The notes under the pieces: generated by a model
The model's input: the letters and a program-made list of their open reading frames with translations, nothing else
What the model was told of the DNA's origin: nothing
Databases searched by the model: none
Part shown: positions 1 through 64,000 of the stretch, piece by piece
Numbering within the stretch: the stretch's first letter is position 1
Layout: the number at the start of each line of letters is the position of its first letter
Translations under genes and position numbers: made by a program
Source: an uncultured archaeon
GTDB lineage: Archaea; Thermoproteota; Nitrososphaeria; Nitrososphaerales; Gagatemarchaeaceae
Direction of reading: 5' to 3'
Length of the DNA: 64,000 nucleotides
NCBI GenBank assembly: GCA_963817525.1
Contig: CAWFOU010000001.1
Location: 576,001 to 640,000 of the forward strand

Positions 1-2
1 GA

Positions 3-647
3 GGCAGGACGGCGGACATCGTTGCGTTCCTCGAGATGAAGGAGTCGAATCTCACCATCGACGAGCTCCTGGGGTCGGTAAGGGAGCTCGACTTTGTCCT
101 GGAGGCGAACGCCGCGAGCAAGGACAGGGTGGTCTTCGAGGAATTCCTCTTCCCTCTCATGGTGGACGAAGACGTCCGCGGCTTCCTAATGACGGAGGGT
201 GCGTGGATGTCGATAGCAACGAGGCTTGTCCTCACCTACGGGACGGGCGGGCTCGCCATCCTCCACGAGGCAGGCGTCGCCTGTGGGGAGGAGTACGCGA
301 AGCAGCTGCAGGCCAAGCTCGGCCTGAGGGCCAGCCCGGAGACCGCCGTCGAGAACCTCGAGGTGATGCTTAGGGCGACGGGGATGGGCGTGATCGAGCT
401 CAGTGCCACGCTCGACGGGTTCCTCGTCAAGGTGGAGCAGCCGGTGATCCAGGCCACCGAGACGAAGATCCACGACCACTTCCTCACGGGGGTGATCTCC
501 GGAGCGGCGGGGCGACTCTTCGCGACGAGGTATTCGGTCGGGGATGTCCGCTTCGAAGGGGACGAGCTGCGTTTCACTCTGGGGCGTAGGCACGCCGAGC
601 AGGTGGCGCCTGAGCCGCGGCTCCCAAAGGCAGAGAGCGCCAGGTAG
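3..647 (+). CDS. V4R-domain protein (probably ACT+V4R sensor), 5'-truncated by window edge
   Basis: Frame is open from position 3 upstream of the ATG at 36; FLFPL and ILHEAGVACG...LRATGMG...HFLTGVISGAAGRLF pattern typical of archaeal V4R domains. Confidence 0.65.
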   Translation, partial: GRTADIVAFLEMKESNLTIDELLGSVRELDFVLEANAASKDRVVFEEFLFPLMVDEDVRGFLMTEGAWMSIATRLVLTYGTGGLAILHEAGVACGEEYAKQLQAKLGLRASPETAVENLEVMLRATGMGVIELSATLDGFLVKVEQPVIQATETKIHDHFLTGVISGAAGRLFATRYSVGDVRFEGDELRFTLGRRHAEQVAPEPRLPKAESAR

Positions 648-660
648 AGAAGCCGCCGGC

Positions 661-1194
661 TCAGTTCTGCTTCTTCGTCTGAAGTCCGCTAGCGTCGAAG
701 GTGAGGTGGCCCGAGTACAGGTTCTTGACCAGGTTCATCATCTTCTCGTCGTGTGCCCTTGAGAGCACCAGGAAGATCGAGGTGACGTCCCCGTGGCTGA
801 GGATCTCGTTCATCTGCCTGAGGAACTTGTAGCTGTCCTGCAATCCGCGCTCGAGTATGAGCGAGGATATGTTGTCGAAGACGACGGCCTTCGGCTGGTC
901 CGGGTCCGTGGTGACCGCCTCGTCCATGACGTTGAGGAGCACCGAATAGTCGGATCGAGGGACCATGACCTCGTTCGAGCCCGCGCTCGGCTTTGGATAT
1001 GAGCTCTCGGACAGGATGAAGAATCGGATGCCCGGCACGTCCTTCAGAAGGAGATGGACGGGGCTCCCCTTCGAGGTGAACGCGAACAGGCGCCGCCCGC
1101 TCGCGGCCATCGCCAGTGCGAACTCCTTGACGGCGCGCTCGTAGTTTACAGACGGGTCGGCTTCGAGCAGCATCGTCCCCTTGTAGTTGGGCAC
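661..1194 (-). CDS. DUF835-like inactive KaiC/RecA-fold protein
   Basis: AVVFDNISSLILERG..SYKFL and SIFLVL..AHDEK..NLVKNLY motifs; no Walker A; TATA-like TTAATAA about 25-30 nt upstream. Confidence 0.6.
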   Translation of the reverse strand: MPNYKGTMLLEADPSVNYERAVKEFALAMAASGRRLFAFTSKGSPVHLLLKDVPGIRFFILSESSYPKPSAGSNEVMVPRSDYSVLLNVMDEAVTTDPDQPKAVVFDNISSLILERGLQDSYKFLRQMNEILSHGDVTSIFLVLSRAHDEKMMNLVKNLYSGHLTFDASGLQTKKQN

Positions 1195-1467
1195 CGGATA
1201 TCTCCCTGTCGGCCCTCATTATTAACCGAGGCTGTCGAGAATCGACTTCCATCTCCCGATTCGGAGGCCGGGCGGACCCCTGTGCCGGGCAGCCGCCGCG
1301 TCCCGAGCCCCAAGCGCGGGTTGGCGTCCAATCCGCCTGGTGCCGGCAAACACGACAACAGAGAGTTTGAAGTTCTTGCAGCTCCCAGGGGAGGTAGAGC
1401 CCTCCGATTGTTTCTGATTTAGTAACGTGGTCCTGCATAGTGCGGTAATATCCTTCGTATCGCCAAC

Positions 1468-1716
1468 ATGGCGATGAACAGCCTACTCCTGTACCGACTC
1501 GTCAAGGTCGTCCCCTTCGCAACGGCGGCCTTCTCCATTATCCTGATGTCGCACGGCGTCTTCGGAGTTCACGGGGTGCACGTTTCCGGAGACCCGGGAG
1601 GACCCGGAGCCCCGAACACCCACATGGGAATCAACGGGGATCCAGGTGGACCCGGCGCGCCCAACCTTCGCATGACGACAAGTGGGGATCCTGGCGGACC
1701 CGGAGCCCCTAACTAG
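1468..1716 (+). CDS. Putative secreted peptide precursor with 3 x GDPGGPGAPN core repeats
   Basis: N-terminal basic plus hydrophobic segment; three identical decapeptides at 16-aa period encoded with different synonymous codons; start may be the ATG at 1474. Confidence 0.8.
   Translation: MAMNSLLLYRLVKVVPFATAAFSIILMSHGVFGVHGVHVSGDPGGPGAPNTHMGINGDPGGPGAPNLRMTTSGDPGGPGAPN
1588..1713 (+). repeat. Three 30-nt coding repeats (1588-1617, 1636-1665, 1684-1713), 48-nt period
   Basis: GGAGACCCGGGAGGACCCGGAGCCCCGAAC / GGGGATCCAGGTGGACCCGGCGCGCCCAAC / GGGGATCCTGGCGGACCCGGAGCCCCTAAC. Confidence 0.95.
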
Positions 1717-1720
1717 GGCT

Positions 1721-2812
1721 CTATCTCTTTATTTTCATCTTCTGGGGCAGGACGGCCTCCAGGGCCGCCTGTCTTTCGAAGAACCAGCCTCTCTTGCTGT
1801 CGAAGTTCTCGTAGGGTATCGTGTACCAGAACGTGGTCGAAAGGTCGACCGTCCACGTCTTCCAGTCGTCGACGATGTCCTTCAGGCGCGAGTCGAGGAA
1901 GCGGACCGACTCCATGAAGTAGTCCGCCGGAAGAGCCGAGTGGACCTGGTAGTACCCGTCGCTCCGGCCTCCCTCGAACCAGGTGAAGGGGAAATTGTTG
2001 AAGAGAAGCCTGAGCTTTGCGAGGGCTGCCCTTGAGACTCCGCTGAACTCGTAGATGAGACCTGCCGCCTTTGTGAACTCTTTGGGGGTCACAGACGTCC
2101 AGTTGACGTAGTTCGAGCGCACCACGTCGGAGACATGCTTCCTATAGTGCCATCGGACCGTCCTCTCGTTCAGCCTGAGCTTGCGGGCGATCTCCGCGAT
2201 GTTGCGCCACGAGTCCAGCTCGAGCTCCTTTATTATGAGCAGGTCGGTGACGTCAAAGTCCGTCGCCGTCGAGGGCTCCTCCGTCTTGACCGCGCTCGGC
2301 GGAGGCTCGCTGAGCTTCTCGACCTTCGCCCACTCGACCGTCCATTCTCCCGAGCCAAAGTCGTAGTACCTGCTGTTGAGCTCGGGGTTGCGCGACCAGA
2401 CGAGCCGCTGCGTGGTGTATTCGACCAGGATCTTCTTTTTCACGAGGTCGTCTAGGAATTCGAGGAATTGGTCGACGAGCGAGACTGGGACCGCGAAGAA
2501 GGCGAGCTGCCGGCGCTCGACCGCGGCCTTGCACCAGTAGGTGAGGAAGGCGTTGGAGGAAAGGCCCGTTCGGATGGCCGACTCCGAGGCCTCCGCCTCG
2601 CGTGTGAGCTTCATCGACACGAAGTAGCGTTCGAGCCCGAGTGCCGCGTGGTTGAGCGGGGTCCGTACGTTGAGGCCCATGTTCGGGAACCTCTTCTTCA
2701 TGGTGTAGCGTATGGTCTCGGTGGGCATCCCAGTCATGCGGGAGAGGAGGGAGACGTTCTGGATCCCCACGCGGTTTATCGCCTCTATGAGCTTGGTTAG
2801 GTCGGACGGCAT
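1721..2812 (-). CDS. Tandem (double) Lrp/AsnC-like HTH transcriptional regulator
   Basis: Two HTH modules (NVSLLSRMTGMPTETIRY; DVTDLLIIKELELDSWRNIAEIARKLRLNERTVRWH), each followed by a RAM-like region; paralog of 30945-32108. Confidence 0.8.
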   Translation of the reverse strand: MPSDLTKLIEAINRVGIQNVSLLSRMTGMPTETIRYTMKKRFPNMGLNVRTPLNHAALGLERYFVSMKLTREAEASESAIRTGLSSNAFLTYWCKAAVERRQLAFFAVPVSLVDQFLEFLDDLVKKKILVEYTTQRLVWSRNPELNSRYYDFGSGEWTVEWAKVEKLSEPPPSAVKTEEPSTATDFDVTDLLIIKELELDSWRNIAEIARKLRLNERTVRWHYRKHVSDVVRSNYVNWTSVTPKEFTKAAGLIYEFSGVSRAALAKLRLLFNNFPFTWFEGGRSDGYYQVHSALPADYFMESVRFLDSRLKDIVDDWKTWTVDLSTTFWYTIPYENFDSKRGWFFERQAALEAVLPQKMKIKR

Positions 2813-2836
2813 CTAGATCACTTGTGGTCTAATTAC

Positions 2837-2845
2837 CTATATAAT
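2837..2845 (-). promoter_or_regulatory. TATA box of regulator 1
   Basis: ATTATATAG on the minus strand about 25-33 nt upstream of the ATG at 2812. Confidence 0.6.
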
Positions 2846-3269
2846 ATCTGCGGGTTCGTGAAAAGGTGGCGGCCTAGTCCCCGTAGAAGGCAGATTTTTC
2901 ATTCTTCTAGTCGCATACGTGTTATTCTATTGAAATATGAATATTGTCTACATTCGACATGAGAATTGTGGCCATTTCTTGATGCTTGAGCCAACTCCCT
3001 CAGTTTGTCGGAAGAGTGGCTGCCCATGGCTCAGTAGTAGGGCCAATGGCCGGCCTTAGTATCCGGAGTCTAGATTCAGGTTCCACATGAAAGAGCCGCG
3101 AATTACTTTATGCATTTGCTGGCACGACTTAAATTCCTAAAGCAATAATGGACGGATGTAGGGCGGATTCGGTGTCAGAGAAAGTGATCTCGGTTTCAAG
3201 GGAGAACGTGAACCTCAGGCTCGTTATCTCCTTCGAGGACGAAAAAACCCCGGCCAAGAGCTTATCGCG

Positions 3270-3319
3270 ATAAGGGCGGATTCTTCCACTTCATAAGGGC
3301 GGATTCTTCCACTTCATAA
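3270..3319. repeat. Perfect 23-bp tandem duplication ATAAGGGCGGATTCTTCCACTTC x2 plus ATAA
   Basis: Read directly; the AGGGCGGATTC core also occurs at 3160-3170. Confidence 0.9.
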
Positions 3320-3442
3320 CCCATTTCAGCCCGTCGGAAATGCCGACCGCAGACTCCAGCCGCGAACGTGGCGACACGGAGCTGTTGCTCGGAAGAACGA
3401 GGGCTGGCCTGGTCAAGAGACGGAAATCACGGAGGACACCTG

Positions 3443-3979
3443 TCACGGATTGTCATGCGAATCCAATGCCGCGGATGCTATCAACTTGATAAGCTCGGAA
3501 GGGCTTCTTTCTTGGATAGGTTCTTTGTCGAACTCCGCAGTCGCACCGAACTCTCGCTTGATTTCCCTCGTCAGCATGTACTCGAAGACCTTGACCCCAG
3601 CCTCCCCGTAGATGGACTTTAGTCCCTCGATGAACTCATCGGGTTTGTTCGCGATGTCATCCCGTTCAAGATTGCGGGTCACATACAGGTTCCAGAAAAT
3701 GATCTCCTGCGTCTGAGAGCCAGCGCCAATGGCATGAAAGGCTCGGCTGACGCAATCCTTGATCCTGGCCGCGAAGGCAGCCTGTCGCTGTGAGTAGTTG
3801 AAGGCGGCCACCTGGTTGGCATGATAGAGCCCAGCGTTTTTAGGCCTTTGCTCGTCAATCGAGACAGTTGCCGTTTCTTTGATTCGGAGGTACATCGCGT
3901 CATGAATATGCCAAATCGACTGATATCGACATTCTTGCCGTATTCCAGAAGTTCCGACGGAGGTAGAAGAGAACGGCAA
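3443..3979 (-). CDS. DUF3227-like archaeal signalling-associated protein (true start probably downstream)
   Basis: KPDEFIEGLKSIYGEAGVKVFEYMLTREI motif, similar to 23419-23775. Confidence 0.55.
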   Translation of the reverse strand: MPFSSTSVGTSGIRQECRYQSIWHIHDAMYLRIKETATVSIDEQRPKNAGLYHANQVAAFNYSQRQAAFAARIKDCVSRAFHAIGAGSQTQEIIFWNLYVTRNLERDDIANKPDEFIEGLKSIYGEAGVKVFEYMLTREIKREFGATAEFDKEPIQERSPSELIKLIASAALDSHDNP

Positions 3980-4069
3980 GGTCAGCGTAGAGGCAAAAGA
4001 TTGCTCTTGGTCTGAAGATGGAGCAGCAGTTTAGAACAAACTACCATACCGGAATATATCGACGAAAAG

Positions 4070-4285
4070 TTGACGGTTTCTTTGCCCTTGGTGGCTCCCT
4101 CGGACCGGTTCATCCTGTCCAAGACCGACCGGACGGTGATCAGGAAATGCCCATTCTGCGACATTCGACTCGAGGATTTCGTCGGGAAGGATGTCAACTT
4201 CATAGTCCATCTCGGGAATCCAATTCCTTCACACAGAATGAAACGTGAGTGGGCTGATTATGTCACCCGGATGAATCAAGCCTGA
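4070..4285 (+). CDS. Small putative zinc-finger protein
   Basis: CPFC...H...H pattern; ATATAT element upstream. Confidence 0.4.
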   Translation: MTVSLPLVAPSDRFILSKTDRTVIRKCPFCDIRLEDFVGKDVNFIVHLGNPIPSHRMKREWADYVTRMNQA

Positions 4286-4622
4286 ACGCGGAACCTAGAT
4301 TCAGAGTCATGCCAATGTCATGACGAGACGAGCCTTTTCTCCATGAGAATTGATAGGTCACAAGGGTTGACGGGCGCAATATCCGCTCCCGGGTGAGGGT
4401 TTTTCGACAGAGCCTGATTGTGAGCCTATCCCAAGAGAAAGGAGGCCCATCGCGTCGCTCTCCCCGATCTCAACCACCGCGTGGCGCACCGCGCTCGAAT
4501 AGCGCCTCTCTAGTCGAGCCATCCCATACTCACGAGGGGGTTCCCGGTAAAGGCGGAAGGCGTCGTCGATGACAAACGTTTATCTATCCACATTACCATA
4601 AACGTGGACAGCAAGACCAAAC

Positions 4623-4988
4623 TTGATGAATCCGGTATCGGGGATTGAGATAGACCGCTACGTCCGAAAGTATCGGAGAGGGATGGTGAACTCTCTTCTA
4701 GAGTACCTGATTTTGAACCACCTCGAAAAGGAGCCCCTCTGCGGCTACGACATCATAAGACTCCTTCACGAAAGGTTCCACATTCTCTTGAGCCCTGGGC
4801 AGGTCTACCCGGTCATCGACTACATGGCGGCTCAAGGCTTGATCTGCAAGGAGAAGCGCGGCAGGATGGTGATGCTCGCCCTCACCCACCTGGGATCTTC
4901 TCTCTTGCGGGCATGGAAAGAGGAATTCCAGAACATCAAAATTCAGGTGGACAACCTGGCCGCGGAGGAGCTCCACGCTGTATCTTGA
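4623..4988 (+). CDS. PadR family transcriptional regulator
   Basis: LILNHLEKEPLCGYDIIRLL..LSPGQVYPVI. Confidence 0.8.
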   Translation: MMNPVSGIEIDRYVRKYRRGMVNSLLEYLILNHLEKEPLCGYDIIRLLHERFHILLSPGQVYPVIDYMAAQGLICKEKRGRMVMLALTHLGSSLLRAWKEEFQNIKIQVDNLAAEELHAVS

Positions 4989-5102
4989 TTTCAAGTGGGG
5001 CGAAACCGTCAAAAGCGCTGGCCCGCGTGATAGCGTTATCACGAAGTTCACTACGTTTATTAGTGTATAATCTATTAAGCTAACAGGGAGATGCATTGAA
5101 GG

Positions 5103-5441
5103 ATGTCGTCGAGTTGGGTAGTCCACAGGTTTCGACGGGCCTTTCTGCAAGAGAACCTGATGCTGATCACCCTCCGGCTTCTCAGGAGGTCGGAGATGAG
5201 CGAATGGGAGGCTTTGGATTCCATCTATTCTCGGTACAGGCTGACCCCCGACGCGAAGGAGTTCAAGAAGGTCCTGGACGTCTTGGTGAGCGGGGGGTAC
5301 GTGAGCTCCGAGCCGGCCGATGATGTCCGCGAGCTTCGGATAACGAGGACAGGTGTGAAGCTGCTCCACGCGCTCGAAGAGGAGTACCGGGCCATCGTCC
5401 TGAGCATCGAGACAGAAGCTCCCGGCCCAATAGCCCGCTAG
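5103..5441 (+). CDS. PadR-like winged-helix protein
   Basis: wHTH wing motif LRITRTGVKLL; TATA-like GTATAA upstream. Confidence 0.6.
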   Translation: MSSSWVVHRFRRAFLQENLMLITLRLLRRSEMSEWEALDSIYSRYRLTPDAKEFKKVLDVLVSGGYVSSEPADDVRELRITRTGVKLLHALEEEYRAIVLSIETEAPGPIAR

Positions 5442-5459
5442 CGGGCTCTACAGTCGACC

Positions 5460-5828
5460 CTATGTGATCTTGTAGTGGTTCGCCGCCTTGACGATGAGGA
5501 ATATCACCAAGGCGATGATTATGAAGGTGAGGACGTTGTTCGCAAAGTCTCCTACGCCGAAGGGGCCAACCATGTATTGGTTGATGTTTTTCCCCGGGGG
5601 CAGGGCGTAAGAGACTATCGGAAGGATCAGGTCTGTGACGAGGGCTTTGACGACATCCCCCAGGTATAGGCCGAGGATGAACGCGACAGCGAGTCCCAGG
5701 ACCTTGTATTGTTCCAGGAATGCCTTGAACTCCTTCGCCATCCCCTTCGGAGCCGCCGGGTCGGGGGGCTTGGTCAGGAGCGCGGTAATCTTGCGGAGCT
5801 CCGCAAGAATCTCTTCGTCCGAGGCCAT
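5460..5828 (-). CDS. mscL: Large-conductance mechanosensitive channel
   Basis: EFKAFL..KVLGLAVAFILG..VVKALVTDLILPIV..VGDFANNVLTFIIIA; start taken at ATG 5828. Confidence 0.85.
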   Translation of the reverse strand: MASDEEILAELRKITALLTKPPDPAAPKGMAKEFKAFLEQYKVLGLAVAFILGLYLGDVVKALVTDLILPIVSYALPPGKNINQYMVGPFGVGDFANNVLTFIIIALVIFLIVKAANHYKIT

Positions 5829-5954
5829 CCAGACCGGAGACTTGCTCACGCGGAATATAACGTCTTCGCAGGCGGCCCACCACGAGCTAGCGCTGAGGGC
5901 GCAGGCCCGCATTAGGGCTCATGACGGCGGTCGCACGGAAACCAGGACTGCTGA

Positions 5955-6269
5955 CTAGCGTAGGATTTCCATTCTGTGCGTCGGGTAGATCAGCCCTTCC
6001 GCGTTGGCGGTCGGCTCCATGAACACAGACTCCACTTCGCGGAATCTCTGCAGGAGGTCAAGACCGTCTGGGGTCGGGGTCACTACGACGCCTGAAGGTG
6101 TGTCCTTGCTTGCCAGTATGCCCTTCTTTTCCATAGAGTCGAGAGCGTCGTTGAGGACCGTCCAGGCGAGGTTCGCCTTGTACATTATCCTCGTCCGCTT
6201 CATCTCTCGCTCTTCAGCGACTACCTTCATGATGTCCATGAAGACTTCAAGCTTTGACCTTCGAATCAT
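5955..6269 (-). CDS. Archaeal winged-helix (HTH_45-type) regulator
   Basis: RRSKLEVFMDIM..KRTRIMYKANL motif. Confidence 0.8.
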   Translation of the reverse strand: MIRRSKLEVFMDIMKVVAEEREMKRTRIMYKANLAWTVLNDALDSMEKKGILASKDTPSGVVVTPTPDGLDLLQRFREVESVFMEPTANAEGLIYPTHRMEILR

Positions 6270-6397
6270 CGCGAAGACTAGTACGTAGGCGTGTTAGATA
6301 TCCTTCTTAGGGCTCTTTCCAAATTGCGGTCCTGAAAACTTATGGAAAACGGCAGGAATTCACGCTTGGGCCGTTTCCAGCTTGGCGGGGGAGAGGG

Positions 6398-9300
6398 GTG
6401 AAACCGCTGAAAACACCGCGAAATCACGGTGAAGTCGGGACAAAGTCGTGCAATCGACCCTCGCGAACGTCGGTCGCTCGGCGAAAGGGAAGATATACGA
6501 TTCTGAGGAGAGGGCGTCGCCCGGTCGCCGTCACCAAAATAGACTGGGGCATCCAAGAGCTTATACAGATGGATGGAATGTCCTTTGAACGCGGACCTAG
6601 CTTGAGAGACCCTGTCTGCCTCTTTCCCACGAGAAGGACTCACAAGGACCTCATAGTGGTTTTTTTGGCGCTTTTTGCACTTGCTTTGCTGCTTGCGGCC
6701 AAACCCGCGCTGGGAGCGACCCTTACGGTCGGGACTCCCACGGCGACGCTAAACCCGGTCACCGTGGGGACGCAGACGACCATCACCGCAGGCACAGTAA
6801 ACGGTGGGACTGGTCCCTATACCTATGCGTGGATGGGCTTGCCCACGGGATGCAGCGACTCCACCTCGGCTTCGATAACGTGCACGCCGACTAGCGTGGG
6901 CGCTGGATCGTTTTCGGTGACCGTCACCGCGACCGACATGGCGGGGGACGCGGGGATGTCGAGCGCCCTCACCCTGGTCGTGAGTCCAGCAACGCCGACT
7001 CTTTCAGTAGTCTGCCCGACCCCTGACGTTGGGTACACGGCGACCTGCACCGCCACGCTGAGCAACATCGCCTACCAGCCGGACGGAACGGTGACCTTCA
7101 CCCAGACCTCTTCTGGCGCGCTGATATCGTCCTCAACTTTCGACTGCATGGTGGCCCCGATTACCTACTCGTGCACGACTGCCCCGGTGCAAACGAAGGG
7201 AGCGGGAACCGTCACCTTCTCGGTAGCTTACACGATGGATCCAAACAACTCGCCCACGCAAAACCCGGTGACCGCAACGCTCCTGATCGCGAAGGCCGCG
7301 AGCATTTTGACGGCAAACTGCGCCAGCTCGACCGTGGTGATCGGGACGCAGACGACTTGCACCGCGACCCTGAGCGGCACCTTTTCGCCTACGGGCACAA
7401 TCGCGTGGACTTTCAGCGGGATGGGCGCCTTCACCCCGAACGATTGCACCGTTCCTCCCGCTTCGTGCAGCGTCTCCTTCTCGCCCGCGACATCGGGCAC
7501 CATCACCGCCACCTATGCGGGTGACCCCAACAACGATGAGAGCTTCAAGTCCTTCGACCTAGCTGCTGACATCGGGGACAGCATCACTATCACGGTGGCC
7601 AACGGTGGCCCGTCGACCGTGATCGATCTTTCAGGCTGCTCGGTCTCGCCCACCACCATCTCGGCAAACGGGGTGGCCTGGACCTTCCAGGCGGCCTCTG
7701 GGTGCTCCGCGTTGGCCCTCACACTGCCTCCCGCGGGTGCGGACGCGAGGTACCTGTCGGCCAACGGCACGGGTTCGCTCGCAATCCCCACGTGCACTTC
7801 CAGCCCCTGCCAACCGTTCTCCGCGACCATCTACTACCAGTTCCAGAACACGTATCGGGTCACTCCCGAGAGCCCCTCGACCTGGGCTGCCTCGGGGTCC
7901 GTCCCAGTAACGGGGACGGCGCTGGGGAACGCGAGCGCACGCATCTGCACCATAACCATCACCACGGGGACGGGCGCGTTCTCCTGTGAGGGATGGTCCG
8001 ACTATGGCACGCAGGTCGTAATGGGGTCTCTATCATTATCCTCGACCCAGCGTGAGGCTGCCTCGCCCCCCGCCTTCACTGACACGTCCGCGGGAGGCAC
8101 CGACTACGACTCTAGCTACTACCTACAGGTCCTCGAGGGCTTCCAATATTCGCTCGTAGGGGGGACCACAGCACCTTCGGCTCCGGGCATCAGCTATACG
8201 GCCTTGGGGTCACCTGCGACGTCTCCTCTGACGGGCTCGGCTGCGTCCCTCTCGATCTGGATGGACTCGGGGACAAGCTGGAACGTTCCGCAGACAATAT
8301 CTGGCTCCACGGCGACCGAGCGCTGGTACAGCCCGGTGACCTCCGGGGCAGCGACCGGCGGCGCGACCATCTCGCTGGCCTACTATCACCAGTACTTCGT
8401 GGCGTTCGGATATTCGGTGATTGGAGGCGGCACGGTGTACATCCCTCCGTCTGAGCAATTCCAGGAGTCTGGGAACCAGACGACAGGGAGTCAGGGGTGG
8501 GCGGACGCCGGTTCTTCATACAGCTTCACCAATCCCCTTTCCGGGTCTACCGCGGGGGAGCGCTGGTTCTCGCAGGAGGCCACCGGGGCAGTGACGAGTG
8601 CAGGGCGGATAAACGCGACATACTACCGCCAGTACACCCTCACCCTCAGTTTCACGGTCACCGGCGGAGGGTCATACGACTCCCCCGTCCTGAGCTCAAC
8701 ATCTTTCGCCGCACCCGCGTCAGCGCAACTCTCTGCCGCCCCCACGGTGCTGTGGGCGGACTCGGGTGCAAAATGGTCGGTGACGACGCTGCTCCCCAGC
8801 TCCACCGACACGGAAAGGTGGATCACCCAGCAGACCGACTCGGGGACAGCGACGTCGGCCATTGTGCTGCAGCTAAAGTACTATCACCAGTACGCCGGGT
8901 TGTTCTCCTATAGCATCAAGGGCTCGGGAGGCTCCCCGCCCGTCCCCAAGCTCAACTACACGGAGTTCGGCTCGTCGGTCTTGGTCCCGCTCTCCTCGAG
9001 CCCTACGGTCGTCTGGCCTGACTCCGGCTCGGCATGGACCGCGCAGCCCACTATCCCCGGGGAGCAGGGCGAGCGCTGGCTCTCCAACGCGACGGCGCTT
9101 ACGCCGGTTGACAGCGGGTTCTCCGCCGACATACAATACTCTCATCAGTTCTACGTCGAGGTCGGGTTGAACACCGCGGCCGGCGGGCAGGTCGCAAACG
9201 CCGACCAATGGGAGTACCAGGGCAACTCGGTGATCCTGAACGCGACGTCGGCGCACCAGTGGACCTTCGCATATTGGCAAGGGGGGACGACCTACTCCTA

Positions 9301-9739
9301 CAACGGCACGACGCGCTCCCCTAGCCTGACCGTGACCGGGCCTGCGAACGAGACCGCGGTCTTCTACCCGGGTCTAAACATATCCACCGACAGCGACGGC
9401 TCGGTGGCCTATTCCTACGGCACGGTCGGCGGGGTGGTCCCCGCGGGGAGCAACGCCACCATCTACCCGCCTCTCGACAAGAACGTCACCCTGACGGCCA
9501 TGCCCAAGACGGTGGAGATAATGTTCCAAGGTTGGACGGGGGTGCTCAAGGGCTCCCAACTCCAGTCGTCGGTGGCAATAACCACCCCTGGATCGGCGCT
9601 CGCCACGTTCGCTACGGACTATACCGACATCAGAACCTTCACTCTTGCGGCTCTGTTCGTCTTCCTGTTGGCGGCCTACATTCTTGTCATCAGGCGTGGC
9701 TTTGCGCCCAAAGTCCCCAAGATCCCCGGTATCGGCTAG
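6398..9739 (+). CDS. Large Thr/Ser-rich cell-surface protein with Ig/PKD-like and repeated beta-rich domains and a C-terminal TM anchor
   Basis: Signal-like VVFLALFALALLLAAKPALG (true start probably near 6655); recurring ERW and YYxQY motifs; C-terminal TM followed by RRG. Confidence 0.8.
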   Translation: MKPLKTPRNHGEVGTKSCNRPSRTSVARRKGRYTILRRGRRPVAVTKIDWGIQELIQMDGMSFERGPSLRDPVCLFPTRRTHKDLIVVFLALFALALLLAAKPALGATLTVGTPTATLNPVTVGTQTTITAGTVNGGTGPYTYAWMGLPTGCSDSTSASITCTPTSVGAGSFSVTVTATDMAGDAGMSSALTLVVSPATPTLSVVCPTPDVGYTATCTATLSNIAYQPDGTVTFTQTSSGALISSSTFDCMVAPITYSCTTAPVQTKGAGTVTFSVAYTMDPNNSPTQNPVTATLLIAKAASILTANCASSTVVIGTQTTCTATLSGTFSPTGTIAWTFSGMGAFTPNDCTVPPASCSVSFSPATSGTITATYAGDPNNDESFKSFDLAADIGDSITITVANGGPSTVIDLSGCSVSPTTISANGVAWTFQAASGCSALALTLPPAGADARYLSANGTGSLAIPTCTSSPCQPFSATIYYQFQNTYRVTPESPSTWAASGSVPVTGTALGNASARICTITITTGTGAFSCEGWSDYGTQVVMGSLSLSSTQREAASPPAFTDTSAGGTDYDSSYYLQVLEGFQYSLVGGTTAPSAPGISYTALGSPATSPLTGSAASLSIWMDSGTSWNVPQTISGSTATERWYSPVTSGAATGGATISLAYYHQYFVAFGYSVIGGGTVYIPPSEQFQESGNQTTGSQGWADAGSSYSFTNPLSGSTAGERWFSQEATGAVTSAGRINATYYRQYTLTLSFTVTGGGSYDSPVLSSTSFAAPASAQLSAAPTVLWADSGAKWSVTTLLPSSTDTERWITQQTDSGTATSAIVLQLKYYHQYAGLFSYSIKGSGGSPPVPKLNYTEFGSSVLVPLSSSPTVVWPDSGSAWTAQPTIPGEQGERWLSNATALTPVDSGFSADIQYSHQFYVEVGLNTAAGGQVANADQWEYQGNSVILNATSAHQWTFAYWQGGTTYSYNGTTRSPSLTVTGPANETAVFYPGLNISTDSDGSVAYSYGTVGGVVPAGSNATIYPPLDKNVTLTAMPKTVEIMFQGWTGVLKGSQLQSSVAITTPGSALATFATDYTDIRTFTLAALFVFLLAAYILVIRRGFAPKVPKIPGIG

Positions 9740-9741
9740 TC

Positions 9742-10116
9742 CTAGCGCGCTTCCGAGAGCTTCCGGAGGCCCTCGGCCATCGCGGGGTTGGAGGCGTTGT
9801 CGCAGCAGTACGCGAGCAGTCTGAGCTGCCTCCTGACCTCCTCATCCATCTCCCCCCTGAGCTTCGCCAGCTCCGCCTTGCCTTTGTTCGAGATGACGTA
9901 CCTCCTGACCGTCCCGCCCCGGTGGGGAAGCTCGACGATGCGCTCCCCCTTCCTCAGCTCCTCGAGGAGGAAGTAGATGGACCCGGGCCCGGGCTTCCAG
10001 ACCCCTCCGCTCGTCTTGCGGATCTGCTCCTGCAGCTCTGCCCCCGAGAGGGAGGACTCCGAGAAGAGCTGCAGGGAGACGAGCTTCAGCAGCCCCCGCG
10101 GTGCGCTTATCGCCAC
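9742..10116 (-). CDS. PadR family transcriptional regulator
   Basis: SGGVWKPGPGSIYFLLEEL..RRYVISNKGK. Confidence 0.85.
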   Translation of the reverse strand: MAISAPRGLLKLVSLQLFSESSLSGAELQEQIRKTSGGVWKPGPGSIYFLLEELRKGERIVELPHRGGTVRRYVISNKGKAELAKLRGEMDEEVRRQLRLLAYCCDNASNPAMAEGLRKLSEAR

Positions 10117-10152
10117 GGCCCGAGACTCGCCGGGGTTTGCTTATCTAATTAT

Positions 10153-11511
10153 CGTGGAAAACCCTGCGGCTTCGGCCGGGCCGCAAACGAGCGGCGTGGG
10201 ACTTTTAATACGCAATGAGAGTAACCCGCGTTGTAGAATGAGCGTCGCGTTCCGCTTTCGCCTCTATCCGTCATCCAACCAAGAAACAAGGATGCTCCGC
10301 TCGCTTGAGGCATCAAGGAGGCTTTGGAACGACGCCCTAGCGCACAGAAAGGCAAGATGGGAGAACGGGCGCAAGTCAACCTCATACAATCTGCAGGCGT
10401 CGATATTTACATCCGAGCGCGAACAAGATGTGTTGCTCGGCGCCCTCTATTCGCAGACTGGCCAGGACGTGCTCCGCAGGCTTGACAAGGCCTTCAAGTC
10501 TTTCTTCGCGAACCGCTCTGGCTATCCAAAGTTCAAAAAGTTCTGCGAGGCTGGCTCATTCACCTATCCGCAGGCCTATAATGGGTCGGTAAAGCCTGAT
10601 ATCGTAAGAAATAGGCTCTTCCTCTCGAAGATTGGGAACGTGAGGACCGTCTTCCACAGACCTCCCCTGAAGGACTCCCGACTGAAGACCTGCACCGTGG
10701 TGAGGGAGGTCGACGGAAAATGGTTCGCTTCACTTGTCTTCGAGGAGGTCGTGCCGCTGCAAAACCTCCACGCCACGTCGACCGCCGCAAATGCGCCGGT
10801 AGGTATCGACCTCGGCCTCGTTTCTCTCATTACCACTTCAGATGGAAAGAGAGTTCGCCACCCTCGCTTCTTGAAAAGAGCCGAGAAGCGCTTGAAGCAC
10901 CTTCAAAGAAGCCTCTCTCACAAGAAGAAGGATTCCAAGAACCGGTTCAAGACCCGACATCGAGTCGCATCCCAGTATGCGAAGGTCAGACGCCAGCGCC
11001 TGGATTTCAATCATAAGGTCTCTGCTCGATTGGTGAAGGCGTATGATCTCATCGCCTTCGAGGACCTCAAGGTCAAGAACATGGTCAGAAACCACAAGCT
11101 GGCGAAGTCGATAAGCGACGCGGGTTGGGGACAGCTCGTTACACTCACTGAATACAAGGCGCTAAGGAGAGGCTCAAGGGTGGTGCGCGTCCCCGCAGCT
11201 TACTCTACTCAAGAGTGCGCCCATTGTGGCGCACTCAACAAGATCGAGCTCGACGTTAGGGAGTTCGTCTGCATCGGCTGCCGTCGAACCCTCCACAGAG
11301 ACCCAAATGCCGCCCAAGTCGTGCTGAAGCGTGGTCTGGCCATCGCTGGCCTGACTTCGAAGGTAGGGCAGGACATGCCCGAACTCAAGCCCGTGGAGAC
11401 CAGGCCTCTGCTCCTCCAGACAACCGGAGGGGTAAGCCAGGTCAATGAAGCAGGAACCAGAAGCCCGCAAGGGCTGGAAGCCGCGGCCGTTTGGCCGTGC
11501 GCGGATGTCAC
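10153..11511 (+). mobile_element. Non-autonomous IS200/IS605 (IS1341-like) element, tnpB only
   Basis: Left hairpin TGCGGC..GCCGCA (10164-10184); right end GAAGCC..GGCC..GGCC..GATGTCAC ending at 11511; no tnpA; the left boundary is inferred. Confidence 0.6.
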
Positions 11512-11524
11512 ATGCGCTGACTAG
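10238..11524 (+). CDS. tnpB: RNA-guided endonuclease TnpB (IS200/IS605 family)
   Basis: AFRFRLYP N-terminus; RuvC motifs VGIDLG, IAFEDL and HRDPNAA; CAHC/CIGC zinc finger; TTTTAATA about 28 nt before ATG 10238. Confidence 0.92.
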   Translation: MSVAFRFRLYPSSNQETRMLRSLEASRRLWNDALAHRKARWENGRKSTSYNLQASIFTSEREQDVLLGALYSQTGQDVLRRLDKAFKSFFANRSGYPKFKKFCEAGSFTYPQAYNGSVKPDIVRNRLFLSKIGNVRTVFHRPPLKDSRLKTCTVVREVDGKWFASLVFEEVVPLQNLHATSTAANAPVGIDLGLVSLITTSDGKRVRHPRFLKRAEKRLKHLQRSLSHKKKDSKNRFKTRHRVASQYAKVRRQRLDFNHKVSARLVKAYDLIAFEDLKVKNMVRNHKLAKSISDAGWGQLVTLTEYKALRRGSRVVRVPAAYSTQECAHCGALNKIELDVREFVCIGCRRTLHRDPNAAQVVLKRGLAIAGLTSKVGQDMPELKPVETRPLLLQTTGGVSQVNEAGTRSPQGLEAAAVWPCADVTCAD

Positions 11525-11531
11525 GAGGTTC
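11360..11531 (+). ncRNA. Putative TnpB omegaRNA (reRNA) overlapping the tnpB 3' end, with guide after TCAC
   Basis: Established TnpB architecture; low-complexity C-terminal tail and typical right-end motif; 5' boundary approximate. Confidence 0.5.
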
Positions 11532-11542
11532 GCAAACCGGAT

Positions 11543-12508
11543 TTGCCCCACCACTGCATATCACACGTCAAGGATGTCGACGGGGTCTCGTCGGCCGCGC
11601 TCGTGCTCGCGGCAAAGGGGGGGACGTTCAGGCTCACCGACTACGACGACATCCTGAAGGAGGTCGACTCGGTGCCCGCGACTGCGACCAGCGTCACCAT
11701 CTGCGACCTGGGGACGAACGCCTCGAACTTCCCCGATTTCGTGGGGAGGCTCGCGGGGCTCGCCAAGAGGATGCCGGTGACGTACATCGACCACCACTAC
11801 CTCGCCGATGACGCGAGGCAGGAGATCCTCAAGACCGGCGTCGAGCTCCACCACGACGTCGTCGACTGCGCGTCCATGCTGACGTACCTGACCTACAAGG
11901 GGAGCCTGCCAGAGGGCGGCCGGCTGCTTGCCCTCTACGGGGCCGTGACCGATTACATGGACACGAGCCCCAACGCGGGCAAGATGATGGAGACGCAGGA
12001 CAGGCAGTTCGTCCTGCTCGAGTGCACCCTCCTCTCGTACGCCCTCGCCAAGAACGGCCGCGACTACTCCTACGCTGAGATGCTCGTGAACGAGCTAGCG
12101 GCGATGAAGGCCCCGCACGACATCGGCAACGTCGGGCAGGAGGCGCTAGCGCAGGCCGAGGTGGTGAGGATCCTTGCGGAGGAGGTGAGGATCAAGGGCA
12201 CACGGATGGGGAGGCTCGCCTACATGAAGACCTCGGAAAGCGCGACGGGCAACGTGGCGAAGCTCCTGCTCGGGGCCTTCGACGTCCCCGTGGGGGTAGC
12301 CTACAAGGAGAAGGGAGGGGGCAACGCGGAGTTCAGCCTCAGGGGGACCTCGGAGAGCAGGATCCACCTAGGTAGGGAGATCGGGGTGATCGCGCAGAGG
12401 CACGGAGGAAGCGGAGGAGGGCACGAAAGGGCGGCAGGGTGCTCGGTCCCGGTCTCGGAGGTCCAGGGCCTTCTGGCGGACCTGGAATCGCGGCTTGAGA
12501 AGCCCTAG
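11543..12508 (+). CDS. DHH/DHHA1 family phosphoesterase
   Basis: SH.KDVDG, CDLG, IDHH and GGGHERAAG motifs. Confidence 0.88.
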   Translation: MPHHCISHVKDVDGVSSAALVLAAKGGTFRLTDYDDILKEVDSVPATATSVTICDLGTNASNFPDFVGRLAGLAKRMPVTYIDHHYLADDARQEILKTGVELHHDVVDCASMLTYLTYKGSLPEGGRLLALYGAVTDYMDTSPNAGKMMETQDRQFVLLECTLLSYALAKNGRDYSYAEMLVNELAAMKAPHDIGNVGQEALAQAEVVRILAEEVRIKGTRMGRLAYMKTSESATGNVAKLLLGAFDVPVGVAYKEKGGGNAEFSLRGTSESRIHLGREIGVIAQRHGGSGGGHERAAGCSVPVSEVQGLLADLESRLEKP

Positions 12509-13011
12509 GAATGGGAAGGCGGGTCAGAGGCGTCGGCGAGCTTCTTGAAGAGGCCCACAAGATGATCCACCTCGTAAGGCGTTAGGGTGGAGATCGTCCT
12601 CTCGACGAACTGCTTGTGAAGGTCCATACCCTTTTGCAAGACGCGGTCTCCCTTGGGAGTTATCGCGATCAGCACCTCTCTCCGGTCTTCCCGGCTCCTC
12701 ACGCGCTCTACGAGCCCCCTGTCCTCAAGCTTGTCGACTATCCCCGTGATGGACGGCTGGGAGAGCATGGTCTCTTGGCTGAAGAAGTTCATTGGGGTCG
12801 AGCCTTTCTCGCGGAGGATCTTCATGATGCGTACCTCGGCGAGCGTCAGGTCGATGGAGGCAAGGTTCTTTTCGACGCCCCGCTGGAGCCGTTTCCAGCT
12901 GTCAGTAATCGAGCGCCAAAGCTCGAAGTCGTCGACCGGCTTTTCGCTGGTTCCGCCCGAGGCCCCCGCCTCCTTCGCGACCTCGCCCTGCGAAACCAAT
13001 GGCCTCTTCAC
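12505..13011 (-). CDS. MarR family transcriptional regulator
   Basis: [35 protein letters not shown]. Confidence 0.9.
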
Positions 13012-14753
13012 TTTTCTCCCGCTGGGCCTGCCGGCGCGGGGGAGTCAGCGGACTTTGCGATCGGTACCACGACCTGGGGCTGCGCCTCCTTGACCGGGGT
13101 AGCGGCCACGGGCTGGACCGGCGCGGTCCTGCGCATCCCGAACCAGGACGAGGCGGCCGCGATGAAGGAGAGCGCCCCTCCTATGTAGAAGGCGTCGTGA
13201 AGCGCAGACATGAAAGCAGGCGCTATGGCGGTGGGGAAGAACGTGTTGCCGAGCAGCAGGCTCTGTGTCGCCGTCGGCAAGGACCCCAGCACCGAGGCCG
13301 GGATGAGCGACCCGACGGGGTTGTAGCCCAGGAACGCCGCGAACAGGGCGGCGGTCGGCGGGAGGCCCTTGAAGGCGGTCGCGAGCTGCGGTGCGCCGGC
13401 GTTCGTCACGGCCGCCGTCAGGGCAGGAGCGAGCCCCGCCCCGAGCGCCACCAGGACTATGGAGAAGAAGATGGCCGTGCTCGCGGTCATGCCCGTGTTC
13501 TGCACGGTGGCCCTCATCCCAGACGCGGCCCCCCTCGTCTGGGGGGGAACGGAGTTCATTATCGCGACCGTGTTCGGGCTGGCGAACAGGCCCCCGCCAA
13601 GTCCCATCACGAAGATTATGACCGCGAACTGCCAGAAGATGAAGTCGTAGGGGAGCAGGGTGAGAAGGAGGAGGCACGTGCCTGAGATGAGCATGCCCCC
13701 CGTGGCAAGGCCTCTGGCTCCCCTTCTGTCGGCCAGGCGACCGCTTATCGGGCCCATGATGACGAAGCCCAAGAGCATCGGGGTGATGTAGAGCCCCGAC
13801 CAGAACGGCGTGGACTGGTAGCTGTAGCCGTGCAGGGGGAGCCAGATCCCTTGGAGCAGGATGATCAGCATGATCTGGGTGCCTCCCCTCCCTATGGAGG
13901 CGAGGAAGGAGGCCAGGTTTCCTGCCCTGAAGGCGGCGACCTTGAAGAGGTCGAGCTTGAACATCGGGTCCTGCACCCGGCCTTCGATGAACACAAAGCC
14001 GAAGAGGAGTGCGGCGCCAGCGACCAGCGAGCTCACGACCCAGGGGTTGCCCCAGCCGAAGTAGGAGGCGCCATACGGCAGCAGCCCGTAGGTCACGCCT
14101 ATCATTATCAGGGTCAGGCCGACCCCGAACGTGATGTTGCCCCAGACGTCGATCTTCTGCTTGCGCTCCGGTTTGGCTACCTCCTTCAGCATGAGGAAGG
14201 CGTACGCGGTGGCGAATATCCCTATCGGGACGTTGACTAGGAAGATCAGCCGCCAGTCGATGGAGGCCAGGACGCCTCCCAGGCTCAGCCCGAGCATCGA
14301 GCCCGCGATGACCGCGACCATGTTGATCCCGAGTGCCTGCCCCCTCTCCTTCACGGGGAAGGCATCGGTGATAATGGCGACGCCGTTGGCGAACAGGAAG
14401 GCTGCGCCCACCCCCATGATTATCCTGAAGACGATCAGCTCGAGCGCGCCCGTGTCCCCCGTGTTAGGGGTGAGATATCCCAGGATCGAGCCTATCGTGA
14501 AGATGGCGAACCCGAGGGTGTACAATTTGACCCTGCCATAGATGTCCGAGAGCCGACCGAAGGTCACCAGGAGGGTGGAGGTCACAACGCTGTATCCAAA
14601 GAGGATCCACAGCAGGTACTGGAAGGAGCTGAGCGGGTCTATCTGGAGGCCCCTGAAGATCGCGGGGAGCGAGATGAGCACTATCGTGCCGTCCAGCGAC
14701 GCCATCAGGACGCCGATGGTAGTGTTGGATAGCGCGATCCACTTGTACTGCAA
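13008..14753 (-). CDS. MFS drug:H+ antiporter (DHA2-like, about 14 TM)
   Basis: [20 protein letters not shown] and GRLADRRG motifs. Confidence 0.9.
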
Positions 14754-14837
14754 GGGTAAACAGTTAGGCGCCGATTGATTAGGTTATAAACAATTCGGTC
14801 TCTAATAGTGCGGCGGCCATCGAAAGAGAGCGCTCGC

Positions 14838-15545
14838 TCACGCCGTGCAGCGGACGACGATCGACCCGCCCATCTGCCCCTCTTTCAAGGAGACAGCCCC
14901 GAAGTAGCCCGAGAGGACATTCGTGAGGGACTTGTTGTCCAGGACGAGCCTGTAGGTGTCGTGTAGGGAGCCGAACCTGAGCCCCGGCCGGCCGCCAGTG
15001 AGGAAGCCGATCAGCGGGGGCGCGACCCGGACGTAGGCCCCCACGAGCCTCGCCTTGACCCTCGACGCGGGTTTGCCGAGGTCGCAAAAGGCGAACCGGC
15101 CCCCGGGGCGGATGGCGCCCCGGATCTGCGTGAGCGCGGTCTCGAGGTCTTGGGAGTCCCTCAGCGAGAACCCCGCGACCGCCGCGGCGAAGGCCCCGGG
15201 CCTGAACGGGAGGAACTCGAAGACGCACTGAACCCTGTCGAACCCGGGCGCGTTCGCGAGCATCTTGCGCGAGGCGTCCGCGAGGACGGGCAGCCCTCCT
15301 GCGCGCGCAACGACCCTTGAGAGGGTCCCCGGGCCGGCCCCCAGGTCGAGGACGAGAGCACCCGTCTCCCCATCCACGGCGAACGAGGCGACGTCTTCCC
15401 TCATCGCCTTGTCAGAGAAGAGCGAGATGCGGCTCGAGCCCTTCTCGTAGATCGGGATTATCGCCTCCAGGGAGTCGACGACGCCCTTCCATTGTGAGTG
15501 GAGGCCCGGCCTGTTCGGCTGGTCGTCGCTACTCGAGCCTGTCAA
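14838..15545 (-). CDS. Class I SAM-dependent methyltransferase (UbiE/MenG-like)
   Basis: VLDLGAGPG motif I; LPFRPGAF. Confidence 0.8.
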   Translation of the reverse strand: MTGSSSDDQPNRPGLHSQWKGVVDSLEAIIPIYEKGSSRISLFSDKAMREDVASFAVDGETGALVLDLGAGPGTLSRVVARAGGLPVLADASRKMLANAPGFDRVQCVFEFLPFRPGAFAAAVAGFSLRDSQDLETALTQIRGAIRPGGRFAFCDLGKPASRVKARLVGAYVRVAPPLIGFLTGGRPGLRFGSLHDTYRLVLDNKSLTNVLSGYFGAVSLKEGQMGGSIVVRCTA

Positions 15546-16416
15546 ACCGCTTCATCGCCTTCGAGATGCGCTCCACAACGTCGGAGGCCACGATGTGCAG
15601 CCCGAGCTCGTTCGCTGCCTCGGCTCCCGCGAGCCCGTTGATGTGGGCGGCGCAGCAGGCGGCCTCGAACCTGCCCATGCCCTTCGCCCCGAGGCCGGAG
15701 GTCACCCCCGTGAGGACGTCCCCAGTCCCGCCCACCGTCATCGCGGGAGAGTGGGTGTTGTTGAGGCCCACGCTCTCGCCGTCGCTGACCACGTCCGTCG
15801 GGCCCTTGAGTAGGACGACGACGCCGTGCTCCCCGGCGGCCTTCCTCACTACGGGGACCCTCTCTTCGAGGGCGTCGGGGAGCTTCTGGCCGAAGAGCCT
15901 CTCGAACTCCCTGGCGTGAGGGGTCACAACCATCTTCGCAAGCTGGACCTCTGGCGCCTCGAGGATGTTCGGGCGCAGGGCGTCGGCGTCGACGACCAGA
16001 GACTGGCACTTGGCGGAGAGGGTGGCGAGGGCGGTCTTGAGCTCTTCGGGGTTCTGCGGCCCGAGGCCGGGGCCTATCCCGATGCACCCCAGTTCGGGAA
16101 GCCAGCTGGCCAGGCGCTTGGCGTTCCCCCTGGTGAGCTTGCTGTCCGGAAGCGGGAGCACGATGAGGTCGGGAGAGAGCGACCTTATCGGGGTGGCGAC
16201 CATGCTGGGGACTGCCACGTAGACGAGGTCGACCCCAGTCCGCGCGGCGCCCATGGCGCAGAGGAACGGCGCCCCGTGGTAGGTCCTGCTGCCCCCGACG
16301 ACGCAGACGACCCCGTTCATCCCCTTGTGGGAGTCCCTCCTCCTTGGAGGGAGCTTCGCCCTGACGTAGGCTTCGTCGATTTCGAAGGTGGAGGCGGGAC
16401 CCATGGCGGCTCTCAA
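15529..16416 (-). CDS. nnrD: ADP-dependent NAD(P)H-hydrate dehydratase
   Basis: HKG.NG.V.VVGGS..YHGAP, VVDADAL, TPHAREF and GGTGDVLTG motifs. Confidence 0.9.
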   Translation of the reverse strand: MRAAMGPASTFEIDEAYVRAKLPPRRRDSHKGMNGVVCVVGGSRTYHGAPFLCAMGAARTGVDLVYVAVPSMVATPIRSLSPDLIVLPLPDSKLTRGNAKRLASWLPELGCIGIGPGLGPQNPEELKTALATLSAKCQSLVVDADALRPNILEAPEVQLAKMVVTPHAREFERLFGQKLPDALEERVPVVRKAAGEHGVVVLLKGPTDVVSDGESVGLNNTHSPAMTVGGTGDVLTGVTSGLGAKGMGRFEAACCAAHINGLAGAEAANELGLHIVASDVVERISKAMKRFDRLE

Positions 16417-16426
16417 GCACCCTCTC

Positions 16427-17191
16427 TTAGAAAGTGTACTGCTGCTTCTTCGGCGGCTCGAGGGTGACGAGGGTCTCTATCGGGCAGTTGAGCTTCATCC
16501 GCTCCTTCAGCTTGGGGAGGGAGGCCTCCATGGACGCGATGGTGAATATCCCGACGGGGCGCGCCCTCGCCTTCTCGGCGAGCCTGACGAGGGCGTCCAG
16601 CGTGACCCCTGACCTGATGAGGTCGTCCACTATGAGGACGTGCTCCCCCTTCTTCAGGGAGGTCTTTGGGAGGTAGAGGTACTTGACCGAGTCAGGGGAG
16701 TATACCATCCTCTGCTCGTAGAACTCGTCGGCCGCCAGGTCGCGCTCGGTCTTCGCGATGGCCACGCTCACGTTGAACTCGTCGGCTATCTCCACGGCAA
16801 GCGGGACGCCGTCGACCTCCATGGTGAGCACCTTCTCGACGTGGGAGGGCTCGAACTCGCTGTAGACCACCTTGGCTATCTGCTTGAGGAGGCCCACGTC
16901 GGTGACGACGTGGGTGAGGTCGTAGACCCCCTCTCCAGTCGTCCTGATGTGGTCGGTGACCATCTTCTTCAGGAGCTTCTCCCGGAACACCGCCACGAAC
17001 TTGTCGGAGCGCGCGGGGCTGGGGAGGACGTGGCCCCTCACGTACCTGCTCAGGATGGGCGCGGAGAGGCCTAGGATGGAAGAGAGCTCCTTGTAGCTGT
17101 AGTTCTTCTTGAGGGTCGAGAGGAGCTCGACGGACGATATCCTTGACTTTACCTCGGCGACCCTGCTCAAGGTTCTCCCCTGGTTTCGCAT
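16427..17191 (-). CDS. HTH plus phosphoribosyltransferase (archaeal PurR-like)
   Basis: N-terminal HTH LSRYVRGHVLPS; PRPP loop VLIVDDLIRSG. Confidence 0.82.
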   Translation of the reverse strand: MRNQGRTLSRVAEVKSRISSVELLSTLKKNYSYKELSSILGLSAPILSRYVRGHVLPSPARSDKFVAVFREKLLKKMVTDHIRTTGEGVYDLTHVVTDVGLLKQIAKVVYSEFEPSHVEKVLTMEVDGVPLAVEIADEFNVSVAIAKTERDLAADEFYEQRMVYSPDSVKYLYLPKTSLKKGEHVLIVDDLIRSGVTLDALVRLAEKARARPVGIFTIASMEASLPKLKERMKLNCPIETLVTLEPPKKQQYTF

Positions 17192-17249
17192 CGGTGTAGA
17201 AAAACCTTCGCAATCCTTTAGCCGATTAACACGTTCGTGAACAATCGGC

Positions 17250-18797
17250 CTAGTGTCCCAGCCAGACGCGGACCTGGGTGGGGAGGAAGGCCTTGTCGGG
17301 GTAGAAGATGAAGAACCAGAGGAAGACGCCCGCTAGGAAGATGTACGCGATCTCCCGCGGGAACCATGCCCGGGTCAGGAAGTACGCGGCCCCCATCCCG
17401 AGGGCGGGGACTGCCGAGATGAAGTAGTACGGGTAGGTGATGCGCCCATAGTAGAAGAGGAAGAGGTACCCGAGGAAGACAACGAGCACCCAAAGGAGAG
17501 CCAGACGTGCCAGCTTGAACTCGTTCGCGTCCGCCTCCGACGCCATGGGCGTCGCCCTGCTCTTCCACCAGAGGTAGACGGTGTAGGCCCCCCAGAAGTA
17601 GATGAGCCAGACCTCGAACTGGTTGGTGATGCCGTAGTACCCCACCGATACGTAGGTGTAGCTGCTCGTCGCGGAGGAGACCTTCACGCTGGTGACTAGG
17701 TATCCTATGGGCGAGTAGTAGGTTATCCAGTTCCAGGGGGTGATGGGCGTGTGCAGGACGCTGTCGATCCACCCCTGGCTCGTGGGGGTCATGGTCAGGG
17801 AGGCGCCGTACCTGAGGATGAACTCCGTCTGTCCTATGAAGGTGGTCGCCACGCCCGCGCCGAAGGCGCCGTCGTAGATCTGGAGGCCGACCGCGAAGAC
17901 CAGGGCGACGGTGGCGACGAACTTTGCGGTGGAGACGACGATGTACTTGCGGCTCCCGGGCGCGAAGAAGAGGTGGTAGAGCAGGAGCACCAGGAAGAGG
18001 AAGATGGCGGTCTCCTTGTAGAGGGCCGCGACCCCGATGGATATCCCCGTGAGGGTCATGGTCCCGAACTTCCACCAGTGGACCTTTGCGAAGTAGAACA
18101 GGAAGCCGAGAAGGCCGAAGAAGATGGCGCCGACGTCGATCACCGCGATGCTGGAGTGGACGAAGAAGAGCGTCTCGAACGCGAGGAGGTAGGCCGCGTA
18201 CAGCGCGAGGCGCTGGTTCTTGGTTATCGCCCAGCTCACGCCGAAGATCAACGGGATGCTGAACGTCCCTAGGAGGACCTCGAAGATCCTCCAGCCGATG
18301 GCGTTGTTCCCGAATATCGAGATGCCCGCCGCGATGAAGGCCTTCGAGAGGAACGGGTGCTCAAGGTTGCAGTTGTCGGCGTAGGGGGCGCACTTCTCGC
18401 CCGAGAGCATCGTCTGCGCGGCGGGGACGTAGTAGACCTCGTCCATGATGCAGCCTTGGACCCCCTTCGAGCTGTCGGTGCAGTTGGCCGCGTTCGGCAG
18501 GTTGATGGTGTAGAGGTGCGCGCCGAGGATCCCCAGGACGATCAGTGTCAGGAGGAGGATGGTCTTGCGGTAGGCCGGGTACGAGAGCACGGCATAGGCC
18601 AGCCCGGTCACGACCGAGGTGGAGGAGACCCCCGCGAGGACGATGGTCATCGGGTGGAGGACCCCCGTCGCGACCGAGGTCGGGTAGTAGGCGTGCGCCC
18701 CCACGATCACGAGTTCCAGCAGGAGGTCGACGAAGGCGACCGACGCCAGGAACAGCATGATGAAGCGGAGCGCTAGATAGCGCGGGACGGCGCTCAC
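17250..18797 (-). CDS. Phospholipid-carrier-dependent glycosyltransferase (GT39/PMT-like)
   Basis: MDEVYYV, LEHPFLSK and GWRI motifs; many TM segments. Confidence 0.8.
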   Translation of the reverse strand: MSAVPRYLALRFIMLFLASVAFVDLLLELVIVGAHAYYPTSVATGVLHPMTIVLAGVSSTSVVTGLAYAVLSYPAYRKTILLLTLIVLGILGAHLYTINLPNAANCTDSSKGVQGCIMDEVYYVPAAQTMLSGEKCAPYADNCNLEHPFLSKAFIAAGISIFGNNAIGWRIFEVLLGTFSIPLIFGVSWAITKNQRLALYAAYLLAFETLFFVHSSIAVIDVGAIFFGLLGFLFYFAKVHWWKFGTMTLTGISIGVAALYKETAIFLFLVLLLYHLFFAPGSRKYIVVSTAKFVATVALVFAVGLQIYDGAFGAGVATTFIGQTEFILRYGASLTMTPTSQGWIDSVLHTPITPWNWITYYSPIGYLVTSVKVSSATSSYTYVSVGYYGITNQFEVWLIYFWGAYTVYLWWKSRATPMASEADANEFKLARLALLWVLVVFLGYLFLFYYGRITYPYYFISAVPALGMGAAYFLTRAWFPREIAYIFLAGVFLWFFIFYPDKAFLPTQVRVWLGH

Positions 18798-18920
18798 ACT
18801 CGACTCGCCCGGCGGGACAGATATACGGCTTGCGAGCGATTTCGGGGATTCGCCTGGATGGGGCTCGCGGAGCCGAAATAATTCCTATATACCCTAGCGC
18901 GACTTCACGAACGAAACCAT

Positions 18921-19340
18921 TTGTCTTCGGTGATATTTCGCAAGTTCGGGGAGGAGTTGAACGCCTTCCTGGGGAGGCACGTCGTCGTCGTGGCGGGCGA
19001 CGGGAAGGAGTACACGGGCATGCTCGTGGGAGCGGACGACAAGCTCAACATCGTGCTCGACAAGGTCGTGGGGGCGGGGCCCAACGTCTTCAAGGTCGCG
19101 ATGAACGGCGACAGCGTCAGGGAGATCAGGCTCACCGAGAGGCCCTTCGACTTCAAGGCCCTCGGCGAGAGGCTCAACAGGGTGTTCCCAGGGCTGGTCT
19201 CGGTCAGGGAGGACATCGGCGCGATCATAGTTATGGAGAAGGTGAAGGTCACCGAGAAGGGCGTGACCGAGGGGACGGGTCTCGCCGCGGACAAGGTGAG
19301 GGCGATCTTCGACGACTATGTGCGCGAGGCCAAGAAGTAG
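18921..19340 (+). CDS. Lsm family RNA-binding protein (SmAP3-type)
   Basis: Sm fold YTGMLVGADDKLNIVL plus a C-terminal extension domain. Confidence 0.85.
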   Translation: MSSVIFRKFGEELNAFLGRHVVVVAGDGKEYTGMLVGADDKLNIVLDKVVGAGPNVFKVAMNGDSVREIRLTERPFDFKALGERLNRVFPGLVSVREDIGAIIVMEKVKVTEKGVTEGTGLAADKVRAIFDDYVREAKK

Positions 19341-19341
19341 C

Positions 19342-20694
19342 TCAAGCGACGATGCTCGGGTACTCTATCTTCGTTGGCGCCCAGTCCTCGAGGTTCCCGT
19401 CGAGGTACGCCTGGTAGGCGCTGAGGTCGAGGAGCCCGTGGCCTGAGTTGTTGAAGACTATCACCTTCGCCTGGTTCTTCTCGCGGCACCTCAGGGCTTC
19501 GTCGATTACGAACTTGATCTCGTGAGCCGACTCGGGAGCGGGGATTATCCCCTCCGTCCTGGCGAAGGTCACCGCCGCCTCGAAGACCTCCTTCTGCCCG
19601 AAGGCGACCGACCTCATGAGACCCTTGTCTATGAGGTAGGAGATTATGGGGGCCATCGCGTGGTATCGCAGGCCGCCCGCGTGGATGGGCGGGGTCTTGT
19701 AGTCCTTGCCGAGGGTGTACATCTTCAGGAGCGGGGTCATGCCCGCGGTGTCCCCAAAGTCGTAGGTGTACTTGCCCTTGGTCGTGTGCGGGATGGCGCT
19801 CGACTCGCACGCCACGAACTCCATGGGCAGGTTCTTGGTTATCTTGTCCCCCATCAGCGGGAGGCAGAACCCGCCGAAGTTCGAGCCGCCCCCGATGTTC
19901 CCGACCACCAGGTCGGGGGTGACGTCCAGGAGCTCAAGCTGCTTCTTCAGCTCCAGCCCTATCACGGTCTGGTGCAGGAGGACGTGGTTGAGCACGGAGC
20001 CCAGGCAGTACTTTGACTTTTCATCGCTCAGGGTGTCCTCGATCGCCTCGCTGATGGCTATCCCCAGCGAGCCCGGGTCCTTGAGGTCCTTCGCGAGTAG
20101 GGACCTGCCGAACTTGGTCTTGTCGCTCGGGGAGGAGATGCACTCCGCGCCCCACGTCTCCATCATGGTCCTCCGGCCCGGCTTTTGGCTGAAGCTCGCG
20201 GCCACCATGTAGACCCTCGTCTTGAGCCCGAAGTAGGCGGACGACATCGCTAGCGCGGAGCCCCACTGTCCGGCCCCGGTCTCGGTGACCAGCCTCTCAG
20301 TGCCCTCCTTCTTGTTGTAGTAGGCCTGGGCGAGCGCGGTGTTGGGCTTGTGGCTCCCCGTCGGGTTGACGCCCTCCCACTTGTAGTAGATCTTCGCGGG
20401 CGTCTTCAGCAAGTTCTCGAGCCTGTACGCCCTGTAGAGCGGCGTTGGCCGCGGGAGCCACCGATAGGCCTCCATAAGCTCGTCGGGGATCTTGATCCAC
20501 CTCTCCTGCGAGACCTCCTGCCCCACGAGCTCCTTCGGGAATAGCCTGAAGAGGGGCTCGGGCGACATGGGCTCATGAGTCGCCGGGTTGAGAGGAGGGG
20601 GGAGCCTGTCTGGAAGGTCCGCCTGGATGTTATACCAAGACGCCGGTATCTCGTCCTGCGTCAGGAAGGTAGCGCGCTCTTTCGGGGAGCTCAT
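19342..20694 (-). CDS. trpB2: Tryptophan synthase beta chain, TrpB2 type
   Basis: [25 protein letters not shown] and IHAGGLRYH motifs. Confidence 0.93.
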
Positions 20695-20801
20695 GGCGAG
20701 CGCGATTCAGTCTCCCCGAACTAATAACCGTTCTCGGGACCCATCTCCCAGCCGGGCTTTAACCGAAACTGCTAAAGGCGAATCGGGGCTGGGCACCCTC
20801 C

Positions 20802-21866
20802 TTGAGACTGGTCCTGGCCGGCTTCGGCGTGGTCGGGCAGAGCTTCGCTCGACTCCTGATGGCACAGGAGAAGGACCTCGCGCTCAGGTACGGCCTGGTA
20901 TGTCAGGTCGTGGGGATCATGGACAGCGCCGGGTGGCTCGTCGACGAGCACGGCATCGACCTGAAAAAGGCCCTCAGGGTGAAGAAGGAGACCGGCAGGG
21001 TGGCCCGCGGAGGGCACGCAGCCCGGCCCTCGAAGGACGTCATCAGGGACCTGGAGGCGGAGGTGCTCATCGAGGCGACCCCCACCAACTTCAAGACGGG
21101 CGAGCCGGGCTTCACCAATATGAAGGCGGCGTTCGAGAGCAAGAAGCACGTTATCACGTGCAACAAGGGGCCTCTGGCGATAGCATACTACGCGCTGCAC
21201 GAGCTCGCCAGGCACAACGGCGTCCAGCTGAGGTTCAGCGGGGCGGTGGGAGGGGGGACGCCCGTCCTGGACTTTGGGAAGACCTGCTCAATGGGCGACC
21301 AGCTCATCGGGATGAGGGGGATCTTGAACGGGACCTGCAACTACATCCTCACGAAGATGGAGTGGGAAGGCCTCTCGTTCGACGAGGCGCTCGACGGGGC
21401 GAAGAAGGCCGGCTACGCGGAGGCCGACCCGTCCCTCGACATCGACGGCTACGACAGCGCGGTGAAGCTGGTCATCACGGCGAACCACCTGCTCCTGAGC
21501 AAGGCGGGGATCAAGGACGTGAAGGTGAGCGGGATAAGGGGGATATCGTCGAAGGACGTGCAAAAGGCCAAGAAGGAAGGCAAGGCGGTCAGGCTTATCG
21601 CCTCGTTCTCCCCCGAGAGGGGCCTGATAGTGGAGCCCGTGATGATCGAGAGGGAGCACCCGCTCTGCATAAACGGCGCGAACAACGCGGTGGAGTTCGA
21701 GTGCGAGTACTCCGGCCCGAAGGTGATAATAGGGAAGGGCGCCGGGGGGCCAGAGACCGCTTCGTCTTTGCTCAGAGACCTGCTAGAGATCAGGGGGAGG
21801 ATAAACGGCCCGTCCGCGCCGCTGCCGCAGTTCGGGCTGGGAGAGTCCTCCGGGGGAAGGAGCTGA
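20802..21866 (+). CDS. hom: Homoserine dehydrogenase
   Basis: GFGVVG, TCNKGPL, GILNGTCNYIL, GYAEADPSLDIDG and GAGGPETA motifs. Confidence 0.93.
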   Translation: MRLVLAGFGVVGQSFARLLMAQEKDLALRYGLVCQVVGIMDSAGWLVDEHGIDLKKALRVKKETGRVARGGHAARPSKDVIRDLEAEVLIEATPTNFKTGEPGFTNMKAAFESKKHVITCNKGPLAIAYYALHELARHNGVQLRFSGAVGGGTPVLDFGKTCSMGDQLIGMRGILNGTCNYILTKMEWEGLSFDEALDGAKKAGYAEADPSLDIDGYDSAVKLVITANHLLLSKAGIKDVKVSGIRGISSKDVQKAKKEGKAVRLIASFSPERGLIVEPVMIEREHPLCINGANNAVEFECEYSGPKVIIGKGAGGPETASSLLRDLLEIRGRINGPSAPLPQFGLGESSGGRS

Positions 21867-21867
21867 C

Positions 21868-23286
21868 GTGAAGGTCGTCATGAAGTTCGGGGGCAGCTCG
21901 GTCGCCTCCGCCGAGCGCATCAAGAACGTCGCCGACAGGGTGAAGGGGAGCGGCAAGGGGCACCAGGTGGTCGTGGTCTGCTCGGCGATGGGCGACGTCA
22001 CCGACGAGCTCCTCGCGCTCTGCGCGGACGCCTCCAAGGGGCTGGAGAAGCCCGTCGAGGAGCGGCTCGCTTCGCTCAGGGAGTCACACCTCGCGGCTCT
22101 CACTGCGACGGTCGGTGACAAAGCGGTCAGGCGGCAGGTGCAGGCGATCCTCAACGTCACGCTGATCCAGCTCGAGAAGCTCGCGAGGGGGAGCACCGTG
22201 CTGGGAGAGCTGACGCCGAGGTCCAGGGACGCGATACTCGCCTGCGGCGAGAGGCTATCCAACCCGATAGTGATGGGGGCGCTCATCGAGCGAGGCATGG
22301 ACGCCGTCTACCTGACCGGGGGGGAGGCCGGGATAATGACGGACGACAGGTTCGGCGACGCCACGCCCCTAATGGAGGTGACCAAGTTCCAGGTCAAGGA
22401 GAAGCTCTCGCCGCTACTCTCAGAAGGCAAGACCCCGGTGGTCACGGGGTACACCGGGGCGACGCAGAGCGGGGACACCACCACGCTGGGGAGGGGCGGC
22501 TCGGACTTTACGGGGACGATCATCGCAGCGGCCATCGACGCCGACGAGGTGTGGATCTGGAGCGACGTAGACGGGCTCATGACGGCCGACCCGAGGCTAG
22601 TCCCCAACGCGAAGGTGCTGCGCGAGATATCCTACGAGGAGGCGGGGGAGATGGCGGTCTTCGGGGTGAAGGCCCTACACCCGCGGACCCTCGAGCCAGT
22701 GGCGGAGAAAGGCATCCCCGTCAGGTTCAGGAACACGTTCAAGCCGGACGACGAAGGCTCGCTTGTGAAGCGCCACCCGAAGCTCTACGCCACCAGCGTG
22801 GTCAAGGCGGTCGCGCTCGTCAGGGAGGTGGCGGTGATCACGGTGGCGGGGGCGAGCATGGTCGGCAAGCCGGGGAGCGCGGCGAGGATATTCGACGTGA
22901 TGGGGCGAAGCGGCATCAACGTCCTGATGATCTCACAGAGCGTGTCCGAGTCGAACATCAGCATGGTGGTCGGCAGGTCATCTGTGGATAAGGGGGCGAA
23001 CGCCCTCGAGCTGGCCCTGCTTGGGCAGGGGGGCTACAGGCACATACTCACGGAGGACGACGTGAGCGCGGTCGCCATAGTGGGTGGCGCCATGAGGACC
23101 ACCAAGGGGGTTGCCGCGACCGCGTTCGGCGCAATCTCCGCGAAGGGCATCAACGTCAAGATGATCGCCTCGGGCTCCTCCAACCAGAACCTCTCGCTGA
23201 TCGTGGCGGAGAAGGACGCGAAGGAGACGGTCAGGGCTATACACTCCGCCTTCCACCTCGAGAGGCTCAACTCGCGCGCTGGCTGA
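21868..23286 (+). CDS. lysC: Aspartate kinase
   Basis: VMKFGGSS, TLGRGGSD, DVDG..TADP and two ACT domains. Confidence 0.93.
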   Translation: MKVVMKFGGSSVASAERIKNVADRVKGSGKGHQVVVVCSAMGDVTDELLALCADASKGLEKPVEERLASLRESHLAALTATVGDKAVRRQVQAILNVTLIQLEKLARGSTVLGELTPRSRDAILACGERLSNPIVMGALIERGMDAVYLTGGEAGIMTDDRFGDATPLMEVTKFQVKEKLSPLLSEGKTPVVTGYTGATQSGDTTTLGRGGSDFTGTIIAAAIDADEVWIWSDVDGLMTADPRLVPNAKVLREISYEEAGEMAVFGVKALHPRTLEPVAEKGIPVRFRNTFKPDDEGSLVKRHPKLYATSVVKAVALVREVAVITVAGASMVGKPGSAARIFDVMGRSGINVLMISQSVSESNISMVVGRSSVDKGANALELALLGQGGYRHILTEDDVSAVAIVGGAMRTTKGVAATAFGAISAKGINVKMIASGSSNQNLSLIVAEKDAKETVRAIHSAFHLERLNSRAG

Positions 23287-23418
23287 ACGGGCTCAAGCGT
23301 CGATGTCCGGTTTCGACGAGTAATCGACAATCGCGAAAGAATAACAATTTCAGAATCACAAATACCTAAAGTGTATATATCGCATTTGGCAATTTTCGTC
23401 GAGCGGAACTAGTAGGAA

Positions 23419-23775
23419 ATGGTGAGTCCCTCAATCAGCGCGGTCGCGACGGAAAAGAGCGGTTTCGAGGAGCTTCTAGAGGGGACGATAGTGGGTTCGA
23501 TTCGAGACCTTCTGGGGGAGTCCTCAATGAAGGCGATCCTCTACCACGTGGGCTTGGAGAGGTTGGCGAAAGACCCTCGAGCCTTCGACCTCAGGCTGCG
23601 CGAGCTCCTGAACGCCCCCGCCGAGATAATAGAAGAGGTCATAATCAAGGACCTGTTCAAGCGGCTCGACCTGCTCTACGCTCCCAAGGGGACCTTCGAC
23701 TTTCAAAAATACGCGGATGCAGCCAAGGGGGTCTATGCGGTCCAGGAGAGGCGGTTAGTGAGGGAGCGAGCATGA
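23419..23775 (+). CDS. DUF3227-like protein
   Basis: LLGESSMKAILYH..DPRAFD..L..AEIIEEVIIKDLFKRL; first gene of an overlapping operon with the KaiC-like gene. Confidence 0.6.
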   Translation: MVSPSISAVATEKSGFEELLEGTIVGSIRDLLGESSMKAILYHVGLERLAKDPRAFDLRLRELLNAPAEIIEEVIIKDLFKRLDLLYAPKGTFDFQKYADAAKGVYAVQERRLVRERA

Positions 23776-24071
23776 GCCGATCACCCGACGCGCTAAGCGC
23801 GTTGCTTTCGTCCAGCAACAAGGCGGACCTTTTGCTCTTGTTCCACAGGAACCCGGGGTTGATAGACACGATCGAAGGGATAGGAAGACGCTTGGGCAAG
23901 AGAGGCGACGCTATCGCCTCGGACGTCTCGGAGCTCGCGACCGCCTCGATCCTCCAAAAGAAGACGGTCGGCAGGTCTGAGGTCTACTTCCTCAACAGGG
24001 AGAAGGACAGGGAAGCTCAGAGGGACGTCGCGGCCTACATCGTCAATCTTGGGGAGAAGAGACCGACTTGA
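23772..24071 (+). CDS. Small winged-helix protein
   Basis: LLLFHRNPGLIDTIEGIGRRLG; ATGA overlaps with both neighbours. Confidence 0.65.
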   Translation: MSRSPDALSALLSSSNKADLLLLFHRNPGLIDTIEGIGRRLGKRGDAIASDVSELATASILQKKTVGRSEVYFLNREKDREAQRDVAAYIVNLGEKRPT

Positions 24072-24874
24072 TGAACGAGGTTTCCATGACTGCAACCCCG
24101 AGGGTGAAGACCGGCATCCCAGAGTTCGACGCGATGCTGCGCGGCGGGTTCATGAAAGGGGACGCTGTCATGCTGGCGGGCAGCGCCGGAACAGGGAAGA
24201 CGACCCTCGCCCTGCAGTACCTCATGAGTGGGATTAGGGACGCCGGCGAAGGAGGCATCTACCTGACCTTCGAGCAGCACCCCGACCAGATATACAGGGA
24301 CGCCAAGACATTCGGCTGGGACCTCCCGAAGATGGAGGCGGAGGACAAGCTCAGGATCGTCTTCACCTCGCCCGACCTTCTCATGGGAGAAGGGGACCCA
24401 GAGTCGCTCCTCGAAGAGCCGATAAAGGCGGTGAACGCCAGACGCATAGTGGTCGACTCGCTGTCGCACCTGTCCATGTTCGCGAAGAACGACGACATCA
24501 GGCAGGAGACCTACAGGGTCGTCAACTTCTTCAAGCTGAAGGGCATGAGCACCCTCCTGATATGGGAGTCGCCCCAAGTCCTCGGCCAATCGTACTCCAT
24601 CAGCGACGTAGGCCTGAGCTTCTTGGTGGACTCGATAGTCTCGCTGAAGTTCGTCGAGATCGACTCCTCGATAAGGAGGGCGATGGTCATCCTCAAGATG
24701 AGGGGAAGCGACCATGACAAGGCGCTACGCGAATACGAGATAACGAAGGACGGGGTCAAGGTCCACGCTTCCTTCAAGGACTATCAGGGGATAATGTCGG
24801 GGTCGCCGACCAAGGTCGCCTCAGAGAAGTTCGTAGACGCCTTCCGCGGTGCCGCGGCAAAGAAGGGCAAGTGA
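24068..24874 (+). CDS. KaiC/RAD55-family single-domain ATPase
   Basis: TGIPEFDAMLRGG, GSAGTGKT, YLTFEQ, IVVDS and KMRGSDHD motifs. Confidence 0.9.
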   Translation: MMNEVSMTATPRVKTGIPEFDAMLRGGFMKGDAVMLAGSAGTGKTTLALQYLMSGIRDAGEGGIYLTFEQHPDQIYRDAKTFGWDLPKMEAEDKLRIVFTSPDLLMGEGDPESLLEEPIKAVNARRIVVDSLSHLSMFAKNDDIRQETYRVVNFFKLKGMSTLLIWESPQVLGQSYSISDVGLSFLVDSIVSLKFVEIDSSIRRAMVILKMRGSDHDKALREYEITKDGVKVHASFKDYQGIMSGSPTKVASEKFVDAFRGAAAKKGK

Positions 24875-25281
24875 TAGAGATGGTCTCAATGCAAGAGCTG
24901 TCCATCCTGGGCGGATTGGGCCTGGTGCAAGGAGTCCTCACGATCATGGCTGCATACTACGGGTACAGGATCACGCGAATCGTCGGGACCTTCTGGGCGT
25001 GGGCGTTCATCGTGGCAGCCTCCGCTCTCTCCGCGTTCAGGGCGATCAGTTCCGTAGGACCGATCTCCTACGTCCCCACCAACCTGGACGGTCCTACCCT
25101 TAGTGCGGTTGGCAATAGCGCGATAGTGTTCAGCGAAGTCATCAACATGTCAGAAGCGGTCCTGTTCGCCGCAGGGATGTACGGCCTCTACAGGATATTT
25201 CACGGGCAGAAGAAGGAGGAACCGCCGAGACAGCTAGTGAGTCCTCTAGTCCAGGCGACCCCAGAAACGACGCTCGACTGA
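24871..25281 (+). CDS. Small membrane protein (about 3 TM)
   Basis: Hydrophobic segments; GTGA overlap with the KaiC-like gene. Confidence 0.65.
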   Translation: MIEMVSMQELSILGGLGLVQGVLTIMAAYYGYRITRIVGTFWAWAFIVAASALSAFRAISSVGPISYVPTNLDGPTLSAVGNSAIVFSEVINMSEAVLFAAGMYGLYRIFHGQKKEEPPRQLVSPLVQATPETTLD

Positions 25282-25358
25282 TCTTCAAACGCGCTTCGTG
25301 CCCGTAGCATCGCGGCCCCGCCGCGACCTCGACATTGTCCTGACCCTGCAGGCTGTGC

Positions 25359-26510
25359 TCAGGACTTGTCTGGAAGGGCCTCGAGCGTATCGATGAGCTT
25401 CGGGACGAACTCGTAGAGGTCACCGACGACCGAGTACTGTGCGGCGAGCAGTATCGGGGCGCTTGCGTCCGGGTTGACGGCCAGTATCTTCTTCGCCCTG
25501 ATCCCCGCCCTGTGCGGGGCCGAGCCGCTGACTCCGAGCGCTATGTAGAGGTCCGGGCTGATCAGCGTGCCGGTCTGCCCGAGCTCGTGGTCCCTCGTGA
25601 TTATGCCCTCGAGCGCCTTTACCTGGGCCATCACAAGCCCCCTCGAGGCGCCTATCTCTGTCTTCAGTCCCCACTTCCTCTCGATGAGCTCCTTGAGCTC
25701 AGTGGCGAGCTTGTAGGCCACCAGGGGGTTCCTGGGGGTGCCGTCAGCACCGCGGAGGATCCCCATCCCGAGCCCGATGACGACACTCGCGTTGTCGAGG
25801 TCGACGTTGGTCTTTGGCAGCTCGACCAGCTCCTTGACCGTGAGCGCGTACGCCTTGCCCGGGCGCGGGAGCTGGACCTTCTCGACCTTGGCCTTGGACC
25901 TCCTGCTCGGGTCCCTGACGAGGGGAGTGAAGCTCCCGGGCTTTAGGGTCGCTACCTGCGGCCTGTGCCTGGGCGTCCAGATCTTTGCCACCCTGCTCCC
26001 AAAGTCAGGCCTCACCTGGGTCATGGTCTTGGGGAACATCTCGTTGAACTTGGGGTTGAAGTAGTCCTGGACCTCAAAGTCGACATTGTCCGTCGCGAGC
26101 CCGGAGTTCACCCTGTAGGCGAGCCTGGCAGCGAGCTCTCTCCCGAACTCGGTAGCGAGGAAGATTATCGCGTATGGCTTCCTCTTGATTATCATGGCCT
26201 CGAGGGTGTCGATCATCCGCATCGAGTGGTAGGTCCGCAGGGCCGGGTCGTCGACGACGAGGACGAGGTCAGCTCCGTAGTCTATCGCCTCCTCAGGGAG
26301 GCCTCTTAGGTGGTTGCCGAGTATGAGCCCCACGAGCTTCTGGCCGACCTGGTCAGCGACCTTCCTTCCTGCCGCGAGGAGCTCGAGAGAGTCGTTCGAG
26401 AGGTGGCCGTCCGACCTCTGGAGGAAGACCCAGACGTCCTTGTAGTCTGCGAGCACGACCTTTGCCGAGGTCGTCGCGGGGGCCGATGTGGCCGAGGCGG
26501 TGGTGCTCAT
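25359..26510 (-). CDS. etfA: Electron transfer flavoprotein alpha subunit (FixB-like)
   Basis: GRELAARLA, GQTG..ISPDLYIALGVSG and AVNPD.SAPI motifs. Confidence 0.85.
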   Translation of the reverse strand: MSTTASATSAPATTSAKVVLADYKDVWVFLQRSDGHLSNDSLELLAAGRKVADQVGQKLVGLILGNHLRGLPEEAIDYGADLVLVVDDPALRTYHSMRMIDTLEAMIIKRKPYAIIFLATEFGRELAARLAYRVNSGLATDNVDFEVQDYFNPKFNEMFPKTMTQVRPDFGSRVAKIWTPRHRPQVATLKPGSFTPLVRDPSRRSKAKVEKVQLPRPGKAYALTVKELVELPKTNVDLDNASVVIGLGMGILRGADGTPRNPLVAYKLATELKELIERKWGLKTEIGASRGLVMAQVKALEGIITRDHELGQTGTLISPDLYIALGVSGSAPHRAGIRAKKILAVNPDASAPILLAAQYSVVGDLYEFVPKLIDTLEALPDKS

Positions 26511-27685
26511 GCCAGCAGCTCCGTGCCTAGCATCTGCAGGGTGAACGGGGTGAGCGCTCCCTTTGCGAACCAGTCGTCCTTGAGGGACTGGGGCAGAGCG
26601 TCGGCGACGTCACCCGTCTTGAAGGGGCCGTAATCCTTCCCTTCCCATGTGACCTTGTCCACCGACCTCGTGAAGACCAGGGTCTTGTCGAGCGTCTTCT
26701 GTCCGGAGGGCGCGCCCATGATTATGGCAGGCCCTACGATGACCGCCGAGCCGCCGAACCCGAGCCTCGCCGGGTCCGCATCGAGGATGTCAGCCGTCCA
26801 CTTTATCGGGTCGGTCACCTTCCCCTTGTAGTAGTTCTCTATCACGCGGTTGAAGTCCACGGACTGGATGGTCTTCGGGGAGTACTCGGGGGCGAAGGTC
26901 ATCAGGCAGGGCGCCTCTATCTCAAGCCTCTGGATGGACCTCCCGATCCTCCTCCCCGCGTGGATCCTCAGGGAGTCGGGGTCGACGTCCAGCTCCTCCA
27001 CATAGGTCGCGTGGGGCAGCTCGATGCCCATCTTCTGGGAGACAACCTCGGCCACCTGGGGGCCTACGCTCCCCGTCTCTCCGTCGGTGGTCCTTATCCC
27101 CGCCACCACGACGAACTTTGTGACGTTTGACCTCTCGGTCTTGAGCCTGGCGATGGCCTCCTCCCTCGACAGGTTCCCCTCGACCAGGTGCCCGATCACG
27201 GAGGTGCGCGTCCCGGGCTCCTCGTTGTAGACCTTGTTGGGGAGCAGGTTCTGGTCGTATAGCTCCCTGGCCTTTGCCTCTATCTCCTGGACCGACGCGC
27301 CGTCGCTGACGAGCTTGATGAGCGTGTCGAACGGCACGACGTGCTTCTCGTAGACCTTGAAGACAGCGTGGCCCACCGCGTAGGAGGTCGCGACGGTGTC
27401 CGACCCGGCCAGCCTCGGGTCGCTCAGGATGATCTCCTCGTCGACGCCCGTGGCCTCGGCGTTGAAGAGCGGCGTCAGGATGGGCTTTAGCCTCGCGTCC
27501 GGGCCCATGCTAAGAGTTACTATCTTCCCTCCGACCCTCCTCTTGAGGTAGTCAGCTGCCACTATGGCCGTTTCGTCGTTCGGGTTCACGACCATCTCCA
27601 TGGCGTCGCGCTGCACGATGTTGTCGACCCTGACGACCTTCGCGGTCCTCGCTGGCACCCCCTTCACTAGTGCTATGATGAGCAA
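26507..27685 (-). CDS. etfB: Electron transfer flavoprotein beta subunit (FixA-like, with insertion)
   Basis: LVKGVP, NPNDE, SMGP, AGSDTVATS and TDGETGSVGPQVAE motifs. Confidence 0.83.
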   Translation of the reverse strand: MLIIALVKGVPARTAKVVRVDNIVQRDAMEMVVNPNDETAIVAADYLKRRVGGKIVTLSMGPDARLKPILTPLFNAEATGVDEEIILSDPRLAGSDTVATSYAVGHAVFKVYEKHVVPFDTLIKLVSDGASVQEIEAKARELYDQNLLPNKVYNEEPGTRTSVIGHLVEGNLSREEAIARLKTERSNVTKFVVVAGIRTTDGETGSVGPQVAEVVSQKMGIELPHATYVEELDVDPDSLRIHAGRRIGRSIQRLEIEAPCLMTFAPEYSPKTIQSVDFNRVIENYYKGKVTDPIKWTADILDADPARLGFGGSAVIVGPAIIMGAPSGQKTLDKTLVFTRSVDKVTWEGKDYGPFKTGDVADALPQSLKDDWFAKGALTPFTLQMLGTELLA

Positions 27686-27801
27686 TGTCGTCCTCTGGCA
27701 AACATGGCGGGAATAAAAGTATTGAGGGAAAACGAGGGTTGCGAAGTCTTCTTCGACAATCGCTATACTTTTGAGAATAGCCGCCGCGCTGGTCTAGCGG
27801 C

Positions 27802-28719
27802 CTAGAGCGCAGCCTGGATGGCCTTGATGCCCTCGCGTATGGTCTGGGCGCCCTTTGAGAACTGGGCCTTTTCCCGGTCGTCGAGGTCCAGCGGGAGTAT
27901 CTTCTCGATCCCGTTCGCCCCGAGCACGAGAGGGACACCGATGCATAGCCCGCTGAGCCCGTACTCCCCCTCGAGGTACGCGGAGGCGGGGATCACCTCC
28001 CTCCGGTCCCAGGCTATGGCCTTGACCATCCTCACCACGGCGTTCGCCGGGGCGTCCACCGTGCCGCCCTTCTTCGAGATGACCTCTATGGCTATCCTCC
28101 TCGTGGCCTCCATCGCCTGGGCCACCTGGGTCTCGTCCATCAGCTTGGTAAGGGGCACACCGCCGATCGAGGTGTACCTCGCGAGAGGGAGCATGCTCTC
28201 GCCGTGCTCCCCGATGACCAGCGAGGTCACGGAGGAGTGGGATACGTCGAGCATCGCCGATATGGTGGACTTGAACCTGGAGAGGTCGAGGATCCCGCCC
28301 ATCCCCACCACCCTTCCCTTGGGGAACCCGGTCTTCCTCAGCACGACGTAGTTCATCACGTCCATCGGGTTGGTCACCGTCAGAGCGATGCACCCGGGGG
28401 CGTGCTTCGCGACCTCCTTGGCGACGGAGGCCACTATGCCTGCGTTCTTCTCGAGGAGGTCCATCCTCGTCATCCCTGGCTTGCGCGCCAGGCCCGCCGT
28501 GATAACCACCACCTCCGAGCCGCGGAGAGACGAGAAGTCAGTCGACCCCCTCACGTCGACGTCCACCCCAGTCTCTGCTATCTTCTGAGAGATGTCCATG
28601 GCCTCCCCATCGGCGAGGCCCGGGACTATGTCGACCAGGGTGACGTCGTCGATCCCCGCGGACGCGACCTCGAGCGCGGCCTGCGCGCCAACCCTCCCAG
28701 CACCAAGGAAGCCGATCAT
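27802..28719 (-). CDS. mdh: Malate dehydrogenase (LDH-like)
   Basis: GAGRVG, TAGLARKPGMTRMDL and GEHG motifs. Confidence 0.92.
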   Translation of the reverse strand: MIGFLGAGRVGAQAALEVASAGIDDVTLVDIVPGLADGEAMDISQKIAETGVDVDVRGSTDFSSLRGSEVVVITAGLARKPGMTRMDLLEKNAGIVASVAKEVAKHAPGCIALTVTNPMDVMNYVVLRKTGFPKGRVVGMGGILDLSRFKSTISAMLDVSHSSVTSLVIGEHGESMLPLARYTSIGGVPLTKLMDETQVAQAMEATRRIAIEVISKKGGTVDAPANAVVRMVKAIAWDRREVIPASAYLEGEYGLSGLCIGVPLVLGANGIEKILPLDLDDREKAQFSKGAQTIREGIKAIQAAL

Positions 28720-28799
28720 GTCGGTGTTCGCAACAGCTCCGAGCGGGACATCAACTCGGGGTCAGTAAAAAAGTTAGCAGCGATGCGCATGAGGCGCGC

Positions 28800-29087
28800 T
28801 TATAGCCTCAGGCCGTACGATTGGGCAAAGTCCTCGAACTGGACGTATTGCTGCAGGAACATCCTGCCCTTGTCGCTTATCCTATACTTTGGGTTCTTTT
28901 CCAGCGTCTCCTCTAGGAGCAGGCCTGCGCCGACGAGCTCCACGATGAGCTTGGTCATGCGGCTGTATGAGACGTTGCCCCGCCTCAGGAGCGTGGTTAT
29001 CCCAACGCCTTGGCCGTCCTGGTTTAGGTCACGAGCGGTCGCTAGTATGTCCGCGATGATCTTGCCCTGGGTTCTATACTGGGGCAT
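28800..29087 (-). CDS. Archaeal winged-helix regulator
   Basis: YRTQGKIIADIL..YRISDKGRMFL. Confidence 0.8.
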   Translation of the reverse strand: MPQYRTQGKIIADILATARDLNQDGQGVGITTLLRRGNVSYSRMTKLIVELVGAGLLLEETLEKNPKYRISDKGRMFLQQYVQFEDFAQSYGLRL

Positions 29088-29721
29088 TCAATAGATCTCC
29101 TGGCTTCCTGAACGAGTACTTCAAGACAGGCACGAATAGCGCAACTAGTCCAACTTCCCTCATCAAAAGCTGCAACAATGTTAACAATGCGATGTCTGGG
29201 GCAGCGAGAGACACCCACCAACCCGCGGCGAGCATGCCCAGCCCTGTGGCGATGAAGAGCGTGTTGGGGTTCCTCGTCTTTGAGTATGAGAGGGCGGTCT
29301 CCAGTACGCCGTAGAGGATGAAGTAGAAGGAGAGGCTGCGGAGGACGGTCTCCACGCTTGTGGGGCTGACCGCGAATATCGGGAAGAGGATGAGCAAAGG
29401 CCCTAGGCGGCGCGAGACGACGACGTCGAGGACGTGGGAGAACGCCAAGAAGAAGTAGCCGACCGTCTGCAGGAAGAGTCCGGCCACCAGGATCGTCGCG
29501 AGAGATAGCTCGAGCCCCGGGATGCTCGCGAAGGCGCCGACGCCTTCGAGCCCCTGAAGGACGAACCCGGTCCCCAAGAAGACGAACGCCGCGGCTAGTC
29601 TGAGCATCGAGGAGCTGGAGGTCTCTCGCACACCCTTGTAGGCGACGAGGGCTATTGAAAACGCGACAAAGGCCCCTATGAACTGTAGGGCGTTCTCGAA
29701 CACGACAAAGTCTGTCCCCAC
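29074..29721 (-). CDS. Polytopic (about 7 TM) membrane protein
   Basis: Hydrophobic helices; GTG 29721 lies about 30 nt downstream of TTTTATAT; overlaps the wHTH gene. Confidence 0.7.
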   Translation of the reverse strand: MGTDFVVFENALQFIGAFVAFSIALVAYKGVRETSSSSMLRLAAAFVFLGTGFVLQGLEGVGAFASIPGLELSLATILVAGLFLQTVGYFFLAFSHVLDVVVSRRLGPLLILFPIFAVSPTSVETVLRSLSFYFILYGVLETALSYSKTRNPNTLFIATGLGMLAAGWWVSLAAPDIALLTLLQLLMREVGLVALFVPVLKYSFRKPGDLLNAPV

Positions 29722-29927
29722 AGGCCTTACCTGTGTTGAAGTCACCTCGTTGATATAAAAGCTTGATGGACCTGTGCTCCTACCCGTGTAGAGGGAAAAC
29801 GCGCGACAAATGCATCTTGGAGGGGCGTTGTTTTCCACAAAAGCTAAATAGCTGTAAAAGGCTTGCAACTTAAGCTATATAGCTTCCGGTGTATTGCTTG
29901 TCATCTGAAAGAGATTTCTCGAGACTG

Positions 29928-30836
29928 ATGAAGTTGCAACGGGCGCTGGACAAGTGCCCAAGATGCGGAAAGGGGCCTATGGTCGTCGACAACGCAGGCG
30001 GCGAGCTAGTGTGCAGCAGCTGCGGCTTTGTGGTCAAGGAGAAGATCGAAGAGACGGGCCCCGAATGGAGGGCGTTCTCGAAGGATGAGAAGGACGACAG
30101 ATCGAGGGGCGGGATTCCCACCTCTATCGCCATGCACGACATGGGGCTGGCCACGGTCATAGGTTCCGTAAACAAAGACGCTTCTGGAAAGTCGCTGTCA
30201 GGGTCGATGAAAGCCACCGTCGATCGCCTCAGGACCTGGGACAGCAGGAGCCAGGTCCACGAGCCGATGGACAGGAACCTTAGGCAGGCTTTCAGCGAGC
30301 TCGACAGGCTCTCCGACAAGCTCTCGGTCTCCGACGCAGTGGTGGAGAAGGCTGCTTACATCTACAGGAAGGCGCTCGAGCGGGGGCTGGTGAGGGGAAG
30401 GTCGATCTCGGCGATCATCGCCGCCTCTCTTTACGCTGCCTGCAGGGACAGGGAGACACCGAGGACGCTAAAGGACCTCGCGGTGGTGTCCAACGTGAAG
30501 AAGAAGGACATCGCAAGGTGCTACAGGCTCCTCCTGAAGGAGATGGACATCAAGATGCCCGTGGTCGACCCGACAAAGTGCGTCTCGAGGATCGCCTCCA
30601 GGGCGCAGCTGTCGGAGAGAACCAAGAGGAGGGCGTTAGAGATACTCAAGAAGGCAGAGGAGGCGAGGATATCTGCGGGAAAGGACCCTATGGGCCTGGC
30701 CGCAGCGGCTCTTTACGTGTCTTGCACGCTCGAGGGCGAGGACAAGACTCAGAGGGACGTCGCGGAGGCAGCCGGGGTGACCGAGGTCACCATCAGGAAT
30801 AGGTACAAGGGCCTCCGGTCGGCGCTAGGGATCTAA
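29928..30836 (+). CDS. tfb: Transcription initiation factor IIB (TFB)
   Basis: CPRC..CSSCG zinc ribbon, GPEWRAF, HDMGLAT and GVTEVTIRNRY motifs; start could also be GTG 29889. Confidence 0.95.
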   Translation: MKLQRALDKCPRCGKGPMVVDNAGGELVCSSCGFVVKEKIEETGPEWRAFSKDEKDDRSRGGIPTSIAMHDMGLATVIGSVNKDASGKSLSGSMKATVDRLRTWDSRSQVHEPMDRNLRQAFSELDRLSDKLSVSDAVVEKAAYIYRKALERGLVRGRSISAIIAASLYAACRDRETPRTLKDLAVVSNVKKKDIARCYRLLLKEMDIKMPVVDPTKCVSRIASRAQLSERTKRRALEILKKAEEARISAGKDPMGLAAAALYVSCTLEGEDKTQRDVAEAAGVTEVTIRNRYKGLRSALGI

Positions 30837-30944
30837 CCAATCCCCAGCCGTCCCCTTCATGGTTATGGAGGGCCGGCAATATGGAACACCGTTCCATAAA
30901 CCGTAATATGGTTTCATAATCTATTTCTAATTTGACAGCCGTTC

Positions 30945-32108
30945 TTGAAAATATTGGAGCCGCAGGAGAATATAGAGCAGCCTGACCCCAATGAGAACAC
31001 GCTCGCCCTGGTCAAGCTGATGACTGAGATAGGCCCTGACATCGCGGAGATATCGAGGCGGCTGGGGCAGTTCAAGGAGAGCGTCAGGTACCGGTACAAG
31101 GAGAAGATAGTCAAGCGCGGGTTCGCCGTGAAGGCGGAGCCGGACTACACCGCATTGGGCCTTCGGAGGATCGTCATGAAGCTGGCCGTCTCGGACGAGT
31201 ACTCCTCCCGCGCGTCGCAGGTCTTCGAAGCGATGAGCGATCTCTGCTATCTGGTCTCCTACGCGGGGACCATGCCCAACGGCAGCTACCTTGCCCAGGC
31301 CGCAGTCCCGGTGGAGTTTACAAAGGAGTTTCACGCGCTCGTAGGTGGCCTGGGTGACAGGGGCATATTCTCCTCGGTCGAGCTCTTCGATTGCGACTGG
31401 CACAGGGTCGCTCCCATGCGCGCTGAGTGCTTCGATTTCGACGAGGGCGTCTGGGACTTTGACTGGAGCAACCCCGTGCCCCTCAACGAAAAGGCGGCGC
31501 GAGGCGCGGTCTCGGAGAGGAAGAAGGTCGACAAGGTGGACCTCCTGATCCTGAAAGAGCTATCGAAGGACGGCGGCGCCTCCTTGATGGAGGTCAAGGC
31601 GGCGATCAAGAGGATAAACGGCGTCGACATCAACTACAAGACTTTGGGCTGGCACTATACGCACCACGTCCTGAGCCAGCGGCTGGTCAGCCACTACTCG
31701 GTGGGGTGGCACCGCCTCAACTACGACTTCGAGCGCAACAAAGATGTGGGAACCGCCAGGTACGACTACCTTGGGGTCGTGGTGATGGTCCGTGAGGTCA
31801 ACGGCCAAGAAAGGATGATGCTGAGGAGCCAGATGGACTCCCTTCCGTTCCTCTGGTCAGAGGCGGCAGGCTCCACGTACTTCTCGCAGCTCTTCATCCC
31901 GCTCAACGCGGTGAACGAAGCCCTGGAGCACTTGAAGGCGGTCCTAAAGCCATACGGAAAGAGGGCCGAGCTGCTCTTCCTAGACAAGCGGGAGATGAAG
32001 TACTTTACGATCTGCTATGACCAGTGGGACGAGTCCAATAACCACTGGGCTTTTGACGCGGCGAAGCTTCTGCCGCGCCTGGAAGCGTCACTCTTGAAGG
32101 TAGGGTAA
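30945..32108 (+). CDS. Tandem (double) Lrp/AsnC-like HTH transcriptional regulator
   Basis: Aligns by eye along its length with 1721-2812 (ESVRYR/ETIRYT, ALGL, FDF..G.W..DW, DLLI.KEL, WHY..HV, PF.W.E). Confidence 0.8.
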   Translation: MKILEPQENIEQPDPNENTLALVKLMTEIGPDIAEISRRLGQFKESVRYRYKEKIVKRGFAVKAEPDYTALGLRRIVMKLAVSDEYSSRASQVFEAMSDLCYLVSYAGTMPNGSYLAQAAVPVEFTKEFHALVGGLGDRGIFSSVELFDCDWHRVAPMRAECFDFDEGVWDFDWSNPVPLNEKAARGAVSERKKVDKVDLLILKELSKDGGASLMEVKAAIKRINGVDINYKTLGWHYTHHVLSQRLVSHYSVGWHRLNYDFERNKDVGTARYDYLGVVVMVREVNGQERMMLRSQMDSLPFLWSEAAGSTYFSQLFIPLNAVNEALEHLKAVLKPYGKRAELLFLDKREMKYFTICYDQWDESNNHWAFDAAKLLPRLEASLLKVG

Positions 32109-32122
32109 CTACAGACTAGCGG

Positions 32123-32239
32123 CTAGCCTACTCTTCCGGCAATCTCTAGGGCGCCCACGTGCATTCCGAACGCCGATAGGGCCACAGACGCGAGAGAGAC
32201 AGCCGCGAGGCCGTACCTGACCTTCTGATCAATTTCCAT
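32123..32239 (-). CDS. 38-aa putative secreted peptide precursor MEIDQKVRYGLAAVSLASVALSAFGMHVGALEIAGRVG
   Basis: Hand-translated; TTTATAAA 24-31 nt upstream of the ATG; signal-like hydrophobic core; FGMHV resembles FGVHGVHV of peptide 1; convergent with the regulator. Confidence 0.7.
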   Translation of the reverse strand: MEIDQKVRYGLAAVSLASVALSAFGMHVGALEIAGRVG

Positions 32240-32260
32240 GCCTCATGTGATAGTAATCTG

Positions 32261-32316
32261 GATTTATAAATCTGCGCTTTGCATGATGAAACCGAGATTT
32301 CGCCCATGCGAAATCT
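32261..32316 (-). promoter_or_regulatory. TATA box (palindromic GATTTATAAATC) plus upstream inverted repeat AGATTTCGC-N4-GCGAAATCT
   Basis: Read directly at 32261-32272 and 32295-32316. Confidence 0.6.
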
Positions 32317-32405
32317 AAATCCCGCTTTGAAAGCCTGCTAGAGGAGGCACGGGCCTTCTCAGGAGGGCCTGTGCGGATTCTAACTACGAATGAGCGGCGG
32401 AAGGC

Positions 32406-33539
32406 CTACTTCCTGCCGCTCGAGAAGCGCTTTACCAGCTCGTTCGCGACGATCAATGTCGAGGGGACGCCCAGCAGGAAGACGATGTCCAACGTGGGGA
32501 CGACGTCGAGGAAGCTGCCCGTGCCAGACGTGAAGGGAATCCCATACAGGCCCTGGGCAAGGAACGAGAATACGCTCCCGACGTAGTTTATGGACCAGTG
32601 GAGCAGGACGTCAGCAAGAAATCCGTATTTGATGTAGAGGTAGCCCAGGGCCAGCCCCGCGAGGGCGGCCTCGCTGATCTTCCCAGGCCCCCATCCCGCA
32701 CCGGAGGCATAGTGGGCGTAGCCGAAGATGAAGGAGGAGATGAAGAGGAAGGCGTAGACCACAGGCCGGATGGCTCTCACCTTCAGAGAATCGGAGGAGG
32801 ACTCTGGGAACAGGGACGGCGTGGCGTCCTTGAAAGAGTGCACCGTGATGATGACCCCTTCCTCCTCCTCGACGTCCCACACAGAGGACGGCCGCCAGAG
32901 TGCTCTCGCCGCCTTCACGGGAGAGAAGTCCCTGAACATGATCAGCGATAGGACGAGGACGGGTATCCCTATCATTATGACCCTGAAGGTTGTCTCCTCC
33001 GTCAGGGGGGCGAGGGTGTAGTTCATCAGGAGAAAGAAGGGGTCGCCCGTCAGAGACCCCGTCGAGACGCCCGCGTCCGTCTGGAAGGTGTCCACTAGGA
33101 CGGTGACGAGGCTGGTCGCCCCCAGAAGGACCAGGGTGGCGGACAGACTGTTCGTGAAGAGGGCGCTGTATCCCTTCGAGATCGAGGAGCGGAGCGCCTT
33201 GAGGAGCCCCGCACCCTGGGACGCGGCCAGCAGGAGGAATCCAAAGTAGATCGCCGAGACGACGACAAAGAGCTCGCCGAAGTTCCCTGCCACGGGGACC
33301 TGGAGCGTCGCGAACTCAAAGTCGTAGTTTATCCCCAGGACGGGCGTCGAGGCCGTGTAGTTGTTGGAGAGGTGGGTCCCGAAGACGGTATAGAGCCCGG
33401 CAGGGAACGAGAGGAGCATCATCGCCACGGTGAAGATGATTACCGCGACGAAGAAGAAGAGCCAGTTGGTCTTGGGGGAGGAGAGGGCGCCGCTCGCCTC
33501 GGTCGGCGGCTGCTCGAGAGCTCTGGCCCTGGGAGACAA
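32406..33539 (-). CDS. CPBP (CAAX/Abi) family intramembrane glutamic endopeptidase
   Basis: PLTEETTFR (EExxxR), FGYAH and HWSIN motifs; start taken at TTG 33539. Confidence 0.88.
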   Translation of the reverse strand: MSPRARALEQPPTEASGALSSPKTNWLFFFVAVIIFTVAMMLLSFPAGLYTVFGTHLSNNYTASTPVLGINYDFEFATLQVPVAGNFGELFVVVSAIYFGFLLLAASQGAGLLKALRSSISKGYSALFTNSLSATLVLLGATSLVTVLVDTFQTDAGVSTGSLTGDPFFLLMNYTLAPLTEETTFRVIMIGIPVLVLSLIMFRDFSPVKAARALWRPSSVWDVEEEEGVIITVHSFKDATPSLFPESSSDSLKVRAIRPVVYAFLFISSFIFGYAHYASGAGWGPGKISEAALAGLALGYLYIKYGFLADVLLHWSINYVGSVFSFLAQGLYGIPFTSGTGSFLDVVPTLDIVFLLGVPSTLIVANELVKRFSSGRK

Positions 33540-33544
33540 GTCGG

Positions 33545-33775
33545 CTACGGGTCTCGGCTCTCGGTGCGCTGCTCTTCCTTCTTGGCGTTCGCCGCTTCGT
33601 CCTCGCTCCTCCGGTCCTCGAGGTAGACGTAGCCCTTGTACCCGCACTTTTTGCAGTAATAGTCCTGGGGGACCAGCCAGCCGCCGAGCTCGCTTCCCTT
33701 CTCCAGGGGCGAGAGGCAGTTGACGCAGTACTTTATGACCGGCTTGCTAGGGTTCCTCCTCACGAGGCGGGGCAT
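33545..33775 (-). CDS. Small zinc-ribbon protein
   Basis: CVNC...YYCKKCGYKG; ATG at 33775. Confidence 0.7.
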   Translation of the reverse strand: MPRLVRRNPSKPVIKYCVNCLSPLEKGSELGGWLVPQDYYCKKCGYKGYVYLEDRRSEDEAANAKKEEQRTESRDP

Positions 33776-33868
33776 CCCTTCGTCAGAATCCTCGGAGGAC
33801 GACAAGATCGTCTGGACAGCGACGGAGGCATGCCTAAAACCCTTTTCGCGCACCGGAGCAGCGACCCG

Positions 33869-34732
33869 TCACGGCGTGGGGATGTCAGCGATCTGGACCT
33901 GCACGAGGTAGCTGAATGCCTGCCCGTCGCTCAGGGTCCCCTTGAGAGTCATAGGGTACACCTGGTCCGCGGTGAAGTTGAGGCCGCTCACTATCTCGAC
34001 CGCCGACACGGCGACCCCTTGTTGGAGCGGCTTGAAGGCGGAGATTCCCTCGAACTCGAAGCTCTGGGTCCCCCCGTTGAGGGTGAGGACGGCCGCGAGG
34101 CTGGTCACCCCGTCAGGCCCAACAGGAGACGAGACGGTCAGGTTGAGCTCAGGCACCGCTGGTATGAGCGAACCGACGTCCGTCATCGCGAGGACGCGCA
34201 CCGGCTCATCCGGGATGCAAGGCCCACGCGGGTAGAACTCTTCCGGTAGGGCCGAGGAGTTGAACACCCGCAGGCTGCCCCCTGCCTGCCCGCTCACCAC
34301 GGTGTATTGGACCACTGACTGCGGCACCTCCAGCGGCGAGACCCCGCACGGGTAGACCAGCGTCCCGTTGTAGTAGGCGAAGGACAGGACGGCCGCCCCC
34401 GCCGCCTCGGTCGTGTTCTCCCCGAGGTAGTTGTAGCAGTGCCCGTCGCTGAGGCTGGTGAAGGCCGCCTGCTGCTCGACCTGTTGGGCGGCCTGGGGCA
34501 TCGAAGGGTCGTCGCACGAGACGCCCGTCGCGGAGACGGTCGTGATCAGTCCGGGCTGGCCACCCGAGGCGGACGCGTTGCTCTCGACGAAGAAAAGCGC
34601 GACCCCAACAAGCAGCGCAACTACGAGCACGACTGCGAGGATCCGCGCTCTGAGCCCCCGGCTCTCCGCGGACTTGTTGCTCCTCTTCGAGGATTTTCCC
34701 TCCATTGGCCCAGACCAGGGCAAGAAGGTCAC
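33869..34732 (-). CDS. Membrane-anchored/secreted hypothetical protein
   Basis: Basic N-terminus plus hydrophobic anchor; Cys pairs; beta-rich C-terminus. Confidence 0.6.
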   Translation of the reverse strand: MTFLPWSGPMEGKSSKRSNKSAESRGLRARILAVVLVVALLVGVALFFVESNASASGGQPGLITTVSATGVSCDDPSMPQAAQQVEQQAAFTSLSDGHCYNYLGENTTEAAGAAVLSFAYYNGTLVYPCGVSPLEVPQSVVQYTVVSGQAGGSLRVFNSSALPEEFYPRGPCIPDEPVRVLAMTDVGSLIPAVPELNLTVSSPVGPDGVTSLAAVLTLNGGTQSFEFEGISAFKPLQQGVAVSAVEIVSGLNFTADQVYPMTLKGTLSDGQAFSYLVQVQIADIPTP

Positions 34733-34801
34733 GACGGTCTGGAGTCGGGAGGTAGCCCTTTTTAGGGGAGAGGCTCTCTCGGCAGAGAAAGGTTCGCGTA
34801 C

Positions 34802-34930
34802 ATGGCCTCTGAGACGGGGGAGCGCTGCTACTGCGGCACGATGATGACGGAGATCAACGCGTGTCGCTATCGTTGCCCCAATTGTGGTGCCCTCCTCGAC
34901 TGCGAGGACGTGTCCGGGCTCCCAAAGTGA
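34802..34930 (+). CDS. 42-aa Cys-rich zinc-finger microprotein (HVO_2523-like)
   Basis: Hand-translated MASETGERCYCGTMMTEINACRYRCPNCGALLDCEDVSGLPK; CPxCG motif. Confidence 0.7.
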   Translation: MASETGERCYCGTMMTEINACRYRCPNCGALLDCEDVSGLPK

Positions 34931-35005
34931 GAGCGGCAGAGCGCCCGCGAAGATTTCCAGGCGTGCCCTTATAGCGGGCGCCCGACGGAGGCCCAGTAGC
35001 CAAGA

Positions 35006-36028
35006 ATGAAAGCCGCGCTGGTCGGGCCTATGGGAGGGGTCAAGGTGGAGGACGTCCCCGAGCCATCGCCCGCGGAAGGAGAGGTCCTCGTGAAGCTAAA
35101 GTGCTGCGGGGTGTGCGGCACGGACCTCGAGAAGGTCCAGGGGGTGGGGATCACGACCAAGATCCTCGGCCACGAGGCGGTGGGCGAGGTCGAGGAAGTG
35201 GGCGGGGGAGTCAAAGGGGTCTCGAAGGGGATGCGCGTCTTCGCCCACCACCACGTGCCGTGCCTGTCGTGCGACATCTGCAGGAGAGGGAAGACGACGT
35301 ACTGCCCGGAGTTCGCGAAGCACAACCTCGTCCCCTGCGGCCTCGCAGAGCGCTTCGTCGTCCCGAAGTTCAACGTCGATAGGGGGGCTGTGATCGAGCT
35401 GCCAGAAGGGCTGGGCTATGAGGAAGCGAGCTTCATCGAGCCCCTCTCCTGCTGCATGCTAGGGCTGGAGAACGCGCGGGGTGCCGGGGTTCGCAGCGCC
35501 GCGATCTACGGGGCGGGTCCGGTCGGGCTGATGATGTACAAGCTGCTGCGGCACGCGGGCGTCCAGAACGTGGCGGTCGGGGACGTGAGCGAGTACAGGA
35601 ACTCGTTCTCGCGGAAGGCGGGCTGCGAGCTGGTGTTCGACCCCTCGAACAAGCAGGAGAAGGAGAGGGTGCTCCGCGGCTCGATGCCTGGCGGGCCGGA
35701 GCTGATAGTGGTCGCCACGGCTAGCGTGGCGGCCCTGGAGGACGCCACGAGGATGGCGGCGAGGGGCGGCACGGTCCTGCTCTTCGGGGCTCCCAAGAGG
35801 GGGGCGACGGGGACCATCGACCTGGCCCAGCTCTTCCTCAACGGGACGTGGCTCGTCACAAGCTACGCGTCGAGCGAGAGGGAGACGCAGGCCGCGACGA
35901 GGCTGCTCTCTGAGAAGGCGATCTCCGTCAAGGACCTTGTCACCCACCGGTTCCCGCTCTCCCAGGCCGAGCAGGCGTTCGCCGCGGCGGGGCAGCAGCA
36001 GTGCATGAAGGCCCTGATAACGGACTGA
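35006..36028 (+). CDS. Zinc-dependent alcohol dehydrogenase (MDR, sorbitol/threonine DH-like)
   Basis: CGVCGTD, GHE, CLSCDIC...C and GAGPVG motifs. Confidence 0.9.
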   Translation: MKAALVGPMGGVKVEDVPEPSPAEGEVLVKLKCCGVCGTDLEKVQGVGITTKILGHEAVGEVEEVGGGVKGVSKGMRVFAHHHVPCLSCDICRRGKTTYCPEFAKHNLVPCGLAERFVVPKFNVDRGAVIELPEGLGYEEASFIEPLSCCMLGLENARGAGVRSAAIYGAGPVGLMMYKLLRHAGVQNVAVGDVSEYRNSFSRKAGCELVFDPSNKQEKERVLRGSMPGGPELIVVATASVAALEDATRMAARGGTVLLFGAPKRGATGTIDLAQLFLNGTWLVTSYASSERETQAATRLLSEKAISVKDLVTHRFPLSQAEQAFAAAGQQQCMKALITD

Positions 36029-36033
36029 TCGAG

Positions 36034-37089
36034 ATGAGCAGGAGACCGGACGCGTCGAGAGCGAGGGCGAGCACGCCAGCCACCCGCGCACAGACCGACC
36101 CCAACACGCAGTCCATCCTGATGGTCCTCAGGACGTTCCCCTCGAACGAGGTGGCCATCGTCGGGTGCCACACGGCTCGGATGAGCAGGAAGAGCTGCGA
36201 GTACGACCTCCTAGTGGTCAGTCCCGACTCGACGCCCCCGAAGTACGTGCGCGTCGGGGAGTTCTACGCGAAGGTCATCTTCAGGTCGGAGAGGGAGCTC
36301 AGGGACCCCGGGCCGGAACTCGGGGCGTCCCTCGCGAGGGCGACGGTCCTCAGGGACGGCTCCCTCTTCCTCGCGAGCACGATCGCTAGCTGCAGGCGGA
36401 AGTTCAAGGATAACTGCGGCAAGGCTGCGGAATCCCACCTCGCCGCCGCGCTAAAGGCCCTCGGGCGCGTGGACGAGAAGGTGGGCGAGAACCTCCCGGA
36501 GGCTGATTTTTGGCTGACCTCCGCGGCCGTGGACCTGTGCCTCTCGGAGATATTCTCCAGCCTCCAGGTCCCGTCCCCGAGCCACCTCTTCGCCCAGATG
36601 AAAGGGCTCTCCAGGAGAAAGTCGGCGATCTTCAAGGAGTGGACCGAGGCGTCCGGGTTCAAGCTCGCCTCAAGGTCGTCTTGCGAGAACCGGCTCGAGG
36701 CGCTGGCCGTGCTGTATGACGTCCTTCGCACAACCGCGATGGACATGCCTATGTCGTTGAAGTTCGGCAGGTACAGGTCGGAGGATGCGGCCGCGATAGT
36801 CCGCGGCAAGGCCCTGGAGCTCCTGGATGCCAGGGAGACCGTGGAGTGTTACTCCTACCTCAGCTACGAGATAGTCAGGACCCTCGTAGACCTGCATGCT
36901 ATGCACTCCTATTCGGTCGAGAAGGAGCTTGACTACTCCGACGTCACGGGCGACCTCACATCGGGGGCGGACAGGCTGATATCCGAGGAGCTCCTAAGGT
37001 CGCTGGGCATCGTCAGGCAGCCGGAGCTGGTGAAGGCGGGGGCCGACTGCCTGCGGTCGGCGGTCTCCGCCCTGGCTTCAAGGATCTGA
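36034..37089 (+). CDS. Conserved hypothetical protein with a degenerate nucleotidyltransferase-like N-terminus
   Basis: GC....SCEYDLLVV pattern; codon usage like neighbouring genes; in operon. Confidence 0.55.
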   Translation: MSRRPDASRARASTPATRAQTDPNTQSILMVLRTFPSNEVAIVGCHTARMSRKSCEYDLLVVSPDSTPPKYVRVGEFYAKVIFRSERELRDPGPELGASLARATVLRDGSLFLASTIASCRRKFKDNCGKAAESHLAAALKALGRVDEKVGENLPEADFWLTSAAVDLCLSEIFSSLQVPSPSHLFAQMKGLSRRKSAIFKEWTEASGFKLASRSSCENRLEALAVLYDVLRTTAMDMPMSLKFGRYRSEDAAAIVRGKALELLDARETVECYSYLSYEIVRTLVDLHAMHSYSVEKELDYSDVTGDLTSGADRLISEELLRSLGIVRQPELVKAGADCLRSAVSALASRI

Positions 37090-37101
37090 GGTGGCCCAGC
37101 C

Positions 37102-38046
37102 TTGTGCCGCGTCTGCGTGGTGAAGGGCGACGAGCTCCTGCGATACTCGTTCCCAGCACCACACCCCTTCAATTCGGCGAGGGCGGTCAGGTTCTGGGAG
37201 GCGTTGGGGAAGATGGAGCTGGGCGAGATAGACGTGGCGCCTGAGATGGCCGACGAGGAGACGGTGGAGCTCTTCCACGAGAAGCGCCACTTTGAGTTCG
37301 TCCGTCAGGCCTCCGCCCTGGGCAAGGGGTACATCGACGACGGGGACACGCCGGCGTTCAAGGGCGTCCTCGAGGCCGCGCAGTTCGCGGTCGGCTCCAC
37401 CGTCGCTTGCGTCGAGATGGTGATGTCGGGAGAGGTGGACCACGGGTTCAACCCGGTCGGGGGGCTCCACCACGCTCGGCGCGACCTCACCGCGGGGTTC
37501 TGCGTCTTCAACGACATCGGCGTCGCCATCGAGCTGCTGCGGAAGAAGGGGCTCGCGAGGGTGCTCTACGTGGACATCGATGTCCATCACGGCGACGGGG
37601 TCTTCTATCCTTACGAGTTCGACAGCGGAGTTTTCATATTTGACGTGCATGAAAGCGGTCGTTTTCTGTACCCGGGGACGGGCTCCGAGGGGGAGACGGG
37701 GGAGGGTCGGGCCGAAGGCACGAAGGTGAACATCCCGCTTTTCCCGGGAGAAGGTGACGAGCGAATCAAGGACATCGTTCCGCGCCTAGAAGAGTTTGCT
37801 AGACGCGTCAGGCCTGAGTTCATAATCTTGCAGTGCGGCGCGGATTGTCTCGCTGGCGACCCGTTGGGGGGCCTGGCGTTCTCCGAGTCGTTCCACTCGA
37901 GGGTGGCGGAGAGGCTACATGAAATCGCCCACGAGGTCTGCAAGGGGAGGATAGTAGGCCTCGGAGGAGGAGGCTACGACCCGAACAACTGCGCCAGGGC
38001 CTGGACGTCAGTGGTGAGGAGTCTTGTGGGCGGCTCGGACAACTGA
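37102..38046 (+). CDS. Histone deacetylase/AcuC family deacetylase
   Basis: GGLHHA, GFCVFND, DIDVHHGDG, GAD..GDPL and GGGGY motifs. Confidence 0.9.
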   Translation: MCRVCVVKGDELLRYSFPAPHPFNSARAVRFWEALGKMELGEIDVAPEMADEETVELFHEKRHFEFVRQASALGKGYIDDGDTPAFKGVLEAAQFAVGSTVACVEMVMSGEVDHGFNPVGGLHHARRDLTAGFCVFNDIGVAIELLRKKGLARVLYVDIDVHHGDGVFYPYEFDSGVFIFDVHESGRFLYPGTGSEGETGEGRAEGTKVNIPLFPGEGDERIKDIVPRLEEFARRVRPEFIILQCGADCLAGDPLGGLAFSESFHSRVAERLHEIAHEVCKGRIVGLGGGGYDPNNCARAWTSVVRSLVGGSDN

Positions 38047-38190
38047 ATTTGCAAGCGTGCAAACCTGCAAACCGGATTTGGGCAAAAATCCCATAATTTA
38101 CAAATATCTTAACATTATCTCCAATATTCTACCATTCTAATGTCTATGTTTAAGAATTAGTGTCACCTGCAATCGTTTGCTGAAATAGGC

Positions 38191-38379
38191 TTGGCGAACG
38201 AGATGTACCCCGAGTCGAAGCAGAGCAAGACCGCTAATTGCAGCTTTTGCGGAAAGGCTCTGGGAAAGGAGTACTTTTTCACGTGCCACGTCTGCGGCGC
38301 GAAATATTGTTACATCCACATGTATCGCCATGGAAGGGCGCACAGGATGCAGGCCGCTCAGCCGCTCGTCACCCCGTAG
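38191..38379 (+). CDS. Small zinc-finger protein (AN1/B-box-like)
   Basis: CSFC..CHVC..CYIH..H..H pattern. Confidence 0.65.
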   Translation: MANEMYPESKQSKTANCSFCGKALGKEYFFTCHVCGAKYCYIHMYRHGRAHRMQAAQPLVTP

Positions 38380-38398
38380 AATCAGGAACCGCGCGTTT

Positions 38399-38887
38399 TC
38401 AATCGCTGGTTTTCGCTTCGGTCTTCATGACCTTCGCTGCTTGTTGCACCGACTTCACGATGTTCTGGTAGCCGGTGCACCTGCACAGGTTTCCCGAGAT
38501 CCCCAGACGGATCTCCTGCTCCGTCGGGTCCAGATTTTCCTTTAGCAGCCAGGCCGCCTGCATCACCATCCCCGGCGTGCAGTAGCCGCACTGGAGCCCG
38601 TGGTTGTCCCAGAACGCCTTTTGAATCGGGTGGAGGTCTCCGGACGCTGACTGCATCCCCTCGATCGTCGTTATCTCCCGCCCATCTGCCTGGACGGCGA
38701 ACATCGTGCAGGACTTTGCGGACTTGCCGTCGACGAGGATCGTGCAGGCCCCGCAGTTCGTGGTATCGCAGCCGACGTGCGTCCCCGTGAGCCCCAGCGA
38801 CTCGCGGAGGAAGTGGACGAGGAGGAGCCTTGGCTCGACGTCCTTGGCGTAGTCGGTCCCGTTGACCTTGGCCTTGATGCCCGTCAA
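38399..38887 (-). CDS. coxS: (2Fe-2S) small subunit of a molybdenum hydroxylase (CoxS/CutS-like)
   Basis: [19 protein letters not shown] and GNLCRCTGY motifs. Confidence 0.88.
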
Positions 38888-39789
38888 GCACCCCGCCCTC
38901 CTCGGCGCTTGGCCCTGGAGGCGGCTAGAGCGAGGGCCCGTCGGGTGAAGAGGCCCGCCATCTCTCGCTTGTACTTCGCAGAGCCCCGGAGGGGGTCGTC
39001 CGTCGGGGAGCTCTCCTTCGCGGCCGCCGAGGCCGCCTCGAGGATGCTCTCTTCGGTGAGCTTACGGCCCACGAGGCGCTCCTCCGCCTGTGCTGCGCGG
39101 AGGTTCTTCGGCCCGAGCGCCGCGAGCCCGATCCCCGCGTAGGTGCAGTAGCTCCCGTCCCTCCTCTCCTCGACCGTCACTTGCGCCGCCACTCCCACGG
39201 TCGCGAAGTCTCCGGCCTTCCTCTCAAGCTTCAGATATGCCCCGCCGCTGCCCAGCCGGGGGATCGGGACGGAGACCCTGGTGATCAGATCGTCGTCCTT
39301 GAGGGCCGTCGTGAAGGTGTCGAGCAGAAAGTCGTCGATGCGGAGGCTCCTCTCGCCCGTCGGGCCTAGGACGCGCACCTCTCCCCGCAGGGCGAGCATC
39401 GTCGCCCCTAAGTCCCCGCTCGGGTCTGAATGGGCCAGCGCGCCCCCGAGCGTGCCGAAGTTCCTGACCTGCGGGTCCCCTATGCACGCGGCCGCTTCCG
39501 CGAGGAGCGGGACCCTGTCCTTGACCAAAGGGGAAGACTCTAGCGAGTGGTGCCTGGTCAGCGAGCCGATCAGCAGGGCTCCGCGGTCCTCGCTCTCCTC
39601 GACGTACTCCAGGCCCTGCACCCTGTTGATGTCCACGAGGTAGGTCGGGGAGGCTAGCCTGAGTTTCATGAGCGGGATTAGGCTCATCCCTCCTGCGAGT
39701 ATCTTCGCTTCTCCAGGGTGCTCCTTTAGGAACGAAGTGGCCTCGTCGACCGTGCTGGGGGCAAAGTACTGGAAGCTCCGAGGTAGCAT
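38884..39789 (-). CDS. coxM: FAD-binding medium subunit of a molybdenum hydroxylase (CoxM/CutM-like)
   Basis: [15 protein letters not shown] and [17 protein letters not shown] motifs. Confidence 0.88.
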
Positions 39790-39843
39790 CGCGCTGAACG
39801 ACTCCGGGACCGGCGACCTGAATAAACGCTTCTGCGCTCGCGG

Positions 39844-40722
39844 TCAGTCGGTCCGCGAGGCGGGACCCCGCTGGCCCCCCAGGACTTTGCCTAGGAAGAC
39901 GGCATGGGGGAGGTGCTTGCCCCTTTTCGCGGCTATCACGTCCGCCATGATGCTGACCACGACCTCCTCTGGCGTGACCGCCCCGATGTCGAGCCCCACC
40001 GGAGAGTGCAACGACTCTATGAACTCGGGTGCGACCCCCCTGCGCTTGAGCTCCTCGACGTCGTCCCTTACGCGCTGGAGGCTGGCCATCAGCCCGACGA
40101 ACCTCACCTTCTTCTTCGCGAGGGCCTCGAGGGCGGGGACGTCCCTCTCGCCTTTCGTCAGGACGACCACCGAGTCGGACTCGGCGAACCTGAACTGGTC
40201 GAGGTCGTAGTCGAGGTCGGTTATCAGGAGGTCCGGGTCTTCCGTCAGGACGGGAAGATGGTCTATGACCACGGTCTCGAAGCCAAGGGTCTTCCCCATC
40301 CTTACCAGCCCGTCCTCGACGTCGTCCTTCCCTCCTTGCCCGATGAGGATGAGCCTGTTCGCGGGAAGGTAGGGCTCCACGTAGATCTCCATTATCCCCC
40401 CGCAGTTCGTCTCCACATAAACCTCGTCCGGGTTGGTGTTCTTGAGCGTCCCGTCGACCGCCGACCGCGCGTCCTCGAGGTGGACGGTCACGACCTTCGC
40501 CTGCCCCGTCCTCAGCGCATCCTGCGCCATGCTAGCGACCGCTGACTCTGGGCAGACCCCTCCTATCGTCCCGAAGATTATCCTCCCCTCGCGGGAGACG
40601 ACCGCCTTGAAGCCAGGCTTGCCAAGCGACGAGCCTCGGATTCGCACCACGGTCGCCACCACGAATGGCTCCCCCCTCTGGGCGAGCTGGTCGACGAACC
40701 TCGTGAAGTCGCGCTGCTTCAA
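39844..40722 (-). CDS. xdhC: XdhC/CoxI family Moco insertion chaperone
   Basis: ATVV..RGSS, GTIGGVCPE, CGG.MEIYVEP and HSPVGLDIGA.TPEE motifs; start taken at TTG 40722. Confidence 0.85.
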   Translation of the reverse strand: MKQRDFTRFVDQLAQRGEPFVVATVVRIRGSSLGKPGFKAVVSREGRIIFGTIGGVCPESAVASMAQDALRTGQAKVVTVHLEDARSAVDGTLKNTNPDEVYVETNCGGIMEIYVEPYLPANRLILIGQGGKDDVEDGLVRMGKTLGFETVVIDHLPVLTEDPDLLITDLDYDLDQFRFAESDSVVVLTKGERDVPALEALAKKKVRFVGLMASLQRVRDDVEELKRRGVAPEFIESLHSPVGLDIGAVTPEEVVVSIMADVIAAKRGKHLPHAVFLGKVLGGQRGPASRTD

Positions 40723-40873
40723 TTCAAACGGCTTTCCAGGCGTTTCCCTATTTATCGGTTGTTCATTGGCCCGGCAGGCGCAGCGAAAAAATCTGGACGG
40801 CCGCGGCTCCCATCGAGGCGACGGAGGGCGACTAGAACAATCTTCCATGTAGGCTTAAGAAAAGCAAGCTATA

Positions 40874-41158
40874 TTGAGCGTAGGGCCTCCTGACTTGGAC
40901 GAGCAAAGCAAGATATCTGTGGTGGAGGACGTGGAACTACCGGACACCCAGTATCAGTATATCGTCAACGTCAGAGCGGTCGAAACCTTTGCAAACATGA
41001 TGTCAAGACTAGGAATCAACATCACTTATACGTCAAAGAACCTTAGCTTTACGGCACCTCGCCTGCTGAACATGAAAGCCATGAAAGAGAGAGGCATCAT
41101 CTTTTCGTACAGCATAATTAGAGTGCGAACCGTCGAAGATGTCATCGAAGAAGGTTAA
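40874..41158 (+). CDS. Hypothetical protein (AT-richer than the core genes)
   Basis: ORF with an upstream CTTAAG/AAAA element; no recognised motif. Confidence 0.45.
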   Translation: MSVGPPDLDEQSKISVVEDVELPDTQYQYIVNVRAVETFANMMSRLGINITYTSKNLSFTAPRLLNMKAMKERGIIFSYSIIRVRTVEDVIEEG

Positions 41159-41318
41159 ACGCATCTTCCGACCTTCTCCAGGCCAAGGCCTGAAAGGATC
41201 ATCTCCCTGAGACGCACCAGAGCAAAGGCCGCGGCTTTGTAAAATTCGCGCAATGACGTCCTTCCTGCCTCGTCTCGGACGGTCTGCCCGCAGAACGGGC
41301 ATCTCCTCAAAAGGGACA

Positions 41319-41522
41319 TCAGGGCGTCAAGGAATCCTCTGCTATCCAGCCGTGCTCCCGCTGTAGATGCTCTCGCCAGAGAGCCGAATCATCCGGCCCT
41401 AGGCCTCCCTCAGAGTAGAGCGAGCCTAGCAACTGGCAGAACGAGCAGACCTTGAGGTGGACCTCGGCGGGCTTGGCGCTGCTCTTCAAAATGAACTCTT
41501 TGCCTCTGGCTTCGGACGCCAT
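41319..41522 (-). CDS. Small putative C2H2-type zinc protein
   Basis: CSFC...HLQREH. Confidence 0.5.
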   Translation of the reverse strand: MASEARGKEFILKSSAKPAEVHLKVCSFCQLLGSLYSEGGLGPDDSALWREHLQREHGWIAEDSLTP

Positions 41523-41664
41523 ACGCGCTCACGTGCTCCGCTTGCCTCTCCTTTTTAGCCACCCATGGAAGAATCTTCCAGCGCCCTAACGGCCGCTAAG
41601 ATTTAATTACTTGAATCGAAAACCTTGACCCACCGAAGGAAACCACGGTGGGAAGTGATATCGG

Positions 41665-42015
41665 ATGAGTTTCGGACAACGTGGAGGCGGCTACGGCAGC
41701 CGCGGCGGATTCGGCGACAGAGGAGACAGCTCCAAGCCAAAGCCGGTGGAGGTCGGGAAGGTATACGACGTCACCATCTCTGACACCAGCAGGCGCGGCG
41801 ATGGAATCGCAAAGATCGACGGCTTCGTGATATTCGTGGCCGGCGGGAAGCAAGGCCAGTCAGCCAAGGTCAAGGTCACCCAGGTCTCGAACAGGTTCGC
41901 GACGGGCACCGTCGTGGAGGGCACGGGGACGACCGCAGCGCCAGACGCCTCAGGCATAACCAACGCACCTGAGGTCGCTGAGATCGCTGAAGAACTGGAA
42001 GAGGCTGACGAGTAG
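41665..42015 (+). CDS. TRAM-domain RNA-binding protein
   Basis: KPVEVGKVYDVTI...GDGIAKIDGFVIFV; Gly/Arg-rich N-terminus. Confidence 0.9.
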   Translation: MSFGQRGGGYGSRGGFGDRGDSSKPKPVEVGKVYDVTISDTSRRGDGIAKIDGFVIFVAGGKQGQSAKVKVTQVSNRFATGTVVEGTGTTAAPDASGITNAPEVAEIAEELEEADE

Positions 42016-42126
42016 GCGGAGCTGGCCCTCCGCATCGAAGACGAGGTTGGACCTCGGCCGGAGGCAACCTCCCCCCAATTCTGATCTTTTCTGCGACCTG
42101 AATCGCATATCTAGCCTGCCGCCGCG

Positions 42127-42540
42127 GTGGAGGCGATGATCGAGGTCTACACCGACGGCCGGGCGGAGCCGAACCCCGGGCTCGGGACGTACGGGTATGT
42201 GATCTACAGGGACGGCAAGAGCGTCCATTCGGAGCAGGGCTTCGCAGGGCGGGACGTCACGAACAACTACGCCGAGTACTTCTGCCTGGTGAGGGCGCTG
42301 GAGCGACTCGAACCCCACCGCGACGAGGAGATCACGGTCTTCTCGGACTCCACCCTTCTCGTCAACCAGATGGCTGGGCGGTGGAAGTTCAAGGGGGGAA
42401 ACTACGGCGAGAAGTACCTTGACGCAAAGGAGCTCGCGAGAAAGTTCCCGAGGCTCCGGTTCGAGTGGATCCCGCGTGAGAAGAACGCGGAGGCGGACGA
42501 GCTGACGAACATCGCGTTCGCAAGGCTGAGAGACGGCTAG
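42127..42540 (+). CDS. rnhA: Ribonuclease HI
   Basis: YTDG..PNPG, TNNYAEY, SDSTLLVNQM and WIPREKNAEADEL motifs. Confidence 0.9.
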   Translation: MEAMIEVYTDGRAEPNPGLGTYGYVIYRDGKSVHSEQGFAGRDVTNNYAEYFCLVRALERLEPHRDEEITVFSDSTLLVNQMAGRWKFKGGNYGEKYLDAKELARKFPRLRFEWIPREKNAEADELTNIAFARLRDG

Positions 42541-42595
42541 ACTCGGGGAGCAAAAGATAATATCCGTGGTCAGGGCAAAGGGGGCAGACACTTCT

Positions 42596-43441
42596 ATGGA
42601 CTATGGGCTCAATAACAGGATAGCTCGGATGATAAGGCCGTCCACGGGCCATTCCGTGATGCTCGCGTGCGACCACGGATATTTCATGGGCCCTACCCGG
42701 AGGCTCGAAGACCCGAGGAGCACCATATCGCCGCTCGTCCCCTATGCGGACGTCGTCTCGGTAACCCGCGGGATACTCCGGAGCTCGGTCGACCCGGCTT
42801 GGGACATCCCCATCCTTCTGCGGGTCTCGGGCGGCACGAGCATCCTCAAGGAGGACCTTAGCGACGAGGGGATAACCACGTCGATGAAGGACGCGGTAAG
42901 GCTCAACGCCACGGCGGTCTCGATCTCGATCTTCGTGGGAGCGCCGAACGAGAGGCAGACCCTCCTGAACCTCGGCAAGCTCGTCGACGAGGGGGAGGAG
43001 TACGGGATGCCCGTGGTGGCCATCACTGCCGTGGGGAAGGAGCTGGAGAAGCGGGACGACAGGTACCTCTCTCTCGCGTGCAGGATAGCCGCGGAGATCG
43101 GCGCGCATATCGTAAAGACCTACTACTGCGAAGGGTTCTCGAGGGTCGTGGACGGGTGCCCGGTGCCGCTGGTGGTGGCTGGGGGGCCGAAGCTTAACAC
43201 GGAGGCGGACGTCTTCAGGCTGGTCCACAATGCTGTCGAGGAGGGCGCGGTCGGCGTCGACATGGGGAGGAACATCTGGCAGAACGACAGCCCCGTGGCC
43301 GTGATAAAGGCGATAAACGCGATAGTGCACGAAGGCGCCACAGAAAAGGAGGCGCTCGACCTCTTCAACGCCTCGAGGGGGAAGGTGGAGGAGCTGACCA
43401 GCCCGCGGGCTCCTCGCAGGCAGCACCGCAAGCGGTCCTAG
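42596..43441 (+). CDS. lsrF: LsrF-like thiolase / DhnA-type class I aldolase
   Basis: MDYG..NR, MLACDHGYFMGPT, RIAAEIGAHIVKTYY and GVDMGRNIWQ motifs. Confidence 0.75.
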   Translation: MDYGLNNRIARMIRPSTGHSVMLACDHGYFMGPTRRLEDPRSTISPLVPYADVVSVTRGILRSSVDPAWDIPILLRVSGGTSILKEDLSDEGITTSMKDAVRLNATAVSISIFVGAPNERQTLLNLGKLVDEGEEYGMPVVAITAVGKELEKRDDRYLSLACRIAAEIGAHIVKTYYCEGFSRVVDGCPVPLVVAGGPKLNTEADVFRLVHNAVEEGAVGVDMGRNIWQNDSPVAVIKAINAIVHEGATEKEALDLFNASRGKVEELTSPRAPRRQHRKRS

Positions 43442-43447
43442 CAAGAG

Positions 43448-43927
43448 CTACTCCAGGGCTAGCTTCTCTAGCTTCTTCCTGGCGTCCTCGAGGATGGCGG
43501 CGGCCTTCTTGGCCTTCTCCCTGTCGAGGTCTCTGGAAAGGGAGCCCATCGTGCGACGCAGCTTCATGCTCGCCTCGATGACCTGGAGCCTGCCGCCCTC
43601 CTTTGCCTGCTTCCAGCCCTTCAGCAGCCGCTAGAGCTCTGCCTCGTTCTCCTCGTAGAACTTCTCCCCCGCGTCGGTCACCCTGTAGACCTTCTTGCCC
43701 CTCTTCTCGTCCGCCGCGATGTAGCTCTCGTCCTCCAGCCACTGGAGCGTGGGGTAGACGATTAACGGGCTCGGGGAGTAGAGCCCGCCGAATATCCCGC
43801 TGATCTCTTTGACGACCTCATACCCGTGCATCGGTTTCTTGCTCAGGACTTCCAGCACAAGCACGCGAATGTCACCGCGCCTGAGCAGGCGGGAATCGCG
43901 CATCCACTGACGTCCAAATCCCATCAT
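43448..43927 (-). pseudogene. PadR family regulator interrupted by an in-frame TAG at 43631-43633
   Basis: PMHGYEVVKEI..YSPSP..VYPTLQWLED; the frame continues 60 codons past the TAG with a typical PadR tail (AAILEDARKKL). Confidence 0.75.
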
Positions 43928-44069
43928 CGTGTATTCACTTGAAAGATATCGCGATATATCGCATTCAACGCCTCGAGACGGTTCGATCAGGGGGACGCGG
44001 GCGACCTCACCAGATTCACAGGAGAGTAAGGAGGTATAGTTTTTACCCCTAAGCAGAGGAGGGCCCGTC

Positions 44070-45077
44070 GTGGCGGCGGAAGAGAGCAAGACCGTGGGGG
44101 TGGGGATCGTCGGCGCGGGAAGGATGGGCAGGATCCACGCTGCTAACATCGCGGGGGAGATCCCCAACGCGAAGTTGGTGGCGGTCTCCGACGTGGTCGA
44201 GGACTCCGCGAAGAAGCTGGCGGCAGAGTTCGGGGTCACCAACGTGTTCAACGACTACCTGAGGCTCGTGCAGAACCGGGAGGTGCAGGCGGTGGTGATA
44301 GCCACCCCGACCCTTCAAAAGCAGCAGATTGTGAAGTTCGCGTGCGAAGCGGGGAAACACATTTTCTGTGAGAAGCCCATTGCCACGAGCCTCCGCGACG
44401 CGGAGCAGGTGGTGAAGTCCAGCCAGAGTTCCCCCGCCAAGTTCCAGGTGGGGTACCAGAGGAGGTTCGACCCCCTCCACGTGAAGATCAAGGAGACGCT
44501 CGAGGCGGGCGAGATAGGCAGCGTCGTGATGGTAAAGTCAAGCAGGCGGGACCCCCTCCCGAGCCCGTCGCAGTGGCCCGACCTCAAGAACAGCGGGGGG
44601 ATCTTCTTCGACACGTGCAGCCACGACTACGACCTCATCAGGTGGCTATGCGGGAGCGAGGTGAACAGGGTCGGGGCGGACGGGTCGCCCCGCTCGCAGC
44701 CGGACCAGCACACGGCGGTCACCAATCTGTCTATGGCGAACGGCGTGGTCGCCCAGGTCGATGCGAGCAGGATGTCGAGCTACGGGTTCGACGTGAGGGT
44801 CGAGGTCCTCGGGACCGGCGGCGCGATCTTCACGCGGCCGGACGCGGCCAGCGGCATCAGGGTGGTCAAGGGCTCGCAGGAGAAGGTCGCGAGCTACAAC
44901 GGGTCCCTGGACCGGTTCAAGGAGGCCTACAGGCTGGAGATGGAGTCGTTCATCGACTGCATCGTCAAGGACGCCGAGACCAAGGTGAACGCACTGGACG
45001 GGAAGGCCGCCGTAGAGGTGGCCGCGGCCGCCAAAAAGTCGATGCAGGAAGGGAAGGCGGTCAACCTTCCGCTCTGA
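44070..45077 (+). CDS. Gfo/Idh/MocA oxidoreductase (inositol 2-dehydrogenase-like)
   Basis: GAGRMG, CEKPIA, GYQRRFDP and GGIFFD..HDYD motifs. Confidence 0.88.
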   Translation: MAAEESKTVGVGIVGAGRMGRIHAANIAGEIPNAKLVAVSDVVEDSAKKLAAEFGVTNVFNDYLRLVQNREVQAVVIATPTLQKQQIVKFACEAGKHIFCEKPIATSLRDAEQVVKSSQSSPAKFQVGYQRRFDPLHVKIKETLEAGEIGSVVMVKSSRRDPLPSPSQWPDLKNSGGIFFDTCSHDYDLIRWLCGSEVNRVGADGSPRSQPDQHTAVTNLSMANGVVAQVDASRMSSYGFDVRVEVLGTGGAIFTRPDAASGIRVVKGSQEKVASYNGSLDRFKEAYRLEMESFIDCIVKDAETKVNALDGKAAVEVAAAAKKSMQEGKAVNLPL

Positions 45078-45249
45078 GCTAGCCGTTGTTGGAAGCATGT
45101 CAATTTAGGACATCGCTTCTTTAGGAGCGTTGGCGCCTTTCTCAGTCCCACCTGCTACGGCCGTGTCGGCCACGGGCCCGTGCCACAGGTATTCATCCCT
45201 CACAAGGCTCCAAGAGGCCTCCTCACTCACGGAGAACGGTCGTCCGCAA

Positions 45250-46367
45250 AGGCGCGATCCGCGGCAGGCTATGGCCAACGAGGCCAGCCGGTTCCTGTCG
45301 TAGTCGGCGCCGCATGTTGGATCGCGCTGACCCTCCAGCGCATGTCAGAGGGGATCCGAGCTGGGTGCTCTATTTTTCCACCGCATACGGGACATCTCGA
45401 AGAAGTCCCTCTCGGATCAATGTAAAGTGTCGTCCTAGGCGACTTGTAGTCGACCATCGTCTGTACCATTCGATACGGCCAGCGGTTCAGCCTTTCCCTG
45501 AACCTACTCCCTTCAGTCCGCTTGTTCTTGATGTGTTTGAGGTCCTCGAGGACGAACGTGGCGCCGGGGTATCTCCTCACGAGGCCTGAGCTCAGCTTGT
45601 GCAGGGCATCCTTGTTCGGCGCCTCTGCCTCCCTCTCGTCTCCTCCAGCTTCTCGGCGCGCTTTTGCGGGTTCTTGACGTGGAGCTGGAGCCGCCTGCGC
45701 CTCCTTGAGAACGAGTCTTGTGTGTGCTCGATGTTCCCTGTTGGTATTGTGTACGGGTGACCGAGCCTCCCCCTGTCGACTGGTGTGCAGTCTACGGTTG
45801 CGAAGTTCAGGTCGACCCCGACCAGCGTGTCGCTAAGAGGTTTTGAGGCGAGCCCCTCGACGAAGGTCAGAAGCAGTCGACCGTCTGTCAGCGTTATCTC
45901 GCCCAGCCTGCCCTGAGAGTATGCGCCCACTTTTTGTGGCTCGGTCTGAACCTGACGTATTCGTAAGGCCTGATCGTGATCCGGACCGTCACTTGGCCGT
46001 CATCGTCCTTCGTCATCTTGAACAGCTCCCCGTCTATCCGCATTGAGAGCTTATCCAAAGACGGCAGCGCGAGTTCCTTGTGCCTCTTTCTGTAGGCTCT
46101 CAGCAGAGCGACCGCCTTGCTGCAGACCGGGCTGATGTGGTGGCGCGCGTATGGCATTGACGACACGAACCACGGCCTGACCTTCTTCCTGAGACTTATC
46201 GGTGAAGGGATCCTTCCGCCGTTGAGCCTCGCATCCACGAGGGCGTAGGCGAGGGCCATCCTCGTGGCATCTCGCATGTCGGAGAGGTACTCGAGCACGC
46301 GCGGGCTCGGGACGTACTCTATCGCGATGGTCCGTTTCTGGCCGAGGGACTTCCAGAGGTGGGTCAC
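45250..46367 (-). pseudogene. tnpB: Frameshifted TnpB-like (IS200/IS605 OrfB) gene
   Basis: Fragments carry VGVDLN, FVLEDL, SSRCPVCGG and TCGADYDRNRLAS in different frames; at least 3 frameshifts; 3' end approximate. Confidence 0.8.
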
Positions 46368-46482
46368 CGCTCGGTGGCCTCCAATGCCCAGTCGGCTAGC
46401 TTCAACACGGTTGTACCGTGTTCGACTACATAGCGACCAATGTTTAGGGCACGATTTGGTACTGAATGGTAAGCAAAGACGA

Positions 46483-47598
46483 TTACTGTTGAGAACTCTT
46501 CACGGCAGAGAGGGATTCGGAGAGCGCGTCGATCACGGTGGACATCGCCTTCGGCGTGGCCGAGGTGCCCATGTGGCCGATCCTGATGATCCGGCCGCTG
46601 TTCGACTCGAGCCCGTCGGCTATCATGATGTCGTGCTTATCGAGAAGCCTCTCCCGGAGGGCCGCGGACCAGGCCGGTTGCACCTTCGCCACGCTCACGG
46701 TGTTGGAGAGGAACTCCTTCTGAGTGAAGACCGGGAGCCCCACTTCAACGAAGCCCTTCCTAAGCTGGGACGCGGCGCTCGCGTGCCTCTTGTATCGGTT
46801 CTGGAGGCCCTCCTCGAGCACCAATTCTACCGCCTTGCGCAGGGCGACGATCACCGACGTGGGCATGGAGGACGGATATGGGTGCCCCCATGAGCTGTCT
46901 TCCTTGATAGACTGGCTCCAGGTGTTCAAGTCCAAGAACAGGCTGTGGATGCGCGACTTGTTCCCCCTCGCCGTCTCCCACGAAGCTTCTCCTATCGCCA
47001 CCGGCTGAGCCCCGAATATCCCGCCGATCGCCTTGCTCGCGTATCCGATGACATAGTCGGCGCCCCACTCGTCCATCTTCACCTCCATCCCGCCAAAGGT
47101 GGAGATGGCGTCGAGGACCGCGAGCACTCCCCTCTTCTTGCACACCTTGAATATCTCGGCCGGCGAGGTGGCCGCGCCCGTCGAGGTCTCCGTATGGACT
47201 AGGAAGAGGGCCTTCCCGGCCACGTCCCTTCCCGACTCGTCCAGAACGCGCGCCACGTCCTCCGCCGTCGGACCGGAACCCAGCTTGGAGGATATCGGGA
47301 CTGCGGTGCCCCCCACCGCCTTTATCATCTTGGGGATCATGCCGGAGAAGACGCCGTTCACGCAGACGAAGCCCGTCCCTCCGCGCCCGACGAGGTTGAC
47401 CACCGAGGTCTCCACGGCTACCTGGCCCGGGACTGGCATGAGGAGAACGTCGCTCTTCGTCCCGAAGACCTTCTTCAGCTGCGAGGTGGTGTCGTCGTAG
47501 ATGGACTTCCACTTGGCGCCATAGTGAGGGAGAACGGGCTGCGCCAGCGCCTTCAGGACCTCAGGGTCGGGCTGCGTGGGCCCCGGAATCATTAACAA
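46483..47598 (-). CDS. Class V aminotransferase (alanine-glyoxylate/serine-pyruvate type)
   Basis: LMIPGP, VHTETSTG, LDAIST.GG and RIGHMG motifs. Confidence 0.88.
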   Translation of the reverse strand: MLMIPGPTQPDPEVLKALAQPVLPHYGAKWKSIYDDTTSQLKKVFGTKSDVLLMPVPGQVAVETSVVNLVGRGGTGFVCVNGVFSGMIPKMIKAVGGTAVPISSKLGSGPTAEDVARVLDESGRDVAGKALFLVHTETSTGAATSPAEIFKVCKKRGVLAVLDAISTFGGMEVKMDEWGADYVIGYASKAIGGIFGAQPVAIGEASWETARGNKSRIHSLFLDLNTWSQSIKEDSSWGHPYPSSMPTSVIVALRKAVELVLEEGLQNRYKRHASAASQLRKGFVEVGLPVFTQKEFLSNTVSVAKVQPAWSAALRERLLDKHDIMIADGLESNSGRIIRIGHMGTSATPKAMSTVIDALSESLSAVKSSQQ

Positions 47599-47749
47599 GA
47601 CTCGAGCAACACTCCCGCTCTTCTCCCGCCCCGGCCCCGGACGATATTTAAGGCTCGTCGGGAGACTTGACGAGGGTGTCCAGGGATTTGTCTGACTTCA
47701 AGCGCCATGCGAACTGCCCTGGGCACAGGCATGGAGGAGAAATGAAGAA

Positions 47750-48082
47750 ATGACTCTTATGATTGGCAAGTATGAGTGGTATTATTTGGTCCCATTCGTC
47801 GGCTTTGCTCGAGCCACCAAGGCACAAGGACTTTCATGGAGCGTTGCGGAGAATGTCCTTCTTTACGCAGGGGTCGGCTTCTTCTTTTCTCACTTCGCGC
47901 TTGTAGCGGCCAAATTTGTTCTCGCCGCTCTTGTGATTTCTATCCCCGCTGAGTGGCTGATAATTTTCAAAACTAGAAGCAGGAGGTTCGGATGGGAGGA
48001 ATACACGCTTTCCAATTACCTGCTCAATGTGTCCTATGTCCTTGAATTCTTCTCACTCGGCATCTTGCTTGGGTTGCTGTGA
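47750..48082 (+). CDS. Hypothetical small membrane protein, low GC
   Basis: About 3 hydrophobic segments; atypical codon usage. Confidence 0.5.
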   Translation: MTLMIGKYEWYYLVPFVGFARATKAQGLSWSVAENVLLYAGVGFFFSHFALVAAKFVLAALVISIPAEWLIIFKTRSRRFGWEEYTLSNYLLNVSYVLEFFSLGILLGLL

Positions 48083-48764
48083 ACCTCCCGAAGAGCCTGC
48101 AGACGAAACCTGATTTGTCGAGGCAACTGAATACCAAAATGGGTATCTGCGTTAATGCGGCGGTTTCGCCGACAGATCCAAGAGGAAAAGGAATCCGGGA
48201 TATCAAGCGAGAAGGTGGGGCAACTATCTGGAGTCTGCTCTAGCCCTCAGACTGGGAAGGAAAAAGGGCTGACAAGTGAAGCTGCGATGAGGAACGAGAC
48301 GACGACTCCAATCCTCGGAGCAGATGCCAGGGAGGCGCGCCTCCTGCAGGCGCACCAGAACCGGACTAGGCGTGATGAATGGGGGAGCAAGAGTTGCTAC
48401 CGGGTCCCCAGGGATTTGTCGACCCGTCCCTCTCGTAGCTTCGAAAGTTTCGCATGCACTGCCAGGGTGGCTTGGAAGGTCAAATCCGCGTTGAGCTGAA
48501 TCTCCGTCTTCTTCTGCTCGCTTAGTTCTTCCAAAATCAGCCACCCTTGAGGCTCTCTTCCGCCCGTTTATGCTTTTCAGTCAAGTCGTCGTAGAGAAGC
48601 TTTGCCTCCAACGAGGCGCTGAATAGGATCTGCACGACATTCCCGACCCGCACTAGTCGAATCGAGGTCGTCCCAATGTCGAACTGGCCGCCCTCGATGT
48701 CCCTGCTCAACGTGGAAGGAGGTCTGCTCGCCCTTTAAGCGCATATGGAGCGCGCAAAGGGACC

Positions 48765-50783
48765 TCAGATGACGGTCAGGCTTTCGTAGGCCTGCTTGAC
48801 CTCTTCGACCGATGCCTCGTCCTCGAGCGTCGCGACGTCGCCTAAGGGCTTGCCCTCCGCCACGGCCTTCACGAGCCGCCGCATTATCTTGCCGCTCCTC
48901 GTCTTGGGCAGCTTGTTGACGAAATAGACCTGCGATGGCTCCGCGATCGGGCTGAAGTTGCTCCTCACCCACAGGCGGATCTCCTTCCTCAGCTCTTCGC
49001 TGGGCGCGAAGCCCTGCTTCAGGACTACGAACGCAATCGGGACCTCACCCTTGATGGGGTCCGGGATGGCCACGACCGCGGCCTCGGACGCTCCCTTGTG
49101 CGAGACGATGGACGACTCGAGCTCGAAGGTCCCGATCCTGTGTCCCGCGACCTTGAGCACCTCGTCCGCCCTTCCCGCCACCCAGATGTACCCGTCGTTG
49201 TCCTTTACCGCGTAGTCCCCGCAGTAGAAGTAGCCCTTCTCCCCGAACTTCTCATAGTATTGCTTGGCGTACCTCTCGGGGTCTCCCCACATCCCCGTCG
49301 GGGCGCCGGGCATCCCCGGCCACGGGTTCTTTATCACGAGGAGGCCCTTCTGGCCGTGCTTGACCGGCTCGCCCTTTTCGTCCACCACGTCGGCGTCTAT
49401 CCCTGGGAGCGGGAGGCCGTTGGTCCCCGGCTTCATGGGGAGGAGCATCAGGCCGGGGAGGTGGCTGATCATTATCCCGCCTGTCTCGGTCATCCACCAC
49501 GTCGAGCCTACGGGACACCTCTTTTCGCCCACCACTTCGAAGAGCCACCGCCACGCAGAGGGGTTGATCGGCTCCCCCACGCTGTGTATCAGCCTAAGGG
49601 AGCCCCTGTCGTGCTTCCGCACAAAGTCCTCACCGAACCTCATCTGCATCCGCGTCGCCGTGGGAGTGGTGTAGAAGACGGAGACCCCGTACCTCTCTAT
49701 CACCTGCCACCATCTGTCCGGCTGGGGAAAGTCTAGCGTTCCTTCGTAGACCACGGTGGTGGCGCCCTCGATCAGCGGTCCGAAGACCACGTAGCTGTGG
49801 CCGGTGACCCAACCTATGTCTGCCGGGCACCAGTAGACGTCGCTGTCCTTGATGTCGAAGACCCACTTCATCGTGGTGTGCAGCAGGACCGCGTACCCCC
49901 CGTTGTCGTGTATCATCCCCTTGGGCTTCCCCGTCGTCCCGGAAGTGTAGAGGACGTAGAGCGGGTGCTCGCTCTCCAGCGGCTCGGGCTCGACCCGCGC
50001 TGACACGGGCACCCCGCGAAGGAGGTCGTCGAGCCAATAGTCCCTCCCCGCCTTCATGTTGGTGTCCTTGGAGTCGGTCCTCTTGACGACTATGACCTGG
50101 CTGACGGTCCTCGTCTGCTCCAGCGCCTTGTCTGCGATCTCCTTGAGGTTCACCTGCTTCCCCCTCCTGTTTAGGCCGTCCGCCGTCACGAGTAGCTTGG
50201 CGCCAAGGTCGTTCATCCTGGACGATAGCGCCTCCGCGCTGAAGCCGCTGAAGACGACCGTGAACGTCACCCCGAGCCTCGCGGCCGCGAGGAGCACGAT
50301 GAAGGCTTCCGGGACCATCGGGAGGTAGACGGCCATCCTGTCTCCTTTCCTCAAGCCGAAGTTGTTCCTCAGAAGGAACGCGAACCGGTTGACCTCCCTC
50401 CAAAGGTCGTAGTAGGTGAACTTCCTCACCTCGACGGGGGCGCCGTCCTTCCCCGCCGCCTCGCTCTCCCAGATGAGCGCGACCTTGTTCCTCCGGGGCC
50501 CCTCGACGTGCCTGTCGAGGGCGAGCTGCGACAGGTTCAGGGCTCCGCCCTGGAACCACTTGGTGACGAAGGGGTAGTCGCCCGGGCCCTGGACCATGGC
50601 CCAAGGCCTCTGCCACAGGAGCTCCTTGGCCAGCCGCTCCCACTGGGCGTCGGGGTCCCCGATGGAGGAGGCGTGCGACGCCCGGTAGGTTTCGACGTCC
50701 ACTTGCCGTCCGGCCCAGTTGGGGAGCTCGATCCTCTCGTCGAAGGGGAGGGACTCGCCGAGTATCTCGGCCTCTCCTGTCAT
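48765..50783 (-). CDS. acs: Acetyl-CoA synthetase (AMP-forming)
   Basis: YTSGTTGKPKG, ADIGWVTGHSY, TWWMTETG and PKTRSGKIMRR motifs; start taken at ATG 50783. Confidence 0.93.
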   Translation of the reverse strand: MTGEAEILGESLPFDERIELPNWAGRQVDVETYRASHASSIGDPDAQWERLAKELLWQRPWAMVQGPGDYPFVTKWFQGGALNLSQLALDRHVEGPRRNKVALIWESEAAGKDGAPVEVRKFTYYDLWREVNRFAFLLRNNFGLRKGDRMAVYLPMVPEAFIVLLAAARLGVTFTVVFSGFSAEALSSRMNDLGAKLLVTADGLNRRGKQVNLKEIADKALEQTRTVSQVIVVKRTDSKDTNMKAGRDYWLDDLLRGVPVSARVEPEPLESEHPLYVLYTSGTTGKPKGMIHDNGGYAVLLHTTMKWVFDIKDSDVYWCPADIGWVTGHSYVVFGPLIEGATTVVYEGTLDFPQPDRWWQVIERYGVSVFYTTPTATRMQMRFGEDFVRKHDRGSLRLIHSVGEPINPSAWRWLFEVVGEKRCPVGSTWWMTETGGIMISHLPGLMLLPMKPGTNGLPLPGIDADVVDEKGEPVKHGQKGLLVIKNPWPGMPGAPTGMWGDPERYAKQYYEKFGEKGYFYCGDYAVKDNDGYIWVAGRADEVLKVAGHRIGTFELESSIVSHKGASEAAVVAIPDPIKGEVPIAFVVLKQGFAPSEELRKEIRLWVRSNFSPIAEPSQVYFVNKLPKTRSGKIMRRLVKAVAEGKPLGDVATLEDEASVEEVKQAYESLTVI

Positions 50784-50918
50784 CTGGGTCGCTGATTTGC
50801 CCGGTTCACATATTAAGGGTTCGAGGGGTTCGTTATGGTTACCTGGCACCTCTAAAGACGGGAAATCGTGGGCTCTACCGGCAACGACTATCTCCACGAC
50901 ACGTGTAAGGGTTGTTTC

Positions 50919-51389
50919 CTAACTACGTTCACCACTCTCGACGTCCCCCGTCTGTGGTCTGTAATGCTTGCGTCCGGCAAGCCCTAGCTTGGATGCCTCA
51001 ACCTCAGCGTCAGCCACTTGCTGATGCCTCTCTAGGGCTTCCATGCTGTCCTCGGTCATGTCCTCGAAGACCGTGAAAGAGAAGACATCATCCATGTAGC
51101 CTATCTGGAGATAGAACTGGCGGAAGAGTTTCGGGTTGCCCTTCCGGGGGAATCGGCTCCACATCCCAAGCAAGTCAATCCATATCCAGGTGGAGACTCT
51201 GGGCTCGTATTCGTCCCTCTCGTCAAGGTCAAGGCCTTCCCAATCAAAGAGAGATTCACAATAGCTCTTGATGTAGGGCTGGAGTATGTACAGCTCGCGA
51301 TGCAGGCTCGCGTTAAGGGTCTTCTCGTCCGAATCGTCATAATAGTTGAAGCTAATCCCCAAGAACTTGCCTTCGTCGGAGCTCATCAT
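50919..51389 (-). CDS. Hypothetical acidic protein
   Basis: ORF with a TATA-like TAAATA upstream; no recognised motif. Confidence 0.5.
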   Translation of the reverse strand: MMSSDEGKFLGISFNYYDDSDEKTLNASLHRELYILQPYIKSYCESLFDWEGLDLDERDEYEPRVSTWIWIDLLGMWSRFPRKGNPKLFRQFYLQIGYMDDVFSFTVFEDMTEDSMEALERHQQVADAEVEASKLGLAGRKHYRPQTGDVESGERS

Positions 51390-51573
51390 TCCCGACCCCC
51401 TAAGGTCTTGCAAGCACGGCGTCATATTTAGCCGATATGAAATTCCTTAGTCAGTCTCCCTACCGCTTCCTTCGACATCATATCATAGCCCCACCGAAGG
51501 CTAATTCGAGAACTTTCGATGAGGCAAGGGTTTATCAATAGTCCGGCTTGATTTCTTTTTGAGCTGGATCAGG

Positions 51574-51852
51574 ATGCCTAGAGCGAAATCCAAAGAGACG
51601 CCATGGAAAGGCCCGACCGAGGAGGAGCGAGCCCAATTCAGGAAGATGATGACCGAGATGTTCGGGGCCCGGATAGAGACGTTCGCCAAGAACTCCGCTA
51701 GGTACGCCGAGGTCCTCGGTGGTTTCAGGGCGTCGCTGATACAGTCGGGGTTCTCCGCTGAGGAGTCGATGCAGATAGTCCTCAGGGTCGCCGAGCAGCA
51801 GGGCGGGCGGGCGTTCGGGCGCGGACCCGGTGGCCAGTGGCACAAGCGCTGA
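51574..51852 (+). CDS. Hypothetical protein
   Basis: Coding-like codon usage; LIQSGFSAEESMQIV helical motif; TTTATC upstream. Confidence 0.55.
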   Translation: MPRAKSKETPWKGPTEEERAQFRKMMTEMFGARIETFAKNSARYAEVLGGFRASLIQSGFSAEESMQIVLRVAEQQGGRAFGRGPGGQWHKR

Positions 51853-52052
51853 CTAGCCTACCAAAGTTTTAAGCGGATAGACTGGAAGAGGGCCGTCGAT
51901 GTCCGGAGCGGACGAGTTCATCGCCCTCATCCGGAAAGGGAGGCGCGTCCTCGTCGCCGAGTTTGGCCATACCATCTGAGGTCGCTCCGAGTCATGTTGT
52001 CCTGACCACTCCTATTCGATGCTATATCGTGCAACAGACGGCTTGACTGTCC

Positions 52053-52439
52053 TCACCCGCTATCTGACTTGAAGGCCTTCAAGAACTTGGCCAGTTCCAC
52101 GAAATTCTGGTTCCCGTCGCCCTTTACCAATTTGACGATGTGCTCCCTGTTGTTCAGCGTGACCCTTTTTTCGGGTTGGTAGCTCGTTTCAGAGAATGTG
52201 ACCATCGCGTAGTGAATTCTGCCCTTCAAGCTCTCCCCTATTATCTCCGGAGTCGGAAGGAATTCGCTTATCACGAATGCGATTCCGTCAACCCAGGTGA
52301 TGCCCGGAGTCCCTCCTGCCTTCTGGGCCTCGGCTTGCTCCACCACATTTGACAGCAGGTCAGCGATCTCTACCTTCCTCAGTTCATGGACGATTATCTT
52401 TGAGTAGGGCAGATATTCTATCTCGACCAAGGAAACCAT
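52053..52439 (-). CDS. Hypothetical archaeal protein
   Basis: ORF with CTTAATA about 30 nt upstream; WVDGIAF motif. Confidence 0.6.
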   Translation of the reverse strand: MVSLVEIEYLPYSKIIVHELRKVEIADLLSNVVEQAEAQKAGGTPGITWVDGIAFVISEFLPTPEIIGESLKGRIHYAMVTFSETSYQPEKRVTLNNREHIVKLVKGDGNQNFVELAKFLKAFKSDSG

Positions 52440-52640
52440 CCGTGGATTGCTGTCACCTTCATTCCGTATTAAGGATAGCCACTTGTTTTCGCTCTCGAAC
52501 CCGAGTCCGGCTGACTCTGCTCACTGATCACGCCTGGCCACCAGCATCTAGAGGTTCACAACCTATATCTCGCAGGGTTTTCGCACGGTCCCGCCGCCAT
52601 GCCCGCTCTCCGCCGCTCTAAGAGGACCAGGTGCTAGGAG

Positions 52641-53423
52641 TTGGACATCTCGCAGGGGCAGCCGGCCCTCAAGCTCGAGTCGCTCTACAAGTCCTTCGGC
52701 GACATCAAGGCCGTCAACGGGATAGACCTCCGCCTGAATCGCGGCGAGATAGTGGGCCTCCTCGGGCCGAACGGCAGCGGCAAGTCCACGACGATGAAGA
52801 TGATCCTGGGCATATTGAGGCCCGACGCCGGGGAGGTCTACATCAACGGGGAAAAGGAGACGACCGCCCCGGTCGAGCTCAAGAAGAAGATGGGCTACGT
52901 CCCCGAGACCCCCCAGCTCTACGAGTTCCTGACGGGGCTGGAGTACATCGACTTTGTGGCTGAGATGTACGGCGTCCCGCCATCGGAGAGGAAGGAGAGG
53001 GTCACCCACTTCCTCGAGGGGATGCAGCTCGCGGGGCACGAGCACGAGCTCATCAGCGGATACTCGCAGGGCATGAAGCAGAAGGTCGGCATAATTTCCG
53101 CCCTCGTCCACAAGCCTCAGATCCTCGTCCTCGACGAGGCGCTGAACGGCCTGGACCCCCGCTCCGCGCGGCTGGTCAAGGACCTCCTCAAGGAGCTCGC
53201 GGGGGAGGGGGTCTCGATCCTTTTCAGTACGCACGTGCTCGAGATAGCCCAGGCCCTGTGCGACAGGGTGGCGATAATGTACCGGGGAAACATCATGGCC
53301 GAGGGGACGATGGCCGAGCTCAGGCAGACCGCTGGCCTCCCCGGGTCGAGCCTAGAGGAGGTGTTCCTGAAGATGACGGGGACGGACGACATCGGCGAGG
53401 TCGTGAAGGAGCTTTCCAGATAG
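52641..53423 (+). CDS. ABC transporter ATP-binding protein
   Basis: GPNGSGKST, YSQGMKQK, LVLDE and STH motifs. Confidence 0.93.
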   Translation: MDISQGQPALKLESLYKSFGDIKAVNGIDLRLNRGEIVGLLGPNGSGKSTTMKMILGILRPDAGEVYINGEKETTAPVELKKKMGYVPETPQLYEFLTGLEYIDFVAEMYGVPPSERKERVTHFLEGMQLAGHEHELISGYSQGMKQKVGIISALVHKPQILVLDEALNGLDPRSARLVKDLLKELAGEGVSILFSTHVLEIAQALCDRVAIMYRGNIMAEGTMAELRQTAGLPGSSLEEVFLKMTGTDDIGEVVKELSR

Positions 53424-53445
53424 CGACGGGGAGCGCGCGACTCGG

Positions 53446-55095
53446 CTGGGCAAGGTCTACGCGATAGCGCTCATACTGGCCAAGTCGCAGCTTCGCGCGG
53501 GCAGGAGCGGGAGGGGCGGGGAGAGCTTCTTCAGGAATCCGGCCATCCTCGCTGTCGTCGACGTGGTCTGCTTCGCGGTGTGCGGGGCGATAGGTTTCCT
53601 GGTGGCGGGGGCGATCATCGCGCTCCCGCCGGCGCAGGCGGCCCCTCTCATCACCGTGGTCCGCGAGGTCCTGGTGTTCGTGCCGGCGCTCGTCCCGAGC
53701 GTGGTGCTCGTGGCGGGGGTGCTCTTCGAGCTGGGGGCGTCCTCCAAGTTCGCCTCGAGCGACGCGATAAACTGGCTACCCGTCACTCAGGGCGAGTACG
53801 TCACCGCCTCGACCCTTTCCATCGTGTACAACTACTCGGTGGTGCCCTCGGTGATAATGGGGCTGACCCTAGGGCCCGCCGTCAGGCTCGGGTATGGCGG
53901 GACGTGGGTGGAGATGCTCTTCCTCAGCGGTGTCTCCCTGTTCTATGGCGGGGCCATCGTTGAGATCCTGAGGGCGGCGATAAACAGGGTGAGCACGGTC
54001 GTGATGAGCCGCGCTAGGCGCGGCGCGCTGGTCCTCAGGCTGGCCGCGACGATAGGGGTGATACTCGCGGTCGAGGTGATATTCAACTTCGTCTTCCTCA
54101 TCCGGTTGGTGGGCGGCTTCTCATCCGCCCTGAGCGCCGTCGAGTTTGTCCCGGTCCTGTGGGCGTCCCTCGCGGTGAGGGCGAGCCTGGTCGGCGACCC
54201 CGCCCTGAGCGTCCTGTACGCGGCGGCCACGGTCGCCTTCTCGGCGGCCATGCTCTGGGCTGCCGTGAAGGTGCGCTCGAGGTACTGGTCTCCGACGCCT
54301 TACCAGGTCAACGTCACCGCGGGCGAGTACAAGCCGCTAGAGGGTCCTTCGTTGTTCTCCTCGCTCTTCAGGCTGAGCCCGGCGGAGGCGACGCTGGTAA
54401 GGAAAGACTTCAGGGGGATGACGCGGCGGCGCGAGCTGCTCCAGTACTTTGCCATCCCGTTCGTCCTCGCGATCGTCTTCATCTTCGAGATATTCTTCAG
54501 CCCGTCCGCCGCCGGGTCGCAGAGCGTGGCCTCCGACCAGCTCCCCATCTGGTTCGTCGGGGGGCTCTTCGGCCTCATGATATCGTCGATAAGCTTCGGG
54601 CAGGAGGGGAGGTCTGCCCCCCTGCTCTATTCGCTCCCCATCACCGCCAAGCAGGTGCTCCGGGCGAAGATATTCACGTCGATGCTCCTCGCGATGCTCG
54701 CGACCCTCTTCATCTACGCCGTGGTCACCGTGATCTCGAGGCCGGCCCCCCTGGCGGCGTTCGAGGACCTCCTCCTTGCGGTCGCCATAACCGCGGAGGA
54801 GGTGCTCATAGGGACGGCCTTCGGGGCCAAGTACCCAGACTTCCAGGAGAGGCCGAGGCCCCGCTTCGTCGACCCCTACGGGATCATCGTCATGGTGATC
54901 GTCGGGATGACCGTGATGGTCTTTACCGCCCTCCCCCTCCTCCTGCGCGCCGCCCTGACGTCCTTCCCCAGCCTCGAGTCGGAGGTGCAGGACCTTTTCC
55001 TGGTCTCCCTAGCGTTCGCGGTCGCCGTGATCGGCCTCGCCTACAGCTGGGCGAGCCGTCAGACGAGGAGGCTCTTCGTCGAGTTCAGGTGGTAA
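53446..55095 (+). CDS. ABC-2 type permease (start uncertain: CTG 53446 or GTG 53563)
   Basis: Multi-TM; LVRKDFR and QEGRS.PLLYSLP motifs; follows the ATPase gene. Confidence 0.8.
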   Translation: MGKVYAIALILAKSQLRAGRSGRGGESFFRNPAILAVVDVVCFAVCGAIGFLVAGAIIALPPAQAAPLITVVREVLVFVPALVPSVVLVAGVLFELGASSKFASSDAINWLPVTQGEYVTASTLSIVYNYSVVPSVIMGLTLGPAVRLGYGGTWVEMLFLSGVSLFYGGAIVEILRAAINRVSTVVMSRARRGALVLRLAATIGVILAVEVIFNFVFLIRLVGGFSSALSAVEFVPVLWASLAVRASLVGDPALSVLYAAATVAFSAAMLWAAVKVRSRYWSPTPYQVNVTAGEYKPLEGPSLFSSLFRLSPAEATLVRKDFRGMTRRRELLQYFAIPFVLAIVFIFEIFFSPSAAGSQSVASDQLPIWFVGGLFGLMISSISFGQEGRSAPLLYSLPITAKQVLRAKIFTSMLLAMLATLFIYAVVTVISRPAPLAAFEDLLLAVAITAEEVLIGTAFGAKYPDFQERPRPRFVDPYGIIVMVIVGMTVMVFTALPLLLRAALTSFPSLESEVQDLFLVSLAFAVAVIGLAYSWASRQTRRLFVEFRW

Positions 55096-55170
55096 GGCCC
55101 AGTTAGAGCTGTAGCGGCGAGGGTACGATATGAATAACCTTAACTCCGTTCCATCTTTCGACAATGCAAG

Positions 55171-55665
55171 GTGGCCGGGCCGTTGAAGAAATTGACCTCT
55201 CCCGAATATGCGTCGACTTCCAAGACAGAAAGGGGCCTCGAGCGCGCGTCAAAGCTCGCGGTCTCGGTGCTGGAGGCCTTAGCAGACGGCCATTCAAGAA
55301 GGATGCTGGGCTCCGCCATCGCCCGAGGGAGGACCGTGGAGCAGCTTAGCGCCGAAACAGGCGTGCCCGTCAGCACATGCTATAGGAAGTTGAGGGTGCT
55401 GGTGGAAAACGGGCTGATGGTCACCCGGAAGATGGGCGGGGGCGTCGGAACCAGACAGTTGGTATATCGCACTTCCATCAACAGCGCCACTTTGAGGTTG
55501 GATTCGGAAGGGCTCGGGATAGAGTTCAAGACTAACTCTGCCGCCAGGAAAAGGACCCGCGCGGCGAAGCGTCCCAGAAAGCACGGACGACCGAGAGACT
55601 CTTCGGGCGACCGCCGCGTCGGCCGCGGGCGAAAGGGGTCGGCGCCGGCAGAGCCCTCCCACTAG
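55171..55665 (+). CDS. ArsR-like winged-helix regulator
   Basis: LEALAD..SRRML..TVEQLSAETGVPVSTCYRKLRVL. Confidence 0.7.
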   Translation: MAGPLKKLTSPEYASTSKTERGLERASKLAVSVLEALADGHSRRMLGSAIARGRTVEQLSAETGVPVSTCYRKLRVLVENGLMVTRKMGGGVGTRQLVYRTSINSATLRLDSEGLGIEFKTNSAARKRTRAAKRPRKHGRPRDSSGDRRVGRGRKGSAPAEPSH

Positions 55666-55849
55666 CAAGTCATTCTCGTACGACCAATTGTCCCTGGGCG
55701 TGCCCGGCTCTCCGCACCAATTGGGAGCCAGCGGGAGGTGCCAGGGAGGGAAGCGAGAACGGCCGCTCGAAGAACCTCCCCTTGGCGATAGCAGCAGACC
55801 GGGGGTCGGCAACGTTTATTCCTCGACGTCCCGACGCCAAGGCGATTAC

Positions 55850-57295
55850 TTGAAAGACGGCGCCTACGGATACGACTCGTTCCTGTCGCCCTTCACCTGG
55901 CGCTACGGCAGCGAAGAGATGAGGAAGCTCTTCTCCGAAGAGGAGAGGAGGGCGACCTGGAGGAGGGTCTGGCTGAGCCTCGCGGAGGCGGAGGCGGGCC
56001 TGGGCCTGATCTCCGAGAGGGAGCTAGGCGGGATCAGGAGGAGCGTCGGGGAGGTCGACATCGCAAAGGCGCACGAGATAGAGAAGAGGATCAAGCACGA
56101 CCTCATGGCGGAGCTCAGGGTGTTCGCCGACCAGGCCAAGGAGGGAGGGGGGAAGCTGCACCTCGGGGCGACCTCGATGGACATCGAGGACAACGCCGAC
56201 GTGATGATATTCGCAAAGGCCCTCGACCTGGTGGGCAGGCGGCTCGTGAGCTGCCTGGACGCCGCCGCCGCGAGGGTGAAGGAGCACAAGGGGCTCGTGT
56301 GCATGGGGTGGACCCACCTCCAGCCCGCGGAGCCCACGACGATGGGATACCGGTTCGCCAACTACGCGCAGGACATCGTCACCGACATCAAGCTGATCGA
56401 GAACCTCCGCAGGGAGTTCGTCAAGGGCAAGGGCGTGAAGGGCGCGGTCGGGACGTCCGCGAGCTACACGAAGCTGCTCGGGAGCGCCGCCAAGGCCAGG
56501 CGCCTCGAGGAGGAGGTGATGGCGGGCCTCGGGCTCGGGTACTTCGACGTGGCCACTCAGACGTATCCCAGGAAGCTCGACTACCTCATCCTGAGCGCGC
56601 TGGCCTCCGTGGCGGCATCCTGCGCCAAGTTCGGACTAGACCTGAGGGTCCTCCAGTCGCCAAACTTCGGGGAGCTCTCGGAGCCTATGGAGGAGTCGCA
56701 GGTAGGCTCGAGCTCGATGCCGTTCAAGAGGAACCCGGTGACCGCGGAGCGCATGTGCTCGCTGGCGAGGGTCGTCTCCGTCATGCCGCTGGTGGCCTTC
56801 ATGAACGCCTCGAACAACATCCTCGAAAGGACGCTGGACGACTCAGCCGCCAGGAGGATAGCCATCCCCGAGGCGTTCCTCGCGGTGGACGAGTGCCTCG
56901 CGATATACGAGAGGCTGATGAGGGGCGTCCGCGTCTATCCGGCCATGATCGAGAGGAACCTCGAGAGGTTCGGGGCCTTCGCGGGCACGGAGGCGGTCAT
57001 GATGGAGCTCGCGAGCAAGGGCGAGGACCGGCAGGCGGTCCACGAGATGATAAGAGTGGAGTCGTTCAAGGCGTGGGAATCTGTGATGAAGGGGGAGCCC
57101 AACCCGCTGGAGGAGCTCCTCTGGGGGGAGAAGGCCGTGTCCTCCAAGCTCACGAGGAAGCGCCTGAAGGCGCTCCTGGACCCCTCGACCCACACGGGAG
57201 GCGCGGAGGATAGCTGCGACGAGTTCCTAAAGAAAGCGGTTGCTCCCGTGCTAGCCGGTCGCAAGAGGGCTAGCCGGTCGAAGGTCGAGTACTAG
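55850..57295 (+). CDS. purB: Adenylosuccinate lyase
   Basis: HLGATSMDI, THLQPAEPTT and GSSSMPFKRNP motifs; start taken at TTG 55850. Confidence 0.93.
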   Translation: MKDGAYGYDSFLSPFTWRYGSEEMRKLFSEEERRATWRRVWLSLAEAEAGLGLISERELGGIRRSVGEVDIAKAHEIEKRIKHDLMAELRVFADQAKEGGGKLHLGATSMDIEDNADVMIFAKALDLVGRRLVSCLDAAAARVKEHKGLVCMGWTHLQPAEPTTMGYRFANYAQDIVTDIKLIENLRREFVKGKGVKGAVGTSASYTKLLGSAAKARRLEEEVMAGLGLGYFDVATQTYPRKLDYLILSALASVAASCAKFGLDLRVLQSPNFGELSEPMEESQVGSSSMPFKRNPVTAERMCSLARVVSVMPLVAFMNASNNILERTLDDSAARRIAIPEAFLAVDECLAIYERLMRGVRVYPAMIERNLERFGAFAGTEAVMMELASKGEDRQAVHEMIRVESFKAWESVMKGEPNPLEELLWGEKAVSSKLTRKRLKALLDPSTHTGGAEDSCDEFLKKAVAPVLAGRKRASRSKVEY

Positions 57296-57335
57296 GGGCG
57301 TCACGCAATGCGCTGCGTCGGTGGCGCGATTTCGG

Positions 57336-57755
57336 TCAGGCGGCGGTGACCAGGACGCCCTTCGCTTTCAGTCTAGCGCTCATCTTCAGCTGGTCCTCGT
57401 CGAAGGTCAGAAGTTCTGACCCCGATTTGGCCGACAGCGCGACCAGGAGGTCCATCTCGGCGAGAGGCTCTCCGCTCAACAGCGCGTCGGCCTGCACCTC
57501 CGCAGCGTTTCGTACCACCTCGCCATCGACCTCATAGACCGTGAGCCAGTCCATCGCTTCCTCCAGCCAGGCGGATTCCCTCGCGTCTCCGTGCTTCTTC
57601 CACAGATAGTTCGCACCCAGAAGCAGCTCGTACTCTGTAAGCCTGCTTATTCCGAGTTCGTCTGCTTCGCTCCTCCTCATCTTCAGGGCGTCTTGGGCCT
57701 TCGAGTTCCCCCTTCGCAGCGCGATCAGGAAGCTCGTGTCGAGGATTAGTCTCAC
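57336..57755 (-). CDS. vapC: VapC PIN-domain toxin
   Basis: ILDTSFLI, E, DLLVA and LLTFD PIN motifs. Confidence 0.88.
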   Translation of the reverse strand: MRLILDTSFLIALRRGNSKAQDALKMRRSEADELGISRLTEYELLLGANYLWKKHGDARESAWLEEAMDWLTVYEVDGEVVRNAAEVQADALLSGEPLAEMDLLVALSAKSGSELLTFDEDQLKMSARLKAKGVLVTAA

Positions 57756-57970
57756 GAGCGTCTTGCCCTCGTCCGCTTTCTGACCCCTTCCACGATCTTC
57801 GCGAGCTCGTCTTCCCTGCCGGTCCTGTACGATTCTAGCTTCACGATCCGGTCGATCCTCTCGCCAACGTTGGCGGAGACGAGCCAGTTTATGGTCTCGG
57901 AGAAGGACCTACCGTGCTTGATGGACTCTAGCCTCTTGTAGGTCTCGTCCGATATGGTAATGGTCTTCAT
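57752..57970 (-). CDS. vapB: VapB-type antitoxin
   Basis: MKTITISDETYKRL..K..RSFSETI; GTGA overlap with vapC. Confidence 0.85.
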   Translation of the reverse strand: MKTITISDETYKRLESIKHGRSFSETINWLVSANVGERIDRIVKLESYRTGREDELAKIVEGVRKRTRARRS

Positions 57971-58013
57971 GTCCAACACACGATACACGAAACTCGTATT
58001 TAAGCTCCCTCGT

Positions 58014-58109
58014 GAGGCGCCAACGAGAGCTGCGACGAGTTCCCACTGGGCGGACGCTCCGATACTAGCGGTCTGAAAGGAGGCTAGTCCCTCAAAGGTG
58101 GAGTACTAA
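58014..58109 (+). repeat. Degenerate duplicate of the purB 3' end (57198-57295)
   Basis: Shared GAGGCGC, AGCTGCGACGAGTTCC (16 bp exact), GCTCC, CTAGC, GGCTAG and AAGGT.GAGTACTA in the same order. Confidence 0.85.
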
Positions 58110-58125
58110 CCGGGGCAGGAGCGCG

Positions 58126-59199
58126 TCACGCGACTCGCTCGGAGCCGACCAGCACGCCTTCCCCTTTCTTGACCACGCCAATCTCCCGGCCATCAAAGCC
58201 CATCTTCTGGTAGCGGCTGATGACCGCGTCGGCCTCGCTCCGAGGCGTGACGAGGCAGAGCCCCACACCCATGTTGAAGGTCCGGTACATCTCGGCGTCG
58301 GTCAGGTCGCCCTTGCGCTGCAAGAACCCGAATATCGGTGGGGCAGAGCCGATATCCAGGCCGGCCAGGTCGAACTGGAGCTTCCTTGAGCCCACGAGCC
58401 TGGTCAGCTTGGCGAAGGCCCCTCCCGTGATGTGCGCGATCCCGTGGACCTCGCTGCGTCGCAGGGCGTCGAGGGTAGGCCTCACGTAGATCCTGGTCGG
58501 CTTGAGCAGCGCGTCCCCGATGGTCTCCCCCAGCTCCTCGACCTCGTCGTCCATGGTCATCCCTCTAACGACGCGCCGGGCGAGCGTGTAGCCGTTGGAG
58601 TGGAGGCCCGAGCTGGCGATCCCGAGCACCGCGTCGCCCGACCGGATGGCGCTCCCGTCAACTAGTGAGCCCCTCTTCACCAAGCCCACCCCCATCGAGA
58701 CCAGGTCGAACCCGTAACCGTCGACCCCTTTGAGGAGGTCTCCCACTATCGCCGTCTCCCCGCCCACGATGGCAACGCGCGCGTCCGCCGCGCCCGCCAC
58801 GAGCCCCCGGGATAGCTGGGCGACGAACTCGTCGTTCTCCTTCTCAAGCGCGATGTAGTCAAGTAGCGCCACGGGCTCCGCCCCAAGGCAGATGAGGTCG
58901 TTGACCGTCATCGCCACGCAGTCTATCCCGACCGTGTCGAACTTGCGCATCTCCTGCGCTATCAGCACCTTGGTCCCCACCCCGTCGGTGTGCATGGCGA
59001 GAAGCCTCTGCCCGCCGATGTCGATTAGGCCAGCGTAGTGACCGATCCCGATCGCCGGCTCCCCGAACTTGCCCTTCCTCCACTCGAATGTTGCAGAGAG
59101 GACGTCTGCTAAGGAGCCCTGGATGGCGCGCACCTTTTGGACGTCCACGCCAGCGCGCGCGTAGGCGTCGCCCTTCCTCTTTGGTTTCTGGTCGGGCAA
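58126..59199 (-). CDS. purM: Phosphoribosylformylglycinamidine cyclo-ligase
   Basis: YARAGVD, TDGVGTK, GGETA, SSGLHSNGY, HITGG and TFNMG motifs. Confidence 0.93.
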   Translation of the reverse strand: MPDQKPKRKGDAYARAGVDVQKVRAIQGSLADVLSATFEWRKGKFGEPAIGIGHYAGLIDIGGQRLLAMHTDGVGTKVLIAQEMRKFDTVGIDCVAMTVNDLICLGAEPVALLDYIALEKENDEFVAQLSRGLVAGAADARVAIVGGETAIVGDLLKGVDGYGFDLVSMGVGLVKRGSLVDGSAIRSGDAVLGIASSGLHSNGYTLARRVVRGMTMDDEVEELGETIGDALLKPTRIYVRPTLDALRRSEVHGIAHITGGAFAKLTRLVGSRKLQFDLAGLDIGSAPPIFGFLQRKGDLTDAEMYRTFNMGVGLCLVTPRSEADAVISRYQKMGFDGREIGVVKKGEGVLVGSERVA

Positions 59200-59227
59200 G
59201 GGTCGGCCTTGGTGCCTTGGCTAGCTA

Positions 59228-60067
59228 TTAGAGTTCTCGTCCCGTGATGCTTTCGTAGACGTGCACGTACCTTCGGCTTACCTCGTCTACCAGGTCGCGC
59301 GGGAGCTCCGGGGGAGGCGGTACTGGCTGGCCCGCCTTGCGGGCAGAGTCGAGCTTGGCCTTGTACCCGGAGGCCTGGAGCCAGTCGCGCACGGGCTGCT
59401 TGTCGTAGCTCTCCTGGGTCTTCCCGGGCGCGTATGAGGCCGCCGGCCACATCCGGAACTCGTCGGGCCCTATCGAGTCCGCCATCAGGACGTTGCCTGC
59501 GGAGTCCTTCCCGAACTCGAGCTTGAGGTCGGCGAGGATGAAGCCCGCCTCTAGCGCCTTGTTCGACATCTTCTCGTAGACCCCGATGGTCGATGCCTTG
59601 ACCTTCTTCAAGTCGGGCGGGGTCATGAGGCGCTCCTCGAGGATCTGCGCCTCCGTGATCGGCTCGTCGTGGACCTCCGACTTGGTCGTGGGGTCGAAGT
59701 AGGGCGCGGGGAGCCTCGTCGCGAGTACCTTGGGGACGGGCAGGGAGACCTCGCCCTTGCCCATCCTCTCGAAGAGGCTGCCGTAGAGGTAGCCCCTGAC
59801 GACGCACTCGACCATTATCATCTGGAGCTTCTTGACCACCATCCCGTTCGACCCCTCTAGCCTGACCATGTGGTTGGGAACCCCGAGGGTCTCAAACCAG
59901 TAGGCGCCCATCTTGGCGAGGGCCTCGCCCTTACGGGGGATCGCGGTCGGGAGCACCACGTCGAAGGCCGACACCCTGTCGGTGAAGCGGAAGAGAAGGT
60001 GGTCTGAATCGAACTCGTAGATGTCCTTGACCTTCCCTGAGCGGATGAACTTGGGCGCTTTCGCCGT
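59228..60067 (-). CDS. purC: SAICAR synthase (start codon anomalous)
   Basis: SGKVKDIY (upstream of the GTG given in the track), DRVSAFD, ECVVRGYL, DLKLEFG and YDKQPVRDWL motifs. Confidence 0.9.
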   Translation of the reverse strand, partial: TAKAPKFIRSGKVKDIYEFDSDHLLFRFTDRVSAFDVVLPTAIPRKGEALAKMGAYWFETLGVPNHMVRLEGSNGMVVKKLQMIMVECVVRGYLYGSLFERMGKGEVSLPVPKVLATRLPAPYFDPTTKSEVHDEPITEAQILEERLMTPPDLKKVKASTIGVYEKMSNKALEAGFILADLKLEFGKDSAGNVLMADSIGPDEFRMWPAASYAPGKTQESYDKQPVRDWLQASGYKAKLDSARKAGQPVPPPPELPRDLVDEVSRRYVHVYESITGREL

Positions 60068-60178
60068 CTTTACGGTACCCCCATCCTCGGGCTTGCCGTG
60101 AAGAGTTCGTATTTGAGTCTTGTCCGTGAACAGAGAAGGAAAAGATGGTATACCGTTCTATAAGCGATATATGCGGAG

Positions 60179-60958
60179 GTGCGACCTTTTCCGATGTTGC
60201 CTAGCGAACGCGAGGCCATCACTAAGGCAGCGATCCTGTGTGGGGGCGAGGGCAAGAGGCTCAGGCCGCTAACGCAGTATTTCCAGAAGACGATGATACC
60301 CGTGGGCCCCAAGATGAAGCCTCTCCTTGAGTTCGTCGTGAAGCTGATGGTGTACCACGGCGTCCCGGACATCGTCCTGCTCTCGGGGTACAGGGCGGAG
60401 GAGATAGAGAGATATTTTGGGGACGGGGCGAGGTTCGGTGCTAGGATCAGCTACTCGAGGGATGCCGAGGAGGCAGGCGGAAGCGCACAAGCCCTCATGC
60501 ACGCGATCTCCGACGGAAAAATCGGGAAATTCGACGAGCTGATAGTCTACTACGGCGACGTGCTCTCAGCTCTCGACGTAGGGGCGGTCCTGGGCAAACA
60601 CCGCTCCTCGCGCGCGGACATGACCCTCGTGCTCTCCAAGAACTATGCCGTTCCAGTGGGTGTGGCTCAGGTGCGGGGCGACCGCGTGGTCAAGTTCCGC
60701 GAAAAGCCGGACCTCGGCCTTACAGTGACCATGGGCTGCATCGCGATGTCTTACTCTTGCGTCGGGATTCTCAGGCAGATCACTTCTCGTGGCCAGAAGA
60801 GGGACATCATGGGTCACCTCGTGCCCCGGGTGATAGAGCGCGGAATGAAGGTGGCGCCATTCTATCTCGACAGGTTCTGGTACGACGTAGGCTCTACCGA
60901 GGCCTTCGAGAGGCTCGATGACGCCACCCTGGGCTCACACATGGGATTCCTGGACTGA
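60179..60958 (+). CDS. NDP-sugar pyrophosphorylase family nucleotidyltransferase
   Basis: ILCGGEGKRLRPLT...K, YGDV, FREKP and WYDVGS motifs. Confidence 0.88.
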   Translation: MRPFPMLPSEREAITKAAILCGGEGKRLRPLTQYFQKTMIPVGPKMKPLLEFVVKLMVYHGVPDIVLLSGYRAEEIERYFGDGARFGARISYSRDAEEAGGSAQALMHAISDGKIGKFDELIVYYGDVLSALDVGAVLGKHRSSRADMTLVLSKNYAVPVGVAQVRGDRVVKFREKPDLGLTVTMGCIAMSYSCVGILRQITSRGQKRDIMGHLVPRVIERGMKVAPFYLDRFWYDVGSTEAFERLDDATLGSHMGFLD

Positions 60959-60964
60959 TCCGGG

Positions 60965-62074
60965 TTGCTTTCTGTAGCGTTCAAGCTCCTGATCAGGCAC
61001 GTCGAGAGGACTGCGGTCACCGTATTGATGCTCGTGCCGGTCGTGGCGCTGCTGATAAGCTCCAGCATGGTCACCTCAGGGTACCTCCAGCAGGCGACCG
61101 CGGCCGTGACCCTGGTGCAGCCGTCGAACGCGTACGTTGCATACCAAGGGGGGAGCTCCGGTCCCTCGTCGAGCTCGATCAGCTACGATTCCTACCTCCG
61201 CATCCAGGCAAGTTGCGTGAACTCGTCGCTCCCCCTCCTCAGTTTTCCGTCGGTCGTCACCGACGGCGGGAGAAGCGCAAACTCCTCGCTCCTGGCCACC
61301 AACATGACTGCGTTCGTCCTCGCGAGAAGCTCGGTGGTCTACGGCAAGGTGGCATTAGTCGGGGACCAAGTGGACGCAGGCGCAATCATCTCAAAGATCT
61401 TGGACATCAGGGTTGGAGATTTGGTCACGGTCGATGCCTTCTCTCGAACTGAAACGCTTACGGTGGTGGGCATATTCAACTCGACCGACCAGTCAGACAC
61501 AGGTCTCATACTTCCGCTCTCGTCTTCGTGGGCGCTATGGCCCCAGACAGCGAACAGGATATCCTACGTCGAGTTCGTCGCGCCGGACGGGGCAGCCATA
61601 TCGAGCTTCTCGGGGAACATGACGGTAATCAGGGAGGAGGGAATCGACCAGATCGCGCGATCTTTTGACAGTCAGACGTCGGCCCTCCTGACAGACTTGA
61701 CGTACATCCTCTTTGCGCTCGCGGGTGCCGCGGCCGTTGCAGCCGCCTCAAGGGTTGTCACTGAAGTCTCCCAGGAATACAGAACCGTGCGGGCTCTCGG
61801 TGCAAGGCTCTCGGCGGCGCGTGCTCTCGTGTTCTACGAGCTGCTCATCATCTCCGGGGTGGCCGTGCTTGTGGGCATCTCAGCCGGAATCGTCGCGACA
61901 TCGATGCTGGGAACGCTGTTCAAGGCCGTGGATGGCTTGCCCCTAGCGCCCAGCATAAACCCGGCGGAGCTGTTCGCCGTGGGGACCGCCTCGTTCCTCT
62001 TCATCCTCGGCGCAGGATCGGTCTCGTTGATGTGGTTGCCGAGGAGGATCAGCGAGACAGGAGAATCTCGTTGA
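60965..62074 (+). CDS. FtsX/MacB-like ABC permease
   Basis: N-terminal TM, extracytoplasmic domain, EYRTVRALGA and 3 C-terminal TMs. Confidence 0.78.
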   Translation: MLSVAFKLLIRHVERTAVTVLMLVPVVALLISSSMVTSGYLQQATAAVTLVQPSNAYVAYQGGSSGPSSSSISYDSYLRIQASCVNSSLPLLSFPSVVTDGGRSANSSLLATNMTAFVLARSSVVYGKVALVGDQVDAGAIISKILDIRVGDLVTVDAFSRTETLTVVGIFNSTDQSDTGLILPLSSSWALWPQTANRISYVEFVAPDGAAISSFSGNMTVIREEGIDQIARSFDSQTSALLTDLTYILFALAGAAAVAAASRVVTEVSQEYRTVRALGARLSAARALVFYELLIISGVAVLVGISAGIVATSMLGTLFKAVDGLPLAPSINPAELFAVGTASFLFILGAGSVSLMWLPRRISETGESR

Positions 62075-63321
62075 TTTTCACCAAGATCGCGAAGGTCCTC
62101 AGCTCGAAGAGGGCTATCTTCTCTCTGGCCCTGATCCTGCTCATAACGTCGGCCGCCTTCGCCGTGACATCGTCAGTCCTCCTCTCGGTCGAGAACACGG
62201 CTTCGGAGATGCTGGGAGAATCGGGGAACACAATCGTGGTCGCCCAGGAAAACTCCAAGGCGCCATTCCTAGGGACCCTCCCCATCGGTCTCGCGGATAG
62301 CCTTGGGTCGGTGCCGGGCGTGCAGGTGATAAGCCCCGAGGTCTTCGCGCCGTCGACCCTGTCGAACCAGGCGGTAATGGTTCGGGGTGTAAATCCGGAG
62401 TTGTTCATGGAGCTTCAGAAACCCATCATTCTGGAGGGAAGCGCGCTCTCGGCCAACGATACAACCGGGGCGATGGTGGGAGAGACCCTCGCGAGACAGA
62501 TGAGCCTACAGCCCGGCTCCCAGATCATCCTCGTTGGAGGCGTCCGGGCGACCATCGCCCAACTCACGGTTGAGGCGGTCTTCTCGACTGGGACCCCCCT
62601 CGACAACGAGGTGATCGCCCCTCTCTGGGTTGGAGATTGGTTGAGGGGACTGAGCTACAGCACAATCTCCATCATCAGGATCGAGGTCAGCCCGAATGAG
62701 GCTCCCTCCAAGGTCGCCCTAGCGGTGCAACAAGTCGTCCGGAACGATTCTGGCGGCGCCTCCGGGGGGAGCCAGGAGGCCGTGGAGCCAGGGCTGCCCA
62801 TCACGTCACACTTGGGCAGCTTGGCAGGATACGACATCGAGGCGTCTCCCGACGTTTCCTCCACCTTCTTCAGCAAGACGGTGGGTCTGAGCCAGGAGAA
62901 CATCTTGCTCATCTCCGCCCTTGTCTTCGTGAGCATGTCCGTAGCGATCGTCTGCGCCCTCCAGGAGGCGGTGTTCCGGGCGAGGAACGAACTTGGCGCC
63001 ATGAGGACGATAGGAATGAGCTCTAGGAAGCTCTCGTGGAACCTTATCCTCGTCGCGACCTCTCTCAGCTTGGTCGCCTCCGTCGGCGGGCTCCTCGTCG
63101 GGTGGGGCTTCCTCACCCTCGTCTCAACACTCAGCCCTATCCAGATCGCGTTCTACGCCGTGGACCCGCTAACCGCCTTCCCCCTGGCCTCGCTCTACTC
63201 GGTCATCCTCGTGACGGTGGCGGGCTTCGTCGCCGCTGCGTTCTCTTCCCTCCGGTTCAGGCAGCCACTGACGGTCTACGAGATGACCCTCCCTTTCATG
63301 GAGTCTGACCTCGATGGCTAG
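62071..63321 (+). CDS. FtsX/MacB-like ABC permease
   Basis: ELGAMRTIGMS motif; TTGA overlap with the previous gene. Confidence 0.8.
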   Translation: MIFTKIAKVLSSKRAIFSLALILLITSAAFAVTSSVLLSVENTASEMLGESGNTIVVAQENSKAPFLGTLPIGLADSLGSVPGVQVISPEVFAPSTLSNQAVMVRGVNPELFMELQKPIILEGSALSANDTTGAMVGETLARQMSLQPGSQIILVGGVRATIAQLTVEAVFSTGTPLDNEVIAPLWVGDWLRGLSYSTISIIRIEVSPNEAPSKVALAVQQVVRNDSGGASGGSQEAVEPGLPITSHLGSLAGYDIEASPDVSSTFFSKTVGLSQENILLISALVFVSMSVAIVCALQEAVFRARNELGAMRTIGMSSRKLSWNLILVATSLSLVASVGGLLVGWGFLTLVSTLSPIQIAFYAVDPLTAFPLASLYSVILVTVAGFVAAAFSSLRFRQPLTVYEMTLPFMESDLDG

Positions 63322-64000
63322 TGAAAGGCACCGCGCCCTCCTATTCGTCCTCCCCTTTGCAGTCGCGGTGCTCCTAAGGATCTACCCATACCTGGTATAC
63401 GGTGTCCCCTACTCGACCGATTCGTGGTCTCCGATAAGGAACACGCAGGAGCTCCTAGCGTACACGCCGACCAGCCTAGGAGGCAACCCCGTCTTCGACA
63501 GTTACAACATCTACTGGCCGGCAAACTCGGTATTCGGAGCCGTCGCGTCTCTCGTGTTCAACTTGTCCCCCATCAAGATAATGCCGCTCATTTTCCCCGT
63601 GGTAGGAGCCGTCACCGTGATCATCTTCTTCCTGGTGGCCGAGGAGATAAGCGGAAGCGCCGTGATCGCGTCGATCGCGGCTCTCTTCCTCGCCACGGCC
63701 GGAGTCGACGCCATCTTCACGGCCGCGGTGACAAAGGAGACCTATGCAGAGCCGCTATTCATGGTGTCCATCCTGCTCCTGCTTTGGAAGACCGACAAGA
63801 GGAGCGGAGCCCTCTTCGCGATAACTTCGGTGACCTTGGCGCTCTCCCATCACGCCACGTCGGTGCTGCTCCTGGTGGTTGCGGCCACGATTATCTCCGT
63901 CAACTCCGTCCTGCTAGAAAGGAGAGGGGAACCCATAGGGAGGAAGCCGCTCCTCCTTGTCATTGGCGGGGGGATAACCCTCGCCTACTTCTTGCTCTAC
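63314..64000 (+). CDS. Polytopic membrane protein, GT-C-like, 3'-truncated by window edge
   Basis: Hand-translated MASERHRALLFVLPFAVAVLLRIYPYL..YSTDSW...; open to the window end; absent from the ORF track. Confidence 0.65.
   Translation, partial: MASERHRALLFVLPFAVAVLLRIYPYLVYGVPYSTDSWSPIRNTQELLAYTPTSLGGNPVFDSYNIYWPANSVFGAVASLVFNLSPIKIMPLIFPVVGAVTVIIFFLVAEEISGSAVIASIAALFLATAGVDAIFTAAVTKETYAEPLFMVSILLLLWKTDKRSGALFAITSVTLALSHHATSVLLLVVAATIISVNSVLLERRGEPIGRKPLLLVIGGGITLAYFLLY

Follow-up and report, generated by a model that had tools for sequence, protein, structure and literature searches.

Organization of the Regulator/Peptide Locus

We analyzed a window of 64,000 nucleotides, the whole stretch of DNA under study, from an uncultured archaeon of the family Gagatemarchaeaceae. 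Close to its start, a gene for a protein with two Lrp/AsnC-like modules (regulator 1) converges with a tiny gene for a peptide precursor (precursor 1; Table 1). As the original prediction had stated, 4 nt lie between the stop codon of the peptide gene and that of the regulator gene (1721-1723 on the minus strand), and the small open reading frame indeed reads as a basic/hydrophobic leader, the sequence FGVHGVHV and three copies of the decapeptide GDPGGPGAPN. The frame of 82 aa given there, which opens at ATG 1468, does exist, but all six aligned orthologues start at the second ATG (1474; MNS...), so that a precursor of 80 aa is more likely. Searches of Pfam and NCBIfam placed precursor 1 in no family; a peptide HMM recognized it in a genome-wide scan of frames with an E-value of 1.7e-18.

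Table 1. Features of the two regulator/peptide loci and of their surroundings (positions are those of the window).
Feature	Position	Strand	Basis or remark
Promoter block of peptide gene 1, TTAGTAAC-N6-CTGCATA-N5-GTAATAT	1411..1451	+	Conservation at orthologous loci
Peptide precursor gene 1	1474..1716	+	Stop TAG 1714-1716; ORF list, orthologue starts, peptide HMM
Signal-peptide-like leader, 28 aa	1474..1557	+	Orthologue alignments
Core copy 1, GDPGGPGAPN	1588..1617	+	Copy comparison
Core copy 2, GDPGGPGAPN	1636..1665	+	Copy comparison
Core copy 3, GDPGGPGAPN	1684..1713	+	Stop codon directly 3'
Hairpin (1702-1722) and T-rich tract across both stop codons, candidate terminator of the peptide mRNA	1702..1732	+	Terminator scan and sequence
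Regulator 1, 363 aa, two Lrp/AsnC-like modules	1721..2812	-	AlphaFold2 model, structure alignment, HTH profile
Promoter of regulator 1, ATTATATAGGTAAT (TATA-like) preceded by CCTTTTCAC	2832..2868	-	Conserved among 16 loci
PadR-family gene	4623-4988	+	PadR E 1.7e-8; divergent from regulator 1
112-aa gene	5103-5441	+	No Pfam/NCBIfam family; divergent from regulator 1
Regulator 2, 387 aa, paralog of regulator 1	30945..32108	+	24% identity (88/360), E 1e-27
Peptide precursor 2, 38 aa, single core	32123..32239	-	Convergent ORF; peptide HMM E 2.8e-9 genome-wide
Promoter of peptide 2, TTTATAAA (32270-32263), 24 nt before the ATG; upstream CATGCAAAGCGCAGA, distal TTAGATTTCGCATG	32263..32320	-	Sequence
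Gene for an Rce1-like/CPBP membrane protease, immediately 5' of peptide 2	32406..33647	-	PF02517 E 4e-10

The same architecture recurs about 30 kb away, as had been claimed, with a paralogous regulator and a different convergent peptide (copy 2). Here, 14 nt separate the two stop codons, and precursor 2 comprises the sequence MEIDQKVRYG, a hydrophobic stretch and a Gly residue followed by MHVGALEIAGRVG; Pfam and NCBIfam offered no family for it either. The candidate terminator at the first locus is weakly supported, since a scan found three terminator-like sites where 1.4 were expected. Its T tract is at the same time the complement of the Lys-rich C-terminus of regulator 1.

A Doubled Lrp-Like Fold

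The AlphaFold2 model of regulator 1 (pLDDT 89.2, pTM 0.88) consists of two modules, each composed of a helix-turn-helix (HTH) and a beta-alpha-beta-beta-alpha-beta domain (HTH 1 at about residues 6-44 and alpha/beta domain 47-141; HTH 2 at about 188-227 and alpha/beta domain 235-329). When aligned with VIA-align, each half superposes on the whole monomer of single Lrp/AsnC regulators such as PH1519/FL11, ST1022 and E. coli Lrp over 136-152 residues, with Z-scores of 6.6-8.0; about 25 entries cover residues 183-338, while 4pcq and 2znz cover residues 1-147. In contrast to these proteins, the archaeal regulator carries the two modules fused in one chain of about 365 aa as an intramolecular pseudo-dimer. 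The known ligands of Lrp/AsnC proteins are amino acids and not gene-encoded peptides, and the PDB titles of the matched entries name complexes with L-Leu and L-Ile.

The sequence signal is fainter than the fold. The HTH profile PF13404 matched the second HTH of regulator 1 only (E 7.4e-5), with 22.9 bits lying under the 27-bit cut-off; the paralog at locus L002 scored above it (34.4 bits), and matches to this profile are precomputed for most of 112 regulator homologues. Judged by sequence, an AsnC-type HTH is thus a property of the regulator family and marginal in regulator 1 itself. A profile search against PDB sequences gave weak matches (E ~0.01) to residues 181-325. The RAM-domain model PF01037 did not match regulator 1 at E ≤ 0.1, and none of its 17 matches in the genome falls on the five regulator paralogs. 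Since PF01037 does not recognize the protein by sequence, the term RAM can be applied to regulator 1 only as a description of the modeled fold. The proposal of two HTH plus RAM-like modules therefore stands as a matter of fold and weakly by sequence, while its RAM part found no counterpart in the sequence model.

The ESM Atlas returned nothing beyond archaeal clusters named "hypothetical protein" or "Lrp/AsnC family", the recognition value of the query lying just under the mark. A complex prediction that combined the alignment of regulator 1 with residues 29-80 of the precursor scored 0.01 and 0.02 against a mark of 0.32, a result that we count neither for nor against binding. Several residues (W161, W278, E280, G286, Y288, T331, Y334, F345) are better conserved in the peptide-bearing clades, a pattern that is confounded by phylogeny and serves as no more than a lead.

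The best structural match to regulator 1 is the siroheme decarboxylase NirDL, which aligns over residues 1-357 (4ch7: Z 16.4, rmsd 4.5 Å, 286 residues; 4czc: Z 15.8; Foldseek E 1.2e-9) and, like AhbA-AhbB, possesses a tandem Lrp-like architecture; ABM-type monooxygenases and sulfur oxygenase reductases follow at Z 9-10.5. One might therefore envision not a regulator but an enzyme or a peptide-recognition protein akin to siroheme decarboxylases or ABM-type barrels, which would modify the precursor ahead of its export and yield a RiPP-like product, and the genome as a whole holds no match to PF17805 (AsnC_trans_reg2; E ≤ 1e-3, three archaeal control genomes being positive). Yet regulator 1 itself gives no PF17805 signal (E ≤ 0.1) either, it is 12-14% identical to NirDL with no match at the level of sequence, and the structures listed include no solved tandem Lrp fold other than NirDL, whose top rank is thus expected from the architecture alone. 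Moreover, regulator 1 belongs to a multi-paralog family with up to 10 matches per genome, in which recognition-helix residues of both HTHs (R35/Y36 in HTH 1, H222/H226 in HTH 2) are invariant. The regulator and peptide genes are convergent and form no operon, and the cores lack Cys and are poor in Ser/Thr, unlike substrates of typical RiPP chemistry. No haem-pathway genes were seen in the part of the neighborhood that was scanned, which holds PadR, KaiC-like/DUF835, MASE3-like and CPBP protease genes among others. An enzyme with its substrate is, in our opinion, a very improbable description of this pair.

The Pair Is Conserved as a Unit

The genome holds 60,012 stop-to-stop frames of 25 aa or more, of which the peptide HMM retrieved five. 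Four of these adjoin regulator paralogs, and the fifth (C2:116-349) lies at a contig edge next to a fragment that resembles the N-terminus of a regulator, not its 3' end. Outside this genome, the peptide gene was kept at 39 of 42 testable loci encoding relatives at least 40% identical to regulator 1. Expressed as unique regulators, 22 plus 3 of 28 testable ones carry it at an identity of at least 55%, as do all 14 in the range of 40-55%. At loci orthologous to copy 2, a convergent peptide ORF was present at 24 of 29 testable positions; orthologues of regulator 2, down to about 35% identity, occur in 27 of 41 genomes (E ≤ 1e-40). Hence, the check put forward with the original prediction, a search for a conserved convergent small ORF beside homologous regulators, returned the predicted result in most cases for both copies. 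Individual genomes contain several regulator paralogs, each pair with a different peptide, and the pair also exists in metagenome-assembled genomes of Brockarchaeota and Geothermarchaeota; there are also whole regulator clades devoid of such a peptide gene. Clustering of the regulator sequences leaves 757 cluster representatives. These data confirm that the pairing of regulator and peptide is not due to chance.

The peptide gene also has a conserved promoter region. The block at 1411-1451 is nearly invariant at seven orthologous loci whose flanks do not align, and of 71 unique peptide genes, 34 are preceded by its pattern, namely those of the regulator-1 superclade with a single exception. In 31 of these 34, the distance from TAATA to the start codon is 22-23 nt. 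The last, TATA-like element of the block (1445-1451) ends 22 nt before ATG 1474, so that the peptide mRNA is predicted to be leaderless or nearly so. A position weight matrix of the 41-nt block had a single match in the 2.8-Mb genome, at the peptide promoter. The peptide-2 promoter has a block of its own that is common to loci L005 and L168-L174.

We discarded the idea of an operator shared by both genes, as the 41-nt block is confined to the peptide promoter and the regulator promoter has a different conserved element. A GTGGTC similarity between the two promoters is apparent by eye. The most enriched 5-mer upstream of peptide genes is TGCAT, which 39 of 69 regions contain where shuffles gave 8.1 (by clade 24/33, 12/23 and 3/13); we take this as a lead only, since the sequences are related and two clades drive the enrichment. 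Clade-specific half-sites of the promoters read TAGTAAC and TGCATAG. An Rfam search of positions 1100-3100, the promoter block included, gave no match, and a sigma-70 scan found zero sites, as expected for an archaeon.

The PadR gene and the 112-aa gene were both found at all 15 regulator-1 superclade loci compared. What precedes the peptide gene varies from locus to locus (SpoIIM-like, NAD kinase-like, HerA-like ATPase, V4R/ACT, cupin, GvpL/F or no family), and a constant third partner was therefore rejected. Among the compared loci, the pair is not regularly accompanied by any exporter, protease or importer. A gene for a CPBP membrane protease lies near only three of the loci compared (copy 2, the C12 pair and L035), making it a possible processing enzyme for some pairs but not a constant partner. 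The genome encodes two SBP_bac_5 (Opp/Dpp-type) binding proteins, and the cited part of a study of the Gagatemarchaeaceae reports peptide and oligopeptide ABC transporters for this archaeal family (PMC10640624).

Selection on the Core Peptides

The repeated cores allow the coding capacity of the small gene to be assessed from within a single precursor. The three cores of precursor 1 differ pairwise at 5-7 of 30 nucleotides and at none of their 10 residues. Among 39 copy pairs from 19 unique multi-core precursors we counted 221 nucleotide differences and not a single amino-acid difference, with the count covering units that have at most one mismatch from the last core and excluding the decayed first unit of L012 and last unit of L014; just 28% of random single-base changes in core codons would be synonymous. 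This pattern refutes the notion that the small ORFs are mere accidents of G+C-rich sequence where genuine genes end. Many spurious ORFs do overlap real genes in this genome of 61% G+C, but a chance frame would account neither for this restriction to synonymous change, nor for a genome-wide specific HMM and a peptide family matched with E-values down to 2.4e-15 among 5.8 billion proteins, nor for a promoter block at a fixed distance; we assign it practically no probability. The small convergent ORF is, as judged from these substitution patterns, a real and translated gene with selected cores.

In most clades the core is single, while in the regulator-1 clade two or three identical copies are separated by 6-residue spacers, which vary freely. 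Multi-core precursors also arose independently in other clades (six units in L059, two in L130). Between species, all cores of one precursor change in concert, giving rise to eight variants, with positions 4, 6-8 and 10 of the core being those that vary; such joint changes are expected if a specific receptor reads the peptide. Cores other than that of precursor 1 include GDPGGNTGPN and GDPGGSGGPN. Separately, we note that core and regulator co-vary along the phylogeny, for which linkage might be a sufficient explanation.

One lineage has dispensed with the leader. Loci L094, L095 and L097 retain the promoter block together with a 15-aa ORF, MNS[PF]DGDPGGPGGPN, without a signal sequence. This core-only form fits a core that may act on a cytoplasmic partner.

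The Leader: Export Signal or Membrane Anchor

All 31 aligned peptides possess an n-region and an h-region resembling those of a Sec-type signal (basic, then 12-20 hydrophobic residues), and an invariant Gly at the putative position -1. In precursor 1, the leader consists of a basic n-region (R, K), about 15 hydrophobic residues and S-H-G, the final Gly being the family-invariant one; the maximum Kyte-Doolittle window is 2.4, as measured on the near-identical L038 orthologue. Cleavage would take place after this Gly. The FGxH motif proposed at the outset proved general only in part: what is invariant is the Gly that ends the hydrophobic stretch, usually followed by [VLIM]-H, and His residues recur beside this putative cleavage site.

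Class III (type IV pilin-like) signal peptides carry the motif [KR]-[GA] directly before the hydrophobic stretch. Inspection by eye showed that in the K-[IV]-R-x-G sequence the basic residue and the Gly are one residue further apart, and that the n-region of the regulator-1 clade (MNSLLLHRLVKAAPF) has no Gly at the motif position. We considered this type of signal and set it aside.

Position -3, where a Sec-type signal has a small residue, is A, T, G or S in most of the 31 peptides and H, L, V, K or I in some, so that the leader might instead stay uncleaved as a membrane anchor. The precursor would then be a single-pass protein, N-terminus inside and tail outside, whose conserved cytoplasmic N-terminus (e.g., MxLDxKVRYG) would hold the regulator at the membrane until a cue from outside acts on the tail. 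The positive charges N-terminal of the hydrophobic stretch suit this topology, and the mean pairwise identity in 24 copy-2-clade peptides is highest in the n-region (0.58, against 0.47 in the hydrophobic region and 0.38 in the tail), which is unusually conserved for a plain Sec signal. However, identical repeated cores between freely varying spacers suggest the release of several copies, and the 15-aa variant has been retained although the anchor and nearly all of the n-region are lost. We consider such a tether improbable.

A Possible Peptide Signal and Its Receptor

Considered together, the several paralogs with their own peptides, the concerted change of the cores and the conserved promoter block fit a cognate signal/receptor pair. 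We also count in its favor that the leader is better conserved than the tail, and that multi-core precursors arose more than once. In the interpretation that we favor, with a probability of roughly 45%, regulator and peptide work in the way of an RRNPP system on an Lrp scaffold. The unit is a two-gene module conserved in Nitrososphaeria and in some other Thermoproteota, made of a predicted cytoplasmic double-Lrp factor and a convergent tiny gene whose pre-peptide begins with a Sec-type signal-like leader and ends in a short core rich in Gly and Pro. This core would be the functional product, a diffusible signal. Starting from the observed pairing, conservation, core selection, fold and promoter blocks, we infer the following course of events. 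After export, the precursor would be cleaved behind its invariant Gly and, where it holds several cores, at the spacers as well, and a peptide of 10-14 residues would build up outside the cell. Following import by an oligopeptide ABC importer, the peptide may bind the alpha/beta (RAM-like) domains of its own regulator, which would then bind differently to the conserved block in front of the peptide gene's TATA box (auto-induction) and to other targets. Several pairs per genome with different peptides would provide separate channels. With regard to the initial interpretation as a whole, it is partly supported: the pair itself has been borne out, whereas export, cleavage, re-import and binding to the RAM-like domain are proposed steps.

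A simpler arrangement deserves consideration: the factor may be a local regulator of its neighbor, and the exported peptide may have an extracellular job of its own (in the surface or matrix, in metal or proton buffering via His/Asp, or in antagonism) and never be sensed. A conserved promoter block and tight linkage would be just as natural for a dedicated regulator with its target, the pair has no importer or processing gene as a constant neighbor, and His recurs next to the cleavage-site Gly. On the other hand, an extracellular role leaves unexplained why one lineage retains, behind an intact promoter, a 15-aa core-only ORF that has no export signal; all cores of a precursor change together from species to species, which points to a specific reader; and a dedicated paralog for each peptide of 38-80 aa, several times per genome, would be costly for a structural product. 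We regard this alternative as unlikely, if by no means negligible.

To place a possible signal/receptor pair among known systems, the closest parallel is streptococcal Rgg/SHP. In Group III Rgg/SHP systems, as described in the cited part of PMC13361665, shp is convergent with rgg and overlaps or abuts its 3' end, several paralogous pairs exist, and positive feedback acts on the peptide promoter. Likewise, the archaeal HTH regulator, here the predicted cytoplasmic receptor, adjoins a tiny convergent pro-peptide gene in several paralogous pairs per genome, and this gene is conserved with the putative receptor, as is typical of RRNPP systems, its export being predicted from the leader. In contrast, Rgg of the Bacillota binds its peptide with a TPR-like repeat domain, whereas a Pfam search of regulator 1 found no TPR family and its fold is Lrp-like along the whole of residues 1-357; SHPs are hydrophobic peptides with PptAB as their exporter, whereas the archaeal core is rich in Gly, Pro and Asp and lies behind a Sec-like leader. 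Because it lacks a TPR-type domain and is Lrp-like throughout, the archaeal pair is not a member of the RRNPP family, and we claim only that it may work like one.

Bacillus phage Rap-Phr systems offer a parallel for the multi-core precursors: the cited part of PMC11343458 describes one secreted propeptide that holds several putative mature pheromones, which are released by extracellular proteolysis, and duplicated pheromones that bind their receptors with varying affinities. Rap, however, has the TPR fold, and the archaeal copies are residue-identical while diverged at synonymous sites. The 15-aa variant resembles the leaderless communication peptides (SIP/RopB), which according to the cited parts of two reports are essentially mature at translation, lack a secretion leader and have a cytoplasmic receptor (PMC10518010; PMC13361665). 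It differs from them in being a derived deletion variant within a leader-bearing family and in the fold of its receptor.

No family model, name or paper was found for either partner. The literature searched yielded no description of the module nor of any archaeal gene-encoded peptide signal with a dedicated receptor, and the word "archaea" is absent from the text of the RRNPP detector paper. To our knowledge, archaeal communication is known only through a few small molecules. The most far-reaching description of our data is that of a peptide pheromone system of Nitrososphaeria and allied Thermoproteota, in which a Sec-exported precursor would release one to several identical Gly/Pro-rich decapeptides, to be read inside the cell by a dedicated transcription factor with a doubled Lrp/RAM fold turned from amino-acid to peptide sensing, with several orthogonal channels per genome and species pherotypes. 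We put this fuller version forward tentatively and with added reserve. If true, it would be the first peptide-based cell-cell signaling in Archaea, with a receptor class unrelated to RRNPP proteins or two-component sensors.

The module lends itself to a cheap test, for which a synthetic 10-mer, the soluble protein of 363 aa and a DNA site of 41 bp would do. Even if the regulator controls the peptide gene and nothing else, predicted exported peptides of 38-80 aa, with perfectly conserved repeated cores, would be a new and unannotated class of archaeal secreted products. Should binding be confirmed, the logic of peptide pheromones would have an independent origin on an Lrp scaffold, the range of Lrp/RAM ligands would widen from amino acids to peptides, and uncultured but abundant archaea of acid soils (group I.1c, Gagatemarchaeaceae-like) would run several private channels of communication.

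Two convergent regulator/peptide gene pairs

The window covers positions 576001-640000 of contig C1 in genome G000 (2.8 Mb in 15 contigs, 61% G+C, 95% complete, 8.75% contaminated). Judging from its relatives, the host is probably a non-ammonia-oxidising member of the Nitrososphaeria (group I.1c/Gagatemarchaeaceae-like); MAGs with related loci are labelled Thaumarchaeota, Nitrososphaerales, Nitrososphaerota or Candidatus Gagatemarchaeum. The ORFs of the original prediction were borne out, with the stop codons of the 363-aa and 82-aa ORFs of copy 1 lying 4 nt apart, as was a second copy that pairs a paralogous regulator with a different, convergent peptide. Since all six orthologues of peptide precursor 1 begin at its second ATG, 1474-1716 (80 aa) is the likelier extent of this gene.

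Features of the two gene pairs and their surroundings (window coordinates)
Feature	Position	Strand	Remarks
KaiC-like/DUF835/DUF7504 gene	661-1194	-	177 aa
Block upstream of peptide gene 1	1411-1451		41 nt
Peptide precursor 1 ORF	1468-1716	+	82 aa from first ATG
Regulator 1 ORF	1721-2812	-	363 aa
ORF with weak NitrOD5 match	3443-3979	-	178 aa; E 0.0039
TFIIB-like (TFB) gene	29889-30836	+	end about 110 nt upstream of regulator 2
Regulator 2 ORF	30945-32108	+	387 aa; 24% identical to regulator 1, E 1e-27
Peptide precursor 2 ORF	32123-32239	-	38 aa; convergent with regulator 2
Rce1-like/CPBP membrane protease gene	32406-33647	-	directly upstream of peptide 2, same strand

Linkage of the peptide gene to its regulator

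A peptide HMM, seeded on the convergent small ORFs and then iterated, recovered 71 unique peptides among the loci compared. Of the 60,012 stop-to-stop frames (25 aa or longer) in the organism's own genome it matched five: three adjoin intact regulator paralogs (C1:577441, C1:117796, C1:608126), one adjoins a regulator paralog on contig C12, where regulator and peptide are both frameshifted, and the fifth is at the edge of contig C2. The C12 pair (G000:C12:7000-8500; loci L006-L008), which has a CPBP protease homologue some 700 nt upstream of its peptide, reflects either joint decay of both genes or indel errors on this contig. The intact paralogs at C1:531970 and C7:521257 have no convergent peptide ORF.

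Pairing was counted for unique regulators whose 3' end is intact and followed by 150 nt or more of sequence. The conserved convergent small ORF expected next to homologous regulators was found in most close relatives: at 55% identity or more to regulator 1, 28 loci were testable, of which 22 carry a peptide, three a core-only mini-ORF and three (L093, L103, L118) a remnant or nothing, and between 40 and 55% identity the peptide is present in 14/14. It occurs in 8 of 22 loci at 27-40% identity and in 7 of 43 below 27%. Orthologues of copy 2 have it in 24 of 29 testable loci (27 genomes). L189 is broken, and L188, L193, L194 and L195 are without peptide; L177 is cut off. Three loci scored as 'no peptide' by the HMM (L062, L063, L064) have hydrophobic convergent ORFs of 37-40 aa with tails such as ...PIILEAVGGVVNLG and ...GDATGRIDLVL, so that the real fraction of paired regulators probably exceeds this count. 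MAGs labelled Brockarchaeota (L068, L071) and Geothermarchaeota (L061) contain the pair as well. When 5.8 billion proteins were searched with a 31-peptide profile, 88 matched at E <= 1e-3 (best 2.4e-15), none with a Pfam domain or a name beyond 'hypothetical protein'.

The regulator family itself comprises 757 cluster representatives at E <= 1e-3 and 161 at E <= 1e-30 among 1.84 billion proteins searched, and it is present in 45 of 61 related genomes searched and in 35 of 36 from the same family, a single genome having as many as 10 matches. Existing names are 'hypothetical protein', 'ArsR family regulator' and 'Lrp/AsnC family'. In a FastTree phylogeny of 63 regulators, from which five groups with short or broken ORFs had been dropped beforehand, peptide-bearing clades are interleaved with the peptide-less L002 type, L004, Conexivisphaerales, Bathyarchaeia and Caldarchaeales. 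The clade of L002, L030, L032 and L033 may serve another function. The peptide-less paralog of L002 (G000:C1:530470-534465, ORF 1441-2595) matches PF13404 above threshold (34.4 bits) and shares 4 nt with a UbiA-family prenyltransferase gene running in the same direction (ORF 2592-3458; PF01040, E 9.7e-16). At three Conexivisphaerales loci (L057, L058, L060) the regulator is convergent with a conserved multi-pass membrane protein of 132-142 aa, the stop codons being 10-22 nt apart, and no mini-peptide is present.

Repeated cores under selection

Units within each multi-core precursor have the same residues and differ at synonymous sites. The three core copies of precursor 1 differ from one another at 5-7 of 30 bases, and 39 copy pairs from 19 unique precursors (genomes and metagenomes) show 221 base differences and 0 residue differences, against an expected silent share of only 28% for random single-base substitutions in the core codons. 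This count took units with at most one mismatch from the last unit, leaving out the decayed first unit of L012 and last unit of L014; no unit of the 19 precursors had exactly one mismatch. Between species the units of one precursor change together, giving eight core variants (GDPGGPGAPN, GDPGGSGGPN, GDPGGNGGPN, GDPGGNTGPN, GDPIGNTGPN, GDPGGPGEPN, GDPGGPGGPH and GDPGGQGGPT), and the spacers vary freely except for a frequent His. This selection pattern refutes the view that the small ORFs are chance frames, to which we assign practically no weight; it is that of a polyprotein from which one short peptide is released in several copies, the exact sequence of this peptide being important. Multi-core forms arose three times or more, in the regulator-1 clade and in the distant clades of L059 (106 aa, six PLGGPIGIPV-like units) and L130 (85 aa, two GDPIDDDPNPEPE units), both precursors being overlooked by the peptide HMM.

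Members of the peptide family begin with Met and 3-10 polar or basic residues (often K-[VI]-R-x-G), followed by 15-20 hydrophobic residues up to an invariant Gly, usually then [VLIM]-His, and by a tail of 9-14 residues (e.g., PLDEIGGGTH, GDPIGPGAPT, LEIAGRVG). The leader resembles a Sec signal peptide with a putative cleavage site after the invariant Gly, and some peptides have an A-x-A site immediately before the core (...PAFA|GDPIGSTPH). Mean pairwise identity in the copy-2 clade is 0.58 in the n-region, 0.47 in the h-region and 0.38 in the tail; a leader better conserved than the tail is often found in precursors of bacterial signalling and antimicrobial peptides. That the conserved, cytoplasmic N-terminus of the small protein instead tethers the regulator to the membrane is in our view quite unlikely. 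Some peptides of this clade (L170-L174) contain an additional H-L-[KRN]-x segment between Gly-His and tail, resembling a partial duplicate of the His-initial unit.

Three metagenome contigs (L094, L095, L097) encode regulators 69-70% identical to regulator 1 and carry, behind an intact promoter block, a peptide gene of 15 codons, MNS[PF]DGDPGGPGGPN, in which the three first leader residues are joined almost directly to a single core. The mini-gene appears to be maintained, since L094 differs from L097 at 5 of 48 ORF bases, three of them within one codon, and at many positions of the 21 nt from TATA to ATG. A core made without an export signal does not sit easily with an exclusively extracellular role, and it would fit a cytoplasmic reader or, by analogy to bacterial leaderless peptides, another export route. 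We regard it as rather unlikely that the regulator is dedicated to controlling the peptide gene and that the exported product of this gene acts elsewhere.

Fold of the regulator

The original prediction of a tandem Lrp protein held at the level of the fold, with little to be seen at that of sequence. PF13404 (AsnC-type HTH) matched residues 187-220 of regulator 1 below threshold, NCBIfam, the RAM model PF01037 and the decarboxylase model PF17805 did not match it, and a 45-homologue profile gave only weak Lrp/AsnC matches among PDB sequences (E about 0.01, residues 181-325). The AlphaFold2 model is confident (pLDDT 89.2, pTM 0.88) and contains two modules in succession, in each of which a three-helix HTH precedes a beta-alpha-beta-beta-alpha-beta domain. 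Its top structural match (Foldseek, VIA-align) is the siroheme decarboxylase NirDL (E 1.2e-9; Z 16.4 over 286 residues, 14% identity), likewise composed of two fused Lrp-like halves. Some 25 single Lrp/AsnC regulators match one or the other half (Z 6.6-8.0), and ABM-type double-ferredoxin barrels span both alpha/beta domains together (Z 9-10.5). An Lrp-fold enzyme acting on the peptide, to which the NirDL match might point, is very improbable; R35/Y36 and H222/H226 in the third helices of the two HTHs are invariant among 62 family members, and we read them as candidate DNA-binding residues. PF17805, the signature of AhbA/AhbB-type siroheme decarboxylases, has no match in G000 at E <= 1e-3 and matches three archaeal control genomes.

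Conserved promoter blocks

The 41-nt block upstream of peptide gene 1 is almost invariant in orthologues whose flanks are unalignable, occurs once in the genome and matches no Rfam family. The pattern [TC]AGTAAC-N5-8-YTGMATA-N4-7-TAATA precedes 34 of 71 unique peptide genes, covering those of the regulator-1 superclade except one; for 31 of these 34 genes the distance from the end of TAATA to the start codon is 22-23 nt. This suggests a leaderless mRNA, and it suggests that some 25 nt of the DNA preceding the TATA element are constrained, a usual position of archaeal activator sites. Orthologues of copy 2 carry a separate block, ...TTAGATTTNGCAT...CATGCAAAGCGCAGATTTATAAATC, and their sister group a 12-nt palindrome, AAGCATATGCTT, adjoining a TATA-like element. 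TGCAT/ATGCA is the top enriched 5-mer between -90 and -15 (39 of 69 regions versus 8.1 in shuffles), mainly in two clades. The regulator promoter is conserved but unlike that of the peptide. We infer that the neighbouring regulator binds the peptide-promoter blocks.

Neighbouring genes and possible uptake

A PadR gene and a 112-aa gene are divergent from the regulator in 15/15 regulator-1 superclade loci, and genes on the peptide's side vary. As these flanks vary and the CPBP protease recurs only at the C12 pair and L035, the two-gene pair is the constant unit. The 178-aa NitrOD5 ORF sits in a roughly 1.8-kb gap between PadR and regulator 1 that measures about 100-600 nt in 14 other loci, and this region looks like an insertion in the organism's own genome. 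Several orthologous loci also have the KaiC-like gene on the peptide's side; at L038-L043 (L038:5500-7401) a family-less 164-aa gene and a MASE3-like membrane protein are placed between it and the peptide gene. The TFB gene was recognised by eye from its translation (zinc ribbon and two cyclin-like repeats). Peptide uptake is feasible, because multiple peptide and oligopeptide ABC transporters are reported for Gagatemarchaeaceae genomes in a passage of PMC10640624 and G000 encodes two SBP_bac_5 binding proteins.

A candidate peptide signalling module

We tentatively favour, at a probability of roughly 45%, a secreted peptide signal paired with its own cytoplasmic regulator and promoter feedback: the precursor would be secreted to yield a peptide signal outside the cell, the signal would be read by the cognate cytoplasmic regulator, and the latter would feed back on the peptide promoter. 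Neither regulator nor peptide has a family model or functional name (Pfam, NCBIfam, profile search), full-text literature searches on archaeal peptide signalling, RRNPP in archaea and tandem Lrp found no description of the module, and the word 'archaea' is absent from the RRNPP_Detector paper. Group III Rgg/SHP is functionally closest, shp being convergent with rgg and overlapping its end according to a passage of PMC13361665, and Rap-Phr propeptides with duplicated pheromones, as the abstract of PMC11343458 describes them, are comparable. The archaeal pair stands outside RRNPP because its receptor has no TPR domain. What is new is the parts and the domain of life; the logic is already known from Bacillota.

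Follow-up and report, generated by a model that had tools for sequence, protein, structure and literature searches.

Does a 38-codon open reading frame (ORF), lying tail to tail with a regulator gene in the genome of an uncultured archaeon, form with that gene a peptide signal and its receptor? Cell-to-cell signalling in archaea is little known, and the only defined signal cited in the accessible part of a 2025 Haloferax study (PMC12240190) is the carboxylated AHL of a methanogen. Our literature searches retrieved no example from archaea of a gene-encoded peptide signal and its receptor. The question is raised here by two cassettes situated in the same window (the whole stretch of 64,000 nucleotides that was analysed), whose arrangement resembles a peptide signal plus receptor, a kind of pair that archaea are not yet known to possess. 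The host is a non-ammonia-oxidising thaumarchaeon of the Gagatemarchaeaceae type, organisms described as abundant in acidic soils in the portion of the literature available on them (PMC10640624).

The peptide gene and its conservation

Peptide gene 2 occupies positions 32123..32239 on the minus strand (38 codons plus the stop at 32123-32125) and its stop is 14 nt away from that of regulator 2, which ends at 32108. The ORF with its translation, the TATA box preceding it and the 14-nt gap had all been described in the first-pass annotation and are present exactly as it claimed. Its description of the peptide as unannotated is true of the ORF track it had been given and not of public protein collections, where the exact sequence already exists as a predicted entry of the "hypothetical protein" type. 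The peptide contains a conserved N-terminal motif including KVRYG, then about 16 hydrophobic residues running up to an invariant Gly, a His and a 12-residue tail going from Leu-Glu to Gly. Residues M1 and G25 are invariant throughout the family alignment (A1), from which one copy (L023) was omitted due to a frameshift.

In DNA of 61% G+C, an ORF of 38 codons is uninformative by itself. The peptide ORF was found in 25 of the 30 loci fetched by means of the regulator, and a profile applied to six-frame translations (E<1e-5) recovered 64 copies from 41 related genomes. No more than 600 nt separate 58 of these 64 copies from a regulator homologue, and the two genes are convergent in every one of the 58. 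Among GTDB species representatives, 70 of 80 regulator loci carry the peptide. The first-pass annotation had staked its proposal on the ORF being conserved in relatives that keep the regulator, a test that was passed decisively. The dN/dS was 0.07-0.52 across the family (36 pairs with finite dS) and 0.10-0.27 between peptide 2 and its two nearest orthologues. The profile failed to detect a peptide for 13 of the 63 regulators of at least 33% identity and for 47 of the 49 below 33%.

In all, the family amounts to 91 clusters among 1.84 billion representatives, and there is no model for it in Pfam or NCBIfam, nor any usable match to the peptide in the ESM Atlas. The Rfam search over 30700-32600 gave zero matches at E<=1, so that a known RNA does not account for the region. 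One profile match, P0209 (211 aa, seven repeats), was set aside, as it looks like an unrelated low-complexity repeat. Judged by these comparisons of sequences, the 38-codon ORF is a real, translated gene under selection; no transcript has been observed.

The partner regulator

Regulator 2 (30945-32108, plus strand) codes for 387 aa from a TTG start that is conserved in the orthologues, and the number of regulator copies per genome ranges from 3 to 10. The AlphaFold2 model (pLDDT 87.4, pTM 0.86) contains, in a single chain, two units, each made of a helix-turn-helix (HTH) followed by a beta-alpha-beta-beta-alpha-beta domain. In a Foldseek search each half matched single Lrp/AsnC regulators (2cg4, 2cyy, 2pmh, 7fby and others, with probability 1.0 and TM 0.51-0.66 on the target), and the predicted beta-alpha-beta-beta-alpha-beta units superpose on the Lrp/AsnC structures. 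On the strength of this model we assign the regulator a tandem Lrp/AsnC fold with two HTH-plus-RAM-like units. At the sequence level, the profile comparison against the PDB matched the second HTH to the Lrp/AsnC family (E 6e-4 to 2efo). HTH_AsnC-type was matched by 16 of the 64 family members (E<=1e-3); regulator 2 scored 12.2 bits and regulator 1 22.9 bits (E 7.4e-5) for a cut-off of 27 bits. AsnC_trans_reg (PF01037) had no sequence match in any of the 64. Some members of the family are labelled by public pipelines as "DNA-binding Lrp family transcriptional regulator". The most conserved parts of the regulators are the two HTHs, with a mean major-residue frequency of 0.75 and 0.64 (0.55 in each of the RAM-like domains), and all possess an invariant acidic and aromatic linker specific to the family.

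For the full-length protein the best structural match was to the siroheme decarboxylase NirDL/AhbAB (4ch7, the top match, and 4czc), likewise a fused Lrp-like pair (E 2.6e-9, TM 0.52 on the query and 0.62 on the target). Membership of this enzyme family was rejected: identity is just 10-11% and none of its Pfam families was matched. There are no genes of haem or d1 biosynthesis near the cassette; its neighbours are the TFB and CPBP protease genes together with unrelated ones. The likeness to NirDL is a warning that proteins with an Lrp-like fold do not all bind DNA, and since the closest whole-length match is an enzyme, DNA binding by the partner is only inferred. A complex prediction for regulator (A2) and peptide (A1) scored 0.01, with the mark at 0.32, and speaks neither for nor against binding.

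A second cassette in the same window

Cassette 1 has the same tail-to-tail order. Peptide gene 1 (1468..1716, plus strand) is followed by regulator 1 (1721..2812, minus strand, 363 aa) at a distance of 4 nt from the ORF, and a convergent peptide ORF with 1, 2 or 3 modules is present in all 15 of the orthologous loci examined (alignment A3). Comparison with these orthologues indicates that translation probably starts from the second ATG (1474). Peptide 1 has a basic and hydrophobic N-terminus, a His-Gly-x-His motif and three tandem 16-residue modules ending in GDPGGPGAPN, and the three 10-residue cores found in the window differ among themselves only at third codon positions.

Regulators 1 and 2 align over about 360 residues with 24% identity (E 1e-27), which bears out the paralogy already proposed along with the recurrent gene order. 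The kinship of the peptides is much fainter, and the absence of any alignment between peptides 1 and 2 by BLASTP leaves it visible only through orthologues and profiles. The hhalign comparison of both families was weakly positive (probability 66%, E 5.7e-5, 27 columns), and with the family-1 profile peptide 2 was the sole other match in the whole genome (E 0.09). Cassette-2 orthologues at about 60% regulator identity have a doubled Gly-x-His motif that resembles peptide 1, and peptide 1 orthologues with a single module end much like family-2 peptides. The N-terminal motifs of the two families are unrelated. The layout that the first-pass annotation saw in both peptides is thus real and, with these orthologue motifs, the profiles and a promoter element common to both (see below), extends beyond what had been claimed. 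Its conclusion that they are cognate pairs with diverged specificity remains the inference it was declared to be, without binding data; the tails do differ between the paralogues and the RAM-like domains do vary more than the HTHs.

Promoters and putative regulatory elements

The TATA box of peptide gene 2, TTTATAAA (32263-32270, minus strand), is located upstream of the ATG, 24-31 nt from its A, and a box at the same distance is present in 8 of 8 cassette-2 orthologues. Other subfamilies have a TTAAAT-type box in the same place. With the centre of the box only about 27 nt before the ATG, the mRNA is inferred to be leaderless or nearly so. Abutting the box on its upstream side there is a 14-nt element, CATGCAAAGCGCAG on the coding strand (32272..32285, minus strand), that is nearly invariant in the cassette-2 orthologues, while the 20 nt preceding the ATG are variable. 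An element of the TGCAWAG type next to the TATA box is common to the peptide promoters of cassettes 1 and 2 and to all three subfamilies with data. TGCAWAG itself was found at -62..-38 in 26 of 88 unique upstream regions of peptide genes (mean 0.2 and maximum 2 in shuffled sequences) and a relaxed form in 44 of the 88. We regard the 14-nt element as a candidate binding site of the regulator, binding being inferred from the sequence.

Upstream of regulator 2, on the plus strand (30880..30909), a 19-nt inverted repeat (30880-30898) is followed by a TAATAT box (30903-30909). Alignment was attempted for 8 orthologous loci and succeeded for 5, all of which keep the repeat, of TGGAA-N5-TTCCA type, and GTAATAT. 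This region is a candidate operator and promoter of regulator 2, with a function that is again only inferred. The inverted-repeat region differs from the element of the peptide gene. Between the convergent stops the 14 nt contain no obvious T-tract terminator, and the two transcripts probably overlap as a result.

Peptide anatomy and the C-terminal module

Among 68 unique peptides the layout is a conserved N-terminus, a hydrophobic stretch of 15-18 residues and an acidic module, rich in Gly and Pro, that is about 12-15 residues long. The hydrophobic stretch closes with a small-bulky-Gly pattern: Gly in 68/68, preceded immediately by Leu, Met or Phe (64/68) and two residues before by Ser, Ala or Thr (62/68). 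Signal-peptidase sites follow a -3/-1 pattern, with which this end would be compatible, although no predictor was run. The median length of the longest uncharged run is 18 residues, and the median Kyte-Doolittle value over a 19-residue window, 1.66, is borderline for a membrane helix. It is the N-terminal nine residues that are best conserved in the peptides.

The C-terminal module, in turn, is doubled in one family-2 relative (P0187), and a third subfamily (L126, L127 and L136) has 3-5 copies of it and no hydrophobic part. Nearly all differences among the copies in this repeat-only subfamily fall at third codon positions, and its genes have a promoter of the same type. Given these tandem copies across subfamilies, the module appears from its sequence to behave as a functional unit. 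The peptide tails differ between paralogues of one genome.

Neighbouring genes

A gene for a CPBP/Rce1-like intramembrane protease (32406..33647, minus strand) lies upstream of peptide gene 2 on the same strand after a gap of 166 nt. Its membership of the CPBP family is supported by Pfam PF02517 (40.3 bits for a cut-off of 22.4, E 4e-10). The gene is syntenic in the cassette-2 orthologues (L001-L008) and in L022/L023, and absent beside other subfamilies; it is a candidate processing enzyme for the cassette-2 subfamily alone. Directly upstream of regulator 2 there is a TFB (TFIIB) paralogue (29889..30836, plus strand), one of 9 TFB-like matches in the genome. It is syntenic in both the cassette-2 and the sister subfamily, and a TFB precedes the regulator in L117, L126-L128, L133, L137, L022 and contig C12. 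No exporter, importer or other third gene was common to all the cassettes among neighbour ORFs at up to 1.5 kb, the clustering of which was noisy because of shadow ORFs in this high-G+C DNA. In the genome there are 2 SBP_bac_5 matches, which offer a possible route for peptide import, and oligopeptide ABC systems have been reported for the family, as far as the available part of that account goes (PMC10640624).

Comparison with known systems

The obvious counterparts are the RRNPP(A) systems of Bacillota and their phages (Rap-Phr, PlcR-PapR, NprR-NprX, Rgg-SHP, PrgX-PrgQ, AimR-AimP), which, according to the accessible sections of the literature, combine a propeptide and an adjacent cytoplasmic HTH partner as the cassettes do (general mechanism in PMC4873490). 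Within the same limits of these sources, the published signature is a propeptide of 10-100 aa and a partner of 250-500 aa with -50 to 191 bp between them (PMC10075063), and intragenic duplication of the mature pheromone has been documented (PMC11343458, PMC10075063). The small propeptide adjoining a receptor gene is there (38 aa, 14 nt, 58 of 64 copies paired), the 14-nt gap of cassette 2 falling inside the published interval. So far as those accounts describe RRNPP propeptides, the archaeal peptide is built like them, its short N-terminus being charged and followed first by a hydrophobic stretch and then by a short C-terminal part, and the cassettes also have intragenic tandem duplication and many diverged pairs per genome. 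The receptor is what does not conform: 387 aa fits the size range, but there is no TPR in either Pfam or the model, and where RRNPP receptors are TPR proteins the partner in this archaeal host is a tandem Lrp/AsnC. Further differences are the unusually conserved N-terminus of the archaeal peptide and the orientation, always convergent (an orientation shared by prgQ/prgX and some Rgg/SHP pairs).

Each half of the regulator has the same HTH plus beta-alpha-beta-beta-alpha-beta as Lrp/AsnC proteins (ST1022/Grp, LrpA, PH1519/FL11, E. coli Lrp, AsnC). These consist of one unit of about 150 aa per chain and form dimers or octamers, whereas the archaeal regulators fuse two units in 363-387 aa and do not meet this criterion. 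The known ligands of Lrp/AsnC proteins are amino acids and metabolites. We know of no member paired with a peptide gene, and literature searches found none either. A last parallel is MroQ of Staphylococcus aureus, a CPBP/Abi-type protease that, in the part of the literature at hand, is needed for maturation of the AgrD pheromone; cassette 2 also has a CPBP gene upstream. In contrast, the CPBP neighbour is restricted to the cassette-2 and sister subfamilies, a functional link is unshown, and the Agr receptor is a membrane kinase.

What the pair might do

The comparisons demonstrate that the peptide gene and the convergent tandem-Lrp-fold gene make up a two-gene module, duplicated and diversified in a non-ammonia-oxidising clade of Nitrososphaerota. 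Such tight convergent linkage, without a shared promoter, suggests co-inheritance selected for an interacting pair. For its function, the interpretation to which we incline, while holding it to be somewhat short of an even prospect, is by analogy: an exported propeptide would release a module that is sensed by the adjacent regulator, in a way analogous to RRNPP without being a member of that group; binding, export and transcription are all inferred. The propeptide would be translated from a leaderless mRNA transcribed from its own TATA box. Its N-terminal part (the charged stretch, some 12-16 hydrophobic residues and the small-bulky-Gly end) would be an export signal that is cleaved, freeing outside the cell the Gly/Pro-rich acidic module of about 12-15 residues, in several copies where a subfamily has tandem modules. 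An oligopeptide transporter may then re-import the module for binding by the variable RAM-like domains of its own regulator. The conserved HTHs would create feedback by acting on the peptide gene at TGCAWAG, beside its TATA box, and would also have other targets, the neighbouring TFB paralogue being one possibility. Several points count against this propeptide scheme. The N-terminal nine residues are the best conserved, which is not usual in a Sec signal and speaks for intracellular recognition; the hydrophobic stretch might just as well serve as a short anchor in the membrane; and the repeat-only subfamily is entirely without an export signal. Moreover, the RAM domains of Lrp type bind amino acids and small metabolites and, to our knowledge, are not known to bind peptides. 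The enzyme as closest match in fold over the whole length, the absence of an exporter or importer gene shared by all the cassettes at up to 1.5 kb and the regulators for which the profile detected no peptide tell against the scheme too.

The same features lend themselves to a different, though in our opinion unlikely, proposal, in which the peptide is never cleaved. It would be a single-pass membrane microprotein whose conserved, cytoplasmic N-terminus (or, with the opposite topology, the C-terminal module) binds the regulator, tethering or releasing it in response to cues from the membrane or from outside, for example pH or metals at the His/acidic tail. The N-terminal motif is the part most conserved across paralogues, as expected of a cytoplasmic recognition site, the uncharged run, about 18 residues long, has small residues spaced at 3-4 positions and might form a membrane helix suited to packing, and the charges on the flanks are so nearly balanced that topology is open. 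The linkage to the regulator is tight and exclusive, and the repeat-only forms, lacking an export signal, would suit an intracellular module. Tandem modules identical at the protein level are nevertheless easier to explain by release of multiple copies than by a longer tail. In cassette 1, furthermore, the N-flank has only basic charges, which would place the N-terminus inside and the modules outside, away from a cytoplasmic partner, and the N-terminal motifs of families 1 and 2 are unrelated. We give less credit to the peptide being an independent effector, secreted or membrane-active (an antimicrobial or metal-binding peptide, or a component of the envelope), with the neighbour as its local transcription factor and the CPBP/Abi protein of cassette 2 in immunity or processing. 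CPBP/Abi proteins are known in bacteriocin self-immunity and a gene of this type does adjoin cassette 2, the Gly-rich module is flanked by His and acidic residues, and the conserved element in the peptide promoters could be used by a local regulator. Yet the CPBP linkage is confined to one or two subfamilies, the mature part would have just 12-15 residues and be neither cationic nor amphipathic, regulators and their targets are usually divergent or co-directional and not convergent in 58 of 58 cases, and multiple diverged pairs per genome suit a recognition code better than a single effector function.

The conserved leader-like N-terminus and the variable, sometimes multiplied C-terminal cores also recall a RiPP precursor, with the winged-helix domains of the neighbour as leader-recognition element (such elements are winged-helix-like in RiPP systems). 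We consider this very improbable: no radical SAM, YcaO, lanthipeptide synthetase or cyclase recurs at up to 1.5 kb from the cassettes, the modules are without the Cys, Ser or Thr patterns of the common classes and the repeat-only forms are leaderless. Hardly credible, finally, is a toxin-antitoxin-like system in which a small hydrophobic membrane toxin is restrained by the HTH protein or by antisense overlap of the convergent transcripts. The peptide is indeed small and hydrophobic, has many copies per genome, and probably shares a transcript overlap with the regulator, with 14 nt between the stops and no obvious T-tract. However, the genes keep syntenic positions under purifying selection across species instead of being patchy or mobile, the extramembrane modules are conserved and multiplied, and the repeat-only forms are not hydrophobic.

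Implications

Extending the proposal of an exported and sensed propeptide to the whole set of cassettes, these may be archaeal pheromone/receptor pairs: several exported Gly/Pro-rich peptides per cell, sometimes from multi-copy precursors, would each be read by its own cytoplasmic tandem-Lrp receptor, which would act as a switch on promoters, those of alternative TFB factors among them. We offer this as a tentative idea, more doubtful than the simple sensing of the module by its neighbour. It is a concrete and testable candidate: there are just two small genes, the predicted mature peptides lend themselves to synthesis, the partner is soluble with a fold predicted at high confidence, and the promoter element is defined. 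Should the interpretation as signalling prove wrong, what remains is still a previously undescribed and strongly conserved microprotein family and a new fused Lrp-fold architecture in thaumarchaea of the Gagatemarchaeaceae type. If it is true, this would be the first quorum sensing by ribosomal peptides in the archaeal domain, and a case of convergent evolution with RRNPP on an unrelated receptor fold.

Two convergent peptide-regulator pairs

The minus-strand ORF at 32239-32123 (peptide 2, 38 codons) is present and translates as the first-pass annotation had claimed. It lies tail-to-tail with a plus-strand ORF of 387 aa with a TTG start (regulator 2, 30945-32108), and the two stop codons are indeed separated by 14 nt. 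The other pair of the window consists of peptide 1 (1468-1716, plus strand, 82 aa, carrying the GDPGGPGAPN motif three times) and the 363-aa regulator 1 (1721-2812, minus strand). The proposed paralogy of the two regulators was borne out by pairwise alignment (24% identity, E 1e-27). The shared layout claimed for the two peptides holds. BLASTP found no alignment between them; the profiles of the peptide-2-type (family 2, alignment A1) and peptide-1-type (family 1, alignment A3) sequences matched over 27 columns (probability 66%, E 5.7e-5). Among the 25-200-codon frames of this genome (2.8 Mb, 61% G+C; the window is C1:576001-640000), the only other match of the A3 profile was peptide 2 (E 0.09). 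Distant homology of both families appears likely but is not proven.

Conservation and spread of the peptide gene

Loss of the ORF in relatives that retain the regulator had been set as a refuting test, which the ORF clearly passed. Among GTDB representatives the peptide was found at 70 of 80 loci, convergent, on the opposite strand and just beyond the regulator; ten lacked a peptide-profile match, one of them cut at the locus end. Regulator 2 retrieved 30 loci from 41 related genomes. The peptide is present at 25 of these loci, and the five without it include one where the sequence stops at the regulator (L011) and one with a frameshifted copy (L023), which was excluded from the 24 rows of A1. 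A six-frame search of the same genomes with A1 gave 64 matches at E<1e-5, of which 58 had a regulator homologue at <=600 nt, convergent in every case (58/58). The peptide accompanies 50 of the 63 full-length regulators with >=33% identity to regulator 2 and only two of the 49 below that value. The suggested dN/dS check was also favorable, with Nei-Gojobori values of 0.07-0.52 (36 ungapped pairs with finite dS) and of 0.10-0.27 for peptide 2 against its two nearest orthologues. Judged from these comparisons, the peptide 2 ORF is a gene.

About six loci of the regulator family were found in this genome. The nearest paralogue of regulator 2 (C1:117962-119113, 35% identity) has beside it a convergent 39-codon ORF that is a plain homologue of peptide 2. 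A third peptide copy, at the start of contig C2, adjoins only a regulator fragment; in a fourth pair, on contig C12, both the peptide and the regulator are frameshifted. When 1.84 billion cluster representatives were searched with the profile, no more than 91 proteins reached E<=1e-3, almost all with lengths of 38-98 aa, which indicates that the family is small and clade-restricted. In public databases the named relatives of this genome are Nitrososphaerales/Thaumarchaeota MAGs recovered from peat, bog and acid soil, among them Candidatus Gagatemarchaeum stordalenia. Peptide 2 had been called unannotated, but its exact sequence is already in public collections as a predicted protein, with cluster mates named "hypothetical protein". 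Neither Pfam nor NCBIfam has a model for the family.

Peptide anatomy and module multiplication

In 68 unique family-2 peptides, the most conserved part is the N-terminal ten residues, including a KVRYG motif. An uncharged run follows (median 18 residues), with a borderline median of 1.66 in a Kyte-Doolittle window of 19 residues. It ends in Ser/Ala/Thr (62/68), Leu/Met/Phe (64/68) and an invariant Gly (68/68), and the aligned column two residues further holds His (36), Lys (20) or Arg (5). Next is the C-terminal module (Pro, Leu, an acidic residue, Gly-Gly-x-Gly), which is conserved among the orthologues of a group but varies from paralogue to paralogue. The Gly-x-His motif is doubled in cassette-2 orthologues whose regulators show about 60% identity.

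A convergent ORF is present at each of the 15 cassette-1 orthologous loci examined; it combines an N-terminus that is both basic and hydrophobic with His-Gly-x-His and a module whose end resembles that of the repeat in the window. Eight loci have one module, three have two and four have three; the three 10-residue cores of peptide 1 differ in their coding sequence at third codon positions only. Within family 2, the relative P0187 has two full modules. A third form is seen at three of the ten GTDB loci without a profile match (L126, L127, L136), which have, in the place and orientation of the peptide, a repeat-only ORF of 3-5 tandem copies of a PIGGFGPSY-containing module without any hydrophobic part. 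Nearly all differences among these copies fall at third codon positions, and a TTAAT-type box precedes the ORFs, as in family 2. Judged from the repeat-only ORFs, their third-position differences and P0187, the C-terminal module behaves as the unit under selection and has been repeatedly multiplied. The metagenomic protein P0209 (211 aa), in which an HWRPLAAIGG-type repeat recurs about ten times in tandem, had a weak match to the tail part of the peptide profile and is probably an unrelated low-complexity repeat.

Promoters and intergenic elements

The TATA box claimed for peptide 2 was recovered as TTTATAAA at 32263-32270, 24-31 nt ahead of the ATG. Together with a 14-nt element (32272-32285) it forms a block of about 25 nt that is nearly invariant in all eight cassette-2 orthologues, while the 20 nt directly ahead of the ATG are variable. 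In other peptide subfamilies a TTAAAT-type box lies equally far from the ATG, and cassette-1 orthologues have a common block of about 35 nt with the 3' end GGTAATAT. Of 88 unique peptide-gene upstream regions, 26 contain TGCAWAG at -62..-38 (shuffled mean 0.2, maximum 2) and 44 contain a relaxed form (shuffled mean 0.9). These regions are kin sequences and the counts overstate their independence; even so, the putative element is common to several subfamilies. In archaea the TATA-to-start spacing follows an established rule, and a TATA centre about 27 nt ahead of the ATG implies a leaderless peptide 2 mRNA, an inference made without transcript data.

Regulator 2 is preceded by a different arrangement, in which a TAATAT box comes after an inverted repeat (30880-30898); both are conserved along with the TTG start (five of eight loci could be anchored by the search pattern). 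At several loci of different subfamilies (L010, L012-L015, L018) a G+C-rich hairpin of the GTTCCGG...CCGGAAC type lies between the convergent stops. Cassette 2 has only its 14 nt there and no hairpin, so that its convergent transcripts probably overlap, again in the absence of transcript data.

The partner protein

The AlphaFold2 model of regulator 2 (64-row alignment; pLDDT 87.4, pTM 0.86) has two successive units, each of three helices and beta-alpha-beta-beta-alpha-beta. The top Foldseek match was the fused siroheme decarboxylase NirDL (E 2.6e-9, TM 0.52/0.62, 11% identity), a reminder that proteins with this fold may be enzymes, followed by single Lrp/AsnC regulators on each half (probability 1.0). 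At the level of sequence profiles, the match to Lrp/AsnC structures is confined to the second HTH (E 6e-4). In Pfam, HTH_AsnC-type models matched 16 of 64 family members and RAM-domain families none. Major-residue frequency is highest in the HTHs (0.75 and 0.64), against 0.55 in each RAM-like domain; an acidic and aromatic linker motif and several Trp are invariant. DNA binding is inferred, without binding data.

Gene neighborhood

No third gene common to all cassettes was found within 1.5 kb. Cassette 2 and its sister subfamily are flanked by a TFB (TFIIB) paralogue, in the window at 29889-30836 (plus strand), and a CPBP/Rce1-like protease. This TFB is one of nine TFB-like matches in the genome. 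Two sister subfamilies (window, L117, L126-L128, L133, L137, L022) have a TFB immediately ahead of the regulator, and the regulator may control an alternative basal factor. In the sister subfamily, the interval from the peptide position to the CPBP gene encodes a conserved protein, about 175 aa long and of unidentified family (L022, L117, L126-L128, L136, L137, C12:6586-6996). Outside the window, C12:5800-9600 is a second, diverged copy of the whole cassette-2 neighborhood (TFB 64% identity, regulator fragments, peptide, CPBP 37% identity) in which frameshifts break both regulator and peptide; it could be a decaying paralogous segment, or else the contig is a contaminant or badly assembled (contamination of the assembly is rated at 8.75%).

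Two small PadR-like winged-helix genes (4623-4988 and 5103-5441) are conserved neighbors of cassette 1 (flanks of L032-L044). Past regulator 1, the region 2820-4300 looks, by eye, clearly richer in A+T than the average (61% G+C), and its only ORFs are short or doubtful. Elsewhere (25359-28719), translations inspected by eye indicate electron-transfer flavoprotein alpha and beta and malate/lactate dehydrogenase-type genes, a content that fits a heterotrophic thaumarchaeon. At least two Opp/Dpp-type binding-protein matches were found in this genome; for the Gagatemarchaeaceae, multiple oligopeptide ABC systems are reported along with acid proteases that are secreted (PMC10640624).

Possible roles of the cassette

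In the reading ranked first, the peptide would be an exported propeptide sensed by the neighboring regulator. The cassettes have their own peptide promoter, an N-terminal part of the charged-hydrophobic-small/bulky/Gly type, a tandem-multiplied short C-terminal module, and several diverged pairs per genome; each peptide gene is linked exclusively to a cytoplasmic HTH protein of 363-387 aa whose ligand-type domains vary. As far as the available portion of the source goes, they match four published criteria of the RRNPP peptide/receptor systems but not the one on receptor fold, and secretion, a further criterion, is inferred from sequence alone (PMC10075063). Because of these four matches we rank the exported propeptide first, tentatively, as a possible reading in which export and binding are both inferred. 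The strong conservation of the N-terminus and the repeat forms without a signal speak instead for the main rival, a membrane-anchored microprotein binding the regulator directly, which we hold to be rather unlikely overall. That the peptide is a self-standing effector and its neighbor merely a local regulator is more doubtful still, and we give very little credence to a RiPP precursor and slightly less to a toxin-antitoxin-like pair.

Our literature searches found no archaeal gene-encoded peptide signal described with its receptor, and no case in which a peptide gene is paired with an Lrp-type protein; the main text of the Gagatemarchaeaceae paper, in its accessible part, does not mention Lrp, AsnC or quorum sensing (PMC10640624). 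With its function still unproven, the module would, if the exported-propeptide reading is right, be an adjacent propeptide/receptor cassette with a receptor fold unrelated to that of the RRNPP systems, in a new domain of life.
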